64,000 nt of DNA, taken from Trichoplax adhaerens. Its lineage: Eukaryota; Animalia; Placozoa. The stretch lies in the NCBI RefSeq assembly GCF_000150275.1, contig NW_002060947.1, positions 3,958,335-4,022,334 on the forward strand. Reading direction: 5' to 3'. Shown one piece after another: positions 1-64,000 of the stretch (within the stretch, counting starts at the first letter, position 1; each line of letters begins with the position of its first letter). The notes under the pieces were generated by a model. The model did not search any database. It saw only the letters and a list, made by a program, of their open reading frames with translations, and was not told the DNA's origin. The position numbers were made by a program, and so were the translations under genes.

Positions 1-3000
1 GGTAATTTAATCAAGCGTGGTCATAAAACCATGTCTCTATTGTCTAACTTTTAATCGTCAGGATATTAAAAGCAGGCTATAGAGAGATGGTCATGGTAGT
101 GGCTAACATGGCAAAAAGGGGTAAAATCGAGTGAAAATAGAGCTAAAGTAATTACGTACTCAATACATTCGCTTATTGATATCTATATTTAGGCTGATGA
201 TAATGTAACAAGACGATTCAAATTGAAAGAAAATAAAAGTTTGACCTTCTTGATTCAATATATTACACGTTATTGAATATCATATGTTGCATTATTAAGC
301 TGATCATGATGATCATTACTCATTTCCTCTCACTCTCTATGTCTCTTCTTACTCCATTAAAGTTAGAGAGAGCTTATACTATTGATTATATCCTATTTTT
401 TTTTTCTAGATGTCAGTAAATTACCCGTCAAGTGGTTTTGATACAAAAGACGGCAAAGTCATCACGGCTTTATCATCTTTTTAGTCAATGATTTATCATT
501 TTAGTTAGTTATCCAAAAAAAGGGGGTGAAGAAAGTGACTAATACAAATAGTCAATAAAGAGTAAAGAGTATCATAGGTAATAGAAAGGCAATATGGAAG
601 TAGAACTATTGCTTAACTGGAAGCGATATATCGTGAGGTATTAGTAGTAACCATCACTGTCCAGACAGTTGATCATGTTCAGCTTTTCGATTCATTCATA
701 CCGCAAGGGATAATGTTTAATTTTCCGTCCCCTTTTTCTGTCATACTAACTAGTTGGACGTCTGTCTCTATCTATCTTTCATCTTATAATAAAAAATTAG
801 CAGACGTAGATGATTACCTTTAATTATACTAAGGAAGCCAATTCTATCAAGATGTCATCTGTTATCTCCACTTGAGGTCGTAGTGGTAGCCATGGTAAGA
901 TCAAGTATGGTACAAGAGATGAGTTAATCAATTAAAATAAATTCATAGAATAGACTAAGGTCAATATCTACTGGACATTAAACTCTCTTCTACTTGATGT
1001 TAATACATAAGCAAATAGTCAACAATAGCTTTCAAAAGTAGATGGTATCAAATGTTATTATTACAACAAGACAATATCCAAGTCATTGTTTATTAACATT
1101 TGACATTAATTATCTTCTTGACGTTCAATTTTTTGTCTTTAAACTTTCATTAATCATTTTTCTTTACTAGTCATTCTTTCTTGATTTATGTTACGTATTT
1201 TTCCCCTTTTTCTGTCTCTCTGTCTCTCTATCCTTTGATTAATTGGACATTGCCTGTTGGCGTTATTTTTATTTTTCACTATTCTAATCGATCTAGATAC
1301 AGCCAGAGTAAGCCGAGATAACTGGTCAAAATAATTTCTTCAAGACAATGACAGTTTTATCTTCTATTGCTTACTGAAACTTAGTCTTACCGCTAATAAA
1401 TTGATCTGTGAGGTGAAATATTAAATTTGAATTGTTTTCTATCTTATAATGTAGATTAGAATGGATTCAAGCTTAAGTCATTTATAAAATATTGTTGGCT
1501 AAATAGCTATAGTAAGTATAGTGTAACAATAACAACAGCATCGAGGATAAAGAATAAATAATCAACTGTACATATGTGTCTATAATAAAATACAATTTAT
1601 CATTTTGCAGCTATTTAGACCGTGATTACCTTTCATATTTCAATTAAATTGAGTTATTTTTCACTTTCATCAAATAGTCTAAAGGTGATACCTATTCTAT
1701 CAACTATATAGAGATGATGATGTGCGCTAAAGCATAAGGATAATATAAATCAATAGAGATAAATAGTAAATAAAAATCAATTATCCATTCTATGACGCAC
1801 TATGACCATATTGTGGTATTGTTCTGTCAAGGGATGGTTAATTTAGAAATTTAACTTAGTTTAGCTTTTCCACTCTGAAAGTTGAATAACAGCAGGATAA
1901 TTTATTGATTATTTTTTACAGTACTTAATACTATAATGACGATTTGATATTGAGTTTGGCGATAATATCAATAAACAAAAAATTAAAATACCCCATCTAT
2001 TTTTTTATTATAAAATCAAACAGAGCCACAATTTTTTTGATCTAGATGAAATAAATAGGAAAAGATAGTTCAATCACTATATCAATACAATCTATTTGCC
2101 TAAAATCAAATTTGTGGCATTACATTAAAACAGTAGATTGGTAAAAAATCGAGGTTTCGAAAAAATAGACTAGTACCAAAACACTATACAAAACAAATAA
2201 ATTAAATTGTAATGTTCTTCTTTATCAATTTATAACGTTTCTTTTCAATTTTAACTTGATGCTTAATCTACTGACACATCTGGCCTTTATCACTTTTACT
2301 CTCTAAATTGGTTTTCATTAATAAACAATATAATTTGTTATAACTATCCGCCGTCTTGGTTTAATTATGCTAACAGAACCGAATTATAATTAACTTTGCT
2401 TCGTATCAATTCCCTGATATAGAATTTTCAGCTAATTGAAGCGATTGTAATGATTACACCCAACTATTTTCTCCTATAGTTTTTTATTCTCTATTATTGA
2501 CAGGCAGATTGCTAGATTTAGACACAATTACTTATTTATTCTCTAGCTGAGCATATTAATGGATATAGTATGCATGATACGTTATTGAACGATTTATTGA
2601 TGTGGGCTAAATGGTAACATAAATCATCTCCGTTTTATTAACCTTGCCTATTTCTAATATCTTCTATATACCAATATGTAAAATATATTTTTCTTGTTAT
2701 TATTCATTTTATCATGATAGTATTGGCGTCTTTTAGTTTGCGTATCTATCGTGCCGACCGTAGAGTTACTAATCAAGATATTGTCATTTGCATTTATTTC
2801 TCGATCATCTATACGTATCTTACCATCTCTTAAATTAACATTACATAGATTTAGTCATAATTCATTCGTCACTATTAGCCATAAAGGAAAAATATCTACA
2901 GTATCAGCTGTGATATGGATTAGTTAATTAGTCTATTTCAATAGTTTGTATATTCCAGTTTCCATATGTCTTTCAATCCTTACATTTAATTAATCAAGTA

Positions 3001-6000
3001 TGTTGTTATTTTTTATTGATTCTCAACAATAAGGGTGAAACGTTAATCGATCAATACAAGTTTAAGCAGAGTTGATTAAAAAAGAAAAATCTGGTTTGTT
3101 GACTACTAGCCTATTGTTAAACTCATTTTTTATTAAAAACAGAGATTTACCTACTTTCTACGAATACTCTTATTTATATGTAACTCACTTTTCTACCTAA
3201 AATTGTTATCATCAATTGCGTAGTAATAATCTCTATTTATCTTAGTACCTTACATAAGTCTTATAGGAAAAATTAATCGCTGCCTAGTCAGGATAGAAGA
3301 TTCAAGATTTATGGATTCATAATGTAATAATAAATAATAAAATATATTCAATGGGCAAATTGCTTGCGCATACAATCTTTCAGGGGTCAATCTACGACGA
3401 ATTTTAATTGACACCAATCCAAATACAAATGAATCGCTTCTTTTTCTTTATTCATAAGTATTTTTTATGATGTATAATCCTTAGACTAATAAGCTATTTG
3501 TATAATTATACTCGATATACATTTCAAAAATTGGTCATTATTATGCTGTCATAACGTAACGACAAGAAATTGATGGTTGATATTACCCGTTAGAATTAAT
3601 TACATATTTATCCGTTGCTCCCTATATGTTTAATGCCGTTATTTACCTGAAAATTTTAGCTTAAGTTCGGCGGAAGCATTCTTTAATGTAGGTAATATAA
3701 CTTAAGACTAAGATATTACTCACGGATTGTTGTATGAGAATGTCTTATTACTTAAATGATGATAAATATTAATCTTTCAAATGCATTAAGGATGCTGAGT
3801 TTTAAACTATATATGTGTATTTTATAAAACAAATGTTAAGAAATTTGTAAATCTTTGAAATTTTCGATGTAATAACTTTTACCGAAGTCTGAACATTAAT
3901 TGGCCATTCATGTACAGTATGCACTATTATGGCTTATTCTGGTGTTGGCGCATAGCATAGACAAAAGAAAATGTTAAAAAATTTTTAATGTAGTAATATA
4001 GCAAACCAAAGAGCTAGCTATATAGCTCTGTAGCTCTATCTTTGTGTTAATATTTATGTTTGAAAAACTTCATTGAGATTTTTCTAGCTCGAGAATAATA
4101 ACATTGTAAGACTAAAAAATTAGCTCTAGCTTTCTAAGATAACTGTATTATACTGTATTTTGCTTCTTTAATACAGTTAAGAAAAAATAGGCGTTTTATT
4201 AATAAAGTTTTATTCTTTACATTTATAAATTACCGACTACGGAATTAATCACATTGCATGGTTTAGTGTCGTTTTGGTATCTACTTCATGCTACTAAACA
4301 AGAACCTTACATAATTCCCTGTTTTGGCAGTATACCATTGTATCTAAGACGGTAGAGCCACAATCGCATTGTGGTCGATGTGGTAGACATCATGTTGGAT
4401 ATTGTGAACTAGTTTGTCTTATAATTCAATGGGATAAACTATGAATAAATCTTTACAAATTAGACGTACCTATCTGGATATATATCATCCAGGTAGTACT
4501 AAAATAGATGAATAGGAGGCAGTTGCACCTATAAAGACACTCGTATTAGTTTGCAAGCTGATAATAGGCCTATAAAGTGATCATACAGTACTTTATTCAC
4601 CACATAGGAATTAAGGCTAAGTTTCTGTTTCTGTTAATTGGTTATATTACTGTGCGGATCTTGTTATAGATAAACTATGATCTATTTATAAATTTAGGAA
4701 AAATGAATGCTATCGTCATATGAAATCTTGCATGGAACTCTAAAGCTGCGTATGGTATTAACTTTGCGTAAACTTTATTTCATGCCATGGCATTTGCAAA
4801 TCTCAATATCATTAAGCTCTATGATATACTATATTAGATAAAATTATTTACTCATGAATCTTTAATTGATAGATGAACTTATTAAAGTTATCATCGAAAT
4901 CTATCTACTGCCTATAAGTCAGTTGTTGAGCTAACTTTGCCAAAGTATAGCGGTAAGTTTCATTATAACAAATTATACTCTATGATTTAACCTACTAAAA
5001 CTGTATGCTTAATCAGATGAACTTAATAGACAAGTCATGAATAATTATAAAGTAATACTGGTACCCGGTATTAGAAGATGAGTAAAGCATAAGATCAGTT
5101 ATTTTGTACCAATTGTAATACAGTGCAATTGCATATTAAGTGTACTGTAATTAACTCTTATCGATCATCCTAATTATTCAGATAAAAACTGGAGATGGAG
5201 GATTTTCATGGAGAGATCAAGGTGGTAGATAATAAGAAATTCAGTTAGAGTTTCATCTATTAATTCTGTACCTTGGTAGCCAGAATCGGTATGTGATGAC
5301 AATTCTACTCCCGGTAATATTAATGATAAGCTATATACATCGATCTATTTTATTACGTATTTACGCTTTAGTAATAGTAAATCAACTCTGAGTTCCATGA
5401 AATTATGTCTTATTGCAACTTGTCGGCCTCTAATAAATATCAGAATAGGTACTTATCAGATTTTATAGTACGATATTTGTATATTCATCTGACAGCCATT
5501 AACAGATATAACTCACATCCATTTAATTTATTTAAAGGAGAAGGATAAATTCTTTCTTCCTAATTTATAGATGCAAATGATGAAATATTGGGATGTATCA
5601 ACTTCACTAATGCTGTACGTGAAATCTTTATAGCTATAGGTAATTTTGTCAGATGATATATAGCAGACTTTAAGTAGATAGCACACTATAATTATACTAT
5701 TTTGATGATACACGTCGGTGCGACAGATACGATATACTCGTATATTCATCTAGTCAGTCAAAGGAAAAGAATGAATATCCATTAAGCAGTTCTTATAACT
5801 CTATATTTCTAAATATGACATTAATGATAAAATATTATGGAAAAAATTGACTACTACAGAGATATAACGCCTAATACAGATATAATGGCAAATGTTAGAT
5901 GATATTAAGTTAATATGACAGGCTAATTATATAGCACCGTATTGCATCAATTGTAGTCGACAGGCAGATGTAACGATGATAGTTTGTGGTAATCCAATGA

Positions 6001-9000
6001 TTACAATAGCTACTGTCAAATAGGAGGACCATTTCAAAGTTTTATTGAACTTAAAAAAGCTTTATTACTACTAAATAGGGCTACTGAACTTAAATATCAC
6101 AATTTATTAGATATCGATTTCCTATCATTGTATTAAATCAATTACAAACATTATACCGAAGACTTTAAAGAAAATTATCCACCTACATTTTTCATTTTCA
6201 TAGCTAGATAAATGGTGGATTGCAATTTATATCATCTGGCCTAAGTTTTCATCGCAGTCTATATTGCTACTACTATTCCATTGTTCTTCATTATGCTCAA
6301 GGTAGAATAAATAATTTGTGTCAAATTCCAGCCAACAATGATATCTTCGTAAGTATATTGGCAATTCTGGTAGTGGATGGTTTCCACCTTCTTCCGCTGA
6401 AGTAAAAAAATCATCGTTTCTTTTGTATGAGTGAAAAATGGATAAAATTGACTGTAAAATGATAAAGAAATAATGTCTATCAGTGTATGAAAAAATTATT
6501 TATGATTTGTAGATAACATCTAAAGCCTAGAGTAATTAAATTAGATCAAGTCTAGTTCTGATTATTAATTGCTGCTTCATTAATCATTCAAGAATCATTG
6601 CTCCCAATTGATTTTCAACCTGGATGTCTGTATTGTTTAGGACAAAAAAGAAAAAATCAAATCAACTTTAATTAATCTACTTCGACTTCCATCCTGATTT
6701 AAAAATTATCTCTTATTGTCTGAAAGAAATTTTTGTTTCATGACTACTGGCTTACTGATAACGTGATTAGGTTATGATAAGCTAATAAAAGCAATTATTA
6801 CATAAAAAAGGAATTGACGAAATAATCAGTATGTGAGAAAAATTGAAGACAAAGCAACCTTGATCGTCATTTCCAATATAAATAAACAAAGAATGATACA
6901 AGTCATTTTCGTCTACATAAAAATTTACGCTAATAAATGATTCGATGTAGACTAGTGGCCAAATTGGGCAACCAAAAAAATAGTTAACAGTTAAAATTTA
7001 TTTGTTCTCTTTGCCACATGTTCCGCTAAAAATAACTTTATGATTAGTAAAATAAGTTTATTTAATACTACTAGATGTAGGAAAGCATCTTCTAATATTG
7101 GTTTAATTTATCATTCGTTTAATTAGATGTCATTATATTGACTTAGAATCGATTTATGACGTTAGAATAGGATTTATATAACTACCATTATGTACAAATA
7201 TCGAGGTAAGATGTCGAGATGAATTCTAGGAAGGAAGGAAGGATATTACCCAATTGATGCTAACGTGATCCTCTCTTTCTTTCTATTTTCGATATATAAA
7301 GAGAAATAGATTGTAATAAATTAGTTTTCAAGGAAGAAAGAGAAACCCAATCACTATTATCACTTAAATACTCCTTTCCTTTCTTTCTTTTCTTAGATAT
7401 CAATATAGAAATATCGAGATAGCATCGACATCTATTTAAAGAAAATGAATAACTACCGTTACGTCCTCAGCATATATGCTTAGGAAATGCTTTCTCATTT
7501 TATAAATGAAGGACAGAATTAATATTTGGAGAGAAATGCGGTGGAAAATATATAATCGTTTTTTCTTCAAGTATATCGACATATTCACTTTGTTAAGGAA
7601 TAATAATTGAAAAGCTTTCCTTTAACTCACACCTTAAGTAAAACTCATACCACCATATCACTTGCTGCTAAAATTGAGGATTTCTGAAGACAATGGTAGC
7701 TAATTATGCAGTTCTAATAGCAAATAAATTTATCATAAGTCAATCAATGAATAATACCATAGTATGAGAGATAAAATAGGGAATTCTATACCAATTGGTC
7801 GTTTGCCTATAAAAATCATAAATTTTCACTTTAACCAGAAATAAATAAGTTTACATTGTTTTGACTTATTTTATCATCTATTCAATTAGTGATGCTTTTA
7901 TTGTCATTCAAAGAAGCAATACAGTTAGATATAAAAATTCTTCTAATTTAATTTTATTTATTCGTCCATAGTTACCAATATTTTTCTTATGTTGTGATAA
8001 TTCCATTTCTTAACATATCGATACATTTGTGATGATACTTATCAACTCTAAACTGAAAATGAGAAAATATGCAGCACAATCAGTTGATCAGTTAAGGAGA
8101 TCAATCCAATATTAGAAAAATAGAATTATAACCATAAATAAATCACTTAAACTGTACCATTACTCGAATTATGTAAGAAATTGCCCCTTTGATATATGCG
8201 TATTTTCAATTTTGGTAAATGTACACATTTACAAAATATTTTAAGAAATAAACAATTGTAAAATTGACTAATGCTTTACTAGGAGTGACCAGTTTAGTTA
8301 TATTTGTTTGTAGATCCAAAATATAATGCCGCTACTGTATGATTGTGTGTATAATCACTAGGTTAAACTAATAATAATAAATGTATTTTCTTCTTGGCAA
8401 ATCCTTTATTAATTTTATTTCTATTGATCTCATTTTATCCGCAAACACTGACTCAATAATAGTAAAAGTATTTTAAATATAGAGCTGTTGGTATTAGACT
8501 TATTTTTGTGAGATCGGAAAGGGTAAGAAAAATGCATGGTAAGTAGGACAAGAAAAGCCATGTTTTATTCATATTGTTAATCGATTTGCAATTTTGAATC
8601 AAATGAAAACGTCGATCGCCAAGAAATACCTGTATTCGATCAAGTGCGCTATTGATTTTTATTTTTGAGTGTGCTTTTATTAAAATATTTATATTGGTAG
8701 TAAATGCGTAATTTTAGCCGAAAGTTCACTTCGGCAAGAGTGATTTCAAATTTAAGATACAAGTACTTATAATGTGCTTCTTAATATTTCTCTACATAAT
8801 ATAATAGTGCCTTTTTTAGCAGCTTATTCGAGTGTAGTTGATTCTAATCGAAGGAAATCGATTTATCGGTATTCAAGGATAGATAAGGAAAGGTATAACT
8901 TGATTCGAAATCTGTTATAAATTAGTAGCACAGAGATTATGTCCGTCGTGATAGAATCTATTTGCTACTTTTAGTAATAATTTTGAATTTTCACTACGTG

Positions 9001-10761
9001 ACGAAAATCAATCAGCATATTTGAATATGTTCATTTGATCAATTAAATTTGTCAGCGTATTTATTATTAATTACATATTTAACAAAATAACAATAAAATA
9101 TATTTAAGTAAGTCACAGACGTTAAGAAAATGTTACAACTGTTATCAATATTGTAATGAACTTATTTCTTGAGAAGAGTGCTCTTTGAAATCAGGTACAG
9201 AAACAGTTTAAATGAAGTTATTATGTATTAATCAAGATGATGTGATGGATAGCTCAAATAAAAAATTATTAATTATGGTAATAAAATTACGGCATCATGA
9301 TATTAGCCTATAAGTAAGCAGCTGTGCAAATTAGAGGTTAATAGGGTAGTAAATTGCAATGAAATAATGATGGCAGGCTTGTATACTTGCTACATTGTTG
9401 TTGGTCTTTCAATGGTGTATTGTTGGTTAAAAAGGAATGACATGTGGCTTATAGCAGCAGAAAGAATAGACCAATTTAACAGCAGTTGCTAATAAAAGGG
9501 TTAATTTTTATGCTAAGTCATTAGAGAAAAGTAATTAAATAATCGGTGATCTTTCCTTGTTCTTATTTTATTGATTCAAACATCGACACTTGGGTTTGCT
9601 CCTGTAGAATTCATTTTTCATCCTTTTTTTGTAGTGTCATATTATTACTCATTTCATTTTCTCCCTCTAGCGACGACAGTAGTACTTTCATCATGACAGG
9701 TGGATAGACATATCACTAAATTGAAAAGAAAAATTAAATTATAGTATATATTCCATATTATTAATTGATCATCGAGCCCCTTTTTATACGACTTTGGACT
9801 ATTGGGACGCTATTAAATTTAAAGTGGAGTTGAAAAATGAAATTATATTTTTTGTTATTGATTGGAGAAGATTTGGATAAAATGGCGTTGTGTTTCTGAA
9901 AATAATATTCGGGTTTATCGCTTACTAAAGCTGTAATAACTATTCTAATCATAGTATAGTGCTGCCTATTTCGGGTAGGCATGAGTAAACAATGTTTATA
10001 AAATAATAATGATGTGCCTTAGGTATGATCCTATTAAGTTAATATTTCTTGTTATCTTGATCTTCTAAAGTTTATATATATAATGGTAAATAAATAAAAT
10101 AAATTACACGAAAGTATGGTCTTGTAGCCGTATGAACTATTCTAAATGGTCGTTTGTTAATTCCTTTATCAATCTGTTATTATCATTAATTTTTTTCTCA
10201 GTTTAATGGACTTGACCCTATATGCTATTTTAAGAAAGCGGATATTTTATACCTTACAGATATAGTCCTTGCTATATTATCGATTATATTATGTATATAG
10301 TAAAGTTTTTAAAAACTTTTAACAACTAAAAGAATTCTTTAAGGTTAAATATAAAAAATTAGAGTAAAAATGGGTTGGATGCGTGAGTAACTTATGGATT
10401 TGTGGAATATCATTCCACCTTTTAAATTGATTATTTTCTTTCTTAATCTATCGTATCAGTCGAATATGATCGATGTTATGATGATAGTTTTAATATTTAT
10501 TTTGATTGCTTGATTGATTGATCGGGTAATTAATTTTAAAGCTAAGTAATTCTACTGTAAAGAAGAACTCAAATATTCTATCTCGTTACTACGGTATACC
10601 AGTGACTATTCCATCTTAACTCGTAGGTATACTACACCATTTCGTAGAGTTAATTTAGTAAATGACAGAATCATTAACGGTATTGTCTAATTATAGGAAA
10701 AGCTGTTCGATTAAACAGCTATAGAATTAAGGAAATTATCATTGACTTTCAACTATCTAAC

Positions 10762-10793
10762 AATGATCAATGCCACGGGTGGCATTGATCATT
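10762..10793. repeat. Perfect 15-bp inverted repeat (AATGATCAATGCCAC-gg-GTGGCATTGATCATT)
   Basis: The arms are exact reverse complements separated by 2 nt. Confidence 0.9.
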
Positions 10794-13700
10794 ATGTATG
10801 CAAGGTTTTTTATTATTCTCTTAAGTCAATTTTCAAAGACTGAATTGAATTATTTCATAGCGGGTATATTGGATAGCCACAGCTGCTTTTTAGACGGGTT
10901 ATTTTAATTAGAAGTTTTGAAATATCGACTTTATTTGTCAGTTGGTGATCTATAATTTCAATCTACGTATGATCATGTTTTTAATGCGGGAGCACAGTAT
11001 ATTTTTATAAATCCTTTGTTATTTTTTTTCTCCTTAGTAGCAGGTATTTTTATAAAGTAGCTTTATAACTTTTAAAAACTTAAATATACGATTAGAGTGT
11101 AGCGTGTACGTAACCTTCATAAATAATCAATCGTGATTACTATTGGATAGGTACCGTAACGTGTGGTATGAGTACATTTAAACTTTGGCCGTTCCAAATT
11201 TTTAGCGTTTGTCACAAGGACAAGCGCTTATTTGATAGTTGATATCGTCTGAGAAAGATCGATTACAGTGTAATTTCTGTATAAAATACCTTTCAAATAG
11301 ATTAAATGATGTCGTAAATATTCGTTTTCTCATACACCAAATCGTTGTATGATTTATAGGGACATCCGGTTGTTCATTTTTACTTCTATAGTCGTTTATT
11401 TACAATGTAGAACGGTAGATAGTGACTGATTAACCGATTTAATATTCATTATTTTAGAAAGGTATCTTTATAAATATATTGATAGGTCCTTTTAACAAAT
11501 AAGCAGATAAAGATAGCAAACTTAATAATATAAGGAACTTATTAAGTGAGACACTGTCCTCTGTATTCTCCGTAAATTTTAAACTGTAATGTACTATGAC
11601 ATTGTTATATCTTGGTTAAAATCCTAGCTTGATGCAGTATGTTAATAAACTACTTCAAAGTTGAAATTTAGATATTAAGTGAGAATTTTGTGGAAATTAA
11701 AAGATAAAATGAAGGTATCTGAAAATTTTGAACATCGATCTTCCGTATCACTGAAATTTCTACGGCACACAAGACATTGAGCAAAACCAGTTTACCATGG
11801 ATTCTAGTAGTGCTATTTGGGACAGTTATAAATATTAATAATTGATCATTTTTTTGGACGAAAAGATACAAACACTACTATACAGTACGTGTATTTATAG
11901 GAGTAATTTGCTTGCGCACAGTCTGATCTTAAGAATGAGTTTTGTGCTCGTAAATTTACCTCAACGTTACTACTACAGATTTGTCGAATTAGTATACAAT
12001 AATTGTAATTAAGTGACTCGTGAGGTCTTAAAGCAATTTCTAAAGCGGCACTTCTCGCGCTGTGTTAATTTTTTGGTTTTAATATTGAGCTTTACCGTTA
12101 AATTTAGTGAATGGATAATATCTCAAGTTCGAATTACTGAAACTGATTTTCAAACCCTAGTATAGGTGTAATGTAACGTTGTCAAGACCCGCTATACCTT
12201 AATATAGCAGCAATAGCAATGGATTAGGATGTTTATCGGCTCAGTGGCACCAAGTGTGTAGGACAAACTAGTCTTTAATATCTAATTGCATATAAATCAA
12301 AAAGAATGTCTACATCAGTTGACTATCTTTCTTACTACACTGCATGACATTATTGCTAATTCTAATTAATTTTGTTAATAAGTCAGTGAACGTACTAAAC
12401 GAAATTGTACCTAATAAGTTTCAGGGAGGCGAAGTACAGTAGCTAAATGCTTGTACGTAAGCCATTAATTACGATAATACTAGAGCCAAAATCCAGCTAC
12501 TAAGGTCTGATGGAAACATTCAAAGCGGGAATCTGGAACTGAGCTTTATAACAGTAGTTCATTGCTGCTACCAATAAGTACGGTATAAAATCTTATAACA
12601 AAAATACGTATAGAGATATTATGATATTCTTCAATCTTGAACTACTTATCAAGATCAGTGCATTGTGACAATTATGATTTTTTTAATAACTTAAAAATGA
12701 TACAGCGCAAAATTCACAGCCATTCCTAAAACATATACGGAATCATTGGTATACTCTGCTCATAAACATTACAGTACTTGAGACTGACTGAGCCTGAATA
12801 ACAAACTATCCGTAACAATCAATATAACAAATTTGTTTATACTTTAGGTTAAGCTTAACACCATGAGGGTTACAAAACTGACGAATTTATTCACTCATTA
12901 AAGTAAAAATATTGCACTGTAATCTCGACTTTCACTAGTTGTAAACAATGATGAATAGGTGCTAATATATTAACTTTAATGTGATATTTACTTCTACTTT
13001 ACCATTTTAGTTCAACGTTGCGCGCTGATGCAACAAGTGCAAAATTGTGTCAGTAAAAAGCTCGGTGATAAATATAAGACTAGGATTTGCTAAATGGCAC
13101 TTTAGTGGATGGATATTCCTTGAGGTTCGTAATTGAGCAACTCAAAATTTTAGCTCATAACTTTAAGCGCTTGGTTGATGCGTAGCATTTTATCATGGCA
13201 AATACAATCTACTTTAATTGGCTATTCTATGTCACTGCATTTTACTTCATTCTGACACCATACTTTCAAAATACTCATCTGCAGTAATTAGCTGTAATCA
13301 TTACGGCTACTTTTGGTATATTATACTGTAGAATGGAAGCAATGTTACTAGCAACTTTTTAATTAGCTTACTTGTAGCTCGATCAATCACTTGATTAAAA
13401 ATATTTTGCAATATAGTGTCTTATGCTCAGTGCGTTAAAGGTATCTGCTATGCTATAGTAATTCCTAAGTTACAGTTAATCAGTTTTATAATCAAGAACT
13501 CTTATTCAATCCTGTGACAGCTTCTAACTTTATGTTGCAGATAACTATGGCGATCATACGTACCTCCGTAATCTACGCGGCGTATATGTAATTAGTTAAT
13601 TATAATTATGGGAACGGGTTAGTAAATTGATTGTAGATTTTATAGTATATTTCAATGATGTTTGTACCTACATAGGCACTATTAATTATTCAATGTTTGC

Positions 13701-13985
13701 TCCTATTTGAGTTAAGTAAAGACAGAAACAACAACAATTTATATTAAATTCTCGAACTATAGCAATTTATCAAAATGCTATTTTGACAAGGCCGTGTAGC
13801 TTACCGTGCATCATATCTAATTAAAAGACTAACCAACACCAGCACTAGTCCATGTTCCTTCTATATATAGTCGCGGGCAATGTAAAAAACTCTAATATTG
13901 TATTGAGCCACCACTCCACATCCCGCCGAACATACATGGCCCGTGTCATATATATTTTACGCGTATGCTATACTGTACAACTCTG

Positions 13986-14053
13986 AGCTTCTAGATACCT
14001 GAGGTATGGACTACTAGATACGTGTATATCCATACCTTAGGTATCTGGAAGTT
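13986..14053 (+). other. 68-nt inverted repeat/hairpin (25-bp stem with 3 G-U pairs on the + strand, 18-nt loop)
   Basis: 13986-14010 AGCTTCTAGATACCTGAGGTATGGA pairs with 14029-14053 TCCATACCTTAGGTATCTGGAAGTT. The function is unknown. Confidence 0.75.
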
Positions 14054-14832
14054 GACGATTAATTACAAAATTGTTATACGGTGCCATCGGATTTCGAATT
14101 GGACAGGAGGGAATTTTTCGGATTTTAGAGCGAAGAAGAAGGAAGTTGCAAAACTTTTGCTATACGATCAGTGCATACTGTACTGCAGTAAAATATACGA
14201 AGTACTAGCTCCGTGAGAAGTCTCAATAGTATCCACCTTAGGCCCAGAGGCCTGGTCTGAGGTCGCCATCGTATATTACTTGTATATTCCTATATATATA
14301 TACTAGCCTACAACCTGCTGACTTGTAAGCGAGCGATAGAGTTCTTACACGTAAAATAGTGCGCAACTAAGTATATATTGTATTCAATTATAATAGTGTC
14401 AGAGGATCTGATAGCTTCAATGATACAAACTTTGATCGTATGCTGTAAAATATATAGGGTGCGTGATGTAACAGAACTAATCTCGCGAACGTGTTACTGC
14501 GCTGCGTACCAAACATGCAGTAAGAGCTCTTTCAAGACGTTACATTTTTAATGTACGGATAATTTTATATTCTTTATTTTGTTTAGATTTATTACCGCGA
14601 TGATTATTATTTATTTCAATCTTATACGTTTCAGTATTTTGTGTTAGCATTAGGAACATGTTAATGAATAATACAGTACAGTAGTATAAATTTGTTATTT
14701 ATATACCTTATTTGTTTTTGTTTGCAATTACTATCATGATAATTTTAGTTCCAAATTTTATAGATTTTATCCGCTAGCCCTAAGTAACATGATTGTATTG
14801 AATATAGTAAGTAATACTGCAAATTTAAGGCG

Positions 14833-15008
14833 TGAAACCTTCCTTGTACATACACAACGTCATTGATACAGCTTTGCAATGGCACGATACCTCCTTCTAT
14901 TGAGACTTTATTTATAATGGCCTGAAAACTTCCTTGTACTGTGCACAACGTTATTGATACAGCTTTGCAATGGCATGATATCTTATATTGAGACATTATT
15001 TATAATAA
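14833..15008. repeat. Tandem duplication, about 90-bp unit, 2 copies
   Basis: The unit TGAAA.CTTCCTTGTAC...CACAACGT.ATTGATACAGCTTTGCAATGGCA.GATA...ATTGAGAC.TTATTTATAAT occurs at about 14833 and about 14923. Confidence 0.9.
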
Positions 15009-15496
15009 TTATAATCCTAAGTTACTACAGTATAACTTACTGCAGTCGCTAGCTACACTACCAAATGCACGAGAGAGTTTTAGTTGTACAATAATAATAA
15101 TAATAATACGAATGAAGACTGTGCTAAGCTTCTGGGTGGGATCTCCATGACAACGTACAGTATGCTACTGTCATAGACTACAGTACATTACTAAATTCAC
15201 CGTTGAATTTAGTACTGTGTACTTTACTGTACAGTGTACAGTACTGTTTGGCTATCATTGTACCGTAGCAATGAATCCTCTATACGGTACATGGCAGCGG
15301 AGAATTTGCTCTTAGAAATTGCTGACAGCACGGCACACAACCGGGTACCTTGACTCCCAATTGACCGTCTAGGAAGATGGTCGCTGGTCATTTTCTCGCC
15401 TTGCGATATTGAAACCAATTTATAAATATCATTGATGCCTAAAAAGTAGCCAAGATTTCTCAACTTTTTAGAGTATAATATGATAGTACAGCATCC

Positions 15497-18400
15497 ATGT
15501 TGAAGAAGAGTAAAGAGGAAGATTTATTTGCTAAGCCGCAATCCATACCCTCTAAAAGGTAAATGTCTTCAACCAATTCTCAAAGCATTGACGATATACA
15601 GTAATACAGTGTAGAGCTTTCAAGTGATAGCCTACAGAGTTATGTAGTTGCATTCGTTTGATAGCGATATGTCTTTCGAGATGCAGCTAAAGTGCATAGA
15701 TCAATTTCCATGGTATGCTTACATTCAAGATTGATTTTAGAGTCCATGGATTGATGAATATCATGACTGATTGCTAGGACGGTAGTAGCAACATAAATTA
15801 TAGCGATAAACTGGATACTTGCAGGAGTAGTACAGTATCGGCTAGAGATTGTCTTTAGAGAAGCAGCTAAAGTGCTAGATCAATTTCCATGATATATTTA
15901 CATTCAAAATTGATTTTAGAGTTCATAGATTGATGGATGTCATGACTGATTGCTAGGACGGTAGTAGCAATGTAAACTATAGCGATAAACTGGATACTTG
16001 CAGAAGTAGTACAGTATCGGCTAGAGATTGTCTTTAGAGAAGCAGCTAAAGTACATAGATCAATTTCCATGATATGTTTACATTCAAAATTGATTTTAGA
16101 GTTCATAGATTGATGGATGTCATGACTGATTGTTAGGATAGTAATGGCAACGTAGATTATAGCTTTGAAATAAAATTGATCCTGTAAACTTGATACTTGC
16201 AGTAGTAATATACGTGTACATTGTACGCTCAGTACAGTATCGGCTGCAGATTGTCTTTAGAGAAGCAGCTAAAGTGCATAGATCAATTTCCATGATATGC
16301 TTACATTCAAAATTGATTTTAGAATTAATGGATTGATTGATGTCATGGCTGATTACTAGGACAGTAGTAGCAACGTAAATTATACCTATGAAATGAAATT
16401 GATTCTATAAGCTTGACACTTGCAATACTCTTAGTAATATAGGTACATGTCCGTTGTATAGTATTAGCTGTAGATTGATTGCGTGATGAGTAATGCATAC
16501 AATATAGCTATGTAGCAGCCTGTCAAGCTTCGTAGCTTGTTACTAAATATAATATTGTAATTTAATAAAAAAATAGATCAAGTGAACTGAGAAGGCAAAG
16601 TGTGGATGATGCACAATTACGTGGCAGGTTGTTCAAGAAATTTGAATCATTTTCTGATCGGATTCTCATCCAGTAATTACCGTAATTTCTATCAGCTATT
16701 GTTCTAACTCAACTATGAATCTGTATTTTCAATTTGTAGTATATTGATTACTGGCGCTGGTCGCTCAGTTAGCGTAGCTCATCTTAATAATTTGTCGAGG
16801 TAAGTTTATATTATACTGGAAAAATTCCGTATGAATTTTGCTTGTGTATTTGTGTATTTATATTGACTACATCTCATGATATTGCAGTGATCATACGTTA
16901 ACAGTATTTTAAGACAGCGTCAGACTAGGCTGCATGTAGTGTAGAGGTATAACTACAGTTGATAGTTCGGAAAATCGATAATATAAAGGCATACGAGCTA
17001 ATTGTACGTGCTCTAAGTGATAGTTTGTATGCTATTGAATTATTATGGATAAGCTCATGATATACCATATATGCATAGTTATACCGACGATATCTTATTA
17101 TGCTGCAATGATCAGCAATTTCGTAGTAAGTGGTTATGACGTGCAAGTCTACATACAGATGATTGATGGAGAAAAGTGCGAGTATAAAAGCAGTATTAGA
17201 TAATTTCAGATAGTACATTACTTCTAGCTGTTAGTTTATTATACCATACAGTATAAGTACATTTCAATGGCTAAATGATTTAGATGTGTTACGATATTAA
17301 TTAATACATTAACTCCTTGCTGGAATTAATTATCGTAAGAGTATTATATTAAATATGACGGATTTTAAACTCTAGAAATGTAGTATAGCTTCAGTGATGT
17401 TCATAATTGCCTTAGATTTCGTTTAAATTGATTGATGAGATATTGCAAAGCATGCAAGGTCACTTACTGTAAAATAGATTTTCAATAGTTTTGATCGGAT
17501 TCGGATACTTATAGTCTTGATAAACTGTAAATTATACGAGGCTGAATTAGGCTATGAGAAACATAGTTGATATTTGTTAATTAATCATTGTTTATCATAT
17601 TGATGCGAGCAAGTGTTAGTATCTATTTATGAACAATGCTATTCAAATACAGCCGCTATGTATAAGAATTTTTGTGTAACTTCATTGCTTAATAATATCT
17701 CTCATACATTAGCTGTATCAAACTGCACCGATGCTAGGTTAATCACATGTTCGTACGTTACTGTATTTTTTCATTGCATTTGCGTTGCACTGTATATCGA
17801 GTTTTTGCCGTAATATATATATATATATATATATATACAACTTCTATACTCGCACGCAGTACGTTTTAATACTTTGATGGCTTTTTTGATTTAACAAAGG
17901 CCATTAAGTGCTAGTAACTTGGCTGCCTTATCGGATTCTAACTTATCAGTTCAGGTCAGCTATACATGTGTTATATAACTAAAAATGCACGTGTCTCAAG
18001 ATTTATAGCAGACATTTGGACTGTTGCATTTATTTTAATTACATATGAATTCGTAATACGTTATGACTTGCGTAATTATTTGGATTCTTTATTCGGCGGT
18101 ATTTCAGAATACGTTGTAACTTAAGTAATTGTTTGGATTCTTTATTCAGCGATATTTCATGCCGTTACTGTTAGTTTGATACTATTGATGACATACATTA
18201 TAATTTTAGGCTGCTCTCTTACCAAGGAGTTATAACAAACCAAATACTAATACTTCACAAGCAAAGGTAGGAGTGTGAGTTAAATTTCTAGTATTTAATG
18301 AAAATGATTAAATTTTTAACTGAGAGATTATATTTCAGCAATCGTTTGTTTCCTTGGTCAGCTGGTGAGTGATAGAAAACTTACGACGAAAGTTGTTACC

Positions 18401-21400
18401 ATACTTTGTAGTCTTTTCCTTCTTACATGCAAAACCAATTTTTAATTACGATATTTAGTTTACGTTAACAATACAACGTTGTAGAGCTTGTTTATAAACT
18501 TAAAAAGTTAAAATAAAATGGGATAATATGATAGCAGCTATTATTTCTCAATATTACAGAAATTTCTATGTAAAGTATTAAGACTATCTTTGATAATATC
18601 TAACTCTTTTACTGGGTAGTTATTATGGGCAGCTGACTATTGGTTGTGAAAAATCGAACTGTAGGAATAAGTTTTGTCGCTCCAATGAAGGTAACATCAA
18701 CTCATTCGCTGCTAAATTGAATTAGAATTGTTCGTTACTCGTATATCGAAATCATGAAGTTTAAGTGGCATCCATATAAAACGCTTTTACCAATAAATAA
18801 TGGGTTGTACTTTCCAGAAATTATCGAGATAAATGTTGCCTTAGTTGGTAGCTGGAGGTCGTAGTCTTAGTAATTGTATTAGTTTTTACGTATTAATTTA
18901 GAAATTGATTGAAATTACTAGATTTTAAACTACTCAGTAGTGATATGGCAGCTATTGTAAGTATCGAATTAGCTTCACGACAGAGGTAAGATGCGTTCAG
19001 ATTTAAAAGATTTTATTCAAACGACAGATATCTTGATACGAAGTACTGTTGTGCTGTCAAAACATTAGCATAACTGTTCCTTTGTACTATTGCTTTAGGC
19101 TGTTTTTGTGTAGCGGTAGGAAATATGAAGAGGACTTAATTCCCGATGCAGTAATTAGAAATATCTTATTAAGCTTTATACTAGACTTGATTTCTGTCTT
19201 TAAGGTTATTTTTGATATAATTGGACTTTAAGGTATTTAAAGCAGCTGCAAACTCGTCTAGGCCCTTCTTACACGCTCTATTTTCAACATCTCCGTTTAA
19301 GTGCTTGTTCCGAAGTCCATATGATAGTAGAAACATTTCTCACGCAGAAAACCCTCAACGGATTGAAGAGCGGTAAACTTATACTGTACACTCGTATGAC
19401 TTTAGTAATTAAGTGTTGAATTGGGAGGCAGCTATGGAATAATTTATCATTTTTATGTCTAATTCTAATTATATACGGGCGTATATAAATGTAATAGCTG
19501 GAGCGATGATAAAAGAGGAACTGATAATGAACAATGCGATCAATCTAGTATTTCACTTTATGTACGTAATTTGCTTATGCAATATTTTATTTAATTAGTT
19601 ATAAAAATTGAATAGTCGAGATTTACAAATTGATCGGTATTGTTCATGCACATTTATAGGAGCTTTCTCTTACACATTTAACGTACGGTATGGTAAAGGT
19701 ATGATCAACTGATATACTGTATATGTATTATTGTAAAATTGATCATTAGAGTACTGATCTAATAATTCGTGTAATTGTTTAGGAAGCTATTGATAATTAT
19801 ACTGAATGTGGTGATCCTGCGTTTCTTGTTAATACCTTCAGAACAGTTTTTTCTTCCTCTGATGCTCTGAATGATAGCTTCTTAGTAAGCATCTTAATCT
19901 TGCTACTATTTATTTTGTAAGACGTTCTGAATTCCATAATGTTTCAAGTTATAATATTGTATAAATTTTTGTTTCATTAAACTTCTGTAGGTACAAGATA
20001 CGAAGAGTTCTGATAGCAGCAGAATGTTAAATATTGGTAATAAGATCTGTACTCTTTACTAGTAATAAATATTCGCTATTATTTTAGCTTATTTATGATC
20101 ATATTTGGATGTAACAGATCTCGACTTGAGATTAATGAGAAGAACTTTTGAAATTATTATGGATTTGAAACCCTTGGTTTGTTTTGATACTGCAGTACTG
20201 TATATTAATGTGCGCTCACTAATGTGCGGATTTAAAATTAATGGAAATCTTTGTTGCATTAATTCCTTTCCAATTTAGGAATCATTCAAACCCGTAATCA
20301 TCGATTCCATTGAAATATTGTTAACTCGATTAGAGAATTCTGTTGTCAATTCTGAAGAAATTAATCAGGTATGGGAATATGTTGAGCCGATGCGGTAATA
20401 ATATGCGTAAACGTACGAATTCTGATAAAGCTTACTAGTGGCTTTTTCTTATTGAATGTATAACCCAAGGGCACTCTGAAGGTTATAGAGCAAAGTATCT
20501 AATCTTAATTTTATCTTAGTTTATAATTCTTCTAGAATGCCCATTACTAATGGGTCCACAAGGACAAGATTTGTTAGATAAGCTCTGCAAAATTTTAGCA
20601 AATTCAGATAGCACTGTAAAGGACGTAAGGGCCTATACGAGTCGTAATTAGTGTCTGCATAATATACTGCAATAGTTGTTACGGTAATATTTGCCGTCGA
20701 TTAAGGTTTGATACGTACTATTTAGGTATTCATTACAAAATTGATAAAGTATGATCAACTTGGATTTAAGCGCATCCTGAAATTGCTTCTCGATCATTTA
20801 AGCGCTGTTGTACATACTAAGCAAAGGTAAGTGTCCAATATTAGTGGTAGACGTATGGCATGTATTAAGATTTATGTAAGTGCTTATTATTTGATAGGAC
20901 TAATTCTCATAACATACTTATAGTGGAACTACTTGGAGTTTTACACTCAATTAATATGAAGGTATAGTAGAACCAGAACTGTATATGACTAGAGCTTCAT
21001 CTTTCTCTACGAATATAATCATATATGCCCGGAACAACAAAATTTTATAGACTACGTATGACTTATTTAATACAAACAAATTATTGATGTTGATCCTCTA
21101 GGCGCATTTCGTATCACTAAGTGAATTTTACAGTGACGATCTTTCACGGTATGTTAACAAATGTATAAATACATTAGTTATATTGTAGAAGCTAAAGAGT
21201 GAGAATTTTAATTTTTATCATGTGTTATGGATGTTTGTATGGATGAACGTTGAATAGTAAAATCGATTTTAAAGAAGAGCATCATCATTGGATAACTTCA
21301 AGAGGAAGTGGACAGTACGTAACAATATTACGGTGATGCTGTAGAGGAGTTGTATACATAATGTTTTTTTACACGCTAATGCAGGAATAGTCTGATAGCT

Positions 21401-24217
21401 TCACCAAAAGCTACTAAATGCTTATTTGATTATCCTTTCCTTTTCAACCCAGCTGTAAGTAGCATATATTTTACTTATTTAGAATTTACTTTTCGAATTT
21501 TATTTCTAAATACTTAATAAAATTAGAAATTTGTATCCCTGAAGATTTATTCATCTCGAAATATTTAGGCGAAAGTAAATATACTACATTTAGATGCCAT
21601 GCTACAGATGAAAGAGGAATATCAGGATGCTTTCATTTATCAAGCTGTAATTTGATATACTACTTTTATATGTAATATAGCTAAGTTTGATATTGAGGTA
21701 AATTTTTCTGAATTTTATTAATGTATAGGAAATTCATCAAGCACAAATGATTCTACAAGGGAGCGAGAGGTTAGAGGGTTCGAATGCTTGCTATTTTAAT
21801 AAAATAGTGCTCTGATAAATTTGACATTTCACTTAGAATATAGAAAGTATCAATTTCTTGTAATTTAAGTTTTAAACATATCATATTGTGACTGCATAGG
21901 GAAAGAGTTGTTGAAGATTCACTACATTCTATAATGTGCCCTTTTCTGGTCCTAGAAGTCAGGCGTGACTATTTAATAGAGGTGCGATAATAGATTGAGT
22001 CATTTATTGATTCTCCATTTCTGAGATAATAACTTGATTGTTAGGATACAATGCAACAAATTCGATCGAAGGAAAGTGATTTAAAAAAGCCACTCAAGAT
22101 AAAATACGTTGGTGGAGGAGAGCAAGTACATTAATAACTTATACTTAAGAAGTACTGACTTAATACTATCTCTTTACCAACATAATAATTTCCTAAATCT
22201 GATTTTGGCCTAGGGATTAGATATGGGAGGATTGCAAAAGGAATTTTTTCATTTAATTGTAGACTGTATTTTTGACCCCAGCTATGGCATGTTTACATAT
22301 ATTGAAGAGTCGAGAAAATTTTGGATAGACAGTAAGTTATGTAGCTAATTCAAATAGCTACTACGAATAATTCTCATAATTATCATTGCAACGATGTTAG
22401 GCGCCTCGTTAGAATCCGAAAGGGAGTTTGAACTGGTCGGGATAATTTTAGGTAACAGAATTCTACTTTCTAGGATTTGGGAAATTTGTGATCTTATCTA
22501 GAATATTGTCTCTATCAATACAAATAGTAAATCGTTAGTTATTAACTTATGCCGCATGAAACATTCTAATTATAACATAGGGCTAGCAATCTATAATGGT
22601 GTCATCTTGGATATTCATTTTCCTCAATCTATATACAAGAAATTACAAGGGGAACAATTACATTTAAAGGATCTTATTGATGTGCAAGTATGTTGATAAA
22701 ATGTAAAATTTTATAGTCTGTGATTTTTGAAATAAATTTTTATGTTACTATGTTGGTATACATTAGCCAACACTTGGTGCCAGTCTTCAAGAATTACTGG
22801 AATATGACGGGGATGTAGAAGATATTTTTTGCTTTACTTTTGAGGTGGATATTTAGTGATTAAGGTCTAGATTTCAGGTGACTGAGAGAAGTTGCTAAAT
22901 TAGCTTTTCTATTGAATTTATCGTGCAGATATCTTATATGTCTCTTGGACGTATGGTAGATGTTGAATTAAAGCCACGTGGATCTCTGATACCGGTAACT
23001 AATGAGGTAATGTCATTTTTAGACTAAGTCTGGATTACATCAACATGTTACGCTTAGACAAAACAGACGGTAGCAAAATAAATTATGTTACTGATTACCA
23101 TTAATGTCACGCTTTTTTCACTGATAGAATCGAGAGGAGTTCGTTAATTTATATATTCAACATTTGTTAGTAAATAGCATTGAAAAACAGTTTCAGGTAA
23201 GTTATTTGGATTTCCGATTGATAGCAATACAGCAAAAATCGTGCTGCTCTCATATTTGTGCTATTCTTCAGCCATTCTCTCGTGGATTTCACAAAGTTTG
23301 TGGGGGAGATACGCTTACTCTATTTCGGGCTGAAGAATTAGATCTAGTTATTTGTGGAAGTAACGAATTGGTTTGTTAGATATCAAACATTGTTATAATA
23401 TATTTAGGATGATTAAAGAAATTGTTACTTAAAGATACTAAAATATTCAATGTGACTTCTTTATACTCCAGGATTTTGACAGTCTTGAACGCACTGCAAA
23501 TTACGATGGTTATACATGGTGAATTTTAATTTTACTGCAGTATTCGTAATCTAAAAGTAGTTACCATTGTGTTCTTCTATTGTAAAATGTAACGACTATT
23601 TTACAACATGTATGACATTCTACGTTCGCGCCTGATGTTACTTACGTACTCTTAATATTGCGAAATTAGCAATGATTCGTTATTTCATTGCTCCTTATCT
23701 AATTTTATGTATATCCTTATCATCACCAGCACAAGTGTAATAATAGTGCATTTTTGGGAATTAGTTCACGCCATGAATGAGAAGCATAAGAAATTGTTAC
23801 TGATGTTTGTAACTGGCAGCGATAGGGTACGACCATTATCGGTGTCCTAACTTCAGTATAGTAAGATATTTTGGTTATTGTGAAAACAATTTCGAAATTT
23901 TTAGGCTCCTCTTAAAGGCCTGGGAAATCTTAAAATTATTATTCAGCGAAATGGCGGTGACTCAAATCGGTACTATAGCTATTACAATTTTCTCGTCTGC
24001 ATACAATTTAGCTTAAATTATTTTATCTTATAATATATACTTTTAAATTTGGGATTGGTACCAATTACTAACATGAACTTCTGTCCGTTCTTTTAGACTA
24101 CCTACCGCTATGACCTGCTTTAACAGACTATTACTGCCAGATTATAAGAATAAAAATAAATTAGAAAAGTTACTGCTATTAGCAATCGAAAACGGTAAAG
24201 GCTTCGGATTGACATGA
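15497..24217 (+). CDS. UBE3A/E6AP-like HECT E3 ubiquitin ligase (AZUL zinc finger + HECT), multi-exon
   Basis: Spliced translation gives an AZUL motif [49 protein letters not shown] (exon 18620-18690 onward) and a UBE3A-like segment [16 protein letters not shown] motifs follow: [75 protein letters not shown] and [17 protein letters not shown]...GFGLT* (last exon 24097-24217). The 5' exons 15497-15558, 16577-16672, 16740-16799, 16905-16935, 18210-18266 and 18339-18364 are phase-consistent but less certain, because I see no recognisable homology there. Confidence 0.88.
15650..16470. repeat. Intronic tandem repeat, about 180-bp unit, about 4 copies (one expanded to about 223 bp)
   Basis: The anchor GCAGCTAAAGT..ATAGATCAATTTCCAT recurs at 15683, 15863, 16042 and 16265, inside predicted intron 1 of the HECT gene. 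Confidence 0.92.
17812..17836. repeat. (AT)n microsatellite
   Basis: Run of about 12 AT dinucleotides. Confidence 0.9.
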
Positions 24218-24797
24218 TTAAAAACTAGTATAAACAACTATTAATTTAACTTATTTCTGTGTCAAATTGTAAATCTCCTGTCAGTTATACTGTCATCTGT
24301 TACTGTATGTAAGTAGATTGTTTGAGATATTAAAAAATGAAAAACGATTTTATTTTTATCCGCTCTCAATGATTCAATCTGTAATTATGTCATTACTGAG
24401 TAAATATAGATGTCTCAACTTCTTAACGAACGACAGTATTTTCTGCGTAGTATGGAAATAAAAAGTAAAGAACATATACTTGATCTAGAAAGGTTTAACG
24501 GTCTATCAAAAACTGTGTAATAGTAACTCGTAAATTCACACATAAGAAAGAGATTTCGTAACGTGTGGAATTGAAAATATAAACCTATTTTTCCCGTCTT
24601 GGTCATATATACTATAATTCTGAATATGAGATAACATGCTATTTTATCCGAATTAAATCGAGATTTATGATGATTTAATAATTGATCAATCTACAGCTGC
24701 CGTTGAGGAAAAGTATTGCTGATGTCTTGTTAGTGAAAGATAGCATTGTTTGTGGGTGGCAGTAATTAAAATGACTTGCTCAGAAATATAGATCGTA

Positions 24798-27700
24798 TTA
24801 TCTTCTTCGTGATCCTCCCTAAACAATAAATGAAAGTAGTATTAGAGACAAAGAGAAATTGAAATTCGTGTTAACAAGTACTCAGATAACGATCAGGCAG
24901 AATTTATGTAACTTCTGATAATCACGACAATAGTGCATAGAAGTTTGAAAATTGGTGAACCTTTAGATTTTTTAAGGCTTCGATTTCCTCTTGTTTTTTA
25001 GTCAGTTTATCATTCATATTGCAAAGGTGCTCGCTCATCATGCTTAATTGGCTATCGTAGCTACGAGTTGTTGTTTGTAGTTCATCCTAACACGAAATTT
25101 AAGGACAGATGTTACACAAAATCAGTGAAGTGATGAGGTATAGCGACATGATTTTTATAAAGTAGCTGGTACCCACGACGTCTTAGCTTAAATGTCGTCG
25201 TGGATATGATTATTTTATTTATTCTTACCTTTAATGACGAGATAATAGTCTGTGCGTTTTCTAGGTCTAGGTTTAATTTTTGTTTAAATTTCTCGGATAG
25301 TTCAAGACGTTTTTCTAGTACTCGACTCTAATATCGTAATAATTTTTAATGAAAAAAAATTTAAGGCATAAGCAGTGTTTTCCTTATAAAGAGATACTTG
25401 GAGACGGTTTTTTATATCTAGTAAGTTTTTACCTCGGAGAAAAAAGACGTTGCTTTACTATCAATCGCTTGAAGCTGGTAGCGTTTCAGTTAAATATTTA
25501 GCATAGGATAGTCACGATGCAGTTGATTAGTCAATAATTAAATATGCTTACATTAACATTTCATAATTCTTGCTGAATAATAAGTGCTTTAAGCATATAC
25601 CTTAGCATTAAGTTCCATTATTCTCGCAGAGTAATAATTCTTGATCAAATTTTCTCGGTTGCTTTCAATATCTTCATTCTATCAAAGGAGATCAAGAATA
25701 TAAGAGACCTTGAAATAGTTTCTGAACTTCAGACCTAGTAATATTGTTAGTAACTTACTCCTTCATCGCTTAAGAAATCGGTAACATCATTTACAGTTCC
25801 TAACTAAAGCGGGATATAGTACATTCGGATAATTATAAACATGAAGTGGCTTAATGATAACATACAAAATGAATTCAGGCTATAATAAAATTACAACTTG
25901 ATTACTAACATTTGTGGAAGGTTGTGTAACATCAATTAAATGTTGACTTGGCATTGCCATCGTAGGAACAGCTAAGCCTTGAATTAATGCAGTGTCTGTG
26001 GAAGGCTAATAAAAGAAAAATCATTTTGCATGCGTTATTTTATGAACCGGTCGCGTGAAAATGATGAAAAAGGCAATTTGTAGTTAAGTATAGATTCCAC
26101 GAATACCACGGTATACCTTATCGATTCCATTCTCGATCACGCTATCAGAATTTTGAGGATTTTGTCTTAAAGTAGTATTTTCTTGCTGTAGATGTGCCAG
26201 TTTCTGGTAAATAAAATTACGGAAAAAACATTTTGATAAGTATTTATTGTTCATAATTTATATGAATTATTTTCATCTTTATAGTTATCGCGTAAGTTTT
26301 CTAGGTAACTTATTACCTGTTGCATTTTTTCAAATTTAACTTTACTTAATTGGTATTCTAACATCCAATGTTCTTTTTCCTAAGTATTGTTTATATTTTT
26401 AATTTCTTATTTTCTTATTAACGAATTAAACTAATTGCAGCCATATTTCCTTACTTTCTCTAACTGAGTGATACGCTCCCTTTTACCAGCAACCTAAACA
26501 TTTTAAAGATAATAGAAAGCATAGTTTATCGACTTATAATTTTACAATTACCACAAATTAAATCATTAAAATAAGCAATACAGATTGTAATTTTCGAATG
26601 AAATACCTGTTGACTGAGGGTCTCAGTATTCTCGGTCGAACTCTGAACCTTTTTGTAGTTTTCTATTGCTACTGCGTACGGTATTGATTCAGGGAGCGGC
26701 TATTTAAAAATTTTAAAATATGTTGATTAAAATTACTATTAATCAATGAATTGCTAAATTCTTAAATGGTTATACAGTCTCAGAATCGCTTGTTGATACT
26801 TAGTGAGACCTTTGCTAACGTCGTCATATAGTTGACTGCTCGTCTTCTAAAAGATGAAACGGTGTCGGAAGCTACCCCCAACTGAAATGCATAGAGACTT
26901 TTAGTTAGCAAGTGATTTACTACGATTAGAAATGAATCCTATTTGATCTTACCTTACTATCGCTATTTCGAAGACGCGATATGAAGAATGTTAAATTATT
27001 TCCTATAAATCTAGAAAGCTGGAAGTATATTTAACGCAAAAGCCAGTACTTCACATTAGTTCCAAAGTTTAAATTAAGTTGCTAGTCTTTCATAAAATAG
27101 GAGCCATAAATTGCAACAGCGATCAAGCAATAAATATTGATTTACCTTGTCTGCGGTAGATATAAAAGCATCAACAGATGACACTATGCAGTCATTAGTT
27201 ACTTTAAGACCCTAAAGGAGAGATTATTTAAGAATGGAGAGGAAACTTACAGGTATAATAGACAGTTCATAAAATAGTTAACATTATTTATTTTTAATGT
27301 TATCAAACCTCCGACATCCAAGTTAGCATTTGCTCTTCAACAGTTTTCGACTTGTACCTTCCCATCATGTCTACATCACATAATAACGGTTACAATCCTT
27401 ACGTAATTTAACGTAAACGAAAACTTTACAAATTTACCTTTAGCACATTTCTGTATGCTATTTAATGAAGTAACGATATGTTTTAGCACAGCTTCTTGAC
27501 TTGAAAGAGGGTAATCATGTGTCCTATAACCTTTAAATTGTAAAGTTTAGTAGTTTTGTTAGCCTTCGTATCCATAATTTCGAACGATATCACGAGTATA
27601 AACAGTATTTCTTACTGATGTTGCCTAATATCTGTACATAGTTATCCAATTTTATAAAGGCGACGCTAAAATAGTGAAACGCATCAAGGAATTCTTTGTT

Positions 27701-30700
27701 TTTCCGTTGAAGAGAGCTTGGATTGGAAAAATGTTCATTCACAGCATTTGAGCTAAAGGTCATTTTTAAGATAGAGTGGAATTTAATACGAATATAAATT
27801 CGTATTATTATAGACATCCAACCGAGTAATTCTTATGAAATTAGGAGAAAATTATCTAGTAGAATTTATCTTACCATAGCTTTTGATATGGTAGTAATCT
27901 ACTGAGATAGGTAACAAAGCTGTGAAATGCTTGACTTACTTCGCGTAAGCCGAGGACGCCTTCCTAGTTATTTAAAAAGGATAGTTAGATCCGTGGAATA
28001 CTTCATAACGAGTTAAAGGAGTTGAATATCATAGAATAGTTCTAACTAGTGTAACTTGTGGGTTGTCTCCAATCTTTTGATACATAATCGCAAAAGCTTG
28101 TTCACATGGATTTAAATATGAGCTATTCTCTTGTAGTTGCGATTTCATCTATGATTTTTTTAATATATTTCGAGCATAAGATTTTTAAGAATGATAGTTG
28201 CAAGATATACAAACAGTATAATCAACCAAATTCATGTGTGGCAACCTTATTATGAATAGCAGAGATTATAGAGTTTACGGCGAAATTTTCAGATATGGCT
28301 GTACAATGCTGCATAGTATTTTGTTAATTCAAAAATTGCGTCAGTATTATCAAATGATTAGTAATACAGAATGAGATGTAGTTATTACGCAAATAATAGT
28401 TGCAACGCTACCTGGAGCATATATGTTAGCCAAGAGCTTAAAGTCTTGAAAAAGTCTCCAACTAAGGTATTTGCTTCACCAAGAAGAGCTTTAGCTTTTA
28501 GCTTTAAGGAAAGATCATTAATTATATCGTTATATAGAGCTTATCGCATACTCACTATCTCATTTAATTATAATTATTGAAAGTTAACAACTTCTTTAAT
28601 AAAATTGCTAATGTGTGTGATATAATCTTACTCCATCGCTATGATCGTGCGTTGGTACGTCGAGCGCTATGAACTCCTTATTTCCTAAAATGCAAGAACA
28701 CTACAGTAAAAATCTACTATTTTTCGCTTAATACAAGTGAGCATAAATATTTTATTTAATGTGCTACATGAAGGGTAAGGATTACCTTTATCGTTAAACA
28801 TATTATCATTAAACCCAACAGTGTCTGCAGGAAAAGATACAGTAGTTATTTATCAGTAACATAGTGTAGTATTACGATGCACAAATTGTGACTGAAGTAC
28901 CTGCTACGTTTGCCCGCTCAAGTCTTATTGAGAGCAATTGTCTTTGACTAGTCACGATAATATATTAGATATGGGATTAGTTTAACTTCTCTTTTATGTA
29001 TCAACGAGAATCTGTGTGATTATTACCTGCTATCCAGCTTCATTTTTTGTTCTTCTAAGTTATTTTGCAAAGTTTGGACCTTCAGCTAAGATTTAAATAA
29101 ATACAGGGAATTAGGGAATGAAATTTAAATCGATTTTTAAATTTTGATTGTTGCTAATTTTAATACCTCGAGCGCAGCATTTTCTCGTCGTGTAGTTCCT
29201 AGTTGCTCTGCTGTAAATGAGGAGGCTTGAGCACTAATTTTGATACATAAAATGGAGGTTAGCCGATAAAAATTCCGTAAAACTAAAAAGAAATCTGTTT
29301 TCAGGTGATAATCACGCTACAAGGAAGGAAAGAGTACCTTTCAAGTTCAACAATTCTATCTTGCAAGGATTGTATTAAACGTTGATATTCCTGGTCACTT
29401 AGGTTACGATCTTCTTCGGAATTAGTTTTCTCTTGCGATTGTATCCTAAGGCGATAACGCTTCAAGTTATTACAATAGAAAGATTGGTGACTAAGCACTT
29501 TACTTTGTCAAATAGCAAGATTATAAGCAAATAATTTTAGAAATTTTTGCTTGACGCACTCCTCTAACTGTATAATTCGGCCTTGCAAAGACCTAATAAT
29601 TTGTTCATGTCCATCAGATGATGAAGACTTGTCATTTAGTGCACTATATAAAATATTACATTATTGTCATTAATACATATATATTTATAGCAGTATAATC
29701 TATTGGATTACTTAAGAACCGTTAGTATGAGATTCCGCTAAAAATAAACCTTTCTAGTTCCGTGATACGATCTTGCATGGATTTGATTATAATTTCTTGA
29801 TCATCTTTTTCACTTTGATTATTTACAGTATGTTGCCTAATGTTTTAAAGTTTTAGAGAATCTTACTTATGTCGTAAATAAGATTTGTTTACGCTAGATA
29901 AGAGTATTAATTTACTGTTCGTTTGCAGTCAATCGTTGCTGCAGCGAGTCGATAGTATTCTGATATTGATCTGCCGCCTCTTTAGCTCTTATTTCAACAA
30001 AATTCATTTCTCTTCTGTATCGCCTACATTAAAATTGTTGGTAATTATGATAATAATTTATAGTCATAATTCCTGTGTTGAGTACAAGAACAGGTTACGT
30101 AAACTTACTCTTCCAGATCATTATTGGCACTCTTTAAGGTTGATATCAACTTTTGATAGTGGGAAATATCTTGTTGCTTACTATTCTGTACACTGAAGGT
30201 GAAATAGCTTTGTCATTAATCGTATTTCTTCACCTACAGATATCGGTATTTTTTGTTAATAAATGGGTAACTCGCCTTTCCATTTCTAATTGCTTGATTC
30301 TCTGTTGTAGAGTATTAATAACGGATTGATAATCTTCCGGTTGTTGATTTTGGTTGATCGTACTGCTAGATACGGAAAAAAATTAAACTATATTATAAGT
30401 CTAATTGTTAGATAATTTGTTTTCGCATAGCAAATGGACGTCTCTAACGGATTATAGCAGTCATAACACAGTATTATTACTATTATGATCAGCTACTATA
30501 ATGATTAGCACCAAGATCTTACCTTTCAAGGTTAACAATTTTATCTTGTAATTCTTGAATAGTTTTAAGGTGTTTTTCATTTAGTTGTCTGGTTAGGGAT
30601 TCCTGAAATTCCCTTTCGGTAATGACTTTCCTATATAGCATAAATATAATGTAACGTAGCCAATTAGTTAATGCCACTAGAGTTGTAATAACTCAAGAAT

Positions 30701-33700
30701 AAAATTAAATTTTTATGGGCCATGAATGTTATATTACTATAGAACTGCCTTTAATATTAGCTCAATTAAGTTACTATACCGCTCCAGACTTTCAACTTTT
30801 TTCTCTAATTCCGTTACGATTTGTCGGTGTTGGGTGGTTAATTGGTTATCATTCTGTGAATTATCTCTTAAACGGCTGAAGATTAAATATGAAACAAGCT
30901 TTACTTTGTATTCTAAGGAATTACTGTAGTCAAATATTTACATTATTATGGTAGAGACAGTAGACGAACGTATGATGCATAGCAAAATGTATTACTTCTC
31001 TAGGGCTGTAATTTGGTCAGTGAAACCCTTCTCTCTGGATTTAATTTCTTGTTGCCTTTCTTGATAATCTTTTAGCACACTGAAAGATGGGATTAGATGA
31101 TTAATAAGTTAAACCATAGATATATGAAAAAAGGTAGTAATAGCAAAGGTGTTACGTGACAAAACGTAAAAAACGTCGTATCACCAATTCAAATATTTTT
31201 AAAAAATATCTTACAGGCAACGATATATACTGCATTACCTTTCTAGACCTTTATTTTTTTCCTGTAGTTGAAGAAATTTTTGTTCAGTCTCCCGCACCTG
31301 GTTTGAATTGGTGCTGTATCGGCCATTCAATTTGATATAATCATCAACCATGAAAGTGTTCAAACAGAAAATTTTCTTTAGCGAATGGTATCAGTAAGGT
31401 AGATTAAACAAATATCAGGTACTAATTTGTGAAGTAGATTACGCTATATGGTACCTATTTTGTTCTTGTACTTGGCCCCTTAATGATATTATAATGGACG
31501 CTTTATTTTCATTTTCTCCTTTTAATGCGGTTAAATTTCTAAACCGTTTTCAAATTGGACAAGCTAGTTATTATTTAGTTTTTGTAATAAGATTGGAAAG
31601 AATACTTGCTAATATAAGAATCTTTATTGTAGATATTATAACTGTACTTTTGCAACTCCACAATTCTGTCTTCGTAGCCTTTAATGGCATAATCATGACG
31701 CTCCGTTGCTTTTTGCAGCTTCGGTAAATATAAATATAAATATAAGGAGAGAGTATGGTATCTTTGGATAGTGTACGCAAGGTGCAAGGAAAGGGCAGAG
31801 ATAGGGACGAGAAGTGGCCGTTCAGTGCAAAATAATGTGTAAGCTTATCATTTTTTCGGTCATTCTACTATACAGCACCAATGAAACTGTATAGTATCCT
31901 GTACTGCATAAAGTCAATCAATTTCGTAGCTAATTTGGGAGTCAGTCGTAGACAGTAAGGTGTACCACTGCAGACATACGATACAGTTAAAATGACCAGC
32001 AAAATAATCGGTTATGACATTATTAATATAGTGAACGACCATTTCCCGTCCGTGAAAAAGGGTAACTGGTTCTGAGAACCTTGGTAAAGTATTAATTATA
32101 TAAAATCATAATCATTACACAACTTTCTATTGTAAGATGAGTTCGTATGCTACAGCATCATCTAAACTTGTAGAGTTAAATTACTTGTTGAGAAAGATTA
32201 GCGTTTTGTTGCCTTTGTGTATTTAGTTCTTGATCAAATACAGCGTTAGAGCGAGTTGTATTCTAGAAAAATGACGAATTTATAGTTATATTAATTACGA
32301 TAGATTGGGATAGTTTTACAATGTTACTGTGCGAGTTCTATAAATTTATAAATGGTATTCATCTGGTACTGTGCTAAGCAATAAGGTTTTGATATCCTTA
32401 CATCCTTGGAACGTTCCTTCAATTCTTGAATCTCGTTCTCATTCCTTGCGATAGTACCCTCTTTCTCTTGTAGTGTCTCCTATTTATATCGATTAAAGAT
32501 TATTTCATGACGTTGATTATCTGTGGCCATTATACTGTAATAATTTATGACACAACAATTTACAAGCTACCGAATTTTACTGTGTTTCAAACCTCAAGAG
32601 TAGCATTTTTGGCTTTTTCATCAACAACTGCTTTCTTTAGTACCGTTATTTGACCGCGTTGCTGAATAACATTCGCATAACAAAATTTAAGGTTAATAAT
32701 GGCATTAAAGATATGACTGAGAAGACTTTGATAATAATCTATTTTTCTGCAGCGTTTCTAGATTACATGATAAATCTGAATATAAATCTGGGTGGTCTTA
32801 CATTATAGAATTATAAAAATAATGTTATAAGTTAATAAATTCAATTTAGAACGTAAATTAATATAGAATAGTCAGAATACTCGAATATATTTATAACTGA
32901 TCTCATTAGCTCATGACAACACATAATGTAAATTAAATATCTTACGAGTCTTATTGAATATTTTATTCATTATATTTGAAAGTTTCATGTATAATGTTTC
33001 AGTGCATCCAATGCTAGTTAAAACTGTGATCTAAAGTAGCCTACTTCAATATGATAAATATGTATGAGGCGTCGCTTTATACTTCGCAAAATGTAAACTG
33101 TACATAAAATTCGCAACCGTTTAGCATAAATTTCTATACCACTATTTCTGGCCGAAATAGAAAGATATTCTGGTATATTAAATTAATTAAACATATGTAT
33201 TCTGACTAGCTATTCTTTAGCTTCTTTTCACGTATTGGTGCGAATATCATGTACTATTGTGGCAATATAGTACGGGCATACTATTCTTTAGGCATTTAAG
33301 TATTACTGCTCACATTAACTAATTGGCATTCTTAATGGTCAACTTATATTACACCATTTGATAGACATCATTTTAGTTTGATACGCATATTCAATTATTT
33401 AATGTCTCAAATATTATATTACATCTGGATACTTTGTGATAGCCTAATTATCAAATTACAGTCGTAAAAGGTATCATACTAATCAATTCGATTTCTGGAA
33501 GCATTTCTATGACGAGCAAGCAGCTATTCTATGTAGTCCTATGTACTGACAGTTGCTGCGCTTGAATTGGCGATCGACTCGTGTGTGACTACAACGCAGA
33601 AATGTAGAGTACAGCTATAGGTCGACATAAAAGAAGTTAATGGAACTGTAAAGTGAGCATACCTATGCTTTCCTAAGAAAATCAGTACATTGTCAAGCGC

Positions 33701-34364
33701 TACCGTAGTTTCAAACTAACTGCGGTTGGGGAAAATTATCTATAGCCATCAACTACCGCCGTATTCAATAGAGATTAATATTACGTTGACGGTTGTGGAA
33801 ATATACTAGTTATAATACTCATACAACTGTTGGGCGTTTAACATGTCACAACTTTGATTTTGTTCTATGTTATACCAGCTTAAGGTTAGTTAATAAAAGT
33901 TGCAAAAAGAATGGTATTTATTTTATTTTGACGAACCAGACTTCAATTGGTTAAACTAAGATCGATATTACTTACTTTCCTCTTACTGTAATTACATACT
34001 GCACTTGCATACTCCAAACGTGGTGCTATCGACGAAGTGTGGTGTTTTGTACAGTATACAGCGTGGTACGACAGATATTGGTAGTTGAAAGTTCTAATTT
34101 GTAGAATCAATCTACTTTAATTGATTCCATGAATTTAGAAGATGGTATACCTTGATATAAGATACATTGCGATCTGTAGTCCTATTTTATATTACAGTGT
34201 ACTGTATTTTGACTTATTGTACTTGTTATATTATTAAGACGGGCCTTAGCTAAGTATGATAATATTGATGCAATACACCCCCATTAACATTGATAGAAAT
34301 CCTATACCTTTGCGTATTCTTGTAATAGCTTCTGATACTTCTGATTTACATCAGTAGAACTCAT
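24798..34364 (-). CDS. PPP1R21: Protein phosphatase 1 regulatory subunit 21 (KLRAQ1/CCDC128; FERRY subunit Fy-2) orthologue with an internal exon-repeat expansion
   Basis: Exon 1 (34308-34364) is MSSTDVNQKYQKLLQEYAK and exon 2 (32593-32661) is QRGQITVLKKAVVDEKAKNATLE, matching human KYQKLAQEYSKLRAQNQVLKKGVVDEQ. Other matching segments are AVFDQEL, ALDVPTHD, LQENSSYLNP, LKVTNDCIVSSV, KEHWMLEYQL and LQAIDSKATSFFSE. The C-terminus is DELQTTTRSYDSQLSMMSEHLCNMNDKL...GGSRRR* (stop 24798-24800). Confidence 0.93.
29338..31538 (-). repeat. Array of 11 paralogous symmetric (phase 2-2) coding exons inside PPP1R21
   Basis: Exons at 31455-31538, 31239-31313, 30996-31079, 30780-30875, 30523-30630, 30276-30365, 30109-30192, 29916-30023, 29750-29836, 29560-29643 and 29338-29445. 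All lengths are multiples of 3, all are stop-free, and most end in an I-x-x-L-Q-x-[RK]-I-x-x-L-E-like motif. Confidence 0.85.
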
Positions 34365-34539
34365 GATGGCTGAAGTATCTAGGCGGATTTCAGACTGTTT
34401 TGTAGTATCTTATAATCGACTTTCAGAGATGGAAATAGTTGTTTCGGTTCCCTAGGTGCTATGGCAATTCAGATTTGGAGATGGCTCAGAGACAACTTAC
34501 CGCATCTTTGCTGCGTTCCACTTCAGGCCTAGATACAGT

Positions 34540-35420
34540 ACGCGTACACGTCGAGTACAGTATAGTATTAGTGAGTTACAGTACTGTATACTGTACAGTA
34601 AAGACTCAAAGTACTGTACTGTATAGTAAAGACCCACAGTACGCTACAGTACATGTACTGTAAGCGCATATCAATACGTCATCGACTATACTGCAGCTAT
34701 CGACGGCACTAGAGACCCTCCATGAGATAGAGGGTTTCTAGACGGTACCAGTGTCGAAGTGGGCGGAGTACAGTACACTCAGTAGAGTACTGGTAACTTA
34801 TGTACTGTACACTGTACACTACAGTAGAGCACAGTACTTTGTGAATTAATTAATAAATTTAAATTATTTAATTTATATACAGTATACAGATAATTAAGAA
34901 ATATCCATCAAAAAGTGAAAAAAGGAGTACTACTCCAGGCCTATATACTGTACAGTGTACAGTACAGTACTGTACGCGTACACAAAGAGTACTGTACAGT
35001 ACAGTACAGTACTGTACTGTATAGTACTGTATTAGTGAGTTATAGTACTGTACACTAGTGTACAGTACTGTACAGTAAAGACCCACAGTATACTACAGTA
35101 CATGTACTGTAAGCGCATATCAATACGTCATCGACTACAGTACTGTACTGTACAGTATACTGCAATGTACAGTACTGTACAGTACTGCAGCTATCGACGG
35201 CACGAGAGACCCTCTATGAGATAGAGGGTCTCGAGACGGCACCGGTGTCAAAGTGGGCGGAGTACAGTACACTCAGTAGAGCACTGGGAACTTACTTAAC
35301 TACTGTATGTACTGTACTGTACTTTGTGCATTAATGAATAAATTTAAATTATTTAATTTATACTGTATATACAGTTAATTCAGAAATATCCATCAAAAAG
35401 TAAAAAAAAGATGGACTAGT
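34540..35420. repeat. Duplicated 370-400-bp block upstream of PPP1R21, with GTAC[A/T] arrays, a GAGACCCTC/GAGGGTCTC hairpin and a GC box
   Basis: AAAGACCCACAGTA..CTACAGTACATGTACTGTAAGCGCATATCAATACGTCATCGACTA...GTGGGCGGAGTACAGTACACTCAGTAGAG...ATATCCATCAAAAAGT is present twice (about 34565-34930 and about 35026-35420). Confidence 0.9.
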
Positions 35421-36819
35421 TCCAAGTAACTAATAAATGACTTATCACTGTGCCTACGTATTTAAGTCTGATTTGCGTTCCAGGTAGCTACTAATATTAA
35501 GTCGAATAATGTGATATCTAGCAAAATTAAAACATCGACAGGTGTAATTCTGAGAGGATTCTCTTGACCGCCGACTCACTTAATTGTTATCATAAAGAGA
35601 GATATCGTTCGAGCTAGAATTCTACAATATCTTGTAGGCTTGTAGAACGAGCTTTGAAGTGATATTTCGAACACTTGTATCAACTTTATTTATTTTAAAT
35701 TATAATATTCATATCTTTATGTTATTCCTCTAATACATTAACCGCTGATCTTAGTTCATTAATTTATAGTTAACAGCATTGCTAGTTATAATTACGGCAT
35801 TATAATAATCGTCAAACAGCCAGCCCTTCCCGCTAGATTTACAAACCGCGCTTTATACAAGTATTGCGGATATCTCTACATACTGTGTTTATAATTTGAT
35901 AACCATTATTTGTGTTATACCCATACAATGTCCTGTACATACTCCACCTAAAAATGAAGTATGCGATTATAATAAAATGCATAGTATTATTCATTCTTTA
36001 TTCTTGCATTTGAATATAAATAATTGCATTCCTAATTTTATGCATCATTCCTGCATGCTCTAAATAATCATCGATTCAAAAGATTCCATTTTCTGTATAT
36101 TTGAATAAATACAGCAAAATAATATGCACTTGTAAAGTATTGTCAAGCCGTTAGAGGACCATACAAAGTGGAAATACATAAGTGACTTTAACCTAAAACG
36201 ATGTGGAACGCAGTTCTACGAGTTCTATAGGTTGCAAGTTTATGTATAAAGCATGAATTTAAAATTTTGTAAATTAGAATGGAATAACATATTATTTTGT
36301 AAAATCGGAAGTTATATCTGCCAACAACAACAGATCGGATTTTATAGTGACTGATAACTTAATCATAAATCGTTACCCACTTCACCTAGCATCTACATCA
36401 ATATAATTAAGCTTAATCTTATAATTTTTTTAGGGGATTTTTTATGACTAATGGAGTTCCAGAAATTTCGATTTTTGTATATTCGTGTATCTTAACTCAA
36501 CATGTTACCCTCGTAATGTTATACTGTATATTAACTCGGTTTTTTGGTTGGCTTAAGCAATGAAAATCCAATTGATTTTTGAAATGTTATAATTTATGAC
36601 TCGTAAATCATGAACGCCGTATGTGCGTATCAATTACTGTACAATAACTTAAATATCAACCGAAACTGCAAAAGATGACGTACTTAGGATAACAGTATCA
36701 CAATAATCGATTTATCAGCTTCATTCTAAATCATTATTCATTAATTACTGTAATTAATGAATGAATGAAATCTCATAAATTACATATAGAACTAATTATT
36801 TTGTTATTAATATTATACT

Positions 36820-36851
36820 ACTAGTGTATGCCCACGAACTCTGTTCGTTGG
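36820..36851 (-). mobile_element. Possible Helitron-like 3' terminus (hairpin + CTAG|T)
   Basis: The minus strand reads CCAACGAAC-AGA-GTTCGTGGG-CATACA-CTAG|T: a short stem-loop a few nt before CTAG, followed by T. No 5' end or Rep/helicase ORF was found. Confidence 0.35.
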
Positions 36852-38929
36852 TTGTGGTTATTTAAAGTTGTACTTTATTCGATAACTTCGTCAGTATTAT
36901 TTATTGTACTATACTGAAAATTTTCTAACCACTTCGTATGTACAGTACAATATAGAATGAATGTGCTTGCTCCAGGGGCCAGTCGGTATGATGTCAACGT
37001 GCGCGTCACTCAAGAGCACGTGACAGTCAGTGATGGAAGCTACAAAATCAGCTCTTACGCAGTCTGTGCTGTACGGTGTAGTGTAATGTTACAGTAGTTG
37101 AGTAATGAAGCAGAACCAGGAAGAGGCCTCCGAACTTCGGAGTACAGTACAGCAAAAGTTGAACTCCGACACAATGTACACTACTGGGCGGTCAGCTAGA
37201 CCTGTCGGCCGTCTTGATCCGGAAAAACAAGGGTGGGGTAGATGGATGAAATGTTTACGTATTTATTTTACCGAACTTACAGTATGTATATTATTTTTTT
37301 GGAGATATTGTGCTGTTCTGTACTAAGGTGTTTCAGATCGAACTAGTGCAAAGAATACACTTTAGGGCTTGATATCCCTTCATATTTTTATAATATCAGA
37401 TAATTATAATTATTACTGTATTTTGCTACTCAACAGAGTCTACTGTGCTTGTTATTTGGTGCTGTTGGGACTTGGGAGTGAGGATTTTACCAATGCTCTG
37501 CAGTGCGACTGTTCGTCATTATTGCCACTAGTAAGCACCAACAGCATTTCAGTGTGTAGTGCACGCCTGTGTTTGGATTAACTCAAATGGCTAGTGTATT
37601 AGCTACTAAGCACATGTATTTAACTCTAGGCCTTGGGTTTCAACGAGCTCGCTAGTTGTAGGAGAATTTAGTTATGCGTATACTCGTATGCTTATCGCTA
37701 AGGTTAGTCATGAAGTACGGGGATATTATCATTAATTAAATAAAAAAATAAAAATAAATATACCGTGCAGTATAATAAATAAACAAACATAGAATTATAA
37801 TAAAAATAAGTGCATTTCTAGGAGCATTGGTCGCGGTTACTCCACGCGGGACTTGTCCAAGTGCAGTTGTAAAATGTTCATAAAATTTTATAAGGCACAG
37901 CACAGCAATAATATACACATATAATCAGAACTTTGAAATCGGAATGTTAGCTCTGTCTTTACAGTAAATAAATTGTTGGTATTACCTTCGTTCTAATGTT
38001 CTGCTCTTCTAACAGATATGGCAGTTAATTAATTGATTAAGAATTAGAATAATTATCATAATTATTAATAAGCGATAAATACTAAAGTGTTACTATATGC
38101 TGTGTTACTACTGTTCCATCTTTAATGTATGCTGTAATCTCGAATTTGTAATGACAAAGTTTTCCAAGTGTAAATTTAAAATATGCGTAGTTTGAATTAA
38201 AATAAAATTTTAAAAATTCTACAAAATTTCGTCTCAAGAAGCAGGCGCACACGTGAAAAAGTACAGTACTGCACTGTCTTGACAATGTGATCTTCAAATT
38301 TCGGACAGTTACTACTGTATGTGCGTCGTGATATACTGAAATTAAAAAGTTTTACAGTCCTAAATCCTATGATATGGCTGAAAGCATGATCGGATACTCT
38401 TATAATGGAGAATATAGTGAGCACCGGGATAATTACAATCCTTCATTTGTTGCATTTTTCAGTACAATATACTAAAGGTATCAAAATGCAAAAAAAGCAG
38501 TCAGTAAGCAGCAATAAAGCTTGTTTTTATGAAACTATTTGGTAATTTTTTGATTCATACTACAGTAGTACACCATGGAGACATGGATGTACAGTATTTC
38601 ACTGTCAATAGTTATAGTCAATACAGTAATAATATTATAATCATTAGTAATAAAATTTTAAATAATAATAATTTTTAATTATTTGTTAAATCAGCTTTTA
38701 CAGTCCATAATACAGTGCTAAGAGGTTGGTGATTACTGTACTGTACTGTACAGTACAGTGTACACTGTACAGTACAGTACGCTAGTGCAGTTCAGGGTTC
38801 GCTACAGTGCATTGAAGTCAGTGCAATTCCACATAGTGGATAGTACCGTGCAGTAGTGTAGCGTACTGGGTGATGTGCAAGGTCAAATTAGTGATGGAGC
38901 GAAGAATTTTGAGTATGCATGAACTAGTA

Positions 38930-39320
38930 ATTCTCACATTGGCTGAATGTCGATCATCCTTACTGTACCGCCCATTATATCCCTAGCACCGCCCAAGCCA
39001 AGAAAACGTGACAAAAGAACAGCCATTTAATCGCATATGGTGGCAGCTTATTGTCTTCGTAAGTGATTACATATTGTGGCCTGTCGAAAGCTGATTTGCA
39101 AATGCATTTCAATATGTTGTTTTGCTTGCGCAACAATCAAAACAAAGATGAGAGCAAGCAACATCGCATTAATTATCGGCCTTCATTTGCATATTCATGA
39201 CTAGTTCGGTCACTATAGCAACTACATTAGCAGCCAATCACCGACACGTCTGACGTTATCATGATTAATTAAGTAAAAACTGAATGCCAATCAGATCTTC
39301 GCTGGCCAATCGTGGTAAAC
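38930..39320 (+). promoter_or_regulatory. POU3 proximal promoter with an octamer/heptamer POU site, SOX-like sites and multiple CCAAT boxes
   Basis: ATTTGCATATTCATGA at 39185-39200; AACAAT and AACAAAG at about 39132-39147; GCCAATC at about 39233, 39286 and 39305, plus ATTGGC at about 38938. Confidence 0.6.
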
Positions 39321-39393
39321 GTGATAGGGCATCTTTCAACACATTAATGTGTGTGTATCTGGCGGCTAAACCTTGTAGCGAGACCGAAGGAAG

Positions 39394-40494
39394 ATGGCAG
39401 CCCCTTCCAATCATTATAGCGTGACTGTTTCTTCTACGGCTTCTACGAATGATCCAAGAATGGCTACGCCAATAAATGTTCAGAGTCAATTCGCACAAGT
39501 GCATAAAGTAGTTCAATTTCAGGATCCTAATCAACAAGTACAAGCTAATGTTGTCGGTGATAGAATGGGAGGCAGCCGTATGCCTCCGCCTCAACCGTGG
39601 CCTTTACCGGAAAGCGGCGGCCAAGTTCCTTGGCCAGTAACTACAGCTACTTCTCAAAATTTAATCGATATCAAACCGCATAGGCATGAAGATGGTCAAG
39701 TAACTATGGCTGATCCTATACCTTTGCATGCTCGCCCTCAATTAGTCCCAGCACATGCGCATCCAGGTATGATGGAGCATCCCCGCTGGCCTACAGGACC
39801 TGCTGCAGGACAAGTTCATCCTGATCAGAGATCGCATCTAAATGCCAATGCACAAATTGCTTATCCTATTAATGGTTGTGTACCTGGCCAAACGATGCCG
39901 TCTCATGTTGGTCCTCCACCACCACATATGAGAGAACAACGTGAGAACGATAAGCCAGGTAATGAGAATCAATCGGAAGACACACCCACATCAGACGACC
40001 TAGAACAGTTCGCTAAGCAATTCAAGCAGAGGAGAATCAAGTTAGGCTACACACAAGCTGATGTTGGCCTTGCTTTAGGTAGCTTGTACGGTAATGTTTT
40101 TAGCCAGACAACGATCTGTCGTTTTGAGGCTTTGCAACTTAGCTTCAAAAATATGTGTAAATTGAAACCGTTACTGAACAAATGGCTTGAACAAGCCGAT
40201 AGCAATAATAGTAACCCAAGTGCTGTTGATAAAGTAGCAACGCAAGGAAGGAAGCGTAAAAAGCGTACCTCTATTGAAGTAGCTGTAAAAGGAGCCTTAG
40301 AAAATCATTTTCTTAAACAATCTAAGCCATCTGCACAAGATATTGGTTCATTAGCCAACACTCTACAATTAGATAAAGAGGTTGTGCGTGTATGGTTCTG
40401 TAACAGGAGGCAGAAAGAGAAACGACTTAATTCAGCAATGTCAGGTAATGGCGAGGATTCACATTTATTGGTGGAGTCACAGATGAATCAGTAA
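39394..40494 (+). CDS. POU3: POU domain class 3 transcription factor (Brn-1/2/4, Oct-6 family), single exon, 366 aa
   Basis: POU-specific domain [71 protein letters not shown], a class III-type linker, and homeodomain [12 protein letters not shown]...[15 protein letters not shown]. The N-terminus MAAPSNHYS resembles that of vertebrate POU3 proteins. Confidence 0.97.
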
Positions 40495-42684
40495 TTGAAA
40501 CAAAAAAGCACTTCAACCTATTACTTTAAATTGGGAAATTCATTTGATTCGCTCACTCTTTTATCTTTCGAAAGTTGCTGCTACTACTACAGTGAATTAG
40601 TAAGTTGGTAAAACGAAAATTTGACGAATGAATGATAGCTTACAGATGAAGCATTCTATGAACCGATTTAATCAATGAAAGTGCTGTATGTAGTACCGTA
40701 CTTGTTTTGTGTTATTTTTTCTAGAGTATATTGTACGTAATTAAGCTCTGTTAAATTTTTCGCTAAACATCGTCAGTAATGTACTTGTACATTGTCTATT
40801 ATCTAAGAATATTATTAATGTAGAGTTTCTACTATCTAGTTTAACCTGCATGGCAGTTTTCGTGTACTGGTGTCTAGTTTTTGAAGATGGCTACGAAAGA
40901 ATTTTTTTATGAACTTCAGTTATACGATAATAGCCTAACGACTACTATACCGTACAGTTGGCGCTTTTTGTGATATTACCTTTTTTATGTAGACCAAATC
41001 GCTTTTTAATACATGTCATTAACCGTGGAAAAGATGAACGAAATGTAGTCGTTTTCGTTGTTTCTGATGATATCAGTTGATCATAGCCTAACTTCCTCAT
41101 CTTTTGTTATCCTGTATGATCTACTAAGAATATAATTTTGTTGATAGATAAAATAATTATGTCAGCACTGTATTGTCACTGTACAGTCTGTATTCTAGTC
41201 GGCGTTTGTGCAGTGAAATGTAAAGATACTGTATCATAAATGGTAAATGTAAAATATAAAAACAGCCAGTGCAGTCCGCTAGCACCGTCAATGATTACCT
41301 ATTTGAGAGCTATGTCGAATAATCGAAACGATCATACTGTACTATGAGTTTTTGTTTTCATAAAGGGTCGACTTTTGTATCGTGATATCATTCATATCTG
41401 TGATAGTGTTGTGTTATAATGTCACATTGATACTGTACGCGTATATAAAGAATGCTGTATTGTGTCTAATTTTTATTTTACCCTTCCTGCCGTCGTTTTT
41501 ATTTTTAAGCTGTAGAAAAAGTGCAGCGCAGTATAGTATACGTATAGCTGTACTATACTACTAACATTTTTGTTTCAATTGCCTCGTCGCAAGGGTATTA
41601 TTCATCAATGTGGCTTATAATTTCTCTTGGACGATTGTACATAGGTATTCGAGATGTAAAAGTAGCAACGCTAACTTTGACCAATTACTGTATCTGTAAT
41701 GTAGTTTCACTATAATTTCAGATATGCCCTCAAAGAACGATCTGCCACTTTACTCTGTACTTATTCAGTTGCAGTTACATTAGTGTACCTATAGACGAAT
41801 GCTTCTCACTGTGATACAGTGCGACATTAAGCGTTGTACTGCAGGTTGCTGATGTAAATGATGACAGCATGTTCTGTTCTTACATTCTTATCAATTAAAC
41901 AGCAATAAAATGAAGAATTGCAATCTGCAAACTGACTAAAATTATACACTGCCCTACAGTACAGTAGCATGTACGTAGTGCATTTTTTAATCTCCAGTTC
42001 ATTAATAGGTATCGGTTATTACCGTTCGTGAGGGTATATCTGCAGTGATTACTATTCTGCTGCGATGATTACAATTTTAAAATTATAAATGAACAAATAA
42101 CTACTGTAATGAGTAATCGTTTTCATAGAGCATTACTGTATCTGTTATTGTATTTGTTACTACAGATTTTTTTTAAGTCTGCTTACGGCACCGATAAAGA
42201 TATACATCTTGATCTTATTTTCAATAAAGGCATCTTACTACCTAAATTTGTTACGCTTGCAAGATTTTGCCGTGATGATAGTCCAATTATTATATGTTTG
42301 AACAATGGTTTGATACGCATACCACTACTTGGTCGTAATTCTACGTGTGGCCACTTGTCTTCCTAATCACTAATCAGTTGTTATCAAAACAGGATTCTGG
42401 CATTACGCAATCTCCGTCTGCCGTCACGAGTTATTCTTGTAAAAGAGCAAAGTGAGGCTGACTCCATCAATGCTATTTACATTACAGTTAAGACTTCAGA
42501 GGCTCTTTTCTTTTGCCTTCTGCACTAAGTACAGTACTACCATCGTGATGGTGTTACAATGCAGTGTGTATATTGGTACCTTATTTAATTAATCTAATTT
42601 AACAGTAAATGGGAAATATCTGACCTGCAGTAAAAAATGAAATGGCTCACCAGCCATAATTCTTCCTTCGAAGCCTCAGTTTTT

Positions 42685-43380
42685 ACTGTACTGTAAAGTG
42701 TACAGTACTTTGCACACGGCGTACTGAGCAGAGACTGTACTGTGCTACAGTACTGTACAGTACAGTACAGTATAGTCCTTCGTTATCGAGTTAGGCTTGC
42801 CACACCTTTGAATTGGCTAACTGTACAGTACAGTACAGTACTGTACTGTGTTAGGTCCTGTACAGTACACTGTACAGTGTACAGTACAGTACCATACTCA
42901 ACTGCAGTACTGTAGAGACTCTTTATAAGAGACTACAGTTTTATTAGCCAGTTCAGTACAGTAGTTACTGTAACTTGTCTGTGTTCTCATTGAACCGAAT
43001 TTTATTAGTCATTCATCAAGTTAAACTCATGCATAAGCTGCTTACGAAATATGCTTACATGAAAACTGATTCATCAGTATATATACTGTACGGTAGAATT
43101 ACCGAAATATCAAAATGAGATCAATAAAGGTTGTACAATAAATAGCTATCCATAACGGCAAGAAGATTTACAGTACAATGTGTACACTGTACAGTACTGT
43201 ACAGTAGTAGTCTATATCATCCGAGCTTGTAAGTCTACAGTGAAAAGTCATATTCGCTACAGTACGAGTCACGCCCATCCCGCCATGTATTTTAAACACT
43301 GCTGTACTGTACTGTACAGTACAGTACAGTACCGGACAGTACAGTACTGTACACTGTACAGTCGTGTACTGTACGGACTG
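42685..43380. repeat. (GTAC[A/T])n low-complexity arrays upstream of RPS4
   Basis: Dense CAGTA/TACTG runs, for example at 42823-42892 and 43303-43375. Confidence 0.85.
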
Positions 43381-43395
43381 TATTTTAGCGTTCAG

Positions 43396-43436
43396 TATTA
43401 TAAGCAAAGACTTCTGGGAATCAGGTCCTTTTGCCC
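43396..43436 (+). promoter_or_regulatory. RPS4 TATA-like element and polypyrimidine (TCT/5'TOP-like) initiator
   Basis: TATTATAAG at 43396 lies about 30 bp upstream of TCCTTTTGCCC (43426-43436), which is about 35 nt before the ATG-only first coding exon. This layout is typical of ribosomal protein genes. Confidence 0.55.
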
Positions 43437-43466
43437 TGCTGGCTGTTTCTACGATAGAAAAGAAAA

Positions 43467-46004
43467 ATGGTAGGTATCAAGATCATCGTGAGGTGGAATC
43501 ATCTGTTTTATATCGTTAACATCGTTCATTTAATCCTCTTTTTATCTGTAAATTTGATCGTATCGTACATTTTTTTTAAAAGTTATGATGATAGCAATGT
43601 ATTTTTAAATTGTAAAACGTTTTTATAGCACCGTTTTAAAGTGCGTGTCGTTTGTTTCAGTTCAATACGGTAGACAACCTAACGTGGTTCAGTCGACTCT
43701 CCACTGTGTTAAAGTAGAAGATATAGTTTGTTCTAGTCCACTATACTGCATTAAATTCGATGTGTATCTGGATCTAGTTTTAATTTTCAAGTTATTTCTA
43801 AATTTTACATACAGCATCTTTTACATCATGCTGAGTGCAGAGAATTTCAAAATCACTTGATATGGCTTGAAATAAGGTGTTACGGTACGCGTATACTTTT
43901 ATTAATAGAGCGCCATTTGTAATTGAACTCATTTAGGCACGAGGCCCAAAGAAGCACTTGAAGCGTCTTCATGCGCCTAAGCATTGGATGCTTGATAAGC
44001 TTTCAGGATCATTTGTGAGTAGATTTATCATCTAATGATAGTTCGATTCTTAATTAATCTTTGTCAGTAATCACGATGGCTGTGTTTCTTCATGATTTTA
44101 CAACTGAGTGGGCAGACCAAAGCGTGTACGAGTATCCGGCTTTCAGCTCAGTATTGCAATTTACTGTAAAACTACGGATACTGTAGTTTAATATTACAAA
44201 TTGTTTTAGATCATCAATTAGTAATATTACAATATTTGTTACCTGGGTTGTACAGTATAGGCAATAAGCTGCATGAAGACACTATTGTGATATAAATGAG
44301 CTGATTACGAAATCATCCATTCACGGCTGGTATCATTCACTATTATAAATATTACAGTAAACTATGTACGATAGAGTACAGCATACATACTGTACGTAAT
44401 GTATAAAGTAGTTCAGTTTTGATCTATTTTTGCTCTATACACTATTTTATGTCCCTGGCAGTTCTACTATACCGTATTCATAGAGTTTGTATTTATACAC
44501 AGTTGTAAAGTAGTTACCATACTATACTCCTTTAGTAGACTCTCGTGGTATGCTGAACTAATGGTTTGCAACTTTACACTGCTCATAGAATCGGTTCATT
44601 TGCAAACTAAAGTTAGACTAGATCTCGAGATCCACAATGTAGTTTATTTCATAGCGAATTTATCAAGCTTGCAGGTCTTTAGCTTCCATCAATGAATTAT
44701 CAGTTTTAGAAAGCTGAGATGACAAGCATATTTATGCATACGTATACGATAGTTATAGCTAATCCCTAGGCAATAAATTTTACCGATTGTCCAAATACTA
44801 TGTCGTATTTACAGTAAACAAACACATGCTTACAACAAAGTTCTGTCGTTGAAATTTTAAAAATTTCTGATTAAACTATGTGGATTACTTAGCTGATAAA
44901 CTAATGCTTTATGCGCTTACTATTTTAGGCTCCTCGCCCGTCTTGTGGTCCGCATAAATTTCGTGAATGCTTGCCCTTAGCTATTTTTATGAGAAATCGT
45001 TTGAAATATGCGTTGACATATGATGAAGTAAAGAAAATCGTCAAGCAGCGTCTGATCAAGATTGACGGAAAAGTTCGCACGGACATCACCTATCCGGCTG
45101 GGTTTATGGGTGAGTATTTCGTAGCATGGTTTGTTTATATAAGTTGCATTACACTCTTTACTGCGAAATATTGCCTTAATTTATACTACCTTGTATAATA
45201 ATTAAAATTTATAAGCGCTTAGTACCCGCGATATACATTATGTTGTACTGTAATTGTATAGTATATGGATATAGCTTTCCAGATATATTTATGGTTATTT
45301 AGTCAAGATACTAGTTAAATACGTAGAATAGTAATTGATTAATCTTTATACTAATGTTAACAATTACATGATTGATCCCTTTTCCTAGATGTAATTGCTA
45401 TTGAAAAAACTGGAGAAAACTTTCGTTTACTTTATGACGCTAAAGGTCGATTTACTGTTCACCGCATTACGCCTGAGGAAGCATCTGTAAATATGATCAT
45501 AGTTACAGTTTTTCGTGATATGATTGGTAGGTTATAGCTCTTGGAATTAATTTTATAATTTTTAATCATTAGTACAAGTTATGCAAGGTGAAACAACTTC
45601 AAATTGGCGCGAAGGGTATCCCATATGCAGTAACCCATGACGCTCGTACTATTCGTTATCCTGACCCATTAGTTAAAGTGAATGATACCATCAAGGTTGA
45701 CCTTAAATCTGGAAAAATAACCGACTTTCTCAAATTTGACAGTGGTAATCAAGTTATGGCAATTGGCGGACGTAACATGGGTAGAATTGGGGTTATTACT
45801 CATCGTGAACGACATTCTGGATCTTTTGACATCGTTCATGTCAAAGATGCCCAAGGGAACGCCTTTGCTACGCGATTGACTAATGTGTTCGTAATCGGCA
45901 AGGGTACTAAGCCTTACGTTTCTTTGCCTCGTGGTAAAGGTATTCGTCTGACAATTGCGGAAGAACGTGACAAACGTTTGCAAGGGAAGCAATCAAATAT
46001 GTAG
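43467..46004 (+). CDS. RPS4: 40S ribosomal protein S4 (eS4), 5 coding exons
   Basis: Exons: 43467-43469 (ATG), 43937-44014 ([26 protein letters not shown]), 44929-45109 ([17 protein letters not shown]...DITYPAGFM), 45388-45486, and 45573-46004 (...[16 protein letters not shown]...[19 protein letters not shown]). Confidence 0.97.
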
Positions 46005-47279
46005 ATACTTATAAACTGTGTTAAATTTTCAATAAATATCGATTACCTGATGACTGGCACGTTAGTATGGCTATAATATTGTTCAACGTAATCCAAAGTT
46101 GGTGATTATGATGGTATTTTAGTGTTCACTTTTCTATCATTTCAACATTGAATGATTAGTCTGTCAATGAGTTATGCGATTGACTGAAATTAGGACTCTT
46201 ACTCTCAGTTACAATCATTTCTTAGTAAGATCACCGGGTACTGTAATAAGTGTACACCCGAAGTAGAGTGGTAGCACTAATGTGAAATATAACTTGTCTC
46301 TTTTGCATTGTGCTAATATGCTCCAGTCCAGATATGACTGTATAATATCGATTAATATTATTATCAAGAGTCTCATTGGCACGACATAATATATGGGTTC
46401 GGTTAGTTATACAGTGTATATAAACTGAATAGCAATAGTAATGTGTAAGTATTTTATATATTTACTGGGCTATTGCAAATTGTGAATTAGGAGGTCGAGA
46501 AGCGATAGGTTGTTGAGCTAGTACCGTAGAGGTAAAAGCTTTTTTTACTTGTATGGCTACTACTACATACTATGCAATTCAGCATAAGCGGCATCAAAGT
46601 GAGTGAATAGCGAGCGAATCAACACTGTAAGCCTTGTGTAAATTATGAGCAAAGCGGCATGTCGATTGTACACTGTACAGAACCAATGCATTTAGGTATC
46701 CGTGATTTGGCACTACGAAAGATAACTAGGAAACTCGAGTGGATCAAGCCAATGAGCAAACGTTTCTTGTCGTCATGTACAGTACTGTACTATATACATT
46801 AGTTATTTCCATGTGACCTATCTAAAAATGCCTCCGAAACTCCTTTCTACTTGTATTCTACTGTACTTGTCTAAGCCAATTTGCCAAGTTTTATGGAAAT
46901 GAACTAAGATGTTGGAAAAGTGTTTGATTCATTTGCATAGGCACTAGCAGATATGTTTGGACAAGTACTGCACATTGAAGATATACTCATCTACTCATAT
47001 ACAGTATAGCCGTTTCAGCGGCATTTCTGGATAATCGTATGTCATAGGGAAATGACTGGATGTAGTCAGGGGCTTTTGAAAATGCGGATTTTCTTAGAAG
47101 CCTTAGATGCAGTGGATACATTAAAATGCGAAATCATCTGGATGGCTGTTCGGTGCTCAGTGTGGCATGGTCTGAACCTCTAGAACTGGAGGTCCATCAT
47201 CCATGAGATTAGAACTGTCGTCAACTATAGAATGCACTGGAGAAAGGTTTTTCTCACGTGCAACAGCGACTGCAGGTGT

Positions 47280-47800
47280 ATACTGTATAGTACACTTGTT
47301 GTATACAGTACAGTAGAGGGTCTCTAGTATACTGTACAGTACAGTAGAATCAATGCAGGTAAAAGAAAAAAAATCTTTCCTTCTCGAGTACAGTACAGTA
47401 CATTATACGGTAAAAACAGTACACTGTACGGTATACTATAGTACTGTACATTATACTGTACGGTACTATACTGTACTGTCCTGGACCGTGCCGTACCGTA
47501 CTATACTGTAGTGTACAGTACTGTACAGGTCTGCCATACTGTACAGTACTGTACTGTACAGTACAGTATACAGTACTGTAGAACCAATACAGTACAGTAC
47601 AAGTAAAAGAAAAAAAATCTTTCCTTCTCGAGTACAGTACTGTACTGTACTGTACAGTACGTTATACGGTGAAACACAGTACAATGTACGGGATTATACA
47701 GTACATTGTACGGTACCATAGGTACTGTACCGCACCGTACAGTGTACAGTACACTATCACGGTATGACCACGAGGGGTTGCACAGTACAGTACTGTCAAA
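47280..47800. repeat. GTAC[A/T]-rich region with an about 244-bp tandem duplication upstream of CCT8
   Basis: AAAAGAAAAAAAATCTTTCCTTCTCGAGTACAGTAC occurs at 47361 and 47605, with similar flanks embedded in CAGTA/TACTG runs. Confidence 0.85.
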
Positions 47801-47975
47801 AAGTCGAAAATTGCTGGACAGAATCCAGTACAGACTTTACGGTCAGAAAACGTGGAAGATCGCGCGTTACCTTTAAGCACATTTCTTTGGCATTCTCTGC
47901 TGTATCAATTGATTCAGAATAGGAAATTTATTGCAGAAGTAAAATCATATAAAACGCCAGAGAAATACTGCGAAA

Positions 47976-50900
47976 ATGGCTCTTCATATACCTCGTGGGA
48001 TGTTACAAACTATGATGAAAGATGGCGCAAAGGTAAAATGAAATTTTGCATTCAAGAAAAGTCTGATAGTGTGCCAATATTACCTGAAAATGACAAATTG
48101 GAGACCAGTTGACTGAGATAGATATACTTAGATATTACTACTAAAAAATATCATTCGATAGTGCTATCCTTACAATGATACAGTCATAAATTATAGGATG
48201 ACTTTAAGTATGATAGTCCACTATGGAGTGCAGAAGAAAGTTGGATGTAGAGGTATTGATCGATGGATATCGTAGACTCGACTAAGGTGGTCTTTGACAA
48301 ATTGGAGAGGTAGCCGTACGCTATACTGTAGTTACTTTTCACGAAGTGTATTCTGCGATACTGTACTAGATAGACAGCCTTGTAGTCCAGTTCTTCCACC
48401 GATCTGCTGCCTAGTGACGCTTTATCCAGCGATAAAGTTATAAAATTTCTTACTTTATACATCGCTTTCAAAGAGTCATGATATACGATTATGTAGTAAA
48501 CAACGTATAGAAGTAAGATAAATGAAAGATATGTAATTGGGTCATACAATTATTCTAAATTGACATTTTTGATGTAGTTCATCTGATGTTCAAAGCACTA
48601 TTGAAATAAATTTGAATTTATTTTCATCTGTTCACCTATATTTGAGGCATAAGCAATGCTGTACTGACTTTATTCTCCTATAGTATAGTACAGTAATTAA
48701 CTCATGGCTTTTATAATATCAATTTCCAGCATTTTAGTGGCTTTGATGAGGCTATCTTGCGCAATTTAAATGCCGCTAAAGAATTAGCGCGCATGACGCG
48801 GACTTCGTACGGCCCAAATGGGATGAATAAAATGATTATTAATCATATCGAAAAATTATTCGTTAGTAACGATGCCGCAACCATGATTAAAGAAATGGAG
48901 GTAAGTTCGTAAGATATTCTCAAATTAATTTTTATTTAGTTTTCTAATTATACTTATTCAATGCTAATTCCCTTGTGTGCTAATTAGGTTCAACATCCTG
49001 CTGCAAAAATGCTTGTGTATTCTTTACAAATGCAGGAGCAAGAGGTAACCGATCACACACAGTACTTTATCTCCAATATCAATTACTTGCCAAACAAAAA
49101 CGACTTTTGTTCTCGCATAATCGTTTTAGATTGGAGATGGAACTAACTTCGTAATCATATTTGCTGGAGCGTTATTGGAGCTAGCAGAAGATTTACTAAG
49201 AATGGTACGTTGCAAAAAACAGTCACAACGATACAGTACACTAGTTGACGTATGTTCGACAGTATCGTCAAACTGAAAGAGTACGCTGTTTTCTCTTGCT
49301 ACTGTAAATCAACGCACTATTTACTGTACATTACTAAATTAAGCAAACTTTGTATGGTACCGTGCATCAGATTGAATTATGATTATTTTCATCTTTGTTT
49401 TGATAGGGTTTATCACCAACCGAGATTATTGAAGGGTATGAAATGGCATGCAAAAAAGCGATTGAAATATTGCCTGGTAACCAATTGCCGTTTTGACAAT
49501 TTGTGGCTTCATTAGTGTTCCATTTATGATAACGTAGAAATTTAACATTGGGAATTTACTTTAATCATATCTTTTCTCTAGATCTTGTTTGTGGTAAGGT
49601 ATCAAATCTTCGTGATGAGAGTGACGTGGGTAACGCTATCAGAACTTCTGTGGCAAGTAAACAGGTAAATTATAACGATATTACAAGAGATTGTTTGAAT
49701 AGGAACTAAGGTCTTTGTTCTATTTTATTTTTAGTATGGTTATGAAGGTTTTCTATCTGATTTGATTGCTAAAGCCTGTAGTAAGTTGATGGATAATTGA
49801 ATGTATCCACCTGTAACTGTAGTAAAATTGATAACGTAAACTAGGACAGTTGTTGTCGACAGACTCGATACTATTAGTATATTTACTTTTTAATTTGTAT
49901 TTTTCAAGTCAGTACAGTTGGAGCTAGTGATCGTGTTCTCTTCAACGTGGATAATGTCCGGGTGGCCAAAATATTAGGATCGGGAGTTCTCAGATCTAGT
50001 GTTCTTCGAGGAATGGTATTTAGAAGAGGAATTGAAGGCAAGGGAGAAAGTTTTTAAGATATTTACAACCCACGGACTTTTTTAAAATTCTAACTAAATG
50101 CAATGTTTTTGTTATACTGCTTATTAGGTGAAATTAAAGAATTGAAAAACGCTAAAGTTGTAGTTTATTCTTGTCCAGTTGATATTAGTCAAACTGAAAC
50201 CAAAGGCACTGTACTATTGAAGTCAGCCGACGAACTATTGGAATTCAGTAAAGGGGAAGAGACTATTCTTGAGGCAGTATGTATACTGTTATGTAGTCCT
50301 TATAAAATAGTAGTGATGAATGAGTAGATTATTATAATTTTTTGGTCTGCGCGCAATTATTTTCTAAATATCTGTATTCTATTACTTTGAAATGTTTGGT
50401 TATTAGCAAATCCAAGCAATTGCTAACACTGGATGTAATATTGTTGTTTCTGGCGGTAAAGTTGGTGAAATGGCTCTTCACTTTTTGAATAAATTTAAAA
50501 TTATGGTTGTAAGGTAAAAGAATACAGTTACATTATTGATTGATTTCTTTATTGACAGTCATTATAAAGGCTTGTATAAATTTGTAACTTCTACAATTAT
50601 AATCTCTACAGAATCCCTTCTAAATTTGACCTTCGACGATTGTGCCGAACTGTAGGAGCAACTGCATTACCAAAAATTGTAATATACCTTTGCAGTCATT
50701 TCTTATTGCTGTACTGGTCACTTCGTTAGCACGTATAACTTCATGTCTCGTTCTATTATTTAGATGCCGCCTACAGCGGATGAATGTGGCAGTTGTGATC
50801 GAGTTTATTTAACCGAAATTGGCGATAATACTGTTACAGTATTTGATCAATGTAATTTAATATATTGTAGCGCTATCTATCGTTATATTCATCAATTTTC

Positions 50901-51928
50901 TGCACTCTATTGCAACGTAATTTTATTTATTTTAAATAGCGAGTGATAGTGTAGTATCAACTATCGTTATTCGTGGTTCTTCTGACAATATCATGGATGA
51001 TGTGGAAAGATCAATTGACGATGGTGTCAATACCTACAAGGCTTTGACGAAGGTTTGAATGTTATCCTAATGATTATGTTACTTAATATTCTATATTACT
51101 ATTAACAATAAAAGTAAACCCATTGCGTTTAAATCTATAATTACCGATTTTCCCTCGCATTCTTAGATTGGTTTTATCTGATGTGATAGTTATAAATCTA
51201 ATTTATTCATACACGTAGGATCCTCGATTGGTACCCGGGGCTGGTGCAACAGAAATAGAGTTAGCGAAGGAAATTTCATCTTACAGTGAAACGTGTCCTG
51301 GTTTAGCTCAATACGCTATAAAGAAATTTGCACAAGCCTTGGAGGCGCTTCCAAGAGCGCTTGCCGAAAACTCTGGCGTCAATGCCAATGAAGTTATTTC
51401 TAATTTATATGCAGCCCATCAAACAGGCGATAAGGCTAGTGGTTTTGATATTGAGGTAAGTTGATTTGGTATTGGGTCATTTTGGCACATTCTCTAGCTG
51501 TGGATTGCAATTCTGTGCATTCTAACATTCGCAAATGTGCAACAGTTTTATCGAACTTTATATTAGCAATTGCGTTTATATAGCGCATTTTGTCAGTCAG
51601 AGTTCGGAAAACTCTATCTTTCCCATTAATAAGAGATGCTTTAAATTTTCTAGACGGGAAAAGCAGATGTAAAAAACGCAACTGAGTGCGGTATTGTTGA
51701 TTTGTATCTTGTTAAACATTGGGGACTAAGATTTGCCACAGATGCGGCAGCTACTGTTCTTCGAGTTGATCAGGTAACAAAAACATGCATTATCATTTGA
51801 CTATCTCATATTTTATATAATGCTAACAAAGTTAAAACTGTGCTTCATATAAAATGGGATAGATCTTCATGTCAAAACCAGCAGGTGGACCGAAGCCACC
51901 AGAAGCGAAAGATCGAGACGATGATTAA
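47976..51928 (+). CDS. CCT8: T-complex protein 1 subunit theta (chaperonin CCT8), multi-exon
   Basis: Segments: MALHIPRGMLQTMMKDGAK | HFSGFDEAILRN...TSYGPNGMNKMIINHIEKLFVSNDAAT; QEQEIGDGTNFV; FNVDNVRVAKILGSG; SQTETKGTVLLKSA; SKFDLRRLCRTVGATALP; VPGAGATEIELA; VLRVDQIFMSKPAGGPKPPEAKDRDDD* (stop 51926-51928). Confidence 0.97.
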
Positions 51929-52411
51929 CCTCCTTTTTAACTAATATTTGTAATAATCTAAATTTATTCGTATTCTACATCAATCTAAAGATAATCTTCT
52001 CTTTGAAATAGTATACAACACGAAAACAAATAAAGTAATTATTTAACTAATATTAATCTATGAATGCAAAATTTATCATTACAGCAGTTTTCTTACACAC
52101 TTGTGAAAAAACTCGAACGTCGTAGTATGCTGTTTATTGCATATAAGAACTAACAGGCTACATTAACTGCATATGATGTTATGTTCATAATTTAAGAAAC
52201 TAGTGTGTAAATATACTTACGTAAACGGACATACATTGCGAATCTACAGTAGTAATTTTCTTTTTCAGTAGTGATTGACTTCTAAATACTCGACTTCACG
52301 TACATAGATATATCTTCTATAATAGCCATACTAGTGATAAACGAGTAAGGTAAAAAAATATATTGCAGGCTATATCATATAGCATGCCGGTAATTTCGTT
52401 GTACATTCTCC

Positions 52412-55400
52412 TTATAAACCAAATGGGTCTTGTGGTTGCAATGGTGGTCGTTGAAATGCTGCTTGCGGTTGTGATTGGGTTGGAAACATATTTTGCTGTT
52501 GGAATGGATTTAACTATAAAAATGAGAATTGGGTTGGCAATTAAATTGAGAGTAGAATAAGAGGCTTCAGTTTATCCAACTTACAGGGTTAACGGGTTGC
52601 TGCATAGCCATCGGCTGTGTAAACTGTTGTTGAGGAAACTAGTTTTCGTTATTAAAATGTTAAAATAAGTGTAATAGTTAGTACTATAATAGTGGGTATA
52701 ATACTGCTGTAGATTTCGCCTTGAATAGAAAAAAGGACATATTAATTTCCCTAAAGAAAATATAAGGACAATTTACCCCCGCAGTCTGTTGCTGGTTCCA
52801 AGTGCCAGGTTGTCCCCAGGTTGTAGTTGTAGTAGCGGCAATCGGTCTAAATTGATAATTATCTCCTCCGGTTAATTTTTGTGGTTGAGATGGTGTCCAT
52901 TGATGTTTCGATCTATTTATTATACGGTATAATAAAGAGTTTAACAATAGTACTATTCGTCAAGATATTCAACAGTTGCAAGTATATCTATCCTAACTCA
53001 CTTTTTACTGGCCATAACTGATCCTTTTGCAGGAACAGTGGCATTAGTGTTACGCAAGGCTGTAAAGAAAATATAGTCGATCAATTCGTATATATAAATT
53101 AAACAATTATTGGCCATCATTAATTCATGTGTTACGCTACGTACTCAGATTTTCAGCGGCCTTCGCTAAGCTAGAATCCAAATCATTCGATAATTGGGCA
53201 TTTGAATCATTATTTTGAATCTGTTGGGCTTTCTCTGTTCCAAGAACGGTCGGTTGCATAACTCCAGCAAATACTTAAAATGTAACAATAAAGTTAATAA
53301 ACTACTTTTGTACTGGATAAAGTGAGAAAATTTTTAAAGACTACTTACGATCTAGTGGTTGATCACTGTTCGAGTTGGGGGCATCTTTAAAATTAGCTTT
53401 AAATGGTTCGTTATTTGCTACAGGTTAATGTAATAGGGTACATATTAATAGAAATCAAATGTTCGTAATTGCTGAAATTAATACACGCTTCCTCTATAAT
53501 ATGCAATTTTATTTTTGTCGTATACTGTATATTACTACAGTAAGATGAAACTAGCAAATACGCTCAACGTCAAGACTAATATATTGAGATGGAAATCTCC
53601 ATATAAGTATGTAGAATGCTTTAAAGATTCATATTCTTTCAAACTTTATTCAACAGCTGAAATAGCTGCACTCTAACTTTTAATCTTATATTTTAAGATA
53701 CCTTGTGGCACTTGATTGAAATTTGCATTAAACGATTCAGCTAAAAATAATGATTGAAATTAAACGAGAAGTAGGAATTATATCGTAATTGATGTAATTT
53801 ATTCATCTAGTATTATATTCTATTTTATTTTTCTATATTTTTACCTTGTGTTGGTTGATTAAAATTCGTATTAAATTGCATAGCAGGAGCAGCTAAAATA
53901 AACATTGAAATACAGTATAAGTACTTCCAGAACTTATATCATAGTAACATATCTATGGTATTTCATTTATAGTTGTAAAGGTATTTTATGATTCAGTTGG
54001 CGTTATATATAGTAATTGTTCTGTGTTTATGACTGATAGGCGTAAAACATCATTTAATTTTGTTGAAAGAACCTTGAGGCTGTTGCTGAGATTGCCAGAG
54101 AGAATTTCCAGCACCACTTTGAGCGCCTGTAGGTTGCGAAGGAAAAATACCTCCAAGATCAGTTAGATCATTCTTTGGTACTGTCGGTTGCTGTGGTGAT
54201 ACAGAGCTGGCCATAGGCGACTGTTGAAAAGGATCAGCTTGAGGACTAGTAACAGTTGGCTGCGATTGAAAAGGATCAATTTGAGGTTTAGCAACAGTTG
54301 GCTGCTGTTGGAACAGATCAGCTTGAGGACTAGCAACAGTAGGCTGCGGTTGACTGTTTGAATTGAAAGGATCGAACGCTGTACGTTGCTGTTTTGGTTG
54401 CTCAGCAGGGGCATTGTTGAATGGTTCAAAAGTATCAAATGAAGGAGTCTTTTCAGTTGGAGTGGGCTGTGGTGAATTTGGTGATATTAAATTTGGTTGT
54501 TGTTGAGGGGTTTGCGGTTTTGCTTGATTTGCGGTAGCAGAACCGGGTGCAACGTTGAGACTGTAAGCTCTTTGCTATAGATAAATGATACAGGATCTAC
54601 ATTCATATAACGTTCTACATATTAAATTATCAAGCAGTATTGCAGTATAACCTTCAATATTTCCATATTTTGGATTTCCGCTTTTGCTTTCTCTATTTCT
54701 TCAGTTGAAGCTTTGCCTCTGTATTAAATGGAAATGGGTATTTAATTAATGATAGCAATTCATTCATTATTTTACATGTGTTTTAAGTTTGAGTGAATGC
54801 GTACTTGGCTCCTTTTTTATCTAGACCGTAAAAATGATTCTCTAGGGCCTCGAGTAAGCTTGCAGGTGCCTAATAATAAGTTCAATACCAAGTTCGATTT
54901 AATTATGTACTTATCTGTGCCAAAATGATACAAAACGTTCATCACTTACAGAATTGAGATATGGAATATCCCCTTTGTCGTATCCACGATCCTAAATGCA
55001 TATATATATTTGTGACTTTACTATTCAGGATCTACTTGATATAGTGCTTTCAGATAATTATTTTCAATTGAGCTAACCTCAGCTATTTTCCAAAATTCTT
55101 TAACTTTTTCCATTGTGACAACAAATTTTTTATAAAACTCTAATGCATCCTTACAGCTCTTTTTGCTTAAATCAAAATATTTCTCTATATGTAATACAGA
55201 GGAGAGGAAGAACTAGTCAAGAGATGTTATTCAAATTTATGCGTAAAAAAAATTTTTGCTCAGACAGATTTTGTATTTATTACTTCAGAATATTTAGTAC
55301 ACACCTAATAGGTTGATCATTGCGTCATTATAACAAGCAAATAGCCGTACAAGATCCTACAGTGGATAGTACATGATTTATAAGACGATATAACTTGATT

Positions 55401-58400
55401 GAATTGGAATAATATATACTGCTAAGAATTAAAATTACCTTGAATAATAAGAAGAAGGCATTGGAAATAACGCCATTGCTTAATTCACCAACCGTGATCT
55501 AGTGCATGATGAAGAATATTGTTATGACATGCACTTCCTATGCTACAATAATGATAAACGACTGCGTACCTCCATTCCAAGAAGGGAATCAATTTGTTGC
55601 TCGAGTGCAGGCAAAGTTTTACTTAACTGTAAAGTATCAAGTCCCAATAACTAATTAGTAAATTTTGTAAATTTTTTATATGATAATGTGTATCTACTGA
55701 TACTACTGATAATTTTAATGATTATTATTGTCTAAGGAAAAGTATAAAGAGAAGCTAATAATCAAAATAAGGCATATTTAATTACTTTAATCATTATAGT
55801 TACCTTAGCGAATTCTTGCTTTCTCAGAATACCATCTTTCCTGGATAATTTAAAAAAAACAATACAATTTTATTTCAAAGGATTTAACTTGGTAATAACA
55901 GGGTTAAATTTATTACATTTAGATGGTAATACAACCCTTTCTACATACCCTCGTTCAACTCTACAAAAATCATAAGCCATCATACGGTATGAGTATGATT
56001 TTGCATTGAGGTATTTGGCATATCTTCTAGCAAACAGTGACATATCGTATCCTAAACAATAGTAAAGCGGTAAATTAATGGACTCATCTCCTAATATTGA
56101 CAATATCAATCCAAATAGTTTACTAACCTTGATTTCCACTTCTATCTAAGAAAGTTTCCAGGTTGAAGCTAGCAGTTCTAGAAGCTACGTGTTGGACATA
56201 ACGCTGAAAACACGATATATGTACATTGTTGAACAAATGTCATCATTGCATCGACGAGTAGGAGTTTTATGTGCTAATTTTAATTTTTAGTTCACTTAGA
56301 TTGTACTGTTATAATACTACGCAGATAAATGTATTCACTTGTATGCTATTTTTGATAAATTTATCCTAACGACATTTATAGAAAAATGTTCCAACAGGAA
56401 TCGCTCGCCTCTTTTTAGCCATATAAGTGTATGTCAAAGTATCAACTTAGAACGGACGATAAAAAGTCAATGCATACATGCCACAAAATTGCTTTCAAAA
56501 TGGGTGTGATTCAAAAGTGTACAATATTGATGATCGAAATTGATATATCAAGTATCTTGTCATTAATAATAACGTAATACATATAGCTGTTGCGCTTCTA
56601 CTCATCCAGTAGAGAAATAGAAATGATACTCATTTATTGGCAATTAATTCAAGTAGTAGTCGATATTCGTATTTCTATCGATTAAAGTTTTATAAGGCAG
56701 AATAGATAACAACTATTGCCTTTCTAATGAAAAGACTTCATTATCCCTATTGAAAATAGTCTAGTCATACTATCTATTACAGTATACTAGTAGTCCTTGG
56801 TTATCCCATGTAGTGAATTATTTTTACAAGAAATTAAACTTTTCATCCAATGATCAGATCATCCATGGTCATACAGTACATGCAATAGTCATTCTTGATT
56901 ACACTGATACACTATACTTGGGTAAATATTACTTATTCAATAGAGGATACAGCAGCTAAATATGGCAAAGATGGATAATTCATAATACAGTATAATTCTA
57001 GGGCGAGAGAAGTGGCTTGATAGCCTGTATTAAGAATCGAAGCAAGTTCATTTCTCCTATTCTAGTCTATTATCAATATAGAGTTTTTTCATTTTTTTGT
57101 ACTGAAACATTATTTTTACAATCGCCTATTCCTATGGGAAACTTGCATTGAAGATTAACTACGTGTGTTATAAATAATGGATAAAGTGTAATTTCGCTTG
57201 CTATTTTACACTTTCTTTTAAACAGTTAGTACTCTACAACACGTTCAAATGGCATTTGAATCAATTGGTGCAAATATCACCGTAGTAAGATTACAATAGT
57301 TGACAGCTGTATGACTGATCAATGATTTTGGAAAGTACATTCAAAAAATGTACTTCATAGTTTCAAATCAAAGTGTGATCAAGCGGAAAATTTTACCTTT
57401 CAATGTGAAGTAACTTGGAATTGTGAACGCGGAAATGAGGCACTTTCTTATAATTGCCAACTATATCATTCATTCGATTTTGTGCGATTATTTTACGTTG
57501 AACGCAATAAAGGAGGAATAAAGTACATTTAGTTGACATGGATAGCAACTGTAGTTGAGCTACAATACTTGATTACAAAATATGGTTGAAGATTCTGTAC
57601 TGAAATTTTACTTTCTACTCTGCAGTCTGTGTATTACTTGACGCAAGGTTGGTGGTATCTTAACCTGGAGAGTTGATTTAGACTGAAATTTGACGAAAAT
57701 GATTGATTGTTGCAAATATCTATTGATATAGTTGGTTTTAGTGGTTCAAGCTTGTTGGAACATAATGAAGTTGCTATGACTAATAGGAGAACGTGATGAA
57801 GCAATACAAGTTAACGTGTTGAAAAAGAGTAAAATTGGTTGTGCTCTATTATTGATGATCCAATGGGGATCATGACCATCACGACAACATGGGTATTTGC
57901 TCTATTTAGGCGAGGTAGAAGAAGAATACTACCATGGCTTGATATCGTTGTCTGAATAGCGGGGATAACGACTAATGGAACAAAGTTGCTCGTCCTCTAC
58001 TTTACCCCAAGGTTGATTATAAATGGATTGAATGGAAATATTGTTATTGTAACATTGTAGTTACGTATATTTCTTCAATCAACTGGGTCAGTTAGAAAGG
58101 AGTAGTGAAAGACTGAACAACAACAACAAATGCCTTTGTAGATCGTAGTTATAAGTGGAAAAAAAACACATAGTGTATACTAGTTGGATGGAGTAACTCA
58201 ACATAAACTAATCATCAAGCATTGATTTGAATTGATGAAGGTACAAATTAGACTCAAATTTACCTCATTGCCATAGCATAAGAGTTGATGATGAGTGACT
58301 AATGTCTTGCAAACTACCACCCAACTGGTATTATTAGTACGCTCGTATAAGGTATCCACCATGACAGAAATATCCACATTTTGTCCATGGGTACACTGGA

Positions 58401-59441
58401 TCAAATCTAGAAGGTAGTTGAAAATAGGAAAAAAGAGAATCATTATTTAACGCTATCTTGCCTCAAGCAAAAGACAGATTGGTGTCAATGGAAAAAAAGA
58501 AGAAGAAACAAGTAGGATAGTCTATCGTTATCCAACTGGAAATTGTATCATTCTTGATCGATATCAACTTGAATCCTCCATTGGACCCTATCGATCAGGA
58601 CTGTTGGTTGGATGATCGAGTATTGGAGCATGTTATGATGACTACTGGTGAAGGAATTTTCCTGTTAGTGAGAAATTTGGGTCTTTCTGGTTTGTACTGA
58701 GTTTGAGAAAGGTCGATGAAAGTATGAAAAGAAAGGAAGGAGGGAAGGGGGGGGGAAAAAAAAAAAAAAGACATGACAAGCAAGTGGAATGCAGACAGTC
58801 TTGTTCTTGGACTATCTTACTGTCTCTTCTATATACTTATTGGTGGTACGAAAAGTGTCTACAGTAGTACTATGTGTGAACGATGGATGATCAACAAGCT
58901 CTTGACAACGAACGATTGCATGTTTTGTACAGTACTCATCCAAGGTTGGAAAAAATGGCAAGTGAATGGATTGAATAACGGATCGATTGTACAATTCATC
59001 ATTGTCCATGATGAGGATGGAAAGTGGTCGAGTCGATCAAGATTAGCGTGGAGAGATAGTAAAAGATCCTTTTGGTTGGACTTGTCCTGTATGTAAAAGA
59101 GCAATGGCGACGACGATTTTGCATCTTTTGTATGCAAAGTGGGAAAAAAAAAAAAAGAAAGAAAAAAAAAGGAAATGGATGGGAGAAGCTTAGGATAAGC
59201 ACTACCCATCATCCTCGCTGATGATGACAGCAAGTAACGACAGTGGAGATGAATAGTAGTAGTAATAACAGTAGTAGAATAAAATAGAGCAAAGGACATG
59301 GTGGATCCTGTTCGACATACAATCGACATGTTTCTTCTTGGGTGAGATGATATCATGGTTGGTCGCTTTGCATACAGCTTTGGAGATGAAATCGCCAGTT
59401 AAAACATGGCGGGCAGCAGTCACTCGATCGACAACGGACAT
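52412..59441 (-). CDS. PICALM: Phosphatidylinositol-binding clathrin assembly protein (PICALM/AP180 family, ANTH domain), multi-exon
   Basis: ANTH segments: [46 protein letters not shown]...[21 protein letters not shown]; [18 protein letters not shown]; [25 protein letters not shown]; [20 protein letters not shown]. The tail has DPF/DLF motifs, [13 protein letters not shown] and NPF, and ends DPFGL* (stop 52412-52414). Confidence 0.95.
54221..54346 (-). repeat. Coding 42-bp tandem repeat, 3 copies (QPTVxxPQxD[PL]FQx), in the PICALM tail
   Basis: Translates as [14 protein letters not shown] / [14 protein letters not shown] / [14 protein letters not shown]. Confidence 0.85.
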
Positions 59442-59579
59442 AATTGGTATCCAATCTATTTAGCCAATAGAACAAGTATTCAATGAATGCAGTGGCAACC
59501 TAAGATTGAAATCAATCTAATTCATCGAATCGTCTTCAACTAACTAGCGATCAAAAGCTTGCAAGAAATGAGAAAGGAG

Positions 59580-59830
59580 CGCAATAAAAAGGTGGAGCAG
59601 CGATTTGACGTCAAGCGTGCAGTCACATTCAACCACCGTGGTGACACACTACTGCGGACTGTAGCGTTGTGTAGGACGTGCACTGGCGTCCACAGTGCAT
59701 GAGTGCGGAAGCGAGTGTCAAGTATGGTAGACTGTAGACTGTAGACTGTAGAGGACAGGAGAAGTCGGCGACGCCGGCGGCGCTTGACAAGCGTGATGAC
59801 GCGATAACGCTCGCTTGACTAGACACGATC
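59580..59830 (-). promoter_or_regulatory. CpG-rich PICALM promoter with a full CRE (TGACGTCA)
   Basis: TTGACGTCAA at 59605-59614, about 165 bp upstream of the ATG, with local CpG enrichment. Confidence 0.55.
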
Positions 59831-60036
59831 GTATACCATCGTCGCGACTGTATGCAACAGTATGCATTTCAACAATCGACGATAGGATTGTATGGAGCAT
59901 GGTTGACCACCATGTCTACTTGTCTAGGGTAGTCTGTCGTCCACAGTCTATAGTACTGTACAACACAGTACTGTAGACTGTGGACTGCAGGCAGGACTCT
60001 ACTGTACGCTGTTCTGGAGATTGTTTAGGCATTTCG

Positions 60037-60540
60037 TTAATGAAGGCCTTGAAGGTAGCACCACCGTTAACACTAAAGGCTACTGTAGACTGTTTAGGCC
60101 TTGAAGGTAGCTTTAATTCCATATTAAACATCGAATAACCTCTAAACCCTATCGTTGTTTCTAATTACACATCAATGTTGCATCGAGAAGTTAAATTGAA
60201 TCCCCCAAAAAAGACAGTGATGGTCACGCTACGTTCCCATAGTAAAGCACTTCAAAGGTTAATGAAGGCCTTGAAGGTAGTACCACCGTCAACACCAAAG
60301 GCGAATACTGTAGACTGTTTAGGCCTTGAAGGTAGCTTTAATTCCATATTAAACATCGAATAACCTCTAAACCCTATCGTTGTTTCTAATTACACATCAA
60401 TGTTGCATCGAGAAGTTAAATTGAATCCCCCAAAAAAGACAGTGATGGTCACGCTACGTTCCCATAGTAAAGCACTTCAAAGGTTAATGAAGGCCTTGAA
60501 GGTAGCACCACCGTCAACACCAAAGGCGAATACTGTAGAC
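60037..60540. repeat. Near-identical tandem repeat, 222-225-bp unit, about 2.25 copies
   Basis: TTAATGAAGGCCTTGAAGGTAG starts at 60037, 60259 and 60484, and the unit bodies are almost identical. Confidence 0.93.
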
Positions 60541-60783
60541 AGACACTAGCGATATCCTCATTAGTAAAAAAATGGAGGACACATTTCTGTGGCATGGCGG
60601 CGCTCGCCATGCAACAGAATGGACATCGACCAGGAAAATGCTTCAATGAATATTGTAGCATGGGTTGCCTTGTTAAGGCCAAAAGAAAAAATTTTCAGTC
60701 ACCTAATGAAGTCATCATTTCAAACCCAACAATGACCTGGTTCGCTTTGCTTACACTTGTCATTTTGGCTTTCTAGTGGATAT

Positions 60784-60972
60784 AAGGAATGCATTGGCAG
60801 TTTCAATCCAAAAGTAGGTCATGGACAGCTTGAAGGAATAGGCATTAATGGACAGTACAACTTCCATACATGTATTACATAAGGAATGCAGTGGCAGTTT
60901 CCACCCAAAAGTAGGTCATGGACAGCTTGAAGGAATAGGCATTGATGTACAGTACAACTCCCATACATGTAT
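60784..60972. repeat. Tandem duplication, about 97-bp unit, 2 copies
   Basis: AAGGAATGCA.TGGCAGTTTC.A.CCAAAAGTAGGTCATGGACAGCTTGAAGGAATAGGCATT...CATACATGTATT occurs at 60784 and 60881. Confidence 0.9.
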
Positions 60973-63900
60973 TTCACTCCCCCTTTCCCCTCCAAAAGAA
61001 AATTGCCGCTTGCTTGAACTGAACTTAATCTCAACTTAGAGAGAGCGCTTGAATGGAGAATTAACTTGCCTTGACTAGTACTACTGGTTGCTATACAGTT
61101 AGAGTGTTGTGACGATACTCTACTGTTAAAGTACAGTGATAGTCCAGCGCTCCCCTTTTTCATCGCTGTACGTTCTTGTAGAAACGTTTTTCCGCATATT
61201 CTACAGCACCAATCAATACGACTACATCATTTCATACTTATTGGTAAGCTTTATTCATACAAAATGGACCAGTATATCAATACCGATGGCTTGTAACTCT
61301 AGCATCAAAAAATAGGATGCAATGGCATCTTAACTGACGGCCCCAAAATACCGGTCGATAGTATTTGAGCTTGATTTCTTGCCTCTATGAGTGGGACGAA
61401 TTGAATGCATACTAACGATAATAATATAGTCATCAAGAGATGATCTGTCGTTACTTCAAGCTTAGCCATTGACGGATATCATCATTAATTTCTATGACTA
61501 ACCAGCATCCGATCCTAAATTTCAAGCTGTAAAGTAATGTTTGTGAGTTGTTCGAGATCAGCAAGCTGGTGTTGGATCGTGCTTCTAAGTTAGATAGTCA
61601 TTTCATTATTCATCACTGCCCGCCTACTGTGATCAACGACGCATATAAATTAAATTAAATTAAAATTGGATTTGATTTATATCCCCCTCCACGGTATTAT
61701 AATTATTGCATGGACATGATAGTAATTGGGCTCTAATACCAGACATTGTTGACATAAAGTAACCGGATGGATAGTTAACGTAAGCACTTTAGTATTTAAT
61801 ACTTGTGTACCTATATAGATATACTCAGCCAGAATAGCTTCCATATCACCAATTAGATGCAATTATACGTAGGCATTAGTGGCGACTTTGACAACGAACT
61901 GCCATAAGATGTCGTGGCACCATGGGCAAAATTCATGTTTATTTTTTAAAATCAAAATGAATGAAACCGACACAGTTTTAAATATACCCTTCAATAGAAA
62001 ATTTGCTATGCCTATGGTGAATTTGGCCTAAAAATTATTTTATTATCAGATTTTCTGAATCACATTGATTTAAATTTGTCTTTTTCCTTTTGGGGGTTTA
62101 TGAGAGATCTCTGGTTGAATTCTAATCAAGAAACCAATATACAATTCTCCTTTTATAGCTTTTACCCTTAATTAGTATAATTAGTATAATAACCAACCGA
62201 ACAATACTACATTCAATACTCCACGCTGAACATATCAATCAAAATTATCACTAATGAATACATTAAAGCATAACTCATTTTGTACAATATGTTCTTAGTA
62301 TCGCCTTGATATTGTTATCATCGCATCTTTTCCTTACGTAAACGAGGAAAATGATATTTATGGGGGTAAGAGTCTAGACTCTTTTCCTTCAAAGGGTTTC
62401 AGTAAACATGTCAATTTTTAAAACTAGACATATACACTAGTAATAGTTCATTAATGGATACTAGTAATGATTTGATGCAGTACTGTACAGTGTACATACT
62501 AATACTAATACTAATATAATTCAATTTTGGATTACTCTTTTTATTATCCAGCATAATGTTAGCCACTTCTCTAAAAGTCCTTCATAATGTGTAGGCTTGC
62601 TTGCCTATCCATTACCAATACTGTAACTTATATAGCGGTATCTACTATTAAACCATTTTTCTATCCGAGTAAAGCAATTTACCTTTGCTTCCAGTTGCTG
62701 CACCATGACTCATGACAGTATAATTCTACCGGTAATGCAACCACAATGATTCCTCAAGATAATTAATTCCTTTATTTTAACATTACAATACTCTACTGTA
62801 TAGGTTATTATGCTGCTATTATAACGTGTTTTACTGATATTATATCCGCTTATGAACGCATTGTTATTGACTTTTTTATCTATATTTTGCCACCTAAAAT
62901 TTGCCTTACCGCCATTACTTTGCATATATTACACTATGATGTGCAGGATGCAAATTTTACATCATTAACTGTACAGTATAATAATAATAGCATACGTGCA
63001 TATAGAGAGATATGCGACTCTAAAAAGAAAGGTCTCTAATGTATATAACATATATAAACAATACGAAGAAAACCACCTGCATATCATTAATTATACCTTA
63101 ATTTATTCATGATAATTTAGCTCGACTATCGGTCCTCGTCTTTAAAATAACCGGAGATTATGGATTACCGCAAGACCTACATACAGTATTGTGTGTACTA
63201 TACGCTATACAGTATACTCATACATATTTTTTCTATCTTTATCTCTGTGCATTATAGACCTTGGGATCACAGGTATTACTCAACGCCATCCATTTTACAG
63301 TACATACTGATGCATACGCGAAGACAAACGAAAACTTCATCAATTAATTTCACTGTCAACATAAATCTCGTTGCAGTATACAAAGAGTTCATCATAACTT
63401 TAACGAGGTTACGGGTTATTATATTTTAATATTTGTTGCTGTCATGAGAGTTAGTATACTATAGTAAGCCTGCATAATAAAGAGGTTTACTTTCACATGC
63501 ATTGCGCTTTATACCTTAAATCAACTTCTGATATCTAGATTGAAGCAAAATCGTAATCTACGGTACTTGGCAAACTTGTAAAGCACTATCAATAGTATAG
63601 TGTTAATACTTTATAAGAAATTGTCAACATACTACTATAAGCAACTAAGGTTGCCGCGCAAGCTGAACATAATAAATTGGATAGTCTACACCTTAGAGTG
63701 GATCACATCATAAAATAGATTGGATGATCAATTTGCAAACAGAGTGGACTTAATGATGTACTACATAGAAGTAACGGATCCATCTAGGTATTCGTATGCA
63801 CGTATTGTACTGTACAGTTCTGTTTGCAGAGCATTATACCTTAGTCCTACTACAGTATATCCACAAGCACTATAGAACAAGCGATGACGTCAGATTTTGA

Positions 63901-64000
63901 TTACACATAACTACTCCCATAACATGAAGTTACTACTGCATGTCTGTATCGATAAACAGCTAATTCAATCCAAAGGGTAGTGCAATTACTCGTACTATAG

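What the first reader, a model, noticed from the sequence alone, without database searches (positions are those of the whole stretch)
29338..31718. PPP1R21 (FERRY Fy-2) carries 11 duplicated, frame-neutral phase-2 exons that build a 336-aa segmented coiled coil
Seen: between the conserved exon 31648-31718 (..HDYAIKGYEDRIVELQ) and exon 29167-29233 (..RRENAALE) lie 11 exons of 84, 75, 84, 96, 108, 90, 84, 108, 87, 84 and 108 nt (1008 nt in total). Every one starts and ends in phase 2. Each encodes a polar linker plus a related heptad module: KASIIISLRGQVQEQN, TEQKFLQLQEKNKGLE, IKSREKGFTDQITALE, HRQIVTELEKKVESLE, HLKTIQELQDKIVNLE, YQSVINTLQQRIKQLE, YQKLISTLKSANNDLE, YQNTIDSLQQRLTANE, QEIIIKSMQDRITELE, HEQIIRSLQGRIIQLE, YQRLIQSLQDRIVELE. 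Known: in human PPP1R21 the equivalent segment (HKHVEAELRSRLATLE to IEKLQNDKAKLE) is only a few dozen residues, and Fy-2 coiled coils scaffold the Rab5-effector FERRY mRNA-transport complex. Inference: serial exon duplication greatly lengthened the N-terminal rod. Because any subset of exons can be skipped in frame, the array could act as a splice-tunable length ruler or combinatorial cassette.
Basis: partly seen in the sequence, partly recalled or inferred. Interest (0 to 1): 0.78.

Follow-up and report, generated by a model that had tools for sequence, protein, structure and literature searches.

The report
Duplicated exons lengthen placozoan FERRY arm
In the simple animal Trichoplax, eleven old copies of one exon are all spliced into the mRNA of PPP1R21, the scaffold of the FERRY mRNA-transport complex, making its front arm about 500 residues long instead of about 210 in relatives; it likely acts as a fixed, longer rod rather than a splice-adjustable one.

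Summary
Eleven exons (84, 75, 84, 96, 108, 90, 84, 108, 87, 84, 108 nt; all phase 2-2) lie in a 42-exon Trichoplax PPP1R21 gene. All eleven are spliced in, in order, in contigs of 6 RNA runs from 4 studies. Each ends in a 16-residue coiled-coil module descended from the end of exon 5. The copies are old: synonymous sites and introns are saturated. The N-terminal arm is 500 residues, against 200-223 in 47 of 52 orthologues, and it lacks a conserved block that holds human Leu75.

The tunable-ruler reading is not supported. No exon skip is seen, splice sites are ordinary and introns are short. Frame neutrality is a precondition for keeping tandem exon copies, not evidence of skipping. Contigs drop rare forms, so rare or cell-specific skipping is not excluded.

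Most likely this is a fixed, longer, partly hinged dimeric rod (up to about 74 nm versus 31 nm). The public H2 protein already holds the array; I found no paper on it. The scan had not noted this gene, but noted similar arrays in other genes. Verdict: a new variant of a known kind, moderate interest.

The parts
24798..34364 (-). PPP1R21 (FERRY Fy-2) gene, 42 coding exons, 3255 nt, 1084 aa in my model
34308..34364 (-). exon 1 (57 nt), start codon, KLRAQ-type tip
   Evidence: loose ends of RNA contigs at 32663 read into it
32185..32661 (-). exons 2-4 (32661-32593, 32479-32402, 32262-32185). About 35-45 residues present in orthologues are missing around the exon 3/4 border
   Evidence: RNA joints 32478/32592 and 32262/32402 in 3 runs; alignment; conserved motif in 43 of 48 orthologues, absent here
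31648..31718 (-). exon 5 (71 nt, phase 0-2); its last 16 codons are the positional orthologue of the module that was copied
31455..31538 (-). array exon R1, 84 nt, phase 2-2
31239..31313 (-). array exon R2, 75 nt, phase 2-2
30996..31079 (-). array exon R3, 84 nt, phase 2-2; one amino-acid-changing difference at 31043 in 5 of 6 RNA runs and in P0002
30780..30875 (-). array exon R4, 96 nt, phase 2-2
30523..30630 (-). array exon R5, 108 nt, phase 2-2
30276..30365 (-). array exon R6, 90 nt, phase 2-2, GC donor, tandem acceptor (87-nt form in one run)
30109..30192 (-). array exon R7, 84 nt, phase 2-2
29916..30023 (-). array exon R8, 108 nt, phase 2-2
29750..29836 (-). array exon R9, 87 nt, phase 2-2
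29560..29643 (-). array exon R10, 84 nt, phase 2-2
29338..29445 (-). array exon R11, 108 nt, phase 2-2
29167..29233 (-). exon 17 (67 nt, phase 2-0); 9 residues shorter than the matching orthologue segment
28246..28308 (-). 63-nt in-frame exon in the six-helix bundle that the public H2 model omits
   Evidence: only in-frame AG..GT candidate in that intron; fills a gap of about 20 residues against orthologues; not checked in RNA

Best explanation
Eleven ancient tandem copies of one exon are all spliced into Trichoplax PPP1R21 mRNA and add 336 residues to its N-terminal arm, which likely forms a fixed, longer, partly hinged two-chain coiled coil that holds the conserved N-terminal tip farther from the FERRY core. 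Shown: the exons, their inclusion in the dominant assembled RNA, their descent from the module at the end of exon 5, their age, and the 500 versus about 208 residue arm. Inferred: each module (His/Tyr at d, Ile at a, Leu at d, Ile/Val/Asn at a, Leu at d, Glu at e, often Arg/Lys at g) clasps its twin on the partner chain. The linkers have lost sequence memory but mostly keep lengths that preserve helical register, and the Ser/Asn/Gln-rich ones act as hinges. Because the human C-terminal coil binds Rab5 and the N-terminal coil points the other way, the gain (up to about 43 nm net) would extend reach away from the endosome.
For: Inclusion. Module homology beyond a heptad-matched null. All 11 modules score higher on the orthologue profile of module A than of module B. 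Age: 114 identical codons against 123 expected among 306 identical-residue pairs; intron similarity equals shuffles. Retained core columns after synonymous saturation imply selection on the coiled-coil face. Register: 10 of 11 module spacings give 3.5-3.63 residues per turn, where 6 of 12 possible lengths would (p = 0.006 if independent; 0.04 counting distinct lengths). The AlphaFold monomer is helical through most of the array, with breaks or low confidence at polar linkers (mean pLDDT 62). Arm length is 200-223 in 47 of 52 orthologues, as expected of a spacer coil (PMC5082667, passages). Human Fy-2 coils dimerise and project in opposite directions (10.1101/2021.06.21.449265, parts 1-4 of 9 read).
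Against: No function was tested. Linker core positions are hydrophobic in only 10 of 40 cases against 16 of 120 elsewhere (p = 0.07), so the rod may be floppy or fold back, and real reach could be far less than 74 nm. The register window was chosen after seeing the data. An RhxxhE-type motif ends 4 modules strictly and 7 of 12 loosely; it is enriched in trimers, though many carriers are dimers (PMC13060782, passages), so the oligomer state is not settled. Whether the other FERRY subunits exist in this animal could not be checked. Contigs hide rare isoforms, and one RNA run has an unexplained branch at the R3/R4 junction.
Confidence: 0.55

Rival explanations
1. Tolerated growth. The array expanded by repeated slippage or unequal crossing-over, and selection only kept the rod from unfolding; the extra length has no job of its own.
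For: Linkers keep no trace of either flanking exon (p = 0.50 and 0.60). The same arm has lost a block conserved in 43 of 48 orthologues and 9 residues of exon 17, which fits relaxed constraint.
Against: Arm length is tightly held in 47 of 52 orthologues, including cnidarians and a unicellular holozoan. All 11 exons survive intact despite synonymous saturation.
Confidence: 0.2
2. Larger mRNA-binding surface. The copies multiply part of the N-terminal coil that binds RNA in human FERRY, and make up for the lost basic segment.
For: Human RNA binding fell almost in proportion to N-terminal coil length, and lysine cross-links cluster on the coils (10.1101/2021.06.21.449265). The Trichoplax arm has 77 Lys+Arg against 34-41 in six orthologues.
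Against: The array is net acidic (45 Lys+Arg, 61 Asp+Glu). The arm's lysine fraction is 0.076 against a mean of 0.110, lower than in 45 of 48 orthologues. The module positions that are conserved are core and flanking salt-bridge positions, not an outward basic stripe.
Confidence: 0.15
3. Splice-tunable ruler or cassette. Subsets of exons are skipped in frame in some cell types or states and set the arm length.
For: Any subset can be dropped in frame. Frame-preserving skipping is enriched in nearly all animals (PMC6142364). One run shows a 3-nt acceptor shift. One joint hidden is not accounted for by the canonical list.
Against: No skip joint in the 4 runs whose joint table is complete, and single full-array contigs in two more, while minor intron-containing forms were kept. 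Splice-site proxies equal the other exons and introns are short. Skipping goes with weak sites and long introns and is lower in T. adhaerens (PMC6142364). The branch in X6 starts exactly where the spliced R3/R4 junction matches the 5' untranslated region at 11 of 12 bases, which suits a template switch better than splicing.
Confidence: 0.1

Closest known systems
PPP1R21 / FERRY subunit Fy-2 (human, PDB 7ND2; 10.1101/2021.06.21.449265)
   Same: All three Pfam domains above cut-off; the only PDB sequence hit, E 6.7e-90; best fold hit, E 2.3e-10; the junction before human Leu250 (intron 8, PMC10039818) falls at the same place here.
   Different: N-terminal arm of 500 versus about 208 residues; 11 extra exons; loss of the block holding human residues 73 to about 105, which includes the patient missense site Leu75 (PMC13452748 passage; numbering); 31 non-array exons against 22 in human.
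Tandem duplication of symmetric exons that build repeat or rod proteins (collagen and nebulin recalled; Trichoplax FAM172A and skate CENP-E from unchecked earlier notes)
   Same: Same-phase 3n exons, one repeat unit per exon, read through in series.
   Different: Here the array sits in a protein whose arm length is otherwise nearly fixed from unicellular holozoans to vertebrates, and the unit is a conserved module plus a free linker of 9-20 residues.
Alternatively spliced modular exon arrays (titin PEVK exons, recalled; tandem duplicated exon substitutions, PMC9741552, abstract start only)
   Same: A run of homologous frame-preserving exons.
   Different: No skipping or mutually exclusive use is seen; all copies are joined in one path.
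Length-conserved coiled-coil spacers and rulers such as ROCK2 and golgins (PMC5082667, passages)
   Same: Orthologue arms diverge in sequence but keep their length.
   Different: This lineage breaks the rule with a 2.4-fold longer arm; no ruler function has been shown for Fy-2.

Membership tests
PPP1R21 / Fy-2 | N-terminal KLRAQ domain (PF10205) | tested here: met
   42.2 bits, cut-off 27.3; weaker than orthologues (94-102 bits) because a conserved block is missing
PPP1R21 / Fy-2 | six-helix bundle (PF10212) | tested here: met
   133.1 bits, cut-off 25; Foldseek best hit 7nd2_A, TM 0.67 by target length
PPP1R21 / Fy-2 | C-terminal coil with the Rab5 and Fy-1/3 region (PF21636) | tested here: met
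   147.6 bits, cut-off 27.3; aligned to the human chain end. Binding itself not tested
PPP1R21 / Fy-2 | homodimer through the terminal coils | not testable with these tools
   only the sequence pattern (Ile/Val/Asn at a, Leu at d) bears on it
FERRY complex | presence of TBCK, C12orf4, CRYZL1 and GATD1 partners, and mRNA binding | not testable with these tools
   no whole genome held; the FERRY paper places Fy-4 and Fy-5 in chordates (passage); its Table S1 could not be seen
Tandemly duplicated symmetric exon array | same phase on both sides, length divisible by three | tested here: met
   11 of 11
Tandemly duplicated symmetric exon array | homology between copies beyond generic heptad likeness | tested here: met
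   19.0 vs 3.3 +/- 2.0; 11 of 11 closer to module A
Tandemly duplicated symmetric exon array | flanking intron sequence copied with the exon | tested here: inconclusive
   intron similarity equals shuffles; expected if the copies are old
Alternatively spliced exon cassette array | skipping or mutually exclusive isoforms | tested here: not met
   none in contigs of 6 spliced runs; contigs drop rare forms and one hidden joint is unexplained
Alternatively spliced exon cassette array | weak splice sites and long flanking introns | tested here: not met
   donor 6.09 vs 6.28, acceptor pyrimidines 0.58 vs 0.60, introns 79-159 nt vs median 106 (crude proxies)

The most novel reading that the evidence does not exclude
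Placozoan FERRY has been rebuilt at its RNA-facing end: a segment needed in humans was dropped and replaced by an eleven-unit clasp-and-hinge rod that reaches much farther from the endosome, with exon subsets skipped in rare cell types (such as fibre or peptidergic cells) to set the reach. That would be a splice-tuned mRNA-transport tether in an animal without neurons.
Probability: 0.08. Interest if true: 0.78.

Novelty: new variant of a known kind. Interest (0 to 1): 0.42.

Why it matters
Human FERRY binds RNA roughly in proportion to the length of this arm, and the arm is about 208 residues in nearly every orthologue measured, yet nobody knows what its length is for. Trichoplax supplies a natural variant that is 2.4 times longer and also lacks the segment where a patient missense change (Leu75Arg) lies. 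Swapping it into reconstituted or cellular FERRY would separate three ideas: length as spacer, length as RNA surface, and the role of the missing block. As gene evolution it is a clean but known process. The protein is already in public annotation, so the surprise is moderate.

Tried and rejected
Dimer prediction of residues 70-520, two copies, no alignment: score 0.24, under the mark of 0.32, no verdict; not used for or against.

Other placozoans: not found by a 42-residue C-terminal query (24 hits among 39 candidates), the N-terminal region at near length (only P0002 among 7992 scored), shorter proteins (0 of 7244), the 50% representatives (150 of 394 listed) or metagenome contigs (58 pattern matches, none confirmed). 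So the expansion cannot be dated within Placozoa. No sponge or ctenophore was among the 20 proteins whose names I looked up (3 had no name and 1 had no organism).

Hybrid-exon origin (copying a stretch that spans the phase-2 intron, so that linkers come from exon 17): no support (p = 0.50 against the orthologue linker profile; 5'-anchored likeness p = 0.05 for protein, 0.10 for DNA). Whole-exon-5 origin: no support either (p = 0.60). Both remain open because the linkers are saturated. Exon tree: all supports 58 or lower, order of duplication unresolved.

Tandem Repeats Finder sees no array; the repeat finder gives only a four-copy 41-nt family at exon ends. Atlas look-alikes are generic coiled coils. 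Run X4 behaves as DNA and was not counted. Fourteen of the 20 listed runs were not counted: X4 and 13 never laid.

Papers: 10 searches. FERRY complex with Trichoplax gave 0 papers. PPP1R21/Trichoplax/placozoa at two of three terms gave 1,165 papers, and none of the 15 listed holds PPP1R21 (a weak negative). The preprint supplements, including the FERRY orthologue table, could not be seen; its methods dropped orthologues of very different length (passage).
Full report
What is there. The finding lies in a minus-strand gene from 34364 to 24798. A 42-residue exon near its end matches Pfam PPP1R21_C and finds a 1062-residue protein, P0002, annotated as PPP1R21 of Trichoplax sp. H2 (RDD45972.1). My translation of the first 20 exons matches it except for one substitution and a three-residue stretch at the R6/R7 junction, where the public model misses a GC donor. 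The window is therefore from a Trichoplax genome, and the array is already in public annotation. The full model has 42 exons, 1084 codons, canonical sites and no internal stop. P0002 carries all three family domains above cut-off, and human Fy-2 (PDB 7ND2) is its only PDB sequence hit and best fold hit.

Checking the observation. The eleven exons have exactly the lengths given, sum to 1008 nt and are all phase 2-2. Twelve phase-2 introns in a row contrast with 2 of 29 elsewhere in the gene. Of 20 runs listed I laid seven. Six gave spliced contigs, from four studies; one (X4) gave only genomic pieces. One search lists all twelve junctions in X6, X8, X10 and X17 with no hidden rows. X8 and X17 each give a single contig, while X6 and X10 are split over several. 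In one search, X9 and X13 each have one 3078-nt contig: eight array junctions are listed, and the remaining 344 nt equal R3 + R2 + R1 + exon 5 + 30 nt. The exons are real and joined in order in the dominant assembled RNA. Contigs are not molecules and drop rare forms.

Are they copies? Aligned at their 3' ends, the eleven modules and the end of exon 5 score 19.0 per pair on average, against 3.3 +/- 2.0 for 16-mers from orthologue coiled coils chosen for the same hydrophobic pattern. With the array left out, the protein aligns cleanly to eight bilaterian orthologues, and the end of exon 5 sits on their first module, A. Orthologues have a second, similar module, B, 32 residues later in 46 of 48 cases; I did not print which two differ. 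All eleven array modules score higher on A than on B, and six score 14-21 bits on A, better than exon 5 itself (1.0). So the array preserves the ancestral module better than its parent. The copies are old: identical residues share a codon no more often than codon usage predicts (114 vs 123), and introns are no more alike than shuffles. The linkers resemble neither flanking exon, so how the first phase 2-2 copy arose cannot be read, and the exon tree is unresolved. Human has eight exons before the junction at Leu250 (PMC10039818, passages), where this gene has ten non-array exons, so two introns here are absent in human. That the phase-2 intron is one of them rests on recalled human exon sizes only.

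How unusual is the length? Among 172 other proteins held at that point, 52 had both an N-terminal and a pre-bundle anchor. Their spacing is 98-223, median 208, with 47 between 200 and 223; Trichoplax has 500. The five short ones may be partial gene models; I did not check. The set includes Hydra (200), Xenia (205), Chromosphaera (210), amphioxus, a tunicate, a fish, an annelid and arthropods. Capsaspora, Pigoraptor and a choanoflagellate missed an anchor cut-off but show no array by total length or printed sequence. No other placozoan, sponge or ctenophore was identified. The arm has also lost sequence: a motif present in 43 of 48 orthologues is absent, about 35-45 residues are missing near the exon 3/4 border, and RNA joins those exons directly in three runs. 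By the numbering of the human chain, the gap covers Leu75, the site of a patient missense change (PMC13452748, passage).

How it likely works. The module core columns are Ile at a, Leu at d, Ile/Val/Asn at a and Leu at d. This is the usual pattern of parallel two-chain coils (recalled), and human Fy-2 dimerises through this arm (10.1101/2021.06.21.449265; parts 1-4 of 9 read). Ten of eleven spacings keep 3.5-3.63 residues per turn (p = 0.006 or 0.04, window chosen after the fact). The linkers' own core positions are poorly hydrophobic (10 of 40). The AlphaFold monomer is mostly helical, with breaks or low confidence at the Ser/Asn/Gln-rich linkers (pLDDT 62). I read this as clasps joined by part-helical hinges. 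At 0.1485 nm per residue (recalled; the review gives about 1 nm per heptad) the arm could grow from about 31 to 74 nm; this is an upper bound. In human FERRY the C-terminal coil binds Rab5 and the N-terminal coil points the other way, so the gain would be reach away from the membrane. That step is inferred.

Rivals. A larger RNA surface is attractive because human RNA binding scales with arm length, but the array is net acidic and lysine-poor. Tolerated growth fits the free linkers and the losses, but not the tight length elsewhere. Splice tuning finds no support: no skip joint although minor intron-containing contigs at depth 2-11 were kept, ordinary splice sites and short introns, and lower skipping in T. 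adhaerens (PMC6142364, passages). The only splice variation seen is a 3-nt acceptor shift at R6.

One loose end tells against full certainty. In X6 the contigs break 9 nt before the R3/R4 junction, with depth 100 upstream and 202 downstream, and hides one joint more than the canonical list needs. The break starts exactly where the spliced junction matches the 5' untranslated region at 11 of 12 bases (34456). That suits a reverse-transcriptase template switch, but this is not shown.

Novelty. I found no paper on this array (the preprint supplements could not be seen), and the scan had no note on this gene. It has unchecked notes on similar arrays in Trichoplax FAM172A and skate CENP-E. Other papers seen: 10.1101/2021.06.20.449167, PMC6370506, PMC5082667 and PMC13060782 as passages; the rest as search listings only. 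The process is known; the case is a new variant, notable for breaking a widely conserved length in a disease-linked scaffold. Interest 0.42.

Noticed in passing
window 28308-28246 (-): A 63-nt in-frame exon that the public H2 model omits; it fills a gap of about 20 residues in the six-helix bundle against orthologues. Not checked in RNA.
   Followed up: partly
window 30276 and 30365/30362 (-): Array exon R6 has a GC donor used in all 6 spliced runs, which the public model misses, and a tandem acceptor with a 3-nt-shorter form in one run.
   Followed up: yes
window 32402-32262 (-): The most conserved block of the KLRAQ domain and the basic linker after it are missing from the spliced RNA; the gap covers human Leu75.
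   Followed up: partly
window 34456-34445 and the 30996/30875 junction (-): An 11-of-12 base match between the 5' untranslated region and the spliced R3/R4 junction, exactly where run X6's contigs break; one hidden joint is unexplained.
   Followed up: partly
proteins P0002, P0039, P0054, P0078, P0084, P0085: Full-length Fy-2 proteins occur in Trichoplax, cnidarians and unicellular holozoans. This sits badly with the published view that Fy-2 was extended in chordates (passage); the short insect and nematode forms may be losses.
   Followed up: no
window 24798-34364 (-): 31 non-array exons against 22 in human, with 23 of 29 non-array introns in phase 0.
   Followed up: no
window 39379-40494 (+): A 371-codon open frame that reads as a POU-homeobox gene, apparently without introns (identity recalled from motifs, not searched).
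   Followed up: no
window about 15640-16400: A tandem repeat of roughly 114 nt shows up as repeated translations in several frames.
   Followed up: no
window about 34580-35330 and 42700-43500: Dense short AC/GT-rich repeats lie upstream of this gene and again near 43 kb.
   Followed up: no
window 44929-45198 (+): An open frame that reads as part of ribosomal protein S4 (recalled, not searched).
   Followed up: no
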